From: Oopsacas minuta
Lineage: Eukaryota; Animalia; Porifera
Length of the DNA stretch: 64,000 bases
Assembly (NCBI GenBank): GCA_024704765.1
Contig: JAKMXF010000340.1
Span: forward strand, 1 to 64,000
Direction: 5' to 3'
Shown: piece after piece, positions 1 to 64,000 of the stretch
Numbering within the stretch: the first letter of the stretch is position 1
How the letters are laid out: each line of letters opens with the position of its first letter
Translations under genes and position numbers: made by a program
Notes under the pieces: generated by a model
What the model was told of the DNA's origin: nothing
The model's database searches: none
The model's input: only the letters and a program-made list of their open reading frames with translations

Positions 1-12
1 TTGAATTGATTG

Positions 13-70
13 TATTTAATACAGTGAAGACACTCTCCTTGGAAACAATTTAATACAGTGAAGACACTCC
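13..70. repeat. Short direct duplication of ATTTAATACAGTGAAGACACTC
   Basis: Occurs twice, 35 bp apart. The TACAGTG start resembles a Tc1-like element end. Confidence 0.6.
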
Positions 71-1150
71 CCATTCTTTCCTTGTTTTCTCAAAAAATCT
101 ATCGTTCACTCCTATTACCCAGCTTTCAATCCAAAAATCCATCCTTCACTGCTATCCACAAAGTCTACTTAGATAATCCTGTCAAAATTCATGCTCTACC
201 ATCTTCCTAGCCAGTTGTAAATAGTCTGATCCACTCACAGCCCTCAGATTCTTCTACAATCACATCAAAATCCTTACCTGCTATACATTTGAATGATTTA
301 GCTACAGTATCCATCAGGGCTGTTCTTTACTCGCCCGAACATCAGCAAACATTATCCATCGTTGTTGTTCATTTTCTATAATACTAGAAATCTTTTACCT
401 GTCCTTATTCATACTTATTCTTTAATACAGAGAAAGTACAGAGCCGTGATTGAATGAATCGAAATAAATGGTTCTCTCCCTGTACAAAGCAAGTATAATA
501 ACTACTGCAATGAATTATTCTCTCTCCCACTCTAGTTTAGACATATCAATGCTGTAATTTGATTGGTTAAGGATTGGTAATTTATCATGTAAATTGGAAC
601 TAATTATAGCTCCACTGTGCCACAATTCTCCCAATTTCCATTTGTTTATTACATTTTGTATAATTGATACAGACCCCTGTAATAATTAGACAGAAATTAC
701 ATAATATATCTACGATATCTTAGAGTAATGGGCTACAACCTTAATGGAAGAATCCATTGTCCTTTCGTCATATATTCGTTGACTCAATTTATTATCGAAT
801 TTATTTGAATATTAATCACCTATAACTGGTTTCCTGGAATACACGAGTTGACTGTAATACTATTTCTATGTGAAAGCCTTCGATAATTAAATTTTTGTAA
901 CAATGAAAATCGCACATCACTAATCTCTGCAACAGCATTATGATTCTCATCTAGAAGCTGACTTCACTGATACAGTATAGACTATAATATTTAGTATATT
1001 TCTCTATACCATGACACTTATTTTCTGATTTATGCGTATTATAATCCAGGATGAGGAGGGCTAGGAGTTTTATCGCAATACCTTATATTCCGCTCATCTT
1101 GGTTTATTGTTGCTGTATTTTGAGTGTATTTGTTTCAAATTTTATTAGCT

Positions 1151-3944
1151 ATGGAGAGCAACCAAATCTATAGCTCTATGGATGATGCACAGGATGATTG
1201 CACTATATTTGTTGTCGCCATTGAGGATAATGAGACTTCTATGAGATTGAAATTGAAAGGAGAATATTCATTGAATATTGTAGACAGTGGTCTATTTCTG
1301 CTCACACTAAACACAGAGCAAACATTATACCACTGGCCTTATACAGTGCTCAGAAGATATGGCACTTCCAAAACTGGTAAGTATTACTTCTAGTTCCATG
1401 AATTCTGCTAATTGTCTCATTCAACTTCTGTTATATCGAACCTCAAGGACCCGCTATAATTACTATTTCGAAATATCCGTATTCCATATGACGGAAGTGA
1501 CTGTAATATATTCTTTCTACAGGATTCACGTTTGAAGCTGGTCGTAAAAGCCATTCCGGGCCTGGCGTATTGAGATTCGCCTCTCCCTCTGGGAAGCTAA
1601 TAACTCGTAATATCAAAGAAACTGTGAACAGAATAAAAGGAGATATTCCAACTCCAAATTCTGATCATCATAATCTGGGATCTTCTCACAATGTTAGTTT
1701 ACTTTCTTAATTTTCCTATTTATTTTATTTCCCTCTTTTATTAGTCAAATAGCTTCAGTGAACCAATAAGCGGTGATTACACAGAATTTTCTCATACAAC
1801 AGGACGGCCCAATCGTGCTAGGCCTAAACTTCCAGAATCAAACAGAGAGCTGTCACTAGAAATACCTGGACATTACATGAATTATAACAGGTTTCCCAGT
1901 TGAATACTATTTTGCCTAATAATATATTTATACAATAAACTCCCGTTACAACGAAGTCATTCTTTATCCTTTATAACTTGAAAGTAATTCATTTCTTCAG
2001 AATTCACTATAATTTGATATAGAATCACCGGGAGCACTACCCCTCATTCAGTTACAATACCGCATCAAACACAAACCCCCAGACCTGTATCTCCTTACCA
2101 TAACACTAGTATGAATAGTATGGTGTCTCCGTATGGAATAACTCGAGACAGACCTGCATATAATACAGTTGGTATGAGAATTATATAATTATACTACACA
2201 GATATATAAATATGATATACTTTATGTTACAAATAGGAAATAATGCAATTCTGATGGACAGTTATTCAGAGATATCCTCCTTACCGCCTCTACAACCTCC
2301 TACATCCTTGAACATTAATCAGAATGTTCAGTTACCATCTCCTCGCGCTGGGACACCAAATATTCTACAAACTAATCCTTTCGCTCATATTTCTCCTACA
2401 ATTCCTCTTCCTTACAATAGTATGAAGAGATCTATCCCTACAGATACAGCACGTACTACTGAGATGTTACATAAGTCATGTAGTGTAAGTTAAACTATCA
2501 CTGAATTACTACAGTCAACTACCGTTATATCGAACTCAGCTTATATCCACCATATATAATCTATGTATACTCTATATTAGAGCCCTGGTAGTACATTTCC
2601 TACTTGTGTGTCTCCCTTGCCTGGTTTTGATTCAGGAGATGACTCCGGTGAAGAAATAGAACATAACGTTTCTAAGAAGATTTCACAGGTTTGCACCCTA
2701 GTAACCTGGATACAGCATAGTTATGCTATATATTTAGGCATCTACATCTGTTAACGAGTTGACAGCTAACTTAGATCTAACACCTGCACACAGTACTGGG
2801 TTACAGGACTATGTTAATCTAGACGAAAATAGTCTTAATCAGCTGATCAGGACTGTATCTAATCCTATGGAGAGTCGAAGTGAGTATTAATTAAATCAGT
2901 ACATATTCTTATAACCGGTATAAGCATACAGGAATATGTAAGAATCGTTTCCCAGAGGATGATACTTACATCCGGTACGCTCTTATAACCGGTATACTTA
3001 ATAAAAAAAGAAATGGATCACAGGCCATGGTTCTCATACGATATGTTCTTATATGCGATATCCATTGTAATTCCTACTAAATATTAGCTGTAGAATCAGT
3101 AAAGAGTCCTAACTATATGAATGTAACCAGAAGTACTCCCAGAGATGATTCTGATTACTATAACATTACATCTGTTAGTTTGTTTTCCAAAATTATTGTG
3201 CATAAATAGATTGTATTAATATTCGAATTTTCATATTCTTTAGGAATTTATCGAGGAAGAGCGTAAAAGATCTAATACAGACACAATCTCACCTAAACTA
3301 TCTTTTCAAATGGAAGGAGAAGATGATTTTAAATTTGATCTGACTGCAGGGGCAGCTAGTCTCTCAGGAATTCAAGATCTCAAAATTATAGAAGAAGATA
3401 TGTTGTATGGAAATGTACAATATCATCCTTCTAGTAAAAAGAAACACTCAGAACATCTTTATATGAATACACCCACTAAGACAGCGGCATTCAAGAGTGT
3501 CAGAGGTATATTACAAACAGGGTACCAGGGACACCAGAAATGATACCCCGTTTGTGGAGGTTTAATTATATGGGACTAATAATTCCCTCTTTGATTGATT
3601 TTTCACTTCGTTTTAACTGTGAATGCTTAATATTATTTTACTACCATGGATATTTATACCCTTTAGAACACAGATCAACTGAGGAAATTCACAAAAATAC
3701 TCTAAACAATTCAGCTGTAAATAACTCAGCCTCTCTAACACTTCCTCCTTCTCCCACCAAATCCTGTCTAGGTGCTTCTAACTCCCAGCCGTCCATTACA
3801 ATAGGTAAGTCGCGGCTAACTAAGGAAAAGCCTATTTCATCTCAATACAGCTTTCTACAAGACATACTACCAACTAGTCCTAAGGTCCCACATGCTTATA
3901 CCCCTTGGAAAGATATAAATACTGAAAATAAAGATAGAATCTAA
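1151..3944 (+). CDS. Multi-exon DOK/FRS2-like docking protein with an IRS-type PTB domain and a long Tyr-motif tail; 5' end uncertain
   Basis: Exon 1149-1377 splices (GT 1378, AG ~1521) to give LYHWPYTVLRRYGTSKTG|FTFEAGRKSHSGPGVLRF, the IRS-PTB signature. Downstream P/S/T-rich exons carry YxN motifs. Stop at 3944. Confidence 0.8.
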
Positions 3945-4213
3945 TTGTGTGATAAACTGCTGAACTGTTTGCTTTTGATTGTTGTATATATTTAAGGCTT
4001 GCTTGTACATATGTATTATTAAAGTATTATTTTACCTAAGAACATGTATAATTCTATTACATAAGATTTCCAAACGTTAAGTGTCAAACTAGATCTCTGT
4101 ACAGACAAACAGTAATGAAGAAACACAAATAGCAACTTCTAACAGAGAATTTAGTTATTTAAATCTGTATTTCAAAACTAATTCTTAATTTCTCTGTTCT
4201 TCAATCTCTTCAT

Positions 4214-7200
4214 TCATAGAGCTGTAGTCTCACTAGGTTGTCTCTGCATCTAATAATTATATAAGATGACGTCATAAATATAAGAATAAACATATATATC
4301 AGGATTCCCAATAATTACCTTAGGGCTCTTGACAACTTTCTCTTTCTTAATCTTAGGACTCTCTATAGCATTGTTATTATTACTGTTAGGTGAGAGATCT
4401 GTTTGAGTCTCAAACTCTCTCTTTTGTTGTTTAAGAATTTCATTTTCTTCCTGTAATTCTCTAAACTTGTCAGTCATAACATTCAATTCCTGTAAATAAT
4501 AAGAATAAATACAAAGTTATGTAGAGTTGTATCGAAAATATTCAAATAAAATTTCCAGAAAAATATGAAAAATATAGAATTTTCGATGTAGCATATTTTC
4601 GGTAATTTCGCAATTATTTACAGATATTTAAGATAATATATAACCTGATGGAGTTGTACTGTTAAATCAGTTTGATTAGTCCCATCAGGGTTAGCTTGAT
4701 TAGATTGTAGCAACTTTATCAACTAAATACCGTATATAGAATAACAACAAGTAAACAAATAACCAACAAACAAACAAACAAACAAACAACTAACATGCTG
4801 TGCGTCAGCTAGATCTTTCTTGTATCCCTGAATAATCTCAGACATTCCAAACAATGACTAAATTACAAATAAATAAAACATCAACAACAACAACAACAAT
4901 ATATATAATGATAATTACGTCATTCTCTGCTTGCAAGCTGTTTGTCCGTTCCATCTGATCAGAGCTCTGTCTCTGAGTGCTAGCTAGATCATGTTCTAGT
5001 TTATCTTTCCTCTGAGATATACTGTCCATTTGGTAGGTAAGCTCCTGGATCTCTGAATCTCTCTTCTACACAGATAACAATTAATAATGACGTCATTCTA
5101 TTAATACTAGAGTGGATCCTCCACAAACGAGGAATTTTGCAGATAATTACCTTGAGTGATTTCTCCAATTCTGGTACTACAGATTTCTTCAGAGATTCAG
5201 TCTCTTGATTCAAATTCTAATCAATAATACATTGAATATACAAAGAATAAATAGCGTTAAAAAGATTAAACTAACCTCCAATAGCTGCTGTGAGTTAGAC
5301 AATTCATTTTCCTTCTCTCCAATAATCATTTCCTTATCTAGAGCTCTCCTCTGTTCTACACTTAACTCTCCTTTAAGTCTAGTGAATTCCTGCTCTACCT
5401 GATTTTGTAGTAAAAGAATTTCTTCTTGCTATAAGCAAATAATGTATTCATGAATACTCAACAGAGTATAAGGAAATACAGTCAAATCCCGAAATATAGC
5501 AATTAACATATAACAGGAGCTGACTGTAGTTAAAAAGATATGACAGGGATCTCGCTTACCGTCTCCTTTATAGTCTTCTTCAACGTTTCATTCTCCTCTG
5601 TTTGTATCTTATCCCTAACTAATAAATCCTTTACTTTCTCTCTCTCCTTTTCAGCCTCTATACCAGACTCATTCAATGCCTCAGTATTGGTTTTATTATC
5701 TTCCTCTAATCTGTATAAGTAATCAGTAGCAGCTCCCTTCATCTTACCCAGCCAATCCTCAAAATCCTAAATACAGTATGTACCGGTTATAAGGACCTAC
5801 TTGGGAGTAGCAATATATGTTCTTATAACCGACATACATATACATAAATATATGAGAACCTTATTCAGGAGGATGATACTCATATATGTTCTCTATTTCT
5901 ATTCAGAAATATAATAAATTACCTGTCCATGAGCTCGTAGATTGGGGAATATTTGTCCGGAGAATCCCTAATAATATGGAGAATGACGTCATAATATTTA
6001 GAATTATATAGTAAACCAGGGATATCAAATTTCTTAGACAAAAGTATAGTCAACTCCCGTAATATAGAACAGGAATACCCACTTATAATTATATACGGCT
6101 TATAAGAGAAGTTTCGATATAAGGGAGTTGACTGTAGCTGTATTTACAAAGTATGTTATACTAAAATACCTGTATTTGTTGGTGTGTAGATTTAGAATCT
6201 TGTTCGGCAGATTTACGTGCGTTATCAATATCATCGTTAATTTTCCAAACATTCTCACGTAATTCCTAAAACAAAAAACAAATTATAACAAAGAATAAAA
6301 CAAACTAATTTACTCAAATCTTACATTATTCTTCTTTTTGAATGTATCTAATCTTTCTTGAATAATTGTATTCGTTTCTAAACTCTGAGCTAATTCTTCC
6401 TCCTTCTTTTCCAGCTTAGATTCTAGCTCTGTGAATGAAAGTTTCATCTCCTGTAAAATATAAGCGAGTGTATATTTCCATGAATTAGCGAGTTAGTAAT
6501 ATGATGACGTCATAAATAATGGTATAATGATAATGAAATGCCGCCTGCCCACATGCTTAGACGTACATCATGTGGAGCTTAACAAGTTACCAACCTCTAT
6601 AGTAGCTTGCTGTATCGCATGATTACTAGCTAGATCAGCTACAGACGAATCATCTAAACCAGAACTTTCATTTCTAGCCTGTAGGATATCATTCTCAATT
6701 TGTAGATCCTGTGTCTTCTGTTTAAGATCTTGAAACTCATTCTAAACAACACAGGACATAAATAAAGAATGCCCATATAAGTATGAATTATGACGTCATA
6801 ACATACCATTATGTCTCCTATATCATTCACTTTCTGTTGTGACTTCTCTACTAATGCAGTTAATCTGTTTATTTGAGTCTCTTTCTCTGATAGCTCAGAT
6901 TGCAGCTGTTCTACTTCAGTTGCAGGTACACTATAGATAATATACAGGTAGGTGAGTATAACAAATAGGATAAGGTGATGATAATAGAAGATGTATGACG
7001 TAACGTATTTCCTGTAATAAAATTTAATAATAATAATGTGGTTGTGTGTAAACTATCAGGAAATTCACAGTTAGAAATATTCGCAAATATTAACCTTTCT
7101 TGTCTTAGTTTAAACATTTCAGAATTTAGAGATTTAATAGAATCTTCCCAATCTTCTAGTTGAGTATTCAGCTCTCCTATCTTCTCCTCATACTCAGTAA

Positions 7201-10200
7201 TTTTATCATCTGTCACTAACAAATAAGACAAGAGATAATTATATTGAATTCTTGAATTGTACAAATATGGCCAAAAACCGGCAAACTAACAAAAATAATA
7301 TCGTCAGTTATATAGAAGTATTAACGCGGTCCCTAGAGTTTCGAAATAACAGGAGTTGACTAGATTACTGAACCATGCATTTGTTCCAAACAAACTCGGC
7401 TATATAGAATTATTCATGGTTCAGTAATACTATAACAACTCTGTGTTATATTTAATAATACCAGATGTCATTACATAATATACACAACACCATAACCTAC
7501 CATTCTTACTCTGGTCATCATTTAGCTTATCAATAGCAATCTGCTGTTGTGTAATACATTCTTGTTTCTGTTGTAACTCATCTTCCAATCTATACTTCTC
7601 CTTAGCTTCCTTCTCGCTGGCTTCCAATGAGTTTTGTAGAGAACAAATCTTATCATTCAGCTCTCGTTCAATGGAAGGATTCGAAGGACTAAACAAAATA
7701 ATTACGAGTTTCTTAATCAAATCACTTAAGGAAATTTACCAATTTTGATAGAATTCTGAAGGTGGGAGAAAGTTTAAGACAAAGATTGGATTCGAACCCT
7801 TGTGGGCGCGAAGAGCCTAATACATTTTCTGGATATTAGGGTGGAATTGAGAAAAGTGTGAGATCCCGGGAAAATATTGAAAAGCTCAGGATTTGACACA
7901 AGAAAATCCCAGCAAATTTGTTGGTAAGTATAGATCACAAAAATACGGAAAATATTCTTACCTATTAGATTCTATCTCTTTGAATTGTCTCTCCAATTTC
8001 TTACAACTTGTAGTAAGACTAGCAATACTAAGATTTGCTTCATTCAATTCTTCTCGCGTAGCATCTCTGTCTTGTAACATTCTAGCTTTCTCAACCTCCT
8101 GGCAACGAGTTGGATAATAGGAATGTCATATACCTAATATATGAATACTTACTTTCTTATCTAATGTAGTTTGCATTTGTTGCAGTTGAGCATCGTGCTG
8201 AGACTTTAAAGCTGAGTGCTGAGATCTCCTATAAGTTAAGGAAATAATAAAATAATTCTAGAATATTCTATTCTGGCGCACTTACATTGTGTCTATAGAT
8301 GATTTCCGTCTCTCCAATTCCTATACACACAAATACAAAGATAATATCGTAAATTCGTAATATAAACCAAGAGATATAATAGTCACTAATCCATAGGGCT
8401 CTGCCCGCATGGGTTCGAATCCCATCTTTGTCGTTAACTTTTCGCCGAATAACACCAAATATCCAAATATTAAAAATTTTATGTATGAATACAAACCTCT
8501 TGCATTCGAGAGACAGTATTAGCCTGTGCTGCTGCTGTATTTTGAAGTTGTTGATTTATCCGAGTGTTTTCATTTTTCTAACAAACAAAGAATAACAACA
8601 AATCCATAAACTAACAAATAAACAACTTACATAGGAGTTGATTTGTTGATTAAATTGCACTTTGGTATCATTCAAATCAGTATTGAGTCTGTTAATCTCG
8701 TTACTATAAGAATACAAAGTAATGTAGATCCCTAACAACCAGATCGGATAATGGAATGCTCTGTCAGATATACAATCCTCATACACAAGTGTAAGAACAG
8801 GTCTGTAATATCATCATACAGATATGACGTAATTAACTTACTCTTTCAAACGGTTTTCAGCACTCAAATCTTTATACTTTGTCAAAACTAATAAATACAA
8901 CTAAATTAATATTCATTGTAAAAATATCCATGGTTGTATAATATTAAACTTACTCTCGTCTTTCTCTAAATTGAGTTTATTAACTTGATTAGTTAGAAAG
9001 TGGAATTGATCAGATTCATGTCCATTAGTCTAACACAAAATAAATTATATAAAAATGGCTATTTCTCATTGACAACGCAAAAATTTAAGGAATTTCAATC
9101 ATACCAAAAACATAAATATAATCTAACCTTAGTCCAGTTAATATCTCCGTTTTGATTATTTGTAGGAACTTCTTCTAGACAAATAAACTCTGTAAAAAGG
9201 ATGAAAGTATAAGATAATTGGCTTCTGAAAGCATTTCGTGAATTCTCAGAGATTTAATCAAACTTCAAATTTCAAAAATGTTTGAATCACGCAAACAGTT
9301 AATCTCTATAAATAATACCTTTCTTGGGTTTAGTCTTAGATTTTCCCTTCTTCTTAACAGGAGCATCCTCTACAATATACTGGGGGCTAGACACAACAGG
9401 TAGGGACTCTGTAATTGGCGGAATTACTTCACCAGTGACTACAATCTCTTCTGATAGGTCAGGAGGCAAACTAGAAGTCTCCGTTACCTATAACGTACAA
9501 ATAACTAATAGCACGAGACTATGTAATACGCACACGTGTATATATATTAATTGTAAGATAAGATACTTGTGATTAGTTAAACTAATTTATTGACTATGTT
9601 TGGAAATGATTAGATGCAAAATAAATTCACAAGCAAGTAATAGTATAGAATAGTTCTAACAGATAATTAATTGTCAATTCCATCGGCTAATTGTTATAAA
9701 CGACAAGAATTTTATTATTATAAGGCACTGTTAATATCACTTGTTTCAGCTACACCCTCTAAGCATACATGCATGCGGGATTTTATTATCTCATTATTAT
9801 GACGTAATCAAAATACATAGTGGCCAATCCATAAAAATTTCAATGACTTAGAAATATGTTAAGCATGTTAAAAGAGGTCTGTGAAGCTAAAATCACTACT
9901 ATTCACCCGTTAGTTAGTAAATATACTGTGCATAGTTAACACTTTGGGCATATTCGTACAATTTGAGACTTCGAGGTAAGCGGGTAGTTTCGATATATCC
10001 GCTAAGGGAGTGAAATGTAATAGAATTTGACTGAAAAAATAGTGAAATAATGACAATATTTATGCGGCAAATAAACTCGAAACAATTTTGATACTAACAG
10101 TAGCATAAATACCTGTTTCTTAGTCTTCTTCTGTTTGGTATTTGGTTTGGGAGATATCTTCTCGGGTAAAATTATAGTAATTTCTTCTTCAGAAGTAATT

Positions 10201-10528
10201 GGTTCTGAAATATTTATCTCAGAAGTTGGGGCTAGATTAGAATTATCAGGTCGTTTAGGTTTGTGCTGAATTTTCTTCTTTGTTACTTTAGCTGATTTAT
10301 CTGTTGATAAATAAATAAACAAACAAACGAATAAACATACAAACAAGTAAATATACCATCTCCAATGTCTCCCAATTTCATTTCCCTTTCCCTGACAATT
10401 TCCTCATAAGTCTTCTCCTTCCGTAGAATAACCATAAGAAGTGCCAGCACTACGATAAGCACAAACCCAGTTACGAGTAGGATAGGTATGCCGATCATCT
10501 CGGTAGCTTCCAGCAAGGCAGCAATCAT
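4214..10528 (-). CDS. Kinectin/RRBP1 (p180)-like ER-anchored long coiled-coil protein, with many small exons
   Basis: N-terminal TM (ILLVTGFVLIVVLALLMVIL) followed by KEKTYEEIVRE, which resembles the ribosome-receptor K/P-rich start. K/P-rich exons follow, then many heptad-rich exons. Last exon MQRQPSETTAL* (4249-4214) follows a canonical acceptor. Confidence 0.7.
4745..4790. repeat. (CAAA)n microsatellite in an intron; similar tract at ~10310-10345
   Basis: AACAAACAAACAAACAAACAAAC is directly visible. Confidence 0.85.
7778..7822 (-). pseudogene. Degenerate tRNA(Ser/Leu)-like 3' fragment in an intron
   Basis: Reverse complement reads ...GGCTCTTCGCGCCCACAAGGGTTCGAATCCAATCTTTGTC. It has a B-box GGTTCGAATCC and the same CTTTGTC end as the 8386 copy. 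Confidence 0.5.
8386..8433 (+). pseudogene. 3' half of a tRNA-Ser(GCT)-like sequence; no 5' half present
   Basis: CTAATCCATAGGGCTCTGCCCGCATGGGTTCGAATCCCATCTTTGTCG has a variable arm GGGC-TCT-GCCC and T arm ATGGG-TTCGAAT-CCCAT. It closely matches the eukaryotic tRNA-Ser(GCT) 3' half. No D arm or A-box upstream. Confidence 0.7.
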
Positions 10529-11243
10529 TTCGTAAATAAAATCAGAAATAAACTAATAAACAATTGAAATATATTTGACTGTAACAATTGAGAACAATTA
10601 GTAACTAATAATATGCCTATAATGAAATGTATATTATATATATATTATCTAAGCAACAGTCATAAACACTACAAACTATAATTCAATGTGTGTGGCTTTA
10701 AAATACAAATTTCAGACTAAAAACCACAAAGTACAGTCAGCGCATTCTATTTCAACCACAAACAATTAATTACATTATAAAGCCATAATTACTATTCAAT
10801 ATTATGAACTCTAACACTGTCAATGGCGCCACTGTAATGTTTGTATGCTAGTTTCAGATCCACCGCCCGCATCTAATTGGCTACCACACGAATATTGTCA
10901 TTATTCGTGGCTACGTATATTACGGAAACTACAATATTTTCTGGACCAGGGATAGATAAGACGTGAATTGTAGTTTATTCGAATTGTAGCAAACTCATAA
11001 CGGTCACAGGATTTGTCATCCCCTGAGTTAGGCTCTGCTCCCTTCCACACCTTAGAAAATATATTCAGGTCGAAATGACGTCATGTGAGTGCATTCTTAG
11101 TTAGAGCACTCAAACACAACTAATAAGCCAAAAATAGTATTATAATTAGAAACCGACAAAATAGAATATAATTATATACTAGAATAAATGCTAACAATTA
11201 TATACAACTTATGACGTAATCCTGAATATGATACAATGATAAA

Positions 11244-11435
11244 TCAGCTGACAATCTCTACACTAACTCCAGTCAAGTAATCGTAGATAGAAGTAACTCT
11301 ACTGTCTAAATCATTCATCTTCTGGAACATAGAATTTATGCATTTATTAGTTTGAGTAGAATTGCCTTGTAAATCAGTTCTCAGTTGTTCTATTAGGCTA
11401 GATAGGCTAGTGTCACTTTCCTTGTCAGTTGTCAT
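11244..11435 (-). CDS. Small single-exon coiled-coil protein (63 aa), possibly HSBP1-like
   Basis: From ATG 11435: MTTDKESDTSLSSLIEQLRTDLQGNSTQTNKCINSMFQKMNDLDSRVTSIYDYLTGVSVEIVS. Size and the KMNDLDSRV heptads recall HSBP1 (RIDDMSSRI). Confidence 0.4.
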   Translation of the reverse strand: MTTDKESDTSLSSLIEQLRTDLQGNSTQTNKCINSMFQKMNDLDSRVTSIYDYLTGVSVEIVS

Positions 11436-11907
11436 GGCAACTATCGGTGGAGAGAGAGATCTTTTGTGGAGGAAGTTCTGGTTTGTGTAGAGCACACGAC
11501 CGATCTGTGATTTAATTGAAATCAAAATTTCTGATTCTCTCTTGCAGCCAACTTTATCTACAATTAATTCATAGAATCCAGTAATCTTTTATTCATGATT
11601 TGTTACAGCCTGGGAATTATGCAGGAATTTCTTGGCTGGCACTTTGTGCCCTTCATGGCTGCCGAACTAGCACTTAAGGTCCCCGCCAAGCACCTGGATA
11701 AACCCCTGGCCGCTATATAAACTTTTCGCAGAGGGTAACGAATAAATTGGTTGATTATGGCTGTATTGTCACTCTATAGATCTTAGAAATCTGAGATTAT
11801 TCTAGAAATCCTATAAATTTAACATTGATGGACTTATCAAATGTAAACTTTAACAGTTGAATACATTAACATTTGACATTTGACAGTAGTTATATGATCT
11901 CTCTGCA

Positions 11908-14900
11908 TTAGGTAAGGAGTTTGCCTAAGTCAAAACCTATAGTCTGGCAACACGTAATTTGATTTAATTAACTAACCTATAAAATGATTGAATGCGGAAT
12001 CACTCAACACAACCTCATTCACACAAGTACTAGCTCTAACTCTACGTCCGAACAAGAAAGCAAATCCAGAATGTAACTCAGTTCGATATATGATATCAAG
12101 TTTTGATCTTTGTACAGTTAAACAGCCTTGTTGTTGTGTGAATGTGAATAGGATATGAGCTAGTAGGAATGCTGGTAGGAGAATAGCGAATACAAATCCG
12201 AAGCATAACAGGAATAGTAGCAGAACCTATTCGAGATTGTATATATTTATATGTGCATCTAGGCAACCTCCTAATATCAAGTTTTATCAGTGACTGATAT
12301 TAGCGGGTATTTCTAATCTCTATGATAATATGCACGATATTTATTTAGAAATACAAGCTTATAGCACAAATAATCCTAAATAATTGCTTACCCAATTAGT
12401 ATTTGTAAATACAAACTCATTTTCATAATTAGATATCCCAGACTGTATTAACAGAGCAATAGAAGATACAAACAGTCTATTCGTACCAGTATACATATCA
12501 TTAAAGTAATTCTGCTGTGGTATACAAGTACTAGCATTAGCTACACCCTGTATAGCGTCCTGTTGTATCAATAAATGTCCTGATAGAACAAAAGCAAGTA
12601 CACAGATTGATAAAAGAACCAAGAAGGGAGGCAGAGACTATAAATAGAAGAAACATGTATAAAATCAAGCTTTCAAAATATCGACAAAGGAAAAATGCTC
12701 GATATTGATAGATATCGAGATATATTGGCGAATTTTCCTATATTTTCGATCTTATAAAATCATACTAAACTATAAGTATCAGTCAATAGAAATATTACCT
12801 GGAAAGTTGCTCTTAGAATCCGTAACAAATAGCTATAGAAGCAAGGAAATATTTTAGAATACTCTGCTAGTAACAGATAAAAGAACAATAGAGATAGAGC
12901 AGCAAACGTCCATTGAGAACTAGATATTCCTAATCTCATCATGAAGAATAAGAACATGAAAATGAGAGAGAAGAATGATAAGAATCTGAATATATTTGAG
13001 AAGTATGATATTATAGCACAGAACAGACCGCGAGTAAATGCGTTAAGTTTATACCAGCAAACAAATCGCATATGTCTGTTACCTATAAATATTGTACTAT
13101 AAATCAGAAACATGTAAGAACCCTATATTACTATACAAGGAATTGTATAAGAACCCTATATTACTATATAAGGAATTGTATAAGTGCACTGAATGACCAT
13201 ATATGGAATTATATAAGAGCCCTATATTGAGATATAAGGAAATATGGACATCAAAATTCTTATAACTCACGTTTCGTGGCTCTGTGTGTAAACTTCACAA
13301 TTCTATACGCATTAGTAGTCTCAACAAGATATGTAGCAGTAGAAGGACTGCACTTATTAGATGGGGTATATCTTCCACGTAGAGGGTCCCACTCAATCAA
13401 GAAATTCAGCACCTCATACGCGATATAAACAACAAAATAAATACCAATTATAATCTCTGAGATAAGCCGGAATGGATCATTAGCGTAATTGAACAGATCT
13501 GCATCACAGTAGTAGCTAGCTCTGTGTAGAGCTAGAGTATAGAATATCAGGAATATTATATACACAATAGATCCTAATACGAATAGACCTCTGTAATATG
13601 GTAGTTTATATGATACAGCAGCGGCTACTGTAGGATGATACACAATGTCTTGATCCGGACATGTAGCTATCTTGTGTAGGAGAGATAGATCAGATTCCTG
13701 ATAGTCGGGATTTGTAGGTAGAAGGCCAGTAGAATCTGAATCCAAATATGAAGTTTGGAGTATTACTATAATAGAAATACAACTGTAAAACGTTGTATAG
13801 ATGAAAATATAACAAACAAGGGAAATATCGATTAGATATTTAGAGAATAGGAAAATTTTGAAAATTTCGGAAAAGAATATCCAACTTCCAAACTTTCGAT
13901 ATTTTTTCGTGTCAGATATACTTTGTAACAAACCTTTATCCTGATTACACTTCAGCATAGTATCCATTGCGGTTTTTAACGAACCAAACAATTGCTTGTC
14001 TAACATAGAATGTAACAGAGCTTTATTATCCTGGAAGTATTCAGGATCTCTCAAATGTTTGAGCAGCAAATTTAACATTTCCTCACTCTTCTGATCAAGA
14101 GTTAGCTCAAATACAGATTTCTGTAATGTAACCGGAAAAGTCTTAGCAGATTCTTTGGTAGAGAAAATAGTAGCTTTTCTTTCAAATAATTGAAAATGTA
14201 TAGCAGTTTGAGAGCAAGATTTAGTCAATCTTCTCAGTAAATAGCTCAAAGAACCAATAGAATTATAAGTCACTACTTTGTGTAATAGTGATCCAGTCTG
14301 TCTACCGGATTGTAGTATATCTTGATTTGAGGTTAGTAGCTGAGATAGCAATTTGTTTCTATCCAATCTTACAGCCAAATCGACTACAAATAAATATTCA
14401 ATTAATTAATAGTAAATACACAAAACTTATGGATGATACTCAAAGCTTAGCACATCTGCAATACATTCATCTGATATATAAGAATGTCTAGCCGACAGAC
14501 TGGGAGTTCATGGACAGAAACTACAATTATTTATACTAAGTGCTATATAATACCTAGAGAATCAGTATTATCAGCTTTACTATGAGCTAGCAGTAGAGCT
14601 AATAGCTTATCATTATCTTTCTCTATCACCAAATGTAGTAAACTATTGACTGTTGATTTATCTACAAATAGAAACAACATAATTACACACAGTTCGATAT
14701 AACGGGAGTTGAATGTAATGTTGTTTATACCTTTACTATGTGGAATAGGAATACTAGCATCAGCTCCTGACGTCAGTAACAGCTCAGTAACAGAGTAATG
14801 TCCACCATTAACAGAATAGAATAATGGAGTATATCCTGAGCTATTGAGCTGGTTAGCATCCATTCCTTGTTCCGTTAAGAAGAAGTTAACCATCTGATCA

Positions 14901-17695
14901 TCTCCTCCAGAACAAGAAGCATGAAGTGCTCCTAACAGAATCATCAGTTAATATATATATACTAGAGCGTGCTCGATAATTTTCGTTATGTCCTCACCTA
15001 TCCTATTAGCAGCAGTTAATTCTTCTCCATTAACTCTAGCATTGTACTGTAGTAATAACTTAACGCATTCTATGTGTCCGTTCTGTGCTGCCATCTCTAT
15101 AGCAGTACCTGTACATTCTGATTCACTAGCTGAGTTCTTTAGGATCTGATAAGTATTGTTATGTGTTAATTAATGCGGTTAATGAGTATATTGTATTTCA
15201 TAATACAAATGTACATATGCATTATTACTGTATTAGGGTCGATTACTTTACTATTAATTACGATTATGACAATTACAACGATTACTTATGAGGGATAAAA
15301 CGAGTTTTTACTTCTAAATACAACTTAGAAATTACATTAGTTAATAAGCTATTAACTCACAATTTCAGGGTCAGCATTTTTCTCTAATAACATAGCAGTA
15401 ATCTCCTTATTACCAGCTCTACAAGCCTGCATTAGTGGTGTATGTCCTAGACTATTAGCTGTGTTTGGTAATGCTCTTTCCTCCAATAGGATATCTATTA
15501 TAATAATTATTACATGAAATCAATGTAAATATAACTACTTTAACTTGGATAACAAAAGATATCCAAGGAGTCTTGGAAAGCATGTAGTTACACAATTCAA
15601 ACTTATAAATAAGCGAGGAAGTTGACTATATCTCAAATTTTTACTGACCTGTCAACAAAAAATTGTTGTTATTTACAGATACATGCAGTAGAGTAGATTG
15701 GTGTGTGTATTCAGTAGAATTCAGCTCATAATAAGGTAATAATAGTTTAATCATCTCAACAGAGTGTGATAGAGTTATCGGCATTGCTCCTGTAGGGCTC
15801 TGGTTAGTAATAGCATCTTTCAATCCGACTATAGAATATAAAGAAAACTAAGATCACAATCTGTGCAGACTGCAAGTATATGAATTAGGGACTTTATAAT
15901 GTAGAATAAGAACATATAGTGCAAATCTAATGAAGTTCAATAAATAAACTATGCTGTCCGCACAGCTTGGAATTTTCGAGTTTTCCAGGTCATTTGCCTA
16001 AAAGCTATGAAAATGATTCTTTAATCTATTATAGTTTCGGCTATCACCGTCTACGGATAAAAATGATTTCAATATTTTGGTCGGTACAGTTTACACTCTA
16101 TAAAGTACTCTGAATTAATACAAATATTCATTTGTGTTACGACTAACTTTTGCTCTCCTGCAGAGGCTCGGTGTCAAGAAATGCACCTATAAGTGCTCGA
16201 ATAGTATCTACATCGTCCATACGACAAGTCAGATGAAACACAGTCTCTCCCTCTATATTAACGAGACTGTAGTTACATAATCCAGTACGTAACAGTAGAT
16301 TAACTCCCTCTCTATTCTGATTTTGTATAGACAAAGCTAATGCTGTCGTGTTAGTGTTATCTCTAGCGTTTATGAGCGTTATAGCTGTGGCATTGTCTGT
16401 ACTGACTATAGAGTCAACTATTACCTGAATATGGTGAGTTATCATTAGCAGAATATTGAATGAGAAAGAAATGCAAACAATCATGCAATTGGTAAATATA
16501 TTCTACAACCATGTACAGGTTGCTAGATAATGTGCATACAAAGTTCATCCAGCAATGTCATACTCAAGTCATGCAATGAATCAAAGTTATGTCATTTATT
16601 GTTAAAAGTCCATGCTATAAGTCCGAAGTTAATGAACTTACTTCCATACTCTCAGTTTTACAAGCAATAGCTGCAGAATGCAGCATAGTAGAACCATTCT
16701 TATCTCTCTGCATCAAATCAGCATATCTAATAATCTTCCTTGCAATCAAATGCTGTAGTATTTGAGGGGAAGCTTGTGTAGCTGCTAAATGGTATAAACA
16801 GCCTCCCTCTGACGTCAGTCCTCTCTGTAGAGGTGTGAATATAGATTGAGAGAGACAAGCTTCTAGCAAGACTGTATCAGTTGATTGTAAGCTCTTTATT
16901 ATTATTTCAAATCTGTAATACAAAGTTATTATCACTTATATAGAAATGAACCGCCAATGGACATATACATCCCAAGTTGTGAACAGCTGACTTAGAGAAT
17001 ACATGTTTCGTTTATTATTGTTTATCTACATAACTTACTTTTCATTTTTGCTAATGTTATTCTTATCAATAATAACCAATGCTTTCTTCTGCACAAACTT
17101 CTTCTCAGCATCCTGTACAGGTTTCCATACTTGCCATTGTTCGTATAACCCAGCAGCTTCTGTAGCTAAATACAGATCACCTTCTATCAGGTCAAATCCT
17201 GCTAGTTCTTCTTCACTGAGCTTCAGGCCTGATACCTGAAGTAATGATATGATAAGGAGGGAGTAATTATAGAAAAGTATAGTTAATAGCAGGAAATACA
17301 AGGTTTATGTATTAAAATTACAATTGCCATCAACTGTAATCATTTACACATTTTGCTGTAATCAAATTATTATATGAGAGTGTAGGTTCTAGTAATTATA
17401 ATCGTCTTTGCAATTCCTTCAAAAATACATATATTTTGTAATTGTAATCACCTGAAAGTAATCGTGTAGTGGCTTATAAGGCAACATATCCTATTAGCTA
17501 TTATTCCATTACCTTAACTAGCTGAATGCCTTTAATAGCAGTCGTCTTATCCTTCACAGCAGCTACGTCATTAGCAGTAGCCTCTATAGGAGGAGGAGGG
17601 AATGATACAGGTATTTGTTCTACTGTGATATCTGATATCTCTGGAGGAGGAGGGAGATCTTGATCGGTAGGGGGGATATGTATGTAATCAGCCAT
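11908..17695 (-). CDS. TRPA-like ankyrin-repeat 6TM cation channel, multi-exon
   Basis: About a dozen ankyrin-like repeats across exons 16935-14543 (e.g. GYTPLFYSVNGGHYSVTELLLTSGADA). Pre-S1 IVYHPTVAAAVSYKL resembles TRPA LLxHPLVxxYLxxKW. Hydrophobic S1-S6 segments in exons 13620-12100. Both termini are approximate. Confidence 0.75.
13110..13230. repeat. Intronic minisatellite, ~35-bp unit (TAAGAACCCTATATTACTATAYAAGGAATTGTA), 2 good copies and 1 degenerate copy
   Basis: Direct repeats visible at ~13116, ~13150 and ~13213. Confidence 0.75.
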
Positions 17696-18601
17696 TCAGC
17701 AAACTATATGGAATATTTGTATTATAAACGGTTGCTATACAGCGGAAGTTATGGCAAATTTTTATGCATTATAAATTCATAATTATATGTTTTGTGAAGT
17801 TTCAGCGAACTAATAAATATATTTTCATTTTCAATTTCACTTCTATCAATACAATTATTACGGTCCATTGAGCTTTAATGATAACGAAAGTTAACAGTTC
17901 GTATTTCATATTTAACTTTAAAAATACATTCTTTCTTCATACCTAGCATAATTCTCGGTATAGTATTGGATATTATGGGAATGCGTTACGACTGCAGCAA
18001 ATGTATAATAAAGTCTAAATAATACAGTTTAATTAATAAATTCTATAAATATAGAAACTAAACCATTAGTTAGATTATCATTTAGATAACAAAGCTTAAT
18101 ATTAAAATAATTATACATTCTATCTTCCTATATACTCAAAGAATGAAGTAAGAGGAGGTGCTGTCATTCAATAGTTTAGAACACGAGAAGGTATTTGTGT
18201 AAAGAAAGTAATAACTGGGATGTACTAGTGTAATATGATTAGGATATAGCTTAATATTATGATAGATATGCAGTTTGTATTTAATTGCAAATAGAAAGTT
18301 TGATAATTCATTTTGAGGATAAAGTCATTTGGCTGCAGGAATTCAAAGCAGAAAATAAAGCATATGCTGGTTATAAGAAAAGCCTTGCGAGTAGCAATAC
18401 ATGGTCTCATACCCGGTATAAATATATAGGAGTATATGAGAATTGATTGGTATTACTCCAAATAAAGCGAACGAAATATGACAATCAGTTGACATTATTA
18501 GAAATTTCTAAATAAAAGGTGTTTTGTTTAATATATGTAAAACAAACAACAAAGAAATTAATAACAAAAAATATTCAAATATTCAAACAAAAAACGATTA
18601 A

Positions 18602-20513
18602 TCATATCTTCGAGTAAGTGACTAAAAATACAATAATCGCGAAAAAAGTCGCGAGAAAGAATAAAGAAATAAAACTTGATCTGACAGTAACATTAAACAA
18701 TCGTACTTTATACGTAATAGAATTTGCATACAAGAAAAACTGATTAATCTGTTCATTCGTAGAATCTTTATAGCGAAACAAATACACACCAAAAGTCATA
18801 TTTTTCAATTTCGTGAATTCCGTTTGTACTCTCGCGGCCATTATCAGGGGAATTGCAAGTGCGGTTATCCATAATACACAATCAAAAACTAAATAAACAA
18901 TCTGTAGCGGATGTTCAACCTCCTCAACATGCCTAAACAACCTCACAACCTCAACCCCGTCAATAAACAAATAAATAATAATTGAAATAAGACATAAACT
19001 GACAGAATTCGCAGCTTCCCTATTCAACCGACCTAAATACGTTTTACACATGTACATATCCCGCATAGCAAATGATAACGAAGTAGATTTCTCCTGCAGA
19101 CCCTGTTTAATCCCGCGAGCTAACGAGATAATCAGCACACATTGCGTAGTGTAATGTAGAATCAAAATAATGAACACAAGCCCTGTAGCAACCTTCAATA
19201 CAACTGCTCCACTAATATTAAGGACTAACGTCAGAATATTGATTGTACTGGAGTGATCTATCTCACAATGCACGTATAATACAATGTAAATAACCTGCTC
19301 GATACATATCAACAACTGCCATATAATACACAGTAACCCTATCAGCAATAGGCTATATAGGATATTCCTATTTAACACTAGCACATGTTGACACCTGGCT
19401 GCCAATACAAACGCCATTTCCATTAAAGAATCTATATTCTCATTGGAATTAAATCTGAATGAATACAGTGCGTAGAGATACGCAAGAAGATGCAAGAAGT
19501 ACGGGATGAAGAATAAGGATAACATATGTTGGCAGTGGAACGGCTGAGTAATGTTTGTATCATTAGTCACTTCATTAATGTATTCGGGTGAATTCCCGCC
19601 CGCACCATTCTTACACGCGTACACAGACGCGATGTATAGCATGATCAAGAAAGATATTATGAACATTGGGTAGAGGATATTGATTAGTTTTTGTAAAATA
19701 TTCTGCTTAACACTCTGTGAGAAAAGTCTCTTCCATCCAACCAAGCATAGAGTTATGAGGTATGGTCGTAGAACTGTTTTTCTAACCAAAAAAGGAAAAT
19801 ATAAACACATTGAGATATTACAAGAAATCTCTATATTCACCTTACCTACAATAATCCAATGCTTTCACTGTTGCAGTTTCAAACCTCCCGCTATGAGATT
19901 CGTTATCAGGTATCTCTACATGTACAGGTCCTTCTGAATACCTGCTGGTGTCCGAGTTACTACTGTACCTAATTGGAATGTTCAAAATAAAGTACATCTG
20001 ATTTAAGTGACACTATTGGAGGCACAATACAATGTAAAATATAAACACAATATACATAGTGCCTTAAATTTAGAATTTGTTGTATAATCTCGATTTTGCT
20101 GTCGGCACCAGTTGCAAAAATTTGTTATATTTAGCTATCAATTATTTACCATGAGAATCCATTATGTCTATCAAGTATCTTACTACGCTCAGTTAACTGT
20201 GCTGACATGAATCTAGTGAGATGCTCCTCTCTATCTGAGAAAATAGCTTTAGGACATCGATCTGTATCGGCTAGGGTAGTAGAGGATTCAGGAGGAGAGA
20301 AAGAAGGTCTAGATGTCTATTAAAATAACTTAGTAATATAAAGCAATTCTCTGAGATCATATTTATACAATAACTGACTTCGATATAACAAGAGTTTACT
20401 ATACTTACTTTATTGGAGACAGAATGACTCCTTTCCCTCTTCCTTGGAGTATTAGAAAACTTCATTTCATTATTGTTATTTTCCGGTGGAATTGTTTGAG
20501 ATCTTTTATGCAT
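18602..20513 (-). CDS. Gustatory-receptor-like 7TM ion-channel family (GRL/7TMIC) candidate, GrlHz-like; 4 exons
   Basis: Three short 5' exons splice into ...LDYCR|KTVLRPYLITLCLVGW.... Seven hydrophobic segments follow, with a long TM4-TM5 loop and a GR-like C-terminus (QINQFFLYANSITYKVRLFNVTVRSSFISLFFLATFFAIIVFL). Confidence 0.6.
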
Positions 20514-21175
20514 TTTTTAAATGTTTAAAGCTAATATGAATCGAAAATCTATTAAATATAAAAGCAGTTTCTGCCTAATCGGCTTAGCAAACCATTAAAG
20601 TGTCGAGAAACAGTTGGATAATATAAATCGCCAGATTCTCAAAAGAATTCTATTAATCAATAAAGTGTAATGAAAACAGAGTATATTCCAGAAATATAAT
20701 ACAAATCATGCTTGCTATGTTATTTATATTCTTATTAATGTATTAATTCAGAATTTATTAATATTCAAATTGCATTTGTTTCTACAAATTAGTATTAATA
20801 AAGCCTTATACACATCTATGCATTGCATACGGTAGAATTGTGTAATACGTAATACTCCAAATGCAATTGCATTTGCAATGAATTTAATGAAAGTTAACTT
20901 GAATGCTGATGTCCAGTTCATGCGAAAGATTAATCTCAAAGTTAGTAGTTTTGCCAAGTTCTTGCGATAAGTGAAAGTTACTGCTAAAGCCAATATTTGA
21001 TCTTAGATCTATTGCTGGCAATTCTGGTTATACTCTATAGAATATTTCCAGGATATAGTATTCTACTATCATTGCATTTATCTACCAAGATATCGCAATA
21101 CATTTCCCACAAACAAACTCAAACAATTAATACATAACATATCCTCTACTGAAATCTCTAATGACTAACACAAAC

Positions 21176-22251
21176 TCAATCTACTTCCATTTTATGCTCT
21201 GTAACACTGACAACATCGAACTTAATCTCCCTAACTTTAGTCTCTAGTACAGCAGTAGTCCCTTGCTTATAACTGTAATCTCCCTGTCTAACGCCTTTTG
21301 AACAAGCCTCCTTATACGGACGTATATAGTCTACTCCTCGGCTAGTTATAACACATAGATCTACGTTAGATCCTGAACCCAGATCGTTAAATATACCAGC
21401 TTGTATAGCCTCGCTGACCAATTCCTTAGCTGCCTCCATTGACATACCTGTAGTGAGATGTATAGATAAGGGAATTGATCATAATATCATATTTAACGTC
21501 ATCATGCATCTTTATGTGTGCTATCTACATATCTATATTCATCGCAGTTAACAAGTATAACTCACCAGGTTTGTACTGAGTCTCAAATGTAGCCATAGCA
21601 GCTAGACTACCACTTCCCATACTAACATAGGGTAGCTTATCAGTAGATCCAGCAGCATGTACTGTATACAGATGAGCTCCTGTACAATCAACACCCCCCA
21701 GTACTAAATAAGCACCAATATATCCACCATAACGGGATAGCATCTGCTTAAGCATTCGTAATGCAGTTTGTACTCTAGCTTGCCTGCCTGTGTTGAGTGA
21801 GTGTAGGCGTATTTTACTGGATATTAAGTCTGTAGTCTTCTCAGTGTCAGCAGCAGTACCTATTGTGTCATATATAATATAATTGTCAAGGGTGATCAGG
21901 CAGAAAATGGATAAGGAGATGGACAACAGGAATGTGTCATAAATCCATAAACTAACCAGCTCCGCAGCAATACATATTATCAGCGAGATAATGTATCTTC
22001 TCACAATTCTTATCAGCTACAACCTCTCCCTCAGTAGCACGTGTATCAGCTCCCAATACAACCCCACCATCAAATACTATACCAGCAATAGTAGTACCAG
22101 TTTTAACTGCAATCGGAGCTTTGAAGCCTTTGCTTATCAAATATTGATTACGGAGACATAAGTCGAACTGGAAACCTGGGTAAGGAAGGTCAACTGAGAT
22201 CGGTTGTTGAGCTCTATCAGAGCTGGATTGTTGTTCACGAATAGCAAGCAT
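21176..22251 (-). CDS. PSMB7: Proteasome subunit beta type-7 (beta2), multi-exon
   Basis: KTG|[23 protein letters not shown] with the catalytic N-terminal Thr, plus [12 protein letters not shown] and [17 protein letters not shown]. Confidence 0.97.
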
Positions 22252-22448
22252 TCAATAGGCTTAATTGCAAAACAAAATAAGATGATATCTCTACAAACGG
22301 AAGCTGTGCAAACGGAGTAAAAATAATAAAGCGAATTAGAAGTTTAATACCATATGAATAACATATTATATTATACTCTGATATAATACAAACAACAACA
22401 ATAGATTGATGTATACATGTATAATGAACAATAACAACCATATATAAT

Positions 22449-25400
22449 TCATTTGCTAACTGTTGATTTCTTCTGCTTTTTGAAAATAGAATATTGAGAT
22501 TGTTCAGTGAGATTTGTAATTTGTAATTTTAGATCATTTATTTGGCAGTTTGATTCACAAAGTTCCAATTTAGTCTTAGCTAATTCCATTTCTACTTCCT
22601 GTAGTCTGTCAGCATCATTTACTATGTTCTGTTCTAAATCAGAGTCTGTAGAGTTATGTGTAGTTGTCTTAGCTAATTGGGCTTTTAACTGTAGAGAAAT
22701 ATGATAAATTAAAATCACAGGTTGCCCACTGCGGCAGTTTTGGGAGAAGCGGTTGTGTCATATCTCAAATATTTACTGGTAAATCAGTAATTAACAAACC
22801 TCAATAACTTGATTCTTAAGATCCATAATCTGTGCCTGATGACTCTCATCCATTCTAGCTAGAATATCCTTATACTCAGCTAGTGTATGTTCAGACTGTT
22901 GCTTATCAGCTTCATAGCGATGTATCCATGTAGCTAGATGACTTTCTCTCTCTTGAAGGTCCGTTACCGTTGATGATAATTCTGTCCGTAATTCTCTGAT
23001 TGTAACATGACATTGTCTAGAAAAGTGGAAAAGAATAGAGAAAAAGTTCAATAATGATATTTAAGGAACAAGTAGTACAATATTATATATCTCTACATTA
23101 CCAGTACACAGATTTATATAATAGACATTACCCTATATCCTTGCTTTTCTTATCAAGTTTATCCTCCAACAAATCCATCTCATCTCTCAATTTAACTTTA
23201 GAATCAACCAATTCTTTAGCTAATTTATCATTCTCCTGGTGTAACCAACCATTCTCCTCTCTCAGCTGTCTAGACTGTCTCTCTAGCTTTTGTGTAGGAT
23301 CTTCTACAGTGTCTTTCTCTAGATTAACTGCTGAATAGTCTCTTTCGTATTTCTTTAGCTTTTTAAGCGAAATCTGGAGAGTATACACATTCAAATACAG
23401 TATACTCCACTGGTTAACATAGCCAGCACTGTTTATAGCGGCCATTATATATAGATGTGAGCTACCATCTTTGACAAGTCCCTTGAATGGCAGTCATTTG
23501 TTGATTCCACAGCAGGGCTGGACCCACCGTGGGTGTTCTGGGCGTACGGACACCCACTACCGAGAAGTACTCTTACGTTACAGTCTATGTGATCAGAATT
23601 ATTGTCTATGATGACCGATACCAAACAGCTCAAATAGTCACATCCAATATATATATATAATGAACACTACTAATATATAACGGCCATTTTGGACAGTCCA
23701 TCAGTAGTCGTTATAGCAAGTCTGACTTTACATATAAAACTTACCCTCATGGAGTTAGTAGCCAAATCCACCAAATGTTGACACGCAGCATTATCAAGAT
23801 ATTTAATAGGCAAGGTAGCTCTGAAAAACTGTAGAATTGATTCAAAACCGAGAGAGAGTAATTCGCGCTGTGAGTCTTTGAGAAGAGCCAAAGCAAAACT
23901 GAACATAGTTTGATCTAAATAAACAAATGTAGAACTGATATGCAGTCAATTTCTATGATATACTGAACTCCGATTACTTTGAGCTTCGAAATAGCGGAAT
24001 TCTATTAAACACAACTCAACTGACCTAATCCTTCAGCTAAGAATATATCAAACACTCTATAAGCTAAATTCAGTGGGAATTTGGCAGCAAATACAGTAAG
24101 GAACCATTGACTAGCATACATATGTGTTTCAAGACCAATATCCTTAAAGTGTTGTGATATTCCAGGTAAGTATTCTTCTATAGCACAGTCTAATTGGTAG
24201 AATTTCATTTGTAGTATCTATAATAATAGAATAGATTCAATCAAACAAAATAACGAAAAAGCCAATCTCGATAATTCGAATATATTTGAGACTTTCGTAA
24301 ACTACTCACCTGTAGCCCTGGTTTAAAGACTTCTCTCAGCTCGTATTCACACATAATCTTAACTAACACAGCAAAAGATTGCTCTTCAGGGAAATGTAAT
24401 AACAGTACAGCCATAATGAATGAGAATCCTTGACAGTATCCAATCTCTTTATCGTATAGAGAGTATGCTGTTGATAAGTTGAGTAGTAGCTTGTGATTAG
24501 TCTTGTCTCTGTTAACAATAATCAAGTCAAAAATTACATCCGTGCCGACAGCATAGCAATTGAAAATACATCAACCATGTGACGTCATAATATCATAAGA
24601 TACCTGAAAAACTCGTGAGCAGTGAATGTCCTCTTGATATCCCATTCTATTACGGGATCAATATTACCTTCATGTTGTACCATGAGTAGTCTGTATATCT
24701 CTGACAGCTCTTTGTCATCTAATACTTGTGTTAACATCTGCCATACAAGAACTCTATACTTCTCAGGAATACCTAAAGTAGGTCTAATATTAAGAGCTGA
24801 ATTTTGAGGAAAATGGTGTCCAAAATATGATTATTAGCTATTCAACCATGGATGGCATAGTTAAACTCGTTTTCACCAATGAAATTCCAATAACAAGGTT
24901 AAACATTCTGTGGAAACTACAATGCAATTTTGACAAGGTGCATAAACTAAATCCAGCATCCATGGTTAAAATCGAATAAGCACTGTTATAAGGCTGAAAT
25001 GTATGAGTATTCTACATACGAAAAGGCTTAGCTCATACCTTTCCTAACTAGCTTAATAAGTTGTTTAGGTCTCTCCTTTTCTTTCCAATTCCAACGATCT
25101 AACAGTACTCTCCAATCATCCAATACTTCATCTGATATCTCTGTGCAAACCTGTGTAAATGATACAGTAAACATAGTTATTAGAGGCCATGGATAATATA
25201 CAAAAGGATCTTTCTATATTACTTTAATAAGCGAATTCGGATCAAGGATAAGAAGTATTATGACCTTAGAAATATAGTGCAAGGCTTGAGATCACCGACC
25301 TTATTCTACTGGACCATGGATTAGTACTTTAAATTATTTATGAAACATTATTATTTCAATTAATTCATGGTTCAAATTAATGATCAAGCCTTATAATTCG

Positions 25401-27986
25401 AAGGTCACGGAAATATAGGTATATCTGTAACTCACAACTCCACTCCCAGACATAAGAGGTTCTTGTTTCATAATTTTTTCCCTCAGAGATTCTTCAGAGT
25501 TAGAAAGTGGAATATTCTTCATACGTTCTGTATCAGTTGAACTACGAGCTCGCGAACTTTCTTGCTTCATAACTTCACAATTCGCAACATCAAACTTAGA
25601 TTTCTCCTTCTCAGAAGGTGTCAAGATTAAAGTATAACTTTCGCGACTGAATTTACCGCGAATACTCGAAAATAAAGTATTGAAAGTAGAGCTTAAATCT
25701 GGCCGCACAAAACGCACTGAAAATATTTTCGTGAATCTAACAGGTTCAGTCACTAAATCCATAATCAAATCCGTCACAACTGTCAGGCTAACCAATTTAT
25801 TCCGCGGAGTTTCTTCAAGAAAACAATCAAACTGCGGAATTTCACTCGGCCAATCTGCTTCAATAGTAAATATACCAGCTGTGTTATAGAAAGAGGATCT
25901 GACATCGAGTAAGCATTGAGGGGATAAATTGTTGGTATTTATAAGAGGAGAGTTTATGTTTGAATCAGCTGTTGTTGTTGTTGATGAAGGTGCTGTAATA
26001 TATAGATATATAAATAAAGTCGGCTAAAGAAAAAACGCAGATATGGGTTCTTATAACCAGTATCTACTGCTGTAAATAGATGGACAACTAACTTGTATTA
26101 AAGTCTGAACTATCTGTATAAGAAAATTCCTGTGTATTATCATTAGTAGTTTCATTCAGATATATAATCATACCAAAACATTTTTCTATCTTTATATCAA
26201 AGAGGCCAGATTCATTGATATGTGAATATTCTCTAAAATAGCAAGGAAATTAGTAGGGTGTAAAATTATAAACGGGAAAACGGAGTAGTATATTCAGGCG
26301 TCCATGGTATATATATAGAAAACAACTAACGAATTAAGACTATCTCTTTGCAGATAGGAAGCATAAGTTTATTTAAAAGTTAGCCTTCTTATCCATGGTC
26401 CAATTAATACAATAGAATTCATATATTTACCTTTTAGAAAGTTTGATTTTAAATTTACGTTGTGCTCCAATCTGAAGTTTAAACACATCTTTTTCAAACG
26501 GTATCTTATTCCAAGATCCATCTCCCTTCAAATCTTCCCTAACTTGTAGAGTAAGATCATAAGAATAGCTGAGCTTAGTACCAATGGGGGGTAGCTTATT
26601 AGCTAGCAGTTTACGAGGGTTTGGTTTGGTTTCTCCGTCGTTGAATGCGCTAGAAAACGCTCTAACAAGGAGAGAAGGTCCAGAAGTATCTAACATCTAA
26701 AATAAGGGAATAAATCATTATGCTAATATCCATTGTTTTGACGAAAATGGTCCCACTAATTGCTTATTACATATCTACCCATGGATGGTGGATTTATATA
26801 TCTTCATTTGTACGGACTAGGAATATGTAATATATATTATCACTCCGCTTCCAGAAGTTACCATTTCCACAGGCTCCGTTTGTGGAGGTTACACTGTGTA
26901 ACATAATGTCTGTATTTCCAATACAAACCATACCTTTATAACATGACATTGAAAGGCTTCACTCCCATCACTCTTATGACTAACTGTAAATGTAAAACAA
27001 TCTCTAACAGTATCCTCAGTGCCTCTAGAGCAGAATAGTATAGTTCTAATGGGATATGAACACAATATAGAGTTTGTATTAGCTTCAATGAGCTGTAGAT
27101 CTCCTGTAGAATCACGTGATAAGAGTATGTGTATTGTTTGATTGAATGACGTATCTTCTGATGATCCTGATTTGAGTATTTGCATTGTTCTAGCTGCTTC
27201 AGGCCTTGACATAGGAGCGTTTACGTTAGAGGACCCTGTATAAGGAATTATATAGTGTGCCAGCAAGGTTTCAACCGCTTCCACCCATGGACCCCCAAGA
27301 ATAGAGGGAGAGATTGATATTATGAGGATGATATATTTGTACAGTGTATACCGACAATACATATTCTTATAACCTGCATAAATATACACGAATATATGAG
27401 GACAGTTATCCAGAGGATGGCACTTATATCCAGCATGTTCGTATATCTGGCGTTCCGACATTCATCGTATGTCTAACAAAAACGAGACAATATCACATAC
27501 TGGTAAGTTTCGTAGAGACATGAGACGTTCTGCCAAAATATGTGCAAATTGGCTAGACAGTTATACAGGCTATAAGAACATGCGAGATATAAGCACCATC
27601 CTCTGGAAATAGGTTCTCATATATTCTTGTATATTTATACCGGTTATAAGAATATGCATTGAGTGTTCTTATAATGGCATCCACTGCATTCAGTGAGTTG
27701 ACCGTATAAGAAGAGGTAATAACTCACCCAAATAAACAGCACCATTATATCTAAACTTATCAACATCATCATGTGTACTAGTCGGTTTCTGCGGAATATC
27801 ACACAATTCTGAATTAGGATTCTCAACTTCACAGTTATTAATATCTACCTGAGTGTCATCTGTAACGATATCGACGTGTATTTCCTCAAAAGATAGAACA
27901 GTAGGAGAATTCTCTGTATCTGAACTAGTGTTAACAAACGCTATAGTCTTCTCTGTAGATTCTTCTCTCAATAATTCTGTACTCAT
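22449..27986 (-). CDS. RABGAP1: RabGAP1/RABGAP1L-like: PTB domain, middle domain, TBC Rab-GAP domain and C-terminal coiled coil; about 20 exons
   Basis: PTB (LCSYPIRTILFCSRG...FQCHVIK), TBC motifs ([40 protein letters not shown]) and coiled-coil exons ending KKQKKSTVSK*. ATG at 27986. Confidence 0.9.
26810..26894. repeat. Dispersed repeat family E ending in TTTCCACAGGCYCCGTTTGTGGAGGTTACAC
   Basis: A ~70-bp match at 31261-31327 (reverse). Core CGTTTGTGGAGG also at 3546-3563 and 5118-5132. Confidence 0.65.
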
Positions 27987-29034
27987 AATAATTGTATTAT
28001 TCCACAAATTATAGTGCTAAATACCAGGTTAGATAGTACTTATATACAGAACCATGGATAATATATCATAGAAGTTTACAAACACTTCGCCTATTAGCAA
28101 GTCCTATTTGCGAACTCGCTATAGAGAAGCGGGTCCCATCCTTTTCAACCGTGTACCCCCTCCCATAGACATGGGCCACCAAGGGACCCATAGGCCCGGG
28201 GGAACCGAACACCATTGTAATTTCAAAGTACCTGAGTTTTCATATAGTGCACTTGTAAGAAAGAGCAGTTCATAAATTATGATAATTATAGCATAAAATC
28301 GGAAGTTTATTGGCCATTGGAATGTTCTTGTTGGAAAGTTTTAGCATACTTGGTTATAAAACCAAACTAATTGCCAACTTTCACGGATTTTCGCGGCTCT
28401 AACTATAATTCTGCTGGTTTTTCGCTCCTTAACTGTGCATTTTGATGCAGAAATGCCAAATCTCAAGGGTTGGTGAAACGCCAGCAGGTTGGCATCAATA
28501 TATAATTTGCATCATATTTACGTCAAATCAGCCAACAAAATATACATCATTAACGAAAATTCAAAATATATCATTTTCACAACTAAATAATTTGTAGTAC
28601 AATTCATTAATGATCATTCAACAGAAACAAATAAATGAATACAGTTAACAATTGAATCCTTAATTACAGTAGTTAAGCATTACTTACAGAGGCTTCCAGA
28701 CAAATCAAATTATCTAAGCCATTTCCACAATAGTATAAATTCTCAATTGACGTATTCAAACTATTCAAATAAACCACACACAACACAATGCAATACTACA
28801 GTAGGCATTTATAATGACGTATTCAATTACCTTACTTTCATAATATAAAACACATTCTCTACGCCATATATTGCTCAATAAGTTTTCACTTCTAAAAATA
28901 GCTACAGCGCATTTATAAATAGCTAGGAATAATTCAAATTATATTCTTTTCCATTAGAAATATCTCAATTTTCTACCTGCCCTACTTTCTTGGAACACAC
29001 AAGCCAATTGCCCGCTTTAAACACTTCATATTTC

Positions 29035-30840
29035 ATGGAAAACCTCAGCACAGATCATGATACTACTCCCACAAATACCAGTCTTACATTTCAAGAACAA
29101 TCTCAACGGTTTGGAGTCCTTTCCTCCCAGCAATTCCATAAATTACAACAGATACTGCTAACGCCCGTCTCAATCGGTGGAGCTAATATACAATCACCGA
29201 TACTGGTTATCAAACCGTTTGAATTGATACAAAAGATCAAACGTATTCTAAAACAGAATGGAATCCCAGTACGTGCTGTGAAAATGAATGGCTCTACCGC
29301 AGGGTATGTTCTGCAAGACAAGAAATGCGAAAATGCGAACGATGCATTCGAATACAATCAATCACCTAACACATTACGAGATAATATATTTGAAACGGTG
29401 GAGAATTGTGATTCAAACTCTGATTCATCAACTAGCCCCTGTTCTTACTTGTCCGAGAGTGAAACTGATTTTGCTTCAGGCACTGACAGTGGCAGTGTAA
29501 ATTCCGACACCGAAAATATCACACAAACATTATCCGAAATCCCTCTAGAAGAAAATAACAATAACAACAACAATATATCTCATACGTCTCTGAGAGAATT
29601 CACGCCAACAGATTTAGATATAGTATTCGAGGTTGACTTGAATTCACATATCGATTATCAAAACGTGAAATATTCTGTTTTGCAAGTTCTTTTCGAGTTC
29701 TACCCATCCAATCTCAAGAATACTCTTTCGTTTTCCACGTTAGAATCCGCGTATATTCCGAGAAAAAAGAAAATTTGGCAAGATAAGGGAGATAAATGGT
29801 CGTTTCTATCACTTCATAACCCAGAAGGTAAGAATATCGATCTCAAGTTTATTTCAAAAATAAAGCGTCCTTACGAATTCTCAGTCGATTCCTTCCATAT
29901 ATACCTCGATGTGTTATGTGATTTTCTGAGTGACGAATATACACCAACTTCAATCGATCCGACAACAAACTCTATACCCTACGGGCTACAAATCGGTGTG
30001 GAAACGAAGTACCTAGATCTTCAAGATGCCCTCAACCATTTGAATAACAAAATAATAGAAACACATAAACCTGAGGAAATTCGAGGCGGTGGTTTACTAA
30101 AGTACTGCTATCTTCTGATCCACGGATTTGACACATCATCTAGTGAACGCCAGAATATCTTAGAACGATATATGTGCTCGCGTTTCTTCATAGATTTCCA
30201 TATACGGTCACCTGAATATGAACGAAAAATACTCTCGTATTTGTCCGTGCATTTTCCTGGGGCTTCGTGTCCACAAACAGCTGATGCGTATATGGAAGTT
30301 GTCCGCGTAATCGGGTTTCTACGTACTCTACAAACTGTCGCAAAACGTTCAGCTATTTGCTTAGGAAAAGAAGATTTACACATCGCACTAGCTATTATAG
30401 ATCTAATAATAGGTCAATACACACAGCCACAGATGCTTACATACTCTTACATACCGTATTATATCCCACAGCAATATCTACCGAAATCTAACACTTTATC
30501 TGAGGAAAAACCGAGCCAAGAAAAGTCGAAAGTCTATGTAGAAGATAGAAAACCTTTCGTACCGAAATCTAACACATTTGTCGAAGAATCAAAATCATAC
30601 AAACCGAAATTACACGAAGAATCTGATACGAATAAATCGCGAAATATAACAGAACGAAAATTATCACAAGACGAAAATATGTTCTCACCAATCGCAGCTT
30701 CAATGTTCTACAATTTTCTTCCAGTATTCGCCATGCCCAATATGCGTCCTCTATACTTCAATCCTATCCAAAAACAGATGATATACAACCAAACACCACA
30801 ACAACATGAAACATTCAAAAGTAAACAAAACACAAACTAG
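29035..30840 (+). CDS. TENT5: TENT5/FAM46 non-canonical poly(A) polymerase, intronless
   Basis: MNGSTAGYVL...DLDIVF, DKWSFLSLHNPEGKNIDLKF, EFSVDSFHI, EIRGGGLLKYC and YMCSRFFIDF are FAM46 hallmarks. First ATG is 29035; the track ORF starts at TTG. Confidence 0.95.
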   Translation: MENLSTDHDTTPTNTSLTFQEQSQRFGVLSSQQFHKLQQILLTPVSIGGANIQSPILVIKPFELIQKIKRILKQNGIPVRAVKMNGSTAGYVLQDKKCENANDAFEYNQSPNTLRDNIFETVENCDSNSDSSTSPCSYLSESETDFASGTDSGSVNSDTENITQTLSEIPLEENNNNNNNISHTSLREFTPTDLDIVFEVDLNSHIDYQNVKYSVLQVLFEFYPSNLKNTLSFSTLESAYIPRKKKIWQDKGDKWSFLSLHNPEGKNIDLKFISKIKRPYEFSVDSFHIYLDVLCDFLSDEYTPTSIDPTTNSIPYGLQIGVETKYLDLQDALNHLNNKIIETHKPEEIRGGGLLKYCYLLIHGFDTSSSERQNILERYMCSRFFIDFHIRSPEYERKILSYLSVHFPGASCPQTADAYMEVVRVIGFLRTLQTVAKRSAICLGKEDLHIALAIIDLIIGQYTQPQMLTYSYIPYYIPQQYLPKSNTLSEEKPSQEKSKVYVEDRKPFVPKSNTFVEESKSYKPKLHEESDTNKSRNITERKLSQDENMFSPIAASMFYNFLPVFAMPNMRPLYFNPIQKQMIYNQTPQQHETFKSKQNTN

Positions 30841-33489
30841 ATCACTCAATCTTTAACCCCCTCCCCTGCATCCAGATTTTCTAGCAAAATCAGCTGATTA
30901 GGTAAATTCTCACAACCCCAGCCAAGACTTTTATCTTAGAAGCACTTCTTCCGTTACTCAATATAATAGCACATAGTATTATATTAATATTATTATTGTA
31001 TTCTGTTTTCGACCCATCTGATTACTTCATTCCACTACTCTCTATTGTTTATGCAATCATTTGATTGTAGAACACTATTGAACTAGATTAATCTATTTTA
31101 GATGGAGGTTGTGTGCAGGCATGTAAGCTGTGTTAATTATATAGAGCATTGGTTGTGTATTGTGATTGTTACTACTCTTCGTTAATGTACTTTGAAAAAA
31201 TATTAAAGAATTTTCTTAATATGCCCATATATGGTCGTAAAGTCAGAGTTTGTTTGTGCTGTGTAACCTCCACAAACGGGGCCTGTGGAAACGGAGAGAA
31301 AATATATAGAGCGATTTCCTAGTCCAGACGGGAAGCATTTTTCGGCGTTAGACTTTAGACTGAATAGAATTCCTATTACAATATGGATAGTAATGTCCTT
31401 ACATAGAAATACAAATATTTACATAATACAGTGTCTACATTAAGCTGGCGTTTTTCCAAAATAAGTTACAAATCTGAATTTATTTCAGCAAAATAAGAAT
31501 GAGTTCGAAGGCTAATTTCGCAGCTGAAAATTCTCATAATAATTATCCATGGTTGAAAAATACAACCTTATTATGGCCTGTTAATATTATAGAAATGAAT
31601 ACAACCAATTATGGTATTACAATGGTATTTTATGGTCAACAAACTGCATGCTGATACAAGTTTTCTTAATAGCTAAATATTCATCATGCTTACAAGGAAA
31701 GCTTTGTATATATTGCGTGCTGAATACACTATTAGTAACACTAATTTCGGTGCTTATACAGTCAGCATTGTTTTCATAGCAAATGATAACACAATATACA
31801 TGTGTAATATATAATCTTCTCTGTAGTTATTAATGTCACAATAGCTGTACTTATCTCTATATTATCTTAATTATTTGTTGCACAATATTTGATAGAATAT
31901 TTCCAATACATCTATACCAATATTATCTACCAAAATAGATAGTTTACTTCTTCATAGCATTCCTAACCTCACTACTGGTTGCTAAGCATGTAATTGATAT
32001 CCTGTGACGTTGTTTCAGCGAATTTAAGAATAATTAATGTAGATTCTTAGTAATTTAATCTGCAAAAACTTAATATAGAATTCACTAGAAATTTGATTAT
32101 TTCATCCTACGTTAGTATATTTAGTACTCATGACTTCCGTAATATATTAACAGGAGCATGAGCTAAGCTGGCTCAAATTGGAAATCAGTTAATGACAGCC
32201 AAATATGTTAAGCAAGATATATGATGTATAATTAGGGTCGATTTGACATTGTAAAACATGGTTTTTAGTTAATTAACGCCCAAAATCTTCCATAAATTGT
32301 CATTTAAAATTAGAATTTCTAGCATAAAATGAGCCGGAATTGCTTGACTGTTCTCTAAGACCTTAAACCCTCACTTCCAAGCTTGTTATCCGTGTTAATA
32401 GGCTGCATAATGATGTCAATAGTACGTCACTATGATATTTGAGGATAATTTCTATTTGTGTATGTTTTATATAATTCAAGTATTGGAAGCTATCCATTAC
32501 CATTGGACTATAGATTGCACCAATATTTATTGATCTGTTATATTATCTGCACATTCATACAATGGATAAATACTCAAGAGTACACAACAATAGCAATAAT
32601 ATTAATGAGGTGTATTTCTGAATTTACTATGTATACAACATTTATATTCAACTGTGGTAATCCATGGTACCAGAAACTTGAATCTGCACAAGATTTCTAA
32701 GCAATATGTTTGTATGAATAAATTAGAATTAAGTGAAGATATTTCGCTATTTACTTATTAACCAATGAGAATATCCGCTTAACCGCGGGTATTCTAATAT
32801 GTAGATATAACAAATTATAAAAGAGTCCTGTTTATAACTCTAATAACTGTAACTGCATATACAAGAGAGGAGTATTGTTCTATAGATGATTTCCTCTTCC
32901 AGCTAGAGATAAACTCTGGATTGTGCTGATTGGCAGTTTATTGTGATGCATTATTCTCTATCTATTATGTATTTATTCTCATTAATTAGTAATCAGTGAA
33001 TAAACTAGTTTGATTTGTATCCGTAATCAAACCATGGATTAGCTAAAATTGGCAGTTATGAATATGTTTACTGCAGGTGCGGTACCAGGATTTGGCATAC
33101 CTTGGGTCAGGTTTCAATTATGGTTGCCCCCTCCCCTAGCCCCTAGGACCGCCACTGCTTGCCATGTCCGTAGCAAAATTTGAACTATCTATAGCAACCA
33201 AGAGTTTATCGGGGATTTTGGGGGCCAGCAATTTACTGTGGAAAGATACTGAAAGGAAGATTAAAGGAAATTCCACCAAAATCATCAATACTCGCAGTAA
33301 TCTATGATTCATTCGAAAACAAAATACTCGGTTACAACATGCAAATACTGAAACCACATTAGTAACTTCTTGTAATATAATAACCCCAGAACATTCTATT
33401 TTACTCAAATCATTATATATTTAAAGAATAAGCAATAAATATGTACACAACCAACATATTTCTACAGATAACTAATAACAACGAATAAA

Positions 33490-36095
33490 TTACAAATAAG
33501 GACTTTTTGATTGCATCATTTCCACATAATCTTCTTCTCCACTATCTACTGTAGCAGGTTGATTCTCTATCTTATTTGTTGGATGTTTAACATTCATTTC
33601 CACATCAAGAATAGTGTTTAAATACCTAGGGCCCTGTTCCTTCCTGACGTAAGGTTTAGGAATCGTTGGTAACGGCGCACTTATCTTTGTATTCTGTTGA
33701 CGTTTGTTTTGTGCCTTGAAAGATGCAGTATAGCATTTATCCCTCAATTCTTCGTTCTGGAAAAGAACAGTTAAATGCACTTCACGTGATTGAAATAACA
33801 CAGACTTTCCGTAATCATTATTCGTTTCAAAACCTTTGCCAATATACAAGTTAGGTAATTCCATTGAAATCTCAGCGTGTACATCTTGAAACGCGAAAAA
33901 TATATACAAAATATCATCCGCAATGCCGCAATATCGTTCACCAAGCTTCCAATGATTCACATTAACGTTTTTCGCCTTGCTGATGAATGAGAATTGCGCA
34001 CTAGGAGGCAATCGGCGTACAGATTCCAGTATTAAATAGCCATGTTCAGAATTTGGAACATCGGATTGTACAGAGCAATCACTTAACTTTCTTGTTTTAT
34101 CAGTAGGCAAGGATGTTATCAACTCTGATCTAAAGGAAGATATGCTAATTAATCTGGGTTTATGATTTGCAAAGGAATTTCCGAGTAATTGAAAGTGCTT
34201 TGTTTGAATTTCGTTGGCATCGACATATTTCCCACGACTAATTACTGAACACGATTAATATGAGTAGTTAATTGTATTCATGTATAGATGCCAAATAGAA
34301 ATTATGTGTAAAATTTCGAGGAATTTTACCAAAACATCAAATTTGAAGAACTTCTAACATCCGTATATATTTAAGCAAGCACATAACTACAGTCAACTCC
34401 CGTTATATCAACACGGATATACCGAAGTCTGGAATTGTACAAATATGGTCCCAAACCGTCAAAGTACAGTCAACTCCTGTTACATCGAAGCTCAAGGGAC
34501 CACGATAATTTCTTTGATATATGCGGAGTTCTATATAACTGATGGAATATATTTGGGACCATGTATTCGTACAATTTCATACTTCGATATATCCGTGTTA
34601 TAACCGGAGTTGACGGTGTCTTGAGTAAACAGGTAAGAAAAACATTATATATCAATAACCGCAGGATTAAATATACAAACTAACTTTTCTTGAGGTTGAT
34701 TCGGTACAGACAAATCTCTGGTATAATTCACATACTCTAATTTATTCTTCTCCACAGCATTATTGTTATCATTAACTGCTACATTAATATCTGTACTGAA
34801 AGAAGACTTAATCTTGAATTTATGTTTAGTAGGGACTCTTGGTGACCAGTTTGAATAAGGAGGTGAGGGAGTTTTGGTGTGTTTAAGGGAGTTACATGCA
34901 GAAGTATTTAGCAAATTAAGACCCATTTCTTTGTCGTTGAAGTGGTTTTCAATCGATTTTGATCGGTTTCTTGTCTGATTATAGGGTTTGATAATCTAAA
35001 TAACTTGATACATGATTGAAATATTCTATTAAAAATTGTGTCATTGCTTGCTAATTGCAGCTTTATAGGGAAATTCGCTTGCTATTCTTACGGAAATTCG
35101 TACATTTTTGAGAGTAGAAATTTATAAGTATATTGGATACAAATGTGAGTGTAACAAGGTATTCATGCTACAAACTTCAATAGTTCATATCATGTTCATG
35201 CCACAGTTTATGCCATATGCTAATAGTTCATGTCGACTGCCAAGTTCATGACAACAGTCAAAGGTTCATGACAAAGTTCTTGGTTCATAGCAAGTTCATA
35301 ACAAAAGTCCAAAGTTCATGCCGAAGCCGAAAAACTATGAACTTTCATATCTGACAATACTCACAATAGCTTGATTGTTGTCCATCTGCTTTATCTTCAT
35401 TCGAAGTTTATCCATATTAATATCTCCATCTAATTTAAAAGCAAGTTTATTTACAGATTTCCAAACTTTTTGTAGCTCTGTGAAACAATCTAAGAGTTCT
35501 CTCTTCACATTTGATAGATCTTCTGTTAACGGTATGTTAGATAATCTGGTAAGAAATGCTGTTCCATCTAACAATAAGGAAAGGATTTAAATAGGGAAAG
35601 GCAAGGGTAGTCCCCTAGAATATGCAATAATGTTAATTAGGATGCCAGTTGGCCCAATTGTCCAACATTTAATTCCGATCGAATACAGTCACCTCACGTT
35701 ATATCCAACACGGATATATCGAATTATCTACTGCCATCGAAGTCTATAATTGTACGAATATTCTCCCAAACCATCAAAGTTTCGCGGTCCCTTGAGCTTC
35801 GATATAAAGGGAGTTGACTTTAGTTTGCAGAGGAAATATCTTAATAATAGTAACCATTAAGTTGAAATTCAAGTATATCAATTCCGTTATAACGAAGCTC
35901 AAGGGACCGCGATAATTCCTAGGATATAACCTATGCTATTGATGTAACTTTAATGGTTTGGGACCTGTATTGCACAATTTAAGACTTCGATATATGCAGA
36001 TATTCCAATATAACGGGAGCTGACTGTATCATTCAGAGCTATAACTCACAGTTTAAAGTCTGTATTGTATAATTCTTGAGTGTATCTTGAGACAT
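33490..36095 (-). CDS. PH-domain adaptor-like protein with an N-terminal helical region and Tyr motifs; 4 exons
   Basis: Exons join in frame: 36095-36047 (MSQDTLK...), ~35567-35370, ~34994-34685 and ~34130-33490. PH-like core HWKLGERYCGIADDILYIFF...LFQNEELRDKCY; motifs YVNY and YVEM. Confidence 0.6.
34390..34616. mobile_element. MITE family A (TIR CAGTCAACTCCCGTTATATCG, TA-flanked, Tc1/mariner-like ends); composite copy with a second internal left end at 34467
   Basis: The ends CAGTCAACTCCCGTTATATC and GTTATAACCGGAGTTGACGG are imperfect inverted repeats. Related copies at ~1424-1504, 2513, 5480-5527, 6048-6135, 7304-7360, 14694, 35686-35820, 35878-36026 and 55984-56152. Confidence 0.75.
35160..35345. 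repeat. Degenerate array of about 10 GTTCAT(G) motifs in an intron
   Basis: AGTTCATA, TGTTCATG, AGTTCATG, AGTTCATG, GGTTCATG, GGTTCATA, AGTTCATA and AGTTCATG, irregularly spaced. Confidence 0.6.
35686..36026. mobile_element. Two adjacent family-A MITE copies in opposite orientation, filling intron 1 of the PH-adaptor gene
   Basis: TACAGTCACCTCACGTTATATC...GATATAAAGGGAGTTGACT (35686-35820) and TCAATTCCGTTATAACG...ATATAACGGGAGCTGACTGTA (35878-36026). Both share the internal GAAGCTCAAGGGACCGCGA motif. Confidence 0.75.
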
Positions 36096-38310
36096 TTCCT
36101 ACTCCAGTTACGATATATAATATTATATCACATATTATGTATTTATACTGATCAGATAGTGATCTTATTACATGTATTTATCCATGGAATTCTATACCAT
36201 TATATTGTACTTTTGCTAGGTTGTATTGGAGTAACACATTAATATATAATGATTGTGGAGTTTCGTGGTTAGTGCTGTAGGTAAAATACGAATGTTGTCC
36301 CTCTGGTACTGTTTGCGCTTTAAAACTTTCGCTTTAGAACTTTCGCTATTGCCAAAAATGTTATATATTATTCAACAATGATTATATTGTAAAACTATAT
36401 GATTTGGTTTAAATAACAGTATGGCAAGTTCTTAACTGTCCCGTTTGTTTCAGTTTTGGACGTATGTTGAGTAATTTGTCTACTACAAAATGGCTAAAAG
36501 TGTAATTATCATGATATTGGTCATTCATATACTGTAATTAATAACCATGAATGACGAAATATTAGCAAATCCATTCTAGAAAGTCGACTTATTTGCCTAC
36601 CGTATTTCCTGATGCGCCGTGGCTAAAGAAATTATACAAGACTTGTGAATATACATTTCTAGAAAAAACTTTTTGATGAATTTTACACCTAATATGACTA
36701 TGTAACAAATTTGGTGATTAGTTTCATAACATATTTCAATAATGAAAAATTATACAATGGATTCAGGTAAATAGAACACCCTTAGGAGTAGCAATGCATA
36801 TTCTTATAACCGATAGAAAATATACGGGAATATATGAAAACCGTATTCCAGAGGATGGTACTCACATCCGGAATGTTCTTATCTCCATCACTAATCTACA
36901 ACAACTTACAGAAAATACATTAAACCACACGTTAATAAAGTACATAAACCTCACAGCTATATCAGATATAACCTTACTAATGAAATCTGAACCTTACTAG
37001 TATGTACAACCTCTACGCAACCCTACATACTGATATCAGTATGATATTCAAGAAATTCTTAGATTGTTCATAGTTCACTCATTGTTCAATTCAATATATA
37101 TAGAGATAGACCAGTGGCATACATAATATATACACAATTTCCTATTTTCTATTCCTAATAATAAATTCATAGATCAGCTATAATTATGGCAGACAAGGTT
37201 AGTTGTTTTTGAATTAATGGAAATATATTGCTATTAGCGTTGGATAATTGTAGCCTAGATATCTTGGCTATTCCCCAACATATAGGAAATATATAGGCAG
37301 CAATTACACACTATCGTATTGCACAACAAAGAATACACAAATTTTGTCCGAAGAAATGTCTGTAAATTATAACTGGGCATATTATAGCTTTACTTGTCTG
37401 TTTTCTTACGTTGTATATCTATATCTTAAGACTGTTACTGTCTTCATTAATAATATTATTAGTGATATCTTCATATACTCTAGTGAGTAAATCGGCAGGG
37501 AAACAAGCAAATTCTAGGAATATTGGCAAATCAAATGGAAGCTTCTTTGGCTTCAAGTGGATACGTTATGGCATTTTCCACCCCTCCCGTATTTGAAAGC
37601 CGTCGAACTTCGTCCATAACATTATAGCCAACACAAAAATTTTGAAAACATCAAATACAATCAAATATATGTCTTTAACCTAAAATCATCATAAGAAATC
37701 TTCCAAAATCATTTTTCTTACAAAATATCAGATAACACATTATACTATTAGAAGTTAGTTACACAATTCCTTGAGGTTTCACGTAATTTGTTTCAAATTA
37801 CGTCTACAAGACAATGCCAGCATGTTCTAATACATCAATGCATAGCATGGCTTTAATCATTCTTGAAAAGCTTCCCGGACTTAGCTTATAAACCAAAAAT
37901 GCTTTAGTATTACCAATTTCTATTTTAGTTCGTTTAATTACATTCGATTTGAGTTCAAATAATTGGAAATGGTGAGATATTAAATTCATTAATTAGCTAA
38001 TAGGAAGCAATACTAATGGTTTTGCGTGGTTGATTGGATTATTTTTACAAGAAATTTAGATAAAATTTGTTTGAATAAAACAAGTAAAAGACAGTTCACC
38101 CAAAATAGTACATACGCTAATTGCGTGTAAACTTTGTTAAGAAAACAAATTGCTATATTATACTCGTGAGCACACGCATACAGTAATCAATGTTGTATTA
38201 CTCGGAATTCAATTTTGAATGTAAGATAGCAATTTTTACAACTAAACTATGCGTTGCTATTTTTATGACGTAATAGCCAATGTTCTAACAGTTTGTCTAT
38301 CTTAATAGAC

Positions 38311-38413
38311 CAGAGGTGTGTATCCAGGAATTTCTGGGCAGACACTTATTGGACGGTAACATATTTATCCTGCACCAAATAAGGGTGGTGACAAGCACCT
38401 AGATAAGCCCCTG
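38311..38413. mobile_element. Small GC-richer TIR element (CAGRGG...ATCCAGG / CCTRGATAARCCCCTG); related copy at 11606-11708
   Basis: The two copies share GGAATTTCT(T)GG and AAGCACCTRGATAARCCCCTG. Confidence 0.55.
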
Positions 38414-39018
38414 CCATGAACTAGCACTTTCATGAAGAGAACTGGAAAATTTCATATCGTTGGAGCCTTCCCTCATTTAGAACAATTGTTCGTCAAACAA
38501 GGCCTATTCATTATCCATTATCGTCAGAAATTATTGGATAAACTCGGTTTAATCAAGTACAATGAAGCAAAAAATACTGCAAACGGTCAAAAGTGAGAGT
38601 ACATATCTGCTGAATTCAAATGCATAGCATAGTTCGATCCAATTTTAGGCTACAAAGCTAAAATAGGCAAGTAGATGATAGCTTAGATTATAGCAAAAAT
38701 GTATTAAGTAACTATGAATACAATTAATGGTTAATCTATCAATAACACAAATTTTGAAAATGCGAGTAAATATTGGTAAACTCACAATTACTCGCACAAT
38801 TTTACACAACTTTATCAATTGCACGGTTTTGTAATTATGGTAGATGTTGACTTGTTATGCCAGTTGTGTGTTATAAATAATTAACCATTATTTGATGATA
38901 AATAGACAGTGTCGAGTTTCAAAGTTGAGCAGCATTGCCCTGCAAAAAGACACAATCAACTTTATTTGAGTATACGATAACTTGCAAATAAAGACGAAAT
39001 ATAAAATTCTCGCATAAA

Positions 39019-39140
39019 TAATCTGTGCGAACAGCATAGCATTTAGGGCACTATGAAGTGTTTGATATCGAATAGTGCCCCCAATTAATAGTAGCCCTTA
39101 AATATATTCAATTAAAATGCTATCCTGTCCGCACAGATTA
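39019..39140. mobile_element. MITE family C, 122 bp with 26-bp TIR
   Basis: TAATCTGTGCGAACAGCATAGCATTT versus the reverse complement of the right end, TAATCTGTGCGGACAGGATAGCATTT (2 mismatches). Related ends at 15858-15966, 20095-20108, 24542-24557, 42098-42112 and 47710-47725. Confidence 0.75.
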
Positions 39141-39310
39141 TAATTTTAGAAATACATTGGGTTCTACGTCTAGCAGAGGCTTTTGTATTAATCATTGTTA
39201 TTAATTAATATTCATAATTATAATTATCTAATCCTGCTTATACTAATTACATTGTGTCAATGCTAAACAAATGAAGCATCGTAATTATGTAAATATCCTT
39301 TCTAATTAAG

Positions 39311-41798
39311 GAACAGACTGGGACTGACGATATTACAAAAACAGAACAAAACACGGATACAACAAATGAGATAGCAGAAGATTATGACTTCATTGAAATA
39401 AACAAAGTTATAGAACTTGATGCCAATGACAACTCAGATCAGGAACCTTCTGATACAGTAAATCATGCTGATGCAGACATGGATGCATTTGTAAGTACCA
39501 ACGCTTTGTTATCATTATTACTGCAGCCAATTAGACATGTTATTGCTGTGTTTGGATGGCTGCTTGATAGTTATAAGAGCATATAATTAGCAATTACCGG
39601 TATAAATATTCGTGCATATACGATACTGTTATATCTGGAAAATCCCCATTCAAGCAATTATTAGTGCCTCTGTGATGGGAATCGAGGCGAAAAGGAAGTG
39701 TTTTGCAAGTATCTTTGTGTGTAGAAGGCATATATGTTCTATGCTGAGTAATTTTCACAAATTTCGAATGACTAATTTTGAGCGAATAATTAATATTGAA
39801 ATTATAGGCGCAACTATGGCCATTTTAGGTGGGCATTTGCCAGAAAGATTTGACTCGCCCATTATACAAAAGTATAGAGCAGGTTGGCATGACGTCATGT
39901 TTTCCCGCTCTATCTTTAGAGTCTAGTCGCACCTATGATTGAAATTGAAACATTCTTAAATTACAATCTCTACCGCATCATAATTATAATATTCCATAAT
40001 TTAGGTCCAACACGTGAGACTGGACACACAAATCTTAAAGTCCAAGGCCGCGGTTGCAAATCAGCGTCGTAGAAAGCCTCCAACAAGACAATCAGCTCAG
40101 AACAGATTGACACTTCCGCCACAAGCAAATGAATTCTCTGATATAGCAGAGTTCCTAGATGGAAACTTTGAGAAATCACGAAAAGAAATTATGATGAATG
40201 AAGGCGAGGGGTGTCAAATGCGTGAAAAGAAAGGAATTGATTATGATTGTCCGAGAAGGAACAATAGCACGAAAAGATACACAATGCCACCAATACAACC
40301 CAGAAATTTCGGTTTAACAAACAGCTATCTTGTCCAATCGAGACAGAAATTAGCTCAAAATAAGGAAAATGAAGATACAGAAATTCTACGCAAAAGTCGT
40401 TTAGGAAACCAGGATGAATCTAAAACACGAACTTCAGAACCTGTTTCACCACCGAAACCAGCATTAAGGAATCTAACAAACCGTGCTAATCTTAAGCCAA
40501 ACGAACCTTCACCTGAAATGCGAAATCCAACACCAGAATTCCTGCAACATGCTCAGCGAGTCAGGAAAAGTTGGGTTGATCAGAGCGGCCTGCGAATCGA
40601 GAGATTAATGACTGAACCTCGACTTAAATATGATCATGCAAATAAGAGGCACAGTATTGCAGTTACAAAAGGAGCTGCCGAACTACAAATTAGGCCAAAA
40701 GTCATGCCAAAGCCTAGATCACCCAAAAAGACTGATTCAGGATTAATATATACAGAAAATGTGAAGCCGATAATACCAACAGCTCCAAAAATTAAAGAGG
40801 CACAGGTTGGAGAAGCAGAAAAGTCAAAAGTAAGGTTATCTTTCAAAGTTGAGTGCCAGCCAGTGAAAACGGAAATTGAAAACGAATCACCAAAAGAAGC
40901 AAAAGATATTGAAATTCGGGTGAAAGTAAATAGCGAACAAAACTCTCCGTTGTCACCAAAGCCGAGAATAAAACCAACTACACCTACAAAACCTAGTGTA
41001 ACTCTCCAAAAGCCGAAGGTCCTTCCTTCAAAGCCAGCAGTACTAAGTCCAGAACGTAAACCAATCCCGAGTAGCAGAACAACAATCCCACCCATGACTT
41101 CCAGTCAGAAAAGTGAAGAAAACGAGCAAGTTGTAGAAGAAACAGACTCACCTGAGCGTAAGGTTGATAATGAAGCTGAAAGTATTACAACTGAACCTTC
41201 GAAACAAGCTAATCCTAGGCCACCAATTGCTCTGAAACCTAAATCACTTCAGAGAGGCAAATCTAATACAGAAATGTCAAAGATTTCAATCACAACCAAG
41301 TATGGAAATAACAAACCGTTAGAGAACCAAATAAATGATGAAGAGAAGGCTAAAAGTAACAGAAAAAGCATGATTATAAACCTCAAAAGTGAAAAGTCGA
41401 TTGAAGACGATGATAGCGAATTTAGAGATAAAACCAGCAACAAAATAGGCACTGCGACTGACAACAAGACATACAAAAATGAATCCAAAAGCACCGAAAA
41501 TAGCAAACAGTCAATTAGCCCACAACAGAAGAATTATAACAGTCCAATAACTCCCAATAATAGCACACCAACAGCAGAACGCAGCCCTATCCAAAAAGAG
41601 AAACCAATATTTGCATTTCTAAAAGCAAAAGAAACAACGAATCAACAAAGCTGTTATAAAGGTTCAGATTTGAATGGAAGTTTTATTTCATCAGGTTTGG
41701 GGACATCTGCAAAAGTGTTCATAAATTCCAAAGATTCTATGCAAGAATTCGCGAATTCGAAATCAATTATCCCTCAGCAAAAGATTATAACTTACTAA
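39311..41798 (+). CDS. Large Pro/Lys/Ser/Thr-rich, probably disordered protein; at least 2 exons, 5' end not found
   Basis: Acidic exon 39311-39490 (EQTGTDD...DMDAF|GT) splices in frame to a 594-codon exon starting VQHVRLDTQILKSKAAVANQRRRKPPTR. Many PxxP/PPKP motifs. Confidence 0.65.
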
Positions 41799-42434
41799 AA
41801 TGAATTTTTCTCTTTACCTTGTATCTCAACTCTAATTTGAAACTGTCTGTGATATTTCTTTAGTGTAGTTGTATAGTTGTCGTGTAATTACATAAAAGAT
41901 ATTTGATTTTTCACATACGTAATAGTAGCAAGAAGCTTGAAAATTGTATGTATTAATTACAGTGGACTCCGCCTAATAGGGTCACATCGGGACCAAGCCA
42001 TTTTTGCCCCGATTAAGCAGAGCATTCAACACTATTCGTATGGTTCTGTATCTGGCCAAGAGACCCGATTAACGCTGAAATATTAAATAACTAAGTATTA
42101 TGCTGTCGGCAGAGTTTAAAGTAATTCATGTCACAAGCAATTGGTTGAATAAGAAGCCATTTCAATGATTAACAATTTTAATTAGATCTTTTGTGAATTG
42201 TCTATAAAAAGAAATTATATAAAATTACTTATCAACATTAATGATATAAACACAAATTCCACAATAATATGGTAAGACAGCATTATTTGAATCACAATGG
42301 ATAATATGCTAAATAAGGTTTTAATTGAAATACCAACCATAGAAGATTAGATTACTCAGAGTATAAAATTACTTTCAAGGTAGGTAGACAGTAAATTAAT
42401 AGTTGCTACAGTTTGATTGATATTTTTGGTTGTT

Positions 42435-43913
42435 ATGCAATGTATAAAAGAGTGTCTAAACCACCCAAAATTGGCATTATTCTACGGGTTCTTTGATGTG
42501 TTGAACTTGACGCTCACAGTTTCCTTTCTTATAATCCCATATTGGTTTTATAATGCTGGTATATTGTTTGGAATTGCTTCACTCGCCCTCTCCCTTGCAT
42601 TGGGAGGCATATCATCATTTTGGGTTTTGGAAATCCTTGGGAGAGCAAGTTTCCTTCACCGCAGCCTAGAATATTCCTGTATAAATAAAGATGAAGACAA
42701 GATCATCCCAACAATTGATCCTGATAGGAAATTTGAATTCAACGGATTATCTAAGATAATTATTGGTAAAATAGGAAGTACTTTGGTTTCATTAGTTGTG
42801 ATTGTAACCGGCATTTTGATGATATTCAATGGCATAATACCAGGTTCCCAGTCATTATCCGTCAACATTCCCATAAACGCAACGATATTTACAGCTTGTA
42901 ATAGCTCTGAGTTCGATGTTGGATTCTTGCCCGTTGATTCAAATTGTGTGAATTGGTATCGCCTAATGGTTGGAATCTTTGGGTTACTGGGTACAATATT
43001 ATCGTGTTTGGGAAGTAAAGAACAGATCTACGTAATCGTTTTCTTGTCTGTCCTACGTCTTGTCGTTATGTCATACATGATGGGCTTCTCAATTTATATT
43101 ATATCCATTTCCCCAGGGAATACGACAATTGAAACAGGATTTATTACACATTATGATATGAGTAATGGAATGCTTGCAACTGCAGCATTTTTCTCCCTTT
43201 TATACTTACCGACATTAGTACCAGCGGTCACACATTCTATCCCAAACAAATCCAGATTACGTCTATTGATAATCGTCTCTTTAGTATCTTTGACGGTTTT
43301 CCTATCCCTCTATGGTGTTATCTTATCTTTCGCATTTGGTCATAACATCCATCCAAATAGCATTCTAAACCTCCAACCATATACAATGGATGAGCGTCTT
43401 TGGTTTTTGAGGATTATTTCGCATATTATCCTGGTGTATCCATGTCTAGATGGTATATCGAGCTTCATGTATGGCGTAATTCTAGCATCGAATCAAACTT
43501 TCACGATATTAACGGGGAAAGATTATTCTGAGTTATCAAAGAAACGAAAAATCCAACTGCTAAATTTAACCATCTATCTGTGTTTTTCAATCTTTCCAAC
43601 ATTTGCTTGTCTTTTCATTTCGAATGTTTCAATTATTCTAGACGTATCTGGTCTCGTTATCTTTATCAGTAACATAATTATTCCATCTCTATTGCAGATA
43701 TTTTCTAATTTTAAGTGTAGAAGAAAGATGATACTAGTTTCAAAAAAATCAGGTTCACAACTCAAAGTTATTTTGAGTTTCCTATTCAAGGCGGCCTTTC
43801 CTACCTCTGATTCTGGATTTTATTCCAGCACTTTCGTGGTCCTTTGTATAACGACAATCGCTTCTGTAATATTTGCTATTTCATTTGGTTATCTTATTGC
43901 CTCATTTTTCTAG
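42435..43913 (+). CDS. TMEM104: TMEM104/SLC38A12-like amino-acid transporter (Aa_trans fold), intronless, paralog 1
   Basis: About 11 TMs. LIIPYWFYNAG, RKFEFNGLSKIIIGKIG, WYRLMVGIFGLL and LPTLVPAVTHSIPNKSRL align by eye with TMEM104 motifs. ATG at 42435. Confidence 0.7.
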   Translation: MQCIKECLNHPKLALFYGFFDVLNLTLTVSFLIIPYWFYNAGILFGIASLALSLALGGISSFWVLEILGRASFLHRSLEYSCINKDEDKIIPTIDPDRKFEFNGLSKIIIGKIGSTLVSLVVIVTGILMIFNGIIPGSQSLSVNIPINATIFTACNSSEFDVGFLPVDSNCVNWYRLMVGIFGLLGTILSCLGSKEQIYVIVFLSVLRLVVMSYMMGFSIYIISISPGNTTIETGFITHYDMSNGMLATAAFFSLLYLPTLVPAVTHSIPNKSRLRLLIIVSLVSLTVFLSLYGVILSFAFGHNIHPNSILNLQPYTMDERLWFLRIISHIILVYPCLDGISSFMYGVILASNQTFTILTGKDYSELSKKRKIQLLNLTIYLCFSIFPTFACLFISNVSIILDVSGLVIFISNIIIPSLLQIFSNFKCRRKMILVSKKSGSQLKVILSFLFKAAFPTSDSGFYSSTFVVLCITTIASVIFAISFGYLIASFF

Positions 43914-44508
43914 GATAATGCCAAAGAAGAGCTGAATAGTCCTCGTCTTACTGTCTTTTAACTATTCGAGCAACTTAAAAAGTATTTTTGAGATTGCATT
44001 GAAGCAAAGATTTGCATTTTGCTTAAGAATTATCTATTTCACAATACGTACTGTATATTTATTCGTGTTCTACTTATTAAATCTAGTACTAAGCTGTCCT
44101 TAGAAAGATTGTCATAAGTTGTATATATCAGCGATAACCTCGTATCCATGACCCTTTGGTGATCCACGAACGACAGCAAGGGATCCACAGAACTCAAAAT
44201 TTGTATTACAGTCTATGGGACGCTTATAATAAGTTGCAACCGCTATCGTATACTACATTAATGCAATCTTGATATTTCTAGTACTATTTATGTGCTGTTT
44301 GATTTTTGAAGAGTTTGGCAAGTTGAAAAGCTGGAAGAGGCAATCTAAATTATATCTTGAGTACCACCTAGTTTCTAAATAGCAAACTTATTTGCACTCT
44401 GAAAAGTAGAGAGTCCATTTCTTTGTACCTGAGATAAGGGTATCATATGTAATAGAAAAAATGAATTCTCATTTTAAAAGCTGAATGAACAAAATTTGAA
44501 TTAGAATA

Positions 44509-45984
44509 TCATGAGAACAGAGTAATGGTAAGATAATAGAAGGAGATAGTAAATAAAATAGCTGAAATAGCTGTAGTGATAGCTATGAAAAGGCAGCCTG
44601 AATAGAAACCAGAAAATGAAGTGGGAAAAGCCGATTTGAATAGAAATCTGGATACCCTCGTTAACAAGGACGTATTTTCGCTTGCTACTAACTTTCTACA
44701 CTTTTGACTAGAAACTATATTCAGTAAGGAAGGGAATAATACATTACAAATGAAAAATATACTTCCAGCAAGCGAAATAATAATCGCAAGATTAGACACG
44801 AACAAAGCCAGAATAGTTGTAGAAAGTGAATAGAAAATATATATACTGAAATTCAGCACTCTGTAACCCATTTTATTGGAGAATTCTGTATAATCTTTCC
44901 CAGTCAAAATTGTGAAAGTTTGATTTGAAGCTAGTATAACTCCAAACATGAAGGAGCAAATACCATCAAAACACGGGTATAGGATAACCAAATGCGATAT
45001 AACTTTCACAGTTATACTATAATTCCCTACAGTATAAGGTTGTAGATTTAGCAAACTGTTTTGGTGAATATCTTTGCCAAAAGCCGTTACCAATACAACA
45101 GAGAAGATAATACATTGCAGTAGGACAATAACACATGATGTCACTAGCACAGGCACAATGATAGACTTTTTCGCAACAAGATGGCTTAAAGCAGGCAGAA
45201 ATATAGGTAAACTCACAAAATTGAAGAAAGTTGCAAAAGCTAGCATACCCTGATGAAATTCAAATTTCGTTATTAAGTTCTCTTGGGCCTTGTCCTTACA
45301 CATCACTATGACATAAATCGCGAAACATACCACATAACACATCACCGTAAACCTCGCTAACGCGAATATGATATTCATATACTTTTGTTCTTTCGCTCTT
45401 AAACACGCAGAAATTGTTCCAACAACTCCAAACAAACTCACCATCAATCGATACCAATTCAGGCATCTGCCGCTAGGTATAATTCCTGTATCAAATTCTG
45501 AGCTATTGCATGTCCTAAACACGCTTGTATTGACTGGTATATTCACTGATAATGATTGAGAACTAGGCACGATTCCGCAGAATATGAACACAAAGCCAAC
45601 AAAAATCAAAAGTACTGTGAAAATCCCTTTTGCAAACTTTCCCATTATAATACTTGATAGTTCACTGAATTCAAATTTGCGTTCTTGGTAAAGACAAAAT
45701 AACGGCTCGTTTTCTCCATTCAATTGTGCAGCTTCTATGTAGAGCATTCTACCACGAGATAATACTTCTAGAGCCCACATGCTGGAGAAAATGCACAATA
45801 TAAGACAAAATGATAACGATATAATGCCCAACACTAACCCAGCCTTGTAAAACCAATATGGTATAATAATATACGTCACAGCCATTTCAACATTCCAAAT
45901 ACAGAAAAACCAAAAGAGAATATCGAGTTTTGAGCTCTGAAACATAGATTTTAGAAACTTTACCTCCATCATAGAATAGTACAT
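44509..45984 (-). CDS. TMEM104: TMEM104/SLC38A12-like transporter, intronless, paralog 2 (convergent with paralog 1)
   Basis: Collinear with paralog 1, sharing SQSLSVNIP, CNSSEFD, NWYRLMV, LLNLQPYT and ASNQTFTILTGKDY. Confidence 0.7.
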   Translation of the reverse strand: MYYSMMEVKFLKSMFQSSKLDILFWFFCIWNVEMAVTYIIIPYWFYKAGLVLGIISLSFCLILCIFSSMWALEVLSRGRMLYIEAAQLNGENEPLFCLYQERKFEFSELSSIIMGKFAKGIFTVLLIFVGFVFIFCGIVPSSQSLSVNIPVNTSVFRTCNSSEFDTGIIPSGRCLNWYRLMVSLFGVVGTISACLRAKEQKYMNIIFALARFTVMCYVVCFAIYVIVMCKDKAQENLITKFEFHQGMLAFATFFNFVSLPIFLPALSHLVAKKSIIVPVLVTSCVIVLLQCIIFSVVLVTAFGKDIHQNSLLNLQPYTVGNYSITVKVISHLVILYPCFDGICSFMFGVILASNQTFTILTGKDYTEFSNKMGYRVLNFSIYIFYSLSTTILALFVSNLAIIISLAGSIFFICNVLFPSLLNIVSSQKCRKLVASENTSLLTRVSRFLFKSAFPTSFSGFYSGCLFIAITTAISAILFTISFYYLTITLFS

Positions 45985-46279
45985 ATTTCTTATAATTAAT
46001 GAATTTATATCTCATTGTTTGACCCCAGAAAAAGCCTATTCAAAAATATTTAAGTATTATTTGTGTCATATGGGAAAACTGTAAATTTTACATAAATTCT
46101 TCATTCAACTATTGTGAAATATGGAATTTATGTAAAATTTAACAGGCTTGTGATTAGCTATTCAAGTCAGTGATGCCTAATTCATGTCAAATACAAAAAT
46201 ACTTGTAGTTAATATTAACCCATATTATATCTGCTATCAACTCTATTAACATCAATATGTTGGGAATTACAAGTCATTT

Positions 46280-47668
46280 ATGGTTTTTACAATGCAATAT
46301 TTATGGCCAGAAACGAACAATGAAGAGAGTGAAGAAACAAATGCTGAGCAGGAAAAGATAATTGTCTTCCTAACCATTCCCTATTACCTTGAGAAACTTA
46401 TAAGTTTTGGTTTCATTGTCTGTCTTGATTGCTTCATTTTCTACTTTACCCTCTTTCCAATAAGATTCGTCCTATCTACACTTTATATTTGTACTAAATA
46501 TATATTTGGCATCCAAAAAAAATCTTCCTATTATATCCATCTTTTTGATACCATGAGAGGGCTTGTACTCATAATCAGCTGTTTGATGTTGTATTATATT
46601 GACACCTCTGTCGTTTACCACAATCTTAGAGGGCAGTCCATTATCAAGTCTTACGTCATATTCAATATGCTAGAGGTAATTGAAAAACTAATGACGTCAT
46701 TAGGTCAGGATATATATAAGGCCGTCTTCCGATTTTGTGTTCGATTCGGCAAAAATGAGTTTGAAAATCAAAATTTTCTGCTTTTCTCTATATTCTATGT
46801 GTTACTTTTCGCGAGTTTCAGTATATTCCATGGATTCCTTATCCTATGTCAGGCTGTTACACTAAATATCGCGATGAATTCGCACAACATGGCTCTGCTT
46901 ACCATAATGATCTCAAATCAATTTGTTGAGCTCAAAGGTAACGTTTTCAGGAAATTCGAAGAAGCGAATCTCTTCCAACTCGCGTGTAGTGACATTCGCG
47001 AAAGATTACACGTATTCATCTTCCTGATAATTATCATAGTACGAAATCTGGACCAATTCGCGTGGAATTTGGATTATTTCCTCGACATTCTACCTGGAGT
47101 TTTACTTATATTTTTCTCCGAATGGTTTCTAGATTGGATCAAGCATGCTTTCATTGTGAAATTCAACTCAATTCAGTCTAATTTCTACCAAAAATGTAGT
47201 TTAATCCTCACAGCAGACCTCGGTGCATCTCCCACAATAATCACAGACCATTCATTATCACTGTGTAAACGTATGGGCCTTCTATGCATTCCATTACAAT
47301 GTGTTGTTTGTAAAATTATCCTAGAAAGTGGGACGATTCTCCAGCAATCAAAATCTGTAATTTTCCTCTCAATTGCTAGTGCATTTGTGCTGAAATTTAT
47401 CTTAGGCTATGCCGTGGTGCGTGCCTGTAGATATAAACCACTGCCAAGGCCCAGGTTAAGAAGAAACTCCAATTTATCTCAACTCAGTTCAGATTCAATT
47501 ACAAGTGAAGAAGAGAGGAGCTCCTACCTTATTCAAGATTTTCCAGAAGATGTGCAACATTCTTTGAGAAACAGACACCCCGGAGCGACAGTTAAGAGCA
47601 ATAAATCGAAGAAAAGGGCTTTGGAAGAAGTTGGAAGATTCACACTATGTAGTAATGCTATCGTGTAA
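46280..47668 (+). CDS. TAPT1: TAPT1 (DUF747) membrane protein, intronless
   Basis: LEKLISFGFIVCLDCF, YHNLRGQSIIKSYVIFNMLEV, SNQFVELKGNVF, LFQLACSDIRER and DWIKHAFIVKFN. Confidence 0.93.
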   Translation: MVFTMQYLWPETNNEESEETNAEQEKIIVFLTIPYYLEKLISFGFIVCLDCFIFYFTLFPIRFVLSTLYICTKYIFGIQKKSSYYIHLFDTMRGLVLIISCLMLYYIDTSVVYHNLRGQSIIKSYVIFNMLEVIEKLMTSLGQDIYKAVFRFCVRFGKNEFENQNFLLFSIFYVLLFASFSIFHGFLILCQAVTLNIAMNSHNMALLTIMISNQFVELKGNVFRKFEEANLFQLACSDIRERLHVFIFLIIIIVRNLDQFAWNLDYFLDILPGVLLIFFSEWFLDWIKHAFIVKFNSIQSNFYQKCSLILTADLGASPTIITDHSLSLCKRMGLLCIPLQCVVCKIILESGTILQQSKSVIFLSIASAFVLKFILGYAVVRACRYKPLPRPRLRRNSNLSQLSSDSITSEEERSSYLIQDFPEDVQHSLRNRHPGATVKSNKSKKRALEEVGRFTLCSNAIV

Positions 47669-47951
47669 CTTACCCTCAATGTGTTGATAAAGCACCAAAA
47701 TTACAATTTGTGCCGACAGCATAGTATATAAATGAATTTCATTACTATTAATTTGAGGCATTATATGTACTTGGATAAGATCCAACATTCCATAGTGCCT
47801 CCAATTAATACGGTAGTGACACTTAAGGTAGGCGATTTTGGATATAGATCAGACTTTTGGAACTGACCTCCGAATACAACTTGTACATATAGGGAATTCG
47901 AAAATTTGCCAAAATGCCTACCACTTAACCACCCTAACATATTATTGTTAT

Positions 47952-48710
47952 TTAATATAACTTTCCAAACATGTACATAATCATTAGTAGCACCAACAAA
48001 TACCAAGCATTATACTTGTACACACTAGCATTAGAGCTGTAAGGCGTATCACTAGGCCGATCTGTTGCTGTAGCGCTGGCACACAAGCCTTGATTGCAAT
48101 AAGGAGCACTCTCAGGGCAATGAGAACAACCATCACCTGAGATATAAGGCAAATCTCCGTCCATTGCTGAATAATACAAGCACAATATTAGAACCCCATA
48201 GTACTCATTGGATTCGTAATTTCTAATTGTACAGTAGTTGTATGCACAGCCAATTTGGCTGGAGTTAGCCCATGCTACTTGAACATAGTTCTCACAAACT
48301 CTAGGAGTATAACCGCACTCATTATCATACATATTATAATACTGTCCTGAATCAAACCATTCTTCAACAGAAGTAAGGAAAGTGGTTATACTTGGCTCAG
48401 TAATATCTTTGATTAACCTTGAGGCATAACCGTATGTAAGACCGTTGTAATCCAGACTCAAAGATGAACTTTTACAATCCTTTACTTTGTAATCAGCTAG
48501 TAGTTGTAGTGAAGTGCTCCAGCTGATCTCTTTCATATTACTAGCTTGTGGTTGTACTTCTCTTCGTAGTTGGTTATGTGCACGTACTAGTATAGTCTTG
48601 ATAAGGTGGTCATCGATGGAATATGATTCTGCAGGAGCCAGTTTGAAAATTACGAATATGGAGAATATTAGAAACTTCATAACCACCCAGAATGGAATCA
48701 TATACCACAA
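47952..48710 (-). CDS. CAP/SCP superfamily protein (PI16/GLIPR1-like) with signal peptide and C-terminal hydrophobic (GPI/TM) tail
   Basis: HNQLRREVQPQASNMKEISWS, YVQVAWANSSQIGCA, and the hinge PYISGDGCSHCP...CNQGLC. Confidence 0.9.
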   Translation of the reverse strand: MWYMIPFWVVMKFLIFSIFVIFKLAPAESYSIDDHLIKTILVRAHNQLRREVQPQASNMKEISWSTSLQLLADYKVKDCKSSSLSLDYNGLTYGYASRLIKDITEPSITTFLTSVEEWFDSGQYYNMYDNECGYTPRVCENYVQVAWANSSQIGCAYNYCTIRNYESNEYYGVLILCLYYSAMDGDLPYISGDGCSHCPESAPYCNQGLCASATATDRPSDTPYSSNASVYKYNAWYLLVLLMIMYMFGKLY

Positions 48711-49182
48711 ACATGATGTTCATATGCAATTTATACACAACCAGTTACTTATGAAAAGATGGTTTCCATGAAATTATATTGAGTATGGCTCCTTTGACAT
48801 GAAAACAATTTTCGTCCAGTATAATGGAGCTATTACCCTTGTTTGGCTTAGATATTATGAATTTGTATTAACTCAGGCGAAACTAGAAATTAATGGATTC
48901 CGCACCTGTTTAATTAAAATTGAATGGCTCTTTAACAATACTATTATTCTCACTCAATTTATCGGATGGCATTGACCATAACATTGTTAAGTCAGATAAT
49001 AAATTAATAATCAGAATATTCTGAGAAGCAATTAAAACCTACTCCATATTTTCTCTCACTAACTATTCATAGAGAGATTCTATTACAGAACGAGCACTGT
49101 ACCATAACGAGACAATAATTATGCACATCTCAAAAAGAAGTAAATTGCTTGAAATAAGAAATTTGGACTATAATTTGTAAAA

Positions 49183-50172
49183 ATGGCTTCGGAGGCTAGT
49201 GAAGATGATTATGACATTCGTAAACTTATACTAAGCGACGTTGCCGTATTCGAAACTGTTATAGAATGGAATTACCAATTGGATTTCATTCATGACACAA
49301 AATGGGCGCTAAAAATCACCTCAAGTAAACAAAATACAAAACCAATTCCTTCAGATATACCGAATGAACTAAATCTGTTCAAACCAGGTATGCGGATCGA
49401 AGCAATTGACAGGGTATACCCACAATATGTTTGCGTGGCCAGCATTTTACGAGTTATTGGTGATAATGTATTAGTATTTTTTGATGGTTGGTCGAATGCA
49501 TATAACTACTGGTGTCGATATGATAGCCCAGAAATCCGTCCAGCCGGCACAGCACAAAAATTGAATATGCCATTATGCCCACCATCGAGTACGACCCCCG
49601 GGAGCAATTCAAACCTAGAATGGAGAAAAGGTGGAAGTGAATGGAAAGGTTATCTGGAGGTCAAAGGTGCGATAGCTGCGCCGGATCATATATTCGGGAA
49701 ATTAGTCATCCCAGAAGGCAGTGACAAATATTCAGATTTAGCCGAGAAAAAAGATCCAAAATCAATCGTGACAGAAAATGGTATGTTGCCATTGTTTGAG
49801 AACTGCGGACGAATTGTTATGAGGGAGAAAATAAACTTTTCCAAATGTCCTGTCAAAATCAGAGACAGGCTAAAAACTGCAAGAAGATGCATTGTGTGTG
49901 GCGGCCCATTTCTTGTCGGTTTTCATGGCATACTTCCATGGACATCTATCGAATGGATTCGTAGCAAACCTTTCTCAAGGATGAGCATATTATGCTCTGT
50001 AAAATGCGCAGAGAATTTCACCATCTACAATTTCCCTTTTAATGATGACAAACAACAAACTGAACTATCCAATCGTCGTTATTACAATTTTCATAGAACT
50101 TTCTACAACTCAGAACGTAGAGATTTAAAAATCCAGAATAGTCATGCAGAGAGTAAAGGGTTTCGCTATTGA
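49183..50172 (+). CDS. Intronless MBT-repeat protein with a C-terminal BC-box-like and Cys-rich (CxxC...CxxxC) module
   Basis: FKPGMRIEAIDRVYPQYVCVASILRVIGDNVLVFFDGWSNAYNYWCRYDSPEIRPAG is an MBT repeat. The C-terminus reads PLFENCGRIV...CPVKIRDRLKTARRCIVCGG...LCSVKC. Confidence 0.8.
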   Translation: MASEASEDDYDIRKLILSDVAVFETVIEWNYQLDFIHDTKWALKITSSKQNTKPIPSDIPNELNLFKPGMRIEAIDRVYPQYVCVASILRVIGDNVLVFFDGWSNAYNYWCRYDSPEIRPAGTAQKLNMPLCPPSSTTPGSNSNLEWRKGGSEWKGYLEVKGAIAAPDHIFGKLVIPEGSDKYSDLAEKKDPKSIVTENGMLPLFENCGRIVMREKINFSKCPVKIRDRLKTARRCIVCGGPFLVGFHGILPWTSIEWIRSKPFSRMSILCSVKCAENFTIYNFPFNDDKQQTELSNRRYYNFHRTFYNSERRDLKIQNSHAESKGFRY

Positions 50173-50605
50173 ATTCTCTGTTTTTGTATTTTCTTATTCT
50201 AATTGTGTGTAAATATTACTCTTTTGATATAAATCATGATACTGTTCAAACGTTGGATTTGGCCTTTGAGTCATGCACTAGCACCATATGTTCAGTGTAA
50301 AGTCCCCACATTATAAGTAAATATGCACTGAATTCAGGTTTAGAAAATACCTAGCGAACAGGTGTGGTATAGTTAGGCAAAGCAGCGGCGAAGGTGAGGC
50401 ATTTACCATATGTGGCACGTGCTTCATCCTGGGTATGCCTTCTCCTGCCCTCCAAAAAATCTCATGGCCTAAGAACTATCGTCCAAGTGCTCCTCTAACT
50501 AAACAACTTACATAGCCCGAAACCAATTACTGGAATTTGACCCTCAGATTTCAAGGCCATATTATGCCTTATTTCCTCCATACTTTTATCCTAGTTTGAA
50601 ACACT

Positions 50606-52864
50606 ATGTCTTTATCCGGTATCTACATTCTCGATCTGAAAGGCAAGCCTCTAATATCTCGCAGCTATCGTGGAGACACTGAAACGAATATTATCGATAA
50701 ATTCATCAGTCTGGCTTTAGAATCAGAAGAAGAAGGGATCGGCCAGCCTATAGTAACTCATCTCAAGCATACATTTGCTTACATAAAGTATAACAACCTG
50801 TATTTGGTGGGTGTAACCAGACGAAATGCTAATGTAGCGATTATATTCACATTTCTGCACAAATTGCGTGAATGTTTTGTAGGTAAGTTATGTAAGCAAC
50901 TTCGTTATCAAGGACTTGATTCTCCCTTGAAAGTTAGCAAGTATGGGAGCATATAAATAAGTTTATCACTTAGTTGTATGAGCGGACCATGGATATAGTA
51001 TACTCAATAGAACTCTCAGAATTTTAGCATTGGCACTTGTCAGGACCCGAGAAATACTTCTCACAAGTGACAGCAATGGTCTGACAAATACAGTAGAACC
51101 TCGTTAATACGTACACCAAGGGACCGTCGAGGTTGTACTCCTTATCCTGAGTGCGTATTAACCGGAAATTCGTATTAAATGTGTTCGTATTAACGCGGTT
51201 TCACTGTAACAACTTAAAATACTGACACTGCTCTAAATATCCATCATTTCTTATAGAATATTTCCATGAGCTAGAGGAAGAGAGTATCAAAGACAATTTC
51301 GTTCTCATTTACGAGCTATTAGATGAGTTGATGGACTTCGGATATCCCCAAACAACAGAGACAAAAATTTTGAAGGAATTTATCACTCAAGAAAGTCACA
51401 AACTAGTTATCGCTCCGCGTCCTCCACCAGCTGTTACAAATGCTGTTTCTTGGAGAAAAGAAGGTAGCATATTTCATAGATTTTAGCTTGGCATGAACTT
51501 TTCAATTTGTCTGAATGAAATGAAAATTTCCACTAATTTCACTTTTACTTCCTTACATGTTAATACTTGTATTATAATTCAATAGGTATCAAGTACAGGA
51601 AGAATGAATGCTTCCTAGATGTAGTAGAGTCTCTGAATCTTCTCGTTAATGCTAGCGGCACTGTGTTGAGGTCTGAGATACTAGGATCAATCAAACTGAA
51701 GGTTCACCTTACAGGAATGCCAGAATTGAGGTATATACAATGCTCTTTTTAGAACAGCGTTTCCCTACCTTTCCACCCATGGTCCCTCTTACAAACACTG
51801 CAATACAACTTTGAGATCCTGTGGGCAGTGTGCCCTATGCTATCGTTAATGGACCACCAAGGGGTCTGGACCCAGGTTGGGAACCGATGCTTTAGAAATC
51901 ATCTAGTTTCTAACTGCTATAAATGCGAAATAATAGGACTTATACTATCATTATTTACGTATAAATTTACCTTATAGGTTGGGATTGAATGACAAAGTTA
52001 TGTTCGAGAACACAGGTCGTAACACAAACAAAGGTGTTGAATTGGAAGATGTAAAGTTCCATCAGTGTGTGCGGTTATCACGGTTCGATGTTGACCGTAC
52101 TATCTCTTTCATTCCACCAGATGGAGAGTTTGAATTGATGTCATATCGTTTGACAACACCTGTCAAACCAATCATATGGATTGAGACATCAGTTGAACGT
52201 CCGGGTAGAAGTAAAGCTGAGCTGTTGTTGAAAGCTATTGGTCAATTCAAGAAGAAATCTACTGCGAATAATGTGGAGATACTTGTACCAGTCCCCAGTG
52301 ATGCGATCAGCCCCAAGTAAGTGTTATTGCTGTGCTACTTTCATTTCCATTTCGGATGTATATATTTTCGTTGTGTTGTCAGATCATGAACAGAATACTT
52401 TGACCTTGGCATGAACCTTAATCTTTGTGGATACATCAACTGGCTTCCATTGTGATGCTGTATTTTCGAAAGCATTTACTCATATACTGCGGAATTATAG
52501 AATTTCACCCATTTTACTGAGTTATTTATTTCATTATGGTTGATTATAAAATGATTTTCTTAGGTTTAGTTGTCCTTATGGCATAGCTACTTATCGACCT
52601 GATCTATCCGCAATACGTTGGATTATAAAGTCATTTCCTGGTGGCAAAGAATACCCTCTCTATCTTCGCTACAACTTACCCTCCATCCAGGCAGAAGACA
52701 CGGAAGCAAAGGCCCCAATAACCGTGAAATTTGAGATACCATATTTCACTACATCTGGTATTCAAGTTCGTTATCTTAAAATTATGGAGAAGAGCGGTTA
52801 TCAAGCTCTACCCTGGGTGAGATATATAACACAAAATGGAGACTATCAAATTCGCTCAAACTAG
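50606..52864 (+). CDS. AP1M1: AP-1 complex mu subunit, multi-exon
   Basis: MSLSGIYILDLKGKPLISRSYRGD, DNFVLIYELLDELMDFGYPQ, GVELEDVKFHQCVRLSRFD, and a last exon with YQALPWVRYITQNGDYQIR. Confidence 0.96.
51093..51208. mobile_element. TA-flanked MITE with TIR CAGTAGAACCTCGTTAATACG / CGTATTAACGCGGTTTCACTG, in an AP1M1 intron
   Basis: Imperfect terminal inverted repeats with TA flanks; ends related to family A. Confidence 0.65.
51755..51889. mobile_element. hAT-type MITE (family D) in an AP1M1 intron
   Basis: TIR CAGCGTTTCCCTACCT / AGGTTGGGAACCGATG with near-perfect 8-bp flanks TTTTAGAA / CTTTAGAA (a TSD length typical of hAT). Internal sequence is shared with 44140-44220 and 59925-60065. Confidence 0.75.
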
Positions 52865-53239
52865 GTGAATTTATACTTGTATTTGGACTTGCAAATGATT
52901 GCTACACAAAGTGAATATTATAGTTGATTATTATTGTAGATATATATCAAAGTATTGAAGTGATCTAATACTTTACATAAGAGTTCTAATTTATTTTAAG
53001 CACTGATTATGATTACAGGGGTCAGTGAATGCCGGTTATAAGAACACTTATTGTTATTCCCAATGGAGTTGCTATAACCAACTTCTACTGTACAATACTT
53101 TCTGTAATCATAATCGTAACAGTAATCATTCATTGTAATCAATGTTTGATGTATTGCCAAATATTTCTAAATTTGCATGTAAGCTATATTATTGCGTTTC
53201 TAAATAGCTATATTATTTCGTCACCTGACTAGCCTAAAT

Positions 53240-54265
53240 ATGAGTGTGCACACCACTCCATTCGAAGCAGAGATATCCCTAACAGCTGATCAACCACCAG
53301 AACTACCTGAACACATCAAACTAGCACCAAAAGATCTCACCTACATTTCAGATAGATTACAACTAATAGAACCAACCATCCTATATAACCTGATACAGCA
53401 ATATATACAGTCAAATCATGATCCAAACACCCTACTAATCATAGACGTGCGTACCTCAGAGCAATACATACATGACCATATTTTACACTCTATATGGTGT
53501 GGAGCTATAGGGGAAAAGTCCACCTTCACAATACCTTATGATATAGAGTTTGAGACTTTAGAGAATTTAGTTGTGATAGATAATTCTGCTGTAACCAACC
53601 TGGATGAACACAGCATAGCTTGTAAGTATGGTATAGCAATAGCACCGAGGTTGAAAGGTAAAATTATGATAGTTATGGGTGGATATGAAAGATTTTCGGC
53701 TGAATATCCATTTTTACGTACCGAGAAAGTTAACTACACGTCCCTAGAGCTTAAAAGTGTCCATCAGTTGCCGAGTGAAGTTATACCATTGTTGTTGTAT
53801 ATTGGTTGTCAAGGTATGATGCGGAATGTTGATATAAACCGCGATTTGAAAATAAAAAGTCATATTTTCGCATTCCCGAAAGATGATTACACAGAGCAGA
53901 GAGGAATATCGTATTTGCACGTGAATTTCAATGACGTCACAGATTTTAATACACTTTTCAATCAGTGTTTTGATTTTATAGAATTATATAGACATCGTGC
54001 TGAACGAACCTTAATCGCCTGTCCATTAAGTATCAATGAATCAGCTGTTCTAGCATGTGGTTATCTAATGAAGAGATATCGTATGAGTCTGCTCAAGGCT
54101 TATAGTCAGGTGAAGAAATGTTTGCATTCCATTCGTCCAAATACATCACTAATACGAGCATTGTTAGAGTATGAAAAAACATTATTCAGTGACGTCACGT
54201 TGTATTCTAATGCGAAGGAAGTTATGCGATTAGTTAGACTCGAATCATCTCCATTTTATCTATAA
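53240..54265 (+). CDS. STYXL1: STYXL1/MK-STYX-like rhodanese plus dual-specificity pseudophosphatase, intronless
   Basis: LLIIDVRTSEQYIHDHI, GGYERFSAEYPFLRT, RDLKIKSH and AYSQVKKCLHSIRPNTSLIRALLEYEK match MK-STYX architecture. The active-site loop lacks CX5R. Confidence 0.85.
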   Translation: MSVHTTPFEAEISLTADQPPELPEHIKLAPKDLTYISDRLQLIEPTILYNLIQQYIQSNHDPNTLLIIDVRTSEQYIHDHILHSIWCGAIGEKSTFTIPYDIEFETLENLVVIDNSAVTNLDEHSIACKYGIAIAPRLKGKIMIVMGGYERFSAEYPFLRTEKVNYTSLELKSVHQLPSEVIPLLLYIGCQGMMRNVDINRDLKIKSHIFAFPKDDYTEQRGISYLHVNFNDVTDFNTLFNQCFDFIELYRHRAERTLIACPLSINESAVLACGYLMKRYRMSLLKAYSQVKKCLHSIRPNTSLIRALLEYEKTLFSDVTLYSNAKEVMRLVRLESSPFYL

Positions 54266-54488
54266 TCTATACTTTCTTCTCACATACAAACCTATTTCGC
54301 TTTTCATTAAATATTCTTGTAATATTCACTTATTTTATTATTTTAATTGTAACACAACTGTTATTAGATGACGTAATCTATGAACTAGCCTGAGTTGCTA
54401 TTTATGGATGAATTGAGTGTATTTATACATTATTTCCTTATCAATACACAGTTTATATATTTAGCTCTTATAACCTTACACATATACA

Positions 54489-55724
54489 ATGGGTGGAGGA
54501 GATTTGAACATGAAGAAGAGCTGGCATCCCAGCACGTTCAAGAACCAGGAACGTGTATGGCAGGCTGAAATGAAAGATTTAGCAGAGAAAACTCGTATAG
54601 AAGAACTCAAGAAGGAGATAGCTAATGAAAGGGCTAAGGAAGATATGAGGAGGATGGCAGAGGATAGTGGTAAGAATTGTACATTTCTATCCGTGATTAA
54701 CACACGTTTTAGCCAATTCTCTGGGTTTGTGTACAGTAGATACCGGTTGTAAGAGCCCTCTTGGGAGTAGCGTTACATGTTCTTATAGCCAGCATAAATA
54801 TACAGGAATATATATGAGAACCGTTTTCCAAAGGATGGTGCTTATATCTGGAATTTTCTTTTTACCAGCATCTACTGAATTGTATTTTCTCTACTTATAG
54901 GTGCTGTAAGAAAGAAGACTCAGCGCTTAGAATGGATGTACAAAGGAGCTATCGGAGTCACTACTGAATCAGAACGTGAAGAGTATTTACTCGGCAAACC
55001 AATTGACCGACAAGTTGATGTTCTAATCCAGGAGAGGGAGAAAGAAGAGGAAGAATTAAAGACAAAAGAAGGAGCACTTTTCATGAAAAAAGGTAAGACT
55101 AGTTTTGCAAAAGATTTAGCTGTGAAAATTCGCGAGGATCCGTTACTTGCTATAAAGCAAAAGGAAGAAGAGAGGAAACAATTAATATTAAATAACCCAT
55201 TGAAGCTTAAAAAACTGCGAAAATATCTTGAGCAGAAAGAAAAGAAAAACAAGCAAGTTTTCAATGCTAAAACACCAAAAATTCCCAGTGGAAATGCCGA
55301 ATTTAATGATAGGGCAGTGCATAATCATAATCACAACAAACGTAGTTATATTGACACCAAGGATCAAACACCCGTTAAAAGGTTTAAGAGAGAGTATAAA
55401 CGTGACGTCACGTATTTTAGCCATGCAAAACATGCTGAAAGTAACCGCTATAATGACGATTTAGAGAAAAAACGCGAAGAGATGATGGCATCAGCCACGG
55501 AAAGAGATTCTGAACTCACAAAGCGCGTTACAAAAATACGCGAAAAACTTAAGAATGAAGAAGCACGCGAAAAATATCGCCCACAGCGCAATTTCACACA
55601 AGATCTACGTAAAGATACACATAAGGTTTATGACAAGCTAGATTTAGAAATGAGCATTAAACGGAATAAGTATAAAATCCAACGGAATACTTCTGAATTG
55701 GAAGAAAGCTTTCAACGTAGATAA
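54489..55724 (+). CDS. CWC25: Pre-mRNA splicing factor CWC25, 2 exons
   Basis: MGGGDLNMKKSWHP...RVWQAE, RLEWMY, EEYLLGKPID and KIREDPLLAIK. Confidence 0.95.
54737..54874. mobile_element. MITE family B (~135 bp; TIR approximately ATACCGGTTATAAGAG; internal CCAGAGGATGG motif), here in the CWC25 intron
   Basis: The same sequence recurs at ~2906-2998, 5787-5900, 18369-18440, 27360-27450, 27570-27650 (reverse) and 36780-36880, almost all intronic or intergenic. Confidence 0.75.
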
Positions 55725-56195
55725 ATGTTCATATACAAATTTATACTTCATGGATTATTATACTATACTTATTTGATCCTTTCCATAACTTAATAAATAT
55801 CTTCTGAGTGAATATGAGAGTATTGCTTGTTTGATGTACTTTTCATGGTTGTTTGTGAGATTTTGGGGAGTCAATTCGATCATTTTATCTGAGTCTATAA
55901 CGTCCCTGTGCTTGTATAAATTTGACGAAACATGGTTCTAAGCTTGACCTGTATAGCGTTTACGCAAAGTGCGTATACAGCTACAGTCAACTCTCGTTAT
56001 ATCCAACACAGATGAAATAAAATACTCGCTTATATCGAAACCTTAAATTGTACTAATATGGTCACAAACCGTCAAAGTAACATATCTTTCATCGGTTATA
56101 GCGAAGGAATTATCGCGGTTCCTTGAGCTTCGATTTAATAGGAGTTGAAAGTATTTAAACTCTAAATTGCCAATATATTAGCCAATACATTTCAA

Positions 56196-57815
56196 ATGCC
56201 CCAAACTCCTGAACAAATAGACTTATTCTCCCAACCACACTCTCAAATGAGGAAGTTAGTTGAGAAAATAAACTATGCTCTACACCGCACTAACTTTGAC
56301 GATAACATTGCATTTTCGAAACTAATCGCTTCTCTCAATAATTCATTCGCACAGTTGGACAAACACGAGAGAATTGAGATAGAGCATATTGTCAATAATT
56401 TATCACTACGTCTGCCTAGTGATACAAGTGTGCTGAAGGAATTTAAGCATCATACTTCAGGTCACTGCCATTTGGAGCAGGTAGGAATTGAATTTGTACC
56501 ATCAATTTTCTGATTATAATAGCTAAAGTTATGTGAGAATTTGCGAGAAATTCTATACTTTAATGAATGCGTTTTGGCGCGTATTTTTAAGCTCCAAGTT
56601 TATAGGCTTAAGCTCAACAATCAGAAAATTATGGTAAATATAAATACGAAATATTAATTCTAAATTTCGATGATTTAGGTACAAAAGATTCTAGCTAAAG
56701 GCGGTAAGTTAATCAACACAGGACAGAGGAAAGATCGCAAACTATTCAAACGTGAATTAATCCGAGAAGTCCGTGTATTCATAAAAGAATATTTCCCACA
56801 CATGGAGGAAGAAGAATGCATCTTCCAGCCTTTATTAATGCAGTATTTCACCGAAAACGAACTCATTCAGCTTCACATTAAAATCATTGAACTCCACCAA
56901 ACTCTATCATCTCCTCCATCTACTAGAAAATCCTACGACAATTCATGTCATATTATACACGCTCCTAACGAAGTCATCGTTAAGATACTAAGCCATTTAG
57001 CTATCAGAGACTTATTAACAGTATCACAATCATGCAAGCGTTTCCAAATCCTTTCATATACTCCTGTCCTATGGAAAAATCTCCATGTATCAAACTGGGC
57101 CAACAGAATCTACACGAACAAAATACCTCCGATGATCCCACTTGGCAAACACTCTATTGATTCATTTGAATCCGCTGAGAGAGTTCAAACAATTTTAACG
57201 TTTATCATTAAAAAAGTGATTCCTCTATGTGGAAATAGCATTGAATCATTAGTCGTTAACAGTATACAGTCAGTACGTTCTAACATGCTTCTTACCATCC
57301 TACAAGCTTGCCCCAACATACAACATATTGATTTCTCATATACAGATATAAATGACTTAGTTTTTGGGCAACCACATCTCGCATTGAAACTCCCAAATCT
57401 GACTCATATTAATCTTACTAATTGCCATTCGATAACTGATAAAACACTTCAGCGAATATCACGGGCGATATGCTATCCTTCTTCCACGGCAAATAGAGAT
57501 ACGCCTGATGGCTTCAATATATACAGTCCTCTTAAATTCCTTAGTTTATCTGGTTGCTATCGTCTCAGTTGCACTGGTTTTAAATCCATGCTCACCACAC
57601 GTATTTTTGATGACTTAGTATATCTTGATTTATCAGGTTGCCCAAATGTAGGAGGCAATGTATTATCTAGTCTTGTCAATCAATGCCCAAACCTTGATCC
57701 TGAGAACTTGTATTATTGTGATAATACCCTAGACGGACCCTGTGCGGACATCGCTTCTGGGTGTTTGAATCGTGGCGATAGCAATAAGTTCTGCTGTATG
57801 CAGATGCTGGATTAA
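56196..57815 (+). CDS. FBXL5: FBXL5 iron/oxygen-sensing F-box protein: hemerythrin-like N-terminus, F-box, LRRs and C-terminal Cys cluster; 2 exons
   Basis: DLFSQPH...KHERIE...PHMEEEECIFQPLLMQYF (hemerythrin), an F-box, and the C-terminus LYYCDNTLDGPCADIASGCLNRGDSNKFCC. Confidence 0.93.
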
Positions 57816-58295
57816 TTATATATGTGTAGAAGAGAGAGAATATATTTGGTTTTAATATGTTTTACATGTCACTCTCCCTTCTTTTCACTCAGTAATCCCT
57901 TATTTTTTTCAATCCACATTATTTATACTTGTATTGCATACTCCAGTAGTCTTGTTTATGATGTTCGCGCCACTGCCCACACAGTTTTGGATTAAGAGTT
58001 GAAACTTGGCCAAATTATTTACTGTAACATGTAGATTTACACCTAGTCTACGACTAATTATTCATCTGACGCCACCTGCCACATATTAATTATTGGAATT
58101 TTTAGTCAAGTCAAAGCTCCATGACCGAAAAAAGGGCAAATAAGACCAAATTTGATCATAAAGGTGTTGCGTTGGTCGTGATTCAGAATTGTTTAACAAC
58201 AATATACCACATGAAAGATTGATAAACATAGCCACTGATATCTTCTATCTTTTCGAAGCTTTATATTATCCCATAAATAATTAGCGATTATAATT

Positions 58296-60536
58296 ATGGA
58301 CCAGAATAAAGTGAATCTATTCGACTACCACGAAAGAATGGTATGGAATCAACGTAAGAAAAACCTACCCGTTACCCTCGTTACAGGATTCCTAGGTGTA
58401 GGCAAAACTACTCTCCTACAGCATATCCTAGGGCAAAAGAGAAATCTTAAAATAGCTGTGGCAGTGAACGACTTGGCACAGGTTAATATTGATTCACAGA
58501 TAATTGAGCGTAAATACAGGGCAACTATTGGTGAGTTTTTCTACAGTCGAAATCTGTTTTCTTTTGCACTGCAAAATGAACGAGAAAAGACGCAAAAACC
58601 TGATTTCGACTGTAGTAGACAGATAAGTTTTTTTCACAAATTCCAATGTTTTACACTTAGTTTGAGCAGAGTTGAAACGTTGGATTATTTTAGGTGCTTT
58701 GAAGGATGTTTCTGATGGATGTGCTTGCTGTAACAAACATGCAATATTTCAGGATTATGTATGGCAAGATATCCAACAAATGGATGATGGGAAATTCGAT
58801 TATTTGTTAGTTGAGACCAGTGGTGTAACAGATCCATTGTCAATAATAGCTTCTTTAGAGAAAAACTTTGGGAAATTATTTAGAGCTCATCTTGATACAG
58901 TAGTTACAGTACTGGATGCTGACACAACATTAATGTTTATCAAAAATCAAGATGATACCTCTACGAAAAGGTTTGTATAGTACAGTGTAACTCTATAAAC
59001 GGGAAATTGGCAGAAACGTCGAAATAGCGTAGAATTGGTACGCAATATGTTCATTTAAGGTTATACTGTAGGCAATATGTTCATTCGATTGATATTTTTG
59101 CTTTTAGTGTATATTCCTCATTCAATGAAGTATTGAAGCACTCATCAGTATTCCTATCACAGATCAAACTAGCTGATGTTGTTTTGTTGAATAAAACGGA
59201 TTTGCTTGAAAACCAAGAAGATATACAAATTATCAACGATTTTCTTGCAAAGATTGCTCCAGGAATCAGAGTAATACCTGCGAAATATGGAATTGTTCCT
59301 CTGCAATGTGTCTTAGGTAACTTTAAGTTGTTCTAAAGCTTTCTGCACTGGAATTTCCGGTTGCAATTTTACACTAGCTTTACAAATCCTGGAGCTTCCC
59401 CATGACAGAAATTCACATCTCTTTCGCATATCGCATGGATTTGTCCTTCTAGGGTAGTTTCCTTCTTTCATGATAATTCTTTCTAGGTGTCAGTCCATCG
59501 GATTCCGGTCCTGGAGCTGTATCACATGATCGTGTTACCGAAGAATTCACAATAAATGCTCATTATTCTAAACTTCCTGCAAAACAGCGGATCTTACCAT
59601 CAATTGAACCTAATCCTGATCACCTTAAGCAAGATTTAATTTCTTCAACTGTCTTCACTAGCTTTGAACCTTTTTTACATTCGCTATTTCAGAAATTTCT
59701 CAAATCAATACAAACAGGAAAATTTGGAAAAATCATAAGAATCAAAGGAAGTATTTGGTTTCAGAATTCCAATGGTCGTACATATACATTTAATTTGAGT
59801 GGTAGGATGCGCTTTGATTTAGAAATTGATCCAACTCTTCATATTAAGCAGCAGTCTAAGAATCAACTAGTTATAATAGGTAGGTCTGTATTATGTATGA
59901 ACAATTGGTTTCTCGATCAATTAGTTGTTCCCAATTTGGGGTCAATTGACTCCTTCATGGTCCACGTACGACAGAAGGGAGTCCACAGGATCTTAAATAC
60001 TGTATTGTAGTCTATAGGAGGGTTCACAAAATGCGTTGAAATTTGTATAGAAAAAGTTCTGGAACATATACATGTATTTCATTTGACCTTATATAGGTAT
60101 GGATCTTAGGGAAGACGACATACTCAATGCTTTATCCGCATGCTTCAAGGATTCATCACCCATCAATGAATCGTCTAAAGAGTTTGTTTCCACCCTCCAA
60201 GAACATACTATGTTTCAAACTTTCACACAAGACACAACTCAGCCTATAGTTGTATTCAGATTGGTTGGCATAGTAGAATTCGGCATTACAATTGAACAGG
60301 CTGAGAATGAGTACAGGATTAACCTCAACCAAATGAATTTAGATTTGGCTAGAGCTATAAACATGGGCAAAACTCACCATATAGCTATTCCCATACAAAT
60401 AGATGACAACGTTATTTGTATTGGCATTGCAGTTGATGAGGAATTCGGTAGTTTAATCCCGGGATTAATTGAGAGTGCTGAAAGGTTAAAAAGTAATTAT
60501 TTCATAGGTGTAAAGACATGTAAATGTGGTTGGTAA
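58296..60536 (+). CDS. COG0523/CobW-family G3E metallochaperone GTPase with a C-terminal extension, multi-exon
   Basis: Walker A GFLGVGKTT, VNDLAQVNID, CxCC (GCACC), ETSG and NKTD, plus a CobW_C-like region (IIRIKGSIWF...FNLSGRMRFDL...NQLVIIG). Confidence 0.88.
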
Positions 60537-60756
60537 CATTAAAAGTTATATAATTTTTGAATGTTGATTTTATGGAATCTCTTAATTAGTGGAAATTAAG
60601 TAAGGGTTGATTTGTGAATATTTCAATCTCTGCCGGCAGCATTGCACTTTAGTGAATTTCAATTAACATAATGTATTGTCGGCGGAGATTGTAATTTTGT
60701 ATTTCCCATCATTATAATCTTTTTATTCAGTTGGATGTAGTTGTGTGCTAGATTCT

Positions 60757-61164
60757 ATGTATAAGCTTGGTATCAGATTTTTCAGCCGAATTTCCGTTTC
60801 AGTGCGTCCTTTAGAAATCTCAAAACTGCAACCAACTCGTGCTGCTCTCACTTTATCACCATCTGCAGTCAAACAAATCAGTCTTATTCTGAGTGAGAAT
60901 AGTCAAATACAGGGTCTCAGGATAAATTTACGTACACGCGGTTGTAATGGGCTAGCATACACGCTTCAGTTGGCATCAGAGAAGGAGAAATTTGATGAGG
61001 AGGTCATTCAAGAAGGCCTTCGTATTTTTATAGCACCAAAAGCATTGATGAGCATTCTAGGATCAGAAATGGATTATCTAACAGATAAACTGAGCAGTGG
61101 ATTTGTGTTTAACAACCCTAATGTCAAAGGTACTTGTGGCTGTGGAGAAAGTTTCAGAGTTTAA
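60757..61164 (+). CDS. ISCA1: Mitochondrial Fe-S cluster assembly A-type carrier ISCA1, intronless
   Basis: Arg/Ser-rich presequence, RTRGCNGLAY and FVFNNPNVKGTCGCGESF. First ATG is 60757. Confidence 0.95.
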   Translation: MYKLGIRFFSRISVSVRPLEISKLQPTRAALTLSPSAVKQISLILSENSQIQGLRINLRTRGCNGLAYTLQLASEKEKFDEEVIQEGLRIFIAPKALMSILGSEMDYLTDKLSSGFVFNNPNVKGTCGCGESFRV

Positions 61165-61613
61165 TTTGAACTTAATATCTGTCTTTGACCCATTAAATAT
61201 ACCTCCTGTCTAATTTCTATCTCATTATCTCTTAATCTACATATTGGTGTCTCAACCTGTAATCATATGACCAAACTTGGCCATATCGTAGCCACAGAGA
61301 TATTTTGGTTCATTTTTGGTCAGGTCTATGGCCAATTGGCCATTATGACCGTACGTGAACAGTTTTGCTAGAGTGCGGTCATTATACATATATTTGACAA
61401 AGTGTGGCCATATCCCCTAAGAGTTTGAGAAAACCTTGTTCTATATTATTTAACCTCAGTGGCTTATTCATAGGTTGGGAACTCTTTTTTAGTAGTCCGC
61501 CCACACGTTGGCTACGCCATTGTTAACTCTGAATATCATAATCAAAGCAAAATAGTGACTTACAGCAATCCAAATAGTACACAGGTAAGTAATATGAATT
61601 ATTTAATAGATTC

Positions 61614-61898
61614 TTATAATTTCGATTCAATTACATCTATTGACATAGGTGTTGACAATCTCCTTAGAAGGATCGACCTTGACTTACTCGATGCTTCCTT
61701 CTCTTCAAATATCAAAATAGCCAGTAACGAGCATAATACCAGGAATAATATAAATAGAATTGCGAAGCACGCTGTTGCGATAATGGCCCATGTACTTAGC
61801 AGTTTATTTGTGTACAGCAGATCTTCATTTACAGCTGTTATTGACTTAACAGTGTTCAGAAGAAAGGTAAGTAAGATTCCTGAAGTTGCAGAGTTCAT
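61614..61898 (-). CDS. Putative small membrane protein (94 aa): signal-like N-terminus, one TM, short tail
   Basis: ATG-initiated ORF with two hydrophobic segments and a charged cytosolic tail. No recognisable family. Confidence 0.45.
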   Translation of the reverse strand: MNSATSGILLTFLLNTVKSITAVNEDLLYTNKLLSTWAIIATACFAILFILFLVLCSLLAILIFEEKEASSKSRSILLRRLSTPMSIDVIESKL

Positions 61899-62232
61899 AT
61901 TATCTTCAATAAGAGTTTCTATCTAGAATCTATGTTTATAATATAAATTATATTTATGCATAATTTCTTATATTCTTACATTTTTATTATTCTTTGTAAA
62001 CTTAAGTATGTAATTTCTATAGTTTTTATGTATTCAATTTACTGATATTTATACAAAGAATCTTTAATCCAATATTTGTGCATTATTTTGTATATTATCA
62101 AATATATATAAGGCAATGCAAAATATGTATCTATCCCATCTAGGTATTTCACAGCTTTCAGGTAGGTTAAATATTTCTCTAAAAAAGATAAGTATTTGCT
62201 ATACACAAATTTAGCTTTATACTTATTACAAC

Positions 62233-63858
62233 TTATAAATCCTTAAATTTTATTTCTTCTTCACAATTCTTTTCCGCCCAAACATCTAACTGCAACTTCA
62301 TAGCAATCAACAACCCTGTGTAAACACACATTATCATGCAACAGGCCAGCAACAATGTTATGACTACTGTCAACCAGCCTGTCAGTACTTCAACTATGCT
62401 ATTTGATACACAGGTGTTTCTCGCATGCATATAGCCACTGTATATATCTATACATGAACATTTGAAGGGATCTTCCATTGCTTCGTAGCCATATTCACAG
62501 CTACACTCATAGCCTCCGATTATATTTGTGCATATTTGTTCACATTTTGAGGTACCACGTTGGCATTCATTGATATCGATACAATCATCATGATAATTCC
62601 TTTCATAACCTTCCTGACATTCACAGCCACAATTTTCTTCTAGATTTGGCTTTAACGGAATCGGAAGAGTTGCATTTTCTGAATCATTCCTTATGAAATT
62701 GAGGATATTACACTGTTTTCGCTTTACTAAGTTATTATTGCAGATCTCATTTACATTGCATATCACTATAAAGCATGGATATACTTCTAAGATTCTTTCA
62801 GGATTGTATTTATCGCCACAGTTTTCACGAACAAATTGAGTGAGTAAGTATGGAATCATAGCAATATAACAATATATATCATTCCCAAACGCAAACCAAG
62901 CATTTTCACAGCTACATTCTAGCATATTTCCTGATAGATCGATATACGGTTCAGACATGTAGTGGATTGTTGGTGGTATAATTGAGTAATTGTTTGATCT
63001 GATTCCCAAATGCGTGATATCTGGGATATTTATCAACGTGTCTAGCGGGAAATGCGGATTGCGACTCAGTAAAAGTGTGTGAATACCATTTAAAAATCCT
63101 CTGAAGGATCCCTGGTAAACGTATTTTATATTATTACCGCTTAATTCTAGTGTCGTCAGGTTCATTCCTTTGAATACATCAAAAGGTATCAGTCTTATAT
63201 GGTTATCGCTGAGATCAAGATATGTTAGATTCTTAAGTGATGTGAATGCTGTTTTGGATATCTTTTTTATACCCGCATTCGAAATAGTCAACTCGGTTAG
63301 ATTACCCATTCCCTTAAACCAACTGCTTGTTATGATGGATTTACTAAATTCACTTTTCGCGTCTTGCGGCTTGTCATACCTTAAATGAATGTGTGTTAAT
63401 TTCCCAAATTTCATTAATTTCGAACCAAACGGATTGTTTTTTCCATAAAACGTTAATTTTTCAAGATTCGGGAACATGACTTCGATGTTTTCTGAAAATA
63501 TGAATAGACACACTCCAAATATTTCCACTTCGTTAATCGTACCTGTCAGTTCTTTACTAATATTCACATAAACTAGTTTCTCAACATTACATTCTAGAGT
63601 TAATCTTCTCAATGGCTCCAATTGATTAACATGAATCAACTGGTTATCATCTACAACACTTCCTTCATCTTGTATATATCTGGCATAAATGTATAGATGC
63701 CCTAATTCATCTGGATAGCAATTCTCACTAGGTATTCTGAAAAATTTCGTATCTGCATTGCATCTCTGTTCCGACAGATCTGGATTTGAGCCCTGGCAAT
63801 TTGTTCCATCCACATGTAATAGAAAGATTATAATGCCCAAAACCAGGAATTTATTCAT
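62233..63858 (-). CDS. Intronless type-I membrane receptor: signal peptide, LRRs, LRRCT, calcium-binding EGF, TM and ~20-aa tail
   Basis: LxxLxLSxNxI repeats (LKNLTYLDLSDNHIRLIP), NMLECSCENAW, DINECQRGTSKCEQICTNIIGGYECSC, and TM WLTVVITLLLACCMIMCVYTGLLIAM. Confidence 0.9.
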   Translation of the reverse strand: MNKFLVLGIIIFLLHVDGTNCQGSNPDLSEQRCNADTKFFRIPSENCYPDELGHLYIYARYIQDEGSVVDDNQLIHVNQLEPLRRLTLECNVEKLVYVNISKELTGTINEVEIFGVCLFIFSENIEVMFPNLEKLTFYGKNNPFGSKLMKFGKLTHIHLRYDKPQDAKSEFSKSIITSSWFKGMGNLTELTISNAGIKKISKTAFTSLKNLTYLDLSDNHIRLIPFDVFKGMNLTTLELSGNNIKYVYQGSFRGFLNGIHTLLLSRNPHFPLDTLINIPDITHLGIRSNNYSIIPPTIHYMSEPYIDLSGNMLECSCENAWFAFGNDIYCYIAMIPYLLTQFVRENCGDKYNPERILEVYPCFIVICNVNEICNNNLVKRKQCNILNFIRNDSENATLPIPLKPNLEENCGCECQEGYERNYHDDCIDINECQRGTSKCEQICTNIIGGYECSCEYGYEAMEDPFKCSCIDIYSGYMHARNTCVSNSIVEVLTGWLTVVITLLLACCMIMCVYTGLLIAMKLQLDVWAEKNCEEEIKFKDL

Positions 63859-64000
63859 TCTGCTAAAATCACTATTTTGTCAGGATCAAATTTTTTATTG
63901 AATTTAATTAATCTCTTTATACACCTTTCTGCACTATAGCGTTTATATATCTAATGAACTTTAGCTGTTTCTTTGTCTGAAGAATTCTGTGTGTTAATTA

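Follow-up and report, generated by a model that had tools for sequence, protein, structure and literature searches.

What is the function of a gene in which a putative reader of methylated lysine is joined, in a single chain, to a tail resembling those of ubiquitin-ligase adaptors? This question is raised by a locus of the glass sponge Oopsacas minuta. At 49183-50172 on the forward strand of the window, the whole 64,000-nucleotide stretch of contig JAKMXF010000340.1 that was analysed, the sole long open reading frame in the list of such frames is a complete, intact and intronless coding sequence: a single exon of 329 codons and a stop. The frame is open for merely ~3 codons 5' of the ATG, and the orthologues begin at the same methionine. 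The original prediction described the product as an MBT repeat fused to an LRRC58-like Elongin/cullin adaptor tail. The presence of the MBT repeat and of the tail is confirmed, and the analysis supports the proposed reading, in which the tail would bind Elongin and a cullin.

Domain architecture of the protein

The single MBT repeat, together with both of its flanking arms, spans residues 58-175 (49354-49707). Its Pfam core covers residues 70-136 (49390-49590; E 2.2e-20, 73.1 bits where the cut-off is 22). In a search of the PDB, this region aligns best with L3MBTL1 repeat 2 (70.5 bits, as compared to 46.6 for repeat 1 and 49.9 for repeat 3), which is the methyl-lysine-binding repeat of that protein. 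The alignment continues as far as residue 171, where it has entered the arm (W..YL....AAP..F) of a next repeat; this is the partial flanking MBT sequence noted originally. The AF2 model has pLDDT values of 71-88 over the MBT and matches L3MBTL1 in Foldseek (E 1e-10); the full-length model gave no Foldseek matches beyond MBT structures. The MBT domains nearest to it belong to L3MBTL1/3/4 and SCMH1.

The binding pocket is preserved. D76 (49408-49410), F100 (49480-49482), W103 (49489-49491) and Y107 (49501-49503) align with L3MBTL1 D355, F379, W382 and Y386, leaving the aspartate and the aromatic cage intact. Across 11 family members, D76, F100 and W103 never vary, and Y107 hardly does. The position equivalent to L3MBTL1 N358 is tyrosine here and tyrosine, phenylalanine or asparagine in the family. 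These features suggest that the repeat could bind mono- or dimethylated lysine (Kme1/Kme2).

The protein shares the MBT fold, the aspartate and the aromatic cage with L3MBTL1, SCM and SFMBT, but those proteins carry 2-4 repeats with SAM domains and C2HC or FCS fingers. Here, the 2-4 interdigitated repeats were not found: Pfam detects one MBT, followed merely by the arm of a further repeat. The SAM domain and the C2HC and FCS fingers are likewise absent, with Pfam giving MBT alone even at E <= 10. We know of no MBT protein that works with just one repeat.

A linker, residues 176-202 (49708-49788), separates the MBT from the tail. It is predicted to be flexible, with pLDDT below 50 over residues 181-201, and is missing in the C66-type paralogues and in the Oscarella-clade proteins. 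The tail begins with the BC-box, PLFENCGRIV (P203-V212; 49789-49818), at the start of a predicted helix comprising residues 204-215. Its sequence fits the pattern [STP]Lxxx[CSA]xxx[VILA] and, like the Cul2-box that follows it, is conserved in register among highly divergent relatives: L204 and R210 are invariant, E206 is nearly so, and the family as a whole follows [STP]LxExCxRx-hydrophobic. The few exceptions carry T or V at the sixth position or F at the tenth. An LRR protein (P0013), human LRR1 and an LRRC58-like gene of the sponge show this signature too.

Nine residues past the BC-box lies the Cul2-box, CPVKIRDRL (C222-L230; 49846-49872), which contains a predicted helix at residues 224-230 and fits the pattern hydrophobic-P-x-x-hydrophobic-x-x-x-hydrophobic. 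All 11 single-unit members have P223; in paralogues with two units, the first unit lacks this proline. The LPxP of a Cul5-box was not found, the box in the family reading [CL]Pxx[IV]xxx[LI]. The gap from the end of the Cul2-box to the first cysteine is always exactly 5 residues, a distance that recurs in P0013, LRR1 and the LRRC58-like tail.

The tail is completed by a four-cysteine module (49888-50007) of the form CxxC-31-CSxxC with G246, in which CIVC (residues 236-239) supplies C236 and C239, and CSVKC (residues 271-275) supplies C271 and C275. All four cysteines are invariant across every family member and P0013, and the module presumably binds zinc. The spacing from CxxC to CS is 29-36 residues in most family units. 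Two regions of the protein stand out as the most conserved, and the module is one of them (pN 0.08-0.17); the stretch of the BC- and Cul2-boxes (pN 0.23-0.39) evolves faster than the MBT and zinc parts.

Because the BC-box pattern alone arises in 14% of shuffles of the 329-residue protein, it is weak on its own. A BC-box with a Cul2-box at the right distance occurs in 0.56% of shuffles, and the two boxes with CxxC in none of 20,000. Together, the elements first noted at this locus have held up: one clear MBT repeat with partial flanking MBT sequence, a BC-box, CPVKIRDRL at the cullin-box position, and the CIVC...CSVKC cysteines beyond them.

Relatives of the tail

A profile built from the tails of MBT proteins alone (A3, 7 sequences) was searched against 1.84 billion proteins. 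At E <= 1e-3 it returned 10 matches, nine of them proteins with an MBT and this tail. The tenth was P0013, an LRR protein that ends in the same tail as the MBT family (whole-library E 1.1e-4). Direct alignment of A3 with P0013 by hhalign gives a probability of 96.9% (E 2e-10); the 79 aligned columns start with the BC-box and end with CSxxC. In the reverse direction, the best match of the P0013 tail in the sponge genome is the 49183-50172 reading frame (E 6.7e-5). A word search started from the P0013 tail recovered P0013 and no other protein, and in a search of P0013 against the PDB, LRR matches swamped the result.

Against the PDB, the top and sole significant match of A3 is human LRR1 (7PLO chain O, E 0.0029). 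The two align in register: the LRR1 BC-box TLLESSARTI and Cul2-box IPFHLCQDL are followed by a 5-residue gap, a cysteine cluster, a glycine and a terminal FCSLGC. The match is seen with one of four profiles, being lost with three wider ones (A5 and A6, from the tail, and the full-length A4). An LRRC58 chain was never matched by A4, A5 or A6, though 9T7V was among the structures searched.

The sponge's own LRRC58-like gene (L037) has the same order of elements: BC-box, 10 residues, Cul2-box, 5 residues, cysteine. Its positions fit the human LRRC58 residues that the LRRC58 papers report as required for Cul2 binding (A267, L282 and L290) and for the C-cap (D317, F318, C319, Y322, R323, Y329 and L330). 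Alignment of A3 with the L037 tail by hhalign is in register over the first 44 columns, the first half (E 0.0011, probability 21%). In a joint alignment that includes the L037 tail, a leucine, a glutamate, a proline and three cysteines are invariant.

In a search of the ESM Atlas with residues 196-295, eight of the 10 matches listed are LRRC58, LRR1, LRRC69 or other LRR clusters, with TM scores by query of 0.48-0.57, and six of the 10 listed bear the names LRRC58, LRR1 or LRRC69. The Atlas feature search gave no usable match for the MBT-protein tail or for that of P0013. Confidence is low in both AF2 models, full-length and tail (mean pLDDT 56-58). With the model of the tail alone (pLDDT 55.8), Foldseek found nothing below E 3.6 in the PDB, and a wide VIA-align search found nothing at Z >= 2.

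The original prediction of an LRRC58-type tail is supported. Homology to the tail of an LRR protein is found, L037 is collinear, and the nearest Atlas structures are LRRC58, LRR1 and LRRC69. The sequence link to a named LRR1 is fragile, however, that to the LRRC58-like tail is weak, and the AF2 tail model lacks a PDB match.

Could the cysteines instead form a diverged FCS/MYM (TRASH-like) finger of the kind found in SCM, PHC, L3MBTL2 and SFMBT? On that view, the protein would be a small Polycomb-type reader with no cullin link, and the BC- and Cul2-box matches would be ordinary helices. The second knuckle, [LV]CSxxCxxx[FY], does resemble the FCS motif; hhalign aligns it with the FCS motifs of two Scm proteins, and the top Foldseek match of the tail model is the L3MBTL2 FCS finger 2W0T, at the non-significant E of 3.6. 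These alignments, however, reach probabilities of 2.8% and 1.4% over 15-19 columns and cover the CSxxC motif alone, and Pfam zf-FCS (PF06467) goes unmatched in five tails even at E <= 10. The CxxC-to-CS spacing in most units also argues against such a finger, which would leave unexplained the conserved upstream helices, their fixed spacing and the 79 columns held in common with an LRR protein. Since LRR1 also ends in FCSLGC, the FCS and LRR readings are compatible for the zinc knuckle itself. For the protein as a whole, we regard the FCS/MYM reading as improbable: the tail does not map to the FCS/MYM finger of an SCM or L3MBTL orthologue, with no zf-FCS match, hhalign probabilities no higher than 3% and neither SAM nor C2HC in the protein.

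A candidate methyl-lysine receptor for Cullin-2

Taken in aggregate, the data lead us to favour, with somewhat better than even confidence, the reading that the product of the gene is a one-piece substrate receptor of a RING ligase built on Cullin-2, perhaps also on Cullin-5, and that a single MBT reader is its substrate domain. Such a protein would probably hand methylated proteins directly to the ubiquitin ligase. The proposed mechanism involves: capture of a mono- or dimethylated lysine on the target by the MBT pocket, with D76 and the F100/W103/Y107 cage; connection of the MBT to the BC-box through the flexible linker of ~25 residues; docking of the BC-box helix (residues 203-215) on Elongin C; and contact of the Cul2-box (222-230) with the N-terminal domain of Cullin-2. 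The four-cysteine module, 5 residues beyond the Cul2-box, would, like its counterparts in LRRC58 and LRR1, bind zinc and set the geometry. Cullin-2/Rbx1 could then ubiquitylate the bound methylated protein or a chromatin neighbour, and the target may be degraded. Both Elongin C (E 1e-48) and Cullin-2 (E 2e-61) are encoded in the sponge genome.

An alternative accepts Elongin B/C binding by the tail but not a role as degradation receptor. Here, the protein would tether Elongin BC, or a non-proteolytic cullin ligase, to methylated chromatin, a role like that of EPOP, a BC-box protein through which Elongin BC is linked to Polycomb complexes. A chromatin or Polycomb function is classical for MBT proteins, the nearest MBT domains are in L3MBTL1/3/4 and SCMH1, and the review in which both MBT and BC-box appear treats BC-box use in PRC2. 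On the other side, the Cul2-box, whose proline is invariant and keeps a constant distance, is as strongly conserved as the BC-box, an argument for cullin recruitment. In addition, the tails homologous to this one, in LRR1 and LRRC58, work in active ubiquitin ligases. We consider the tether unlikely.

The one-piece receptor may be compared with known ligases. CUL2-LRR1 ubiquitylates the CMG helicase, with LRR1 (7PLO chain O) as the substrate receptor. The sponge tail is in register with that of LRR1 from the BC-box through the terminal FCSLGC. The first knuckle differs, being CxC...C in LRR1 and CxxC in the sponge protein, and the substrate side of LRR1 is LRR (and PH-like) rather than MBT.

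LRRC58 is the Elongin B/C-CUL2/CUL5 substrate receptor for the cysteine dioxygenase CDO1 (PDB 9T7V); it binds CUL5 via a Cul2-type box, and a zinc-bound structure flanks its cullin-binding region. LRRC58 and the sponge protein have in common a BC-box, ~10 residues, a canonical Cul2-box, 5 residues and a cysteine cluster. In contrast, the substrate side of LRRC58 is an LRR solenoid where the sponge protein has an MBT, the cysteine pattern is Cx4C...C...CxxC in LRRC58 and CxxC...CSxxC in the sponge protein, and the hairpin and C-cap sequences of LRRC58 cannot be aligned with the sponge tail.

A further parallel is mammalian L3MBTL3 with CRL4-DCAF5, in which an MBT reader delivers Kme1/Kme2 non-histone proteins, among them DNMT1, E2F1, SOX2 and EZH2, to a cullin-RING ligase for methylation-dependent proteolysis (PMC5915600, PMC10889763). 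The sponge protein would likewise pair an MBT with a cullin ligase, and its MBT is nearest the L3MBTL1/3 type. In mammals, however, the reader, with three MBTs, a C2HC finger and a SAM domain, and DCAF5 on CUL4 are separate proteins, whereas the sponge protein unites a lone MBT repeat and a Cul2-type recruiting module in one chain.

MBT readers and BC-box/Cul2-box tails are each well known. Their fusion, which the original prediction could place among no described proteins, is without description in the literature searched, where the only two papers containing both terms are unrelated. If the parts work as suggested, the protein would be a natural one-piece counterpart of the mammalian L3MBTL3 and DCAF5 pair. 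It would lend independent evolutionary support to methyl-lysine as a degradation signal and offer a compact natural template (~250-330 residues) for methylation-dependent targeted degradation tools. It would also provide an entry to the LRR1/LRRC58/LRRC69 tail, so far little studied, as a module that can be moved between varied substrate-binding domains.

Conservation and distribution in sponges

The gene is under strong purifying selection. Its orthologues are of equal length and 62-75% identical, and across the comparisons pN is 0.13-0.24 and pS is 0.72-0.89, with synonymous sites saturated. In other glass sponges, the orthologues share the neighbours DUF747, CAP (on the minus strand), the MBT gene itself, AP-mu and DSPc, in this order. 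ENA and Logan assemblies contain the intact, same-length reading frame in at least 14 sequence variants, which form 4 clusters at 90% identity. That the frame is a relic, decaying or without function, of a gene that had several MBT repeats, as its one repeat with a further repeat's arm and a broken tail fragment elsewhere in the genome (C33) might suggest, is very improbable and already contradicted by these intact variants, by the saturated synonymous sites with low pN, by the conserved neighbours and by the same architecture in Oscarella.

Members of the family were found in glass sponges, as three paralogue types, and in Oscarella. The original suggestion of a lineage-specific architecture is better put as a family so far known just from sponges, two of whose classes are named among its members. 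It is conceivable, at somewhat less than even confidence, that this is an old sponge family of single-chain methyl-degron receptors in at least two classes, with a methyl-lysine reader wired to Cullin-2, and that methylation-dependent proteolysis dates from the base of animals. If so, the solution at the base of animals would have used another cullin and another architecture than the mammalian L3MBTL3-DCAF5-CUL4 route.

Three weak matches in the sponge genome were rejected as further members: C33 is the broken tail fragment, C44 has nothing there, and C310:530719 is a coiled-coil protein. The genome has a separate canonical gene with multiple MBTs and a SAM domain (C310).

Two further regions of the protein are conserved and have low AF2 confidence. 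The N-terminal region, residues 1-57 (49183-49353), is conserved among orthologues and holds an EW..Y motif (E28, W29) that is common to the Oscarella protein and to other relatives. The C-terminal extension, residues 276-329 (50008-50169), holds a conserved aromatic motif at N297-Y308 (50071-50106), N-x-x-ar-ar-x-ar-x-R-x-ar-ar, where ar is F or Y. It is absent in the C66- and C15-type paralogues and is common to Oscarella P0011 and to the relatives P0006, P0008-P0010 and P0012.

A candidate methyl-lysine reader for Cullin-2

Considered together, the sequence and predicted-structure data best support a reading in which the 329-residue protein encoded at window:49183-50172 (+) is a Cullin-2 substrate receptor that recognizes methyl-lysine. 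Under this reading, the MBT repeat would read methyl-lysine and the same polypeptide would recruit Cullin-2, which would make it a fused equivalent of the L3MBTL3/CRL4-DCAF5 pathway in mammals. The data establish the conserved architecture with its spacing, the tail's homology to the tail of an LRR adaptor and the occurrence of partner genes in the genome; we infer all of the binding events and the fate of the target.

The ORF is a real gene under selection, as reflected in its intact, conserved orthologues and neighbors and in low pN against saturated synonymous sites (pN 0.13-0.24 and pS 0.72-0.89 among four orthologues). In this comparison, pN is lowest (~0.08-0.17) in the MBT and cysteine parts, and the stretch containing the BC- and Cul-boxes is, motif positions apart, the least constrained part of the protein. 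The orthologues in three other glass-sponge assemblies are 329, 327 and 331 aa long (75, 72 and 62% identity, respectively), and all three assemblies share the gene order DUF747 / CAP(-) / MBT gene / AP-mu / DSPc. Other assemblies contain 10 more intact, near-identical copies. This is the sole long ORF at this place in the ORF list. Because the frame is open for only ~3 codons 5' of the ATG and the orthologues share the start Met, the gene is assigned a single exon. The upstream CAP/SCP-domain secreted-protein gene (47952-48710, -) and the downstream, spliced adaptor-complex mu-like gene (from 50606, +) have no apparent functional link to it. G+C across the window is 32-38%, and the assembly comprises 365 contigs and 61,460,524 bases; the published Oopsacas minuta genome has 36% G+C, ~61 Mb and 365 scaffolds (PMC10280926).

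The MBT repeat and its pocket

The original prediction of one MBT repeat with partial flanking MBT sequence is borne out. Pfam identifies a single repeat at residues 70-136 (E 2.2e-20) and no other domain in the protein at E <= 10, and the PDB alignment continues to residue 171, covering the arm that starts the next repeat in L3MBTL1. The best-matching stretch in the PDB is L3MBTL1 repeat 2, the methyl-lysine-binding repeat (70.5 bits; repeat 1 scores 46.6 and repeat 3 scores 49.9). Counting along the alignment places L3MBTL1 D355, F379, W382 and Y386, which we take from L3MBTL1 structures to be the methyl-lysine pocket residues, at D76, F100, W103 and Y107; the first three are invariant among 11 family members and Y107 is nearly so. 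By the same count, Y79 occupies the position of L3MBTL1 N358. The AF2 model is confident over the MBT repeat (pLDDT 71-88) and matches L3MBTL1/3 in Foldseek at E about 1e-10, with L3MBTL1 D355 and N358 mutant entries among the matches of the full-length model.

Assignment as the sponge L3MBTL/SCM orthologue was rejected, since a separate canonical multi-MBT+SAM gene is located on contig C310. On the 5' side of the MBT repeat, an EW..(D)Y motif (window:49264-49275, residues 28-31) is kept from glass sponges to Oscarella.

The tail as an LRR-type adaptor module

After a linker of low AF2 confidence (residues 181-201), one predicted helix (residues 204-215) opens with PLFENCGRIV, the BC-box, and another (residues 224-230) lies inside CPVKIRDRL, the Cul2-box. 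CIVC follows exactly five residues later, and CSVKC 31 residues after that. Every element originally predicted for the tail is thus present, and the elements keep their register in the glass-sponge orthologues and paralogues, in Oscarella lobularis, and in ENA/Logan relatives at only 29-36% identity. The family pattern is [STP]-L-x-E-x-C-x-R-x-hydrophobic; a gap of 9-10 residues; hydrophobic-P-x-x-[IVL]-x-x-x-hydrophobic; five residues; and then CxxC, a G, and CSxxC. The 11-sequence alignment shows no variation at L204, R210, P223, C236, C239, G246, C271 or C275. In shuffles of the protein, the BC-box pattern by itself arises in 14%, its pairing with the Cul2-box in 0.56%, and the triple with CxxC in 0/20,000.

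This tail belongs to the LRR1/LRRC58/LRRC69-type module, an assignment based on several lines of evidence taken together. A profile built from seven MBT-protein tails and nothing else (A3) returned 10 matches at E <= 1e-3 among 1.84 billion representative proteins. Nine contain an MBT repeat; the tenth is P0013, a metagenome LRR protein with the same tail at its end (E 1.1e-4). Alignment of A3 to the whole of P0013 with hhalign gives a probability of 96.9% (E 2e-10) over 79 columns, from BC-box to CSxxC, and in the reverse direction the best match of the P0013 tail in the sponge genome is the MBT+tail ORF (E 6.7e-5). When residues 196-295 were compared with ESM Atlas structures, the ten rows listed included clusters named LRRC58 (three), LRR1 (two) and LRRC69 (two) and one other LRR cluster, with TM by query of 0.48-0.57. 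In the PDB, the top A3 match is human LRR1 (7PLO chain O, E 0.0029), spanning TLLESSARTI, IPFHLCQDL, a five-residue gap, the Cys cluster, G and FCSLGC. This match is fragile, being lost with three profiles wider than A3.

The sponge also carries an LRRC58-like gene (L037:693-1142 and 1246-1827, on G000:C321; exons read singly, unjoined), in which LRRs are followed by SLVELSCYII, 10 residues, IPKYLTNYL, 5 residues, and CDNPNC...DFCGRYR...EYLCNYC. Counting back from DFC..Y.R......YL reproduces the human residue numbers of the LRRC58 papers: A267 (BC-box), L282 and L290 (Cul-box), D317, F318, C319, Y322, R323, Y329 and L330. This fit suggests that the gene is the LRRC58 orthologue. In those papers, LRRC58's BC-box and its Cul-box bind Elongin B/C and CUL2 or CUL5, and loops flanking the cullin-binding region on both sides make a zinc-bound structure. 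Against the tail exon of this gene, hhalign of A3 is weak (21%, E 0.0011, 44 columns), with the BC-box, Cul2-box and first cysteines in register; L, E, P and three Cys are invariant in a joint alignment. The LRRC58-like tail originally proposed is supported: the link to the LRR protein P0013 is firm, and those to LRR1, LRRC58 and LRRC69 are individually weak and mutually consistent.

The competing identity named in the original prediction, an FCS/MYM-type zinc finger, was rejected for the tail module as a whole. Pfam zf-FCS has no match in five family tails at E <= 10, and hhalign of A3 against two zf-FCS-bearing Scm proteins gives 2.8% and 1.4%, aligning the [FL]CSxxCxxx[FY] motif only. With a poor tail-only AF2 model (pLDDT 55.8), the top Foldseek row is the L3MBTL2 FCS finger (E 3.6), the CUL2-ELOB/C-FEM1C complex (8PQL) is matched over 29 columns (E 9.3), and VIA-align returns no match. 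The restricted hhalign alignment and the top Foldseek row suggest that the second cysteine knuckle may resemble an FCS knuckle, like FCSLGC of LRR1.

Separately, residues 297-308 (window:50071-50106) form a conserved C-terminal aromatic motif that reads N-x-x-ar-ar-x-ar-x-R-x-ar-ar, with ar standing for F or Y, common to Oscarella and the ENA/Logan relatives and absent from the C66- and C15-type paralogues. LRRC58 has a regulatory extreme C-terminus, which may or may not bear on this motif.

Partner genes and family

Two partners of an LRR-type tail, Elongin C and a Cullin-2, are encoded in the same genome. Elongin C is 113 aa (E 1e-48 to human). The cullin genes, searched exon by exon and unjoined, include Cullin-2 on C222 (one exon, E 2.4e-61 to Cullin-2 versus 4.8e-42 to Cullin-1), Cullin-3 on C354, Cullin-1 on C133, and two more loci on C322 and C210.

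Oopsacas has three paralogue types: the gene described here, the C66 type (L002:1414-2178, 765 letters, 254 aa), and the C15 type (L003:1426-2889; G000:C15:~72835-74298; 487 aa), whose single ORF holds two complete MBT+tail units. In the first C15-type unit the proline of the Cul2-box is lost (IGHSLYEKL) and Glu replaces the cage Asp. Other glass sponges keep the two-unit form (P0005, P0014), and in the tree the units are each other's sisters, so the internal duplication is an old one. A short, stop-interrupted fragment, TCNICNKHYINGW... (L013:1447-1569, -; G000:C33:~201817-201977), resembles the tail of the second unit in the C15 paralogue and is probably a dead copy.

No named protein of MBT+tail architecture came up in a word search that used the family profile, the next entries after family members being ordinary L3MBTL and SCMH1 proteins, and no description of such a protein was found in literature combining 'MBT' and 'BC-box'. 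In the tree, the glass-sponge types group together, opposite Oscarella lobularis XP_065844248.1 ('uncharacterized protein') and several ENA/Logan proteins. Oscarella lobularis carries a tandem pair of MBT+tail genes (L027:5001-6343 and 6432-7724), each with several introns, in contrast to the intronless glass-sponge genes.
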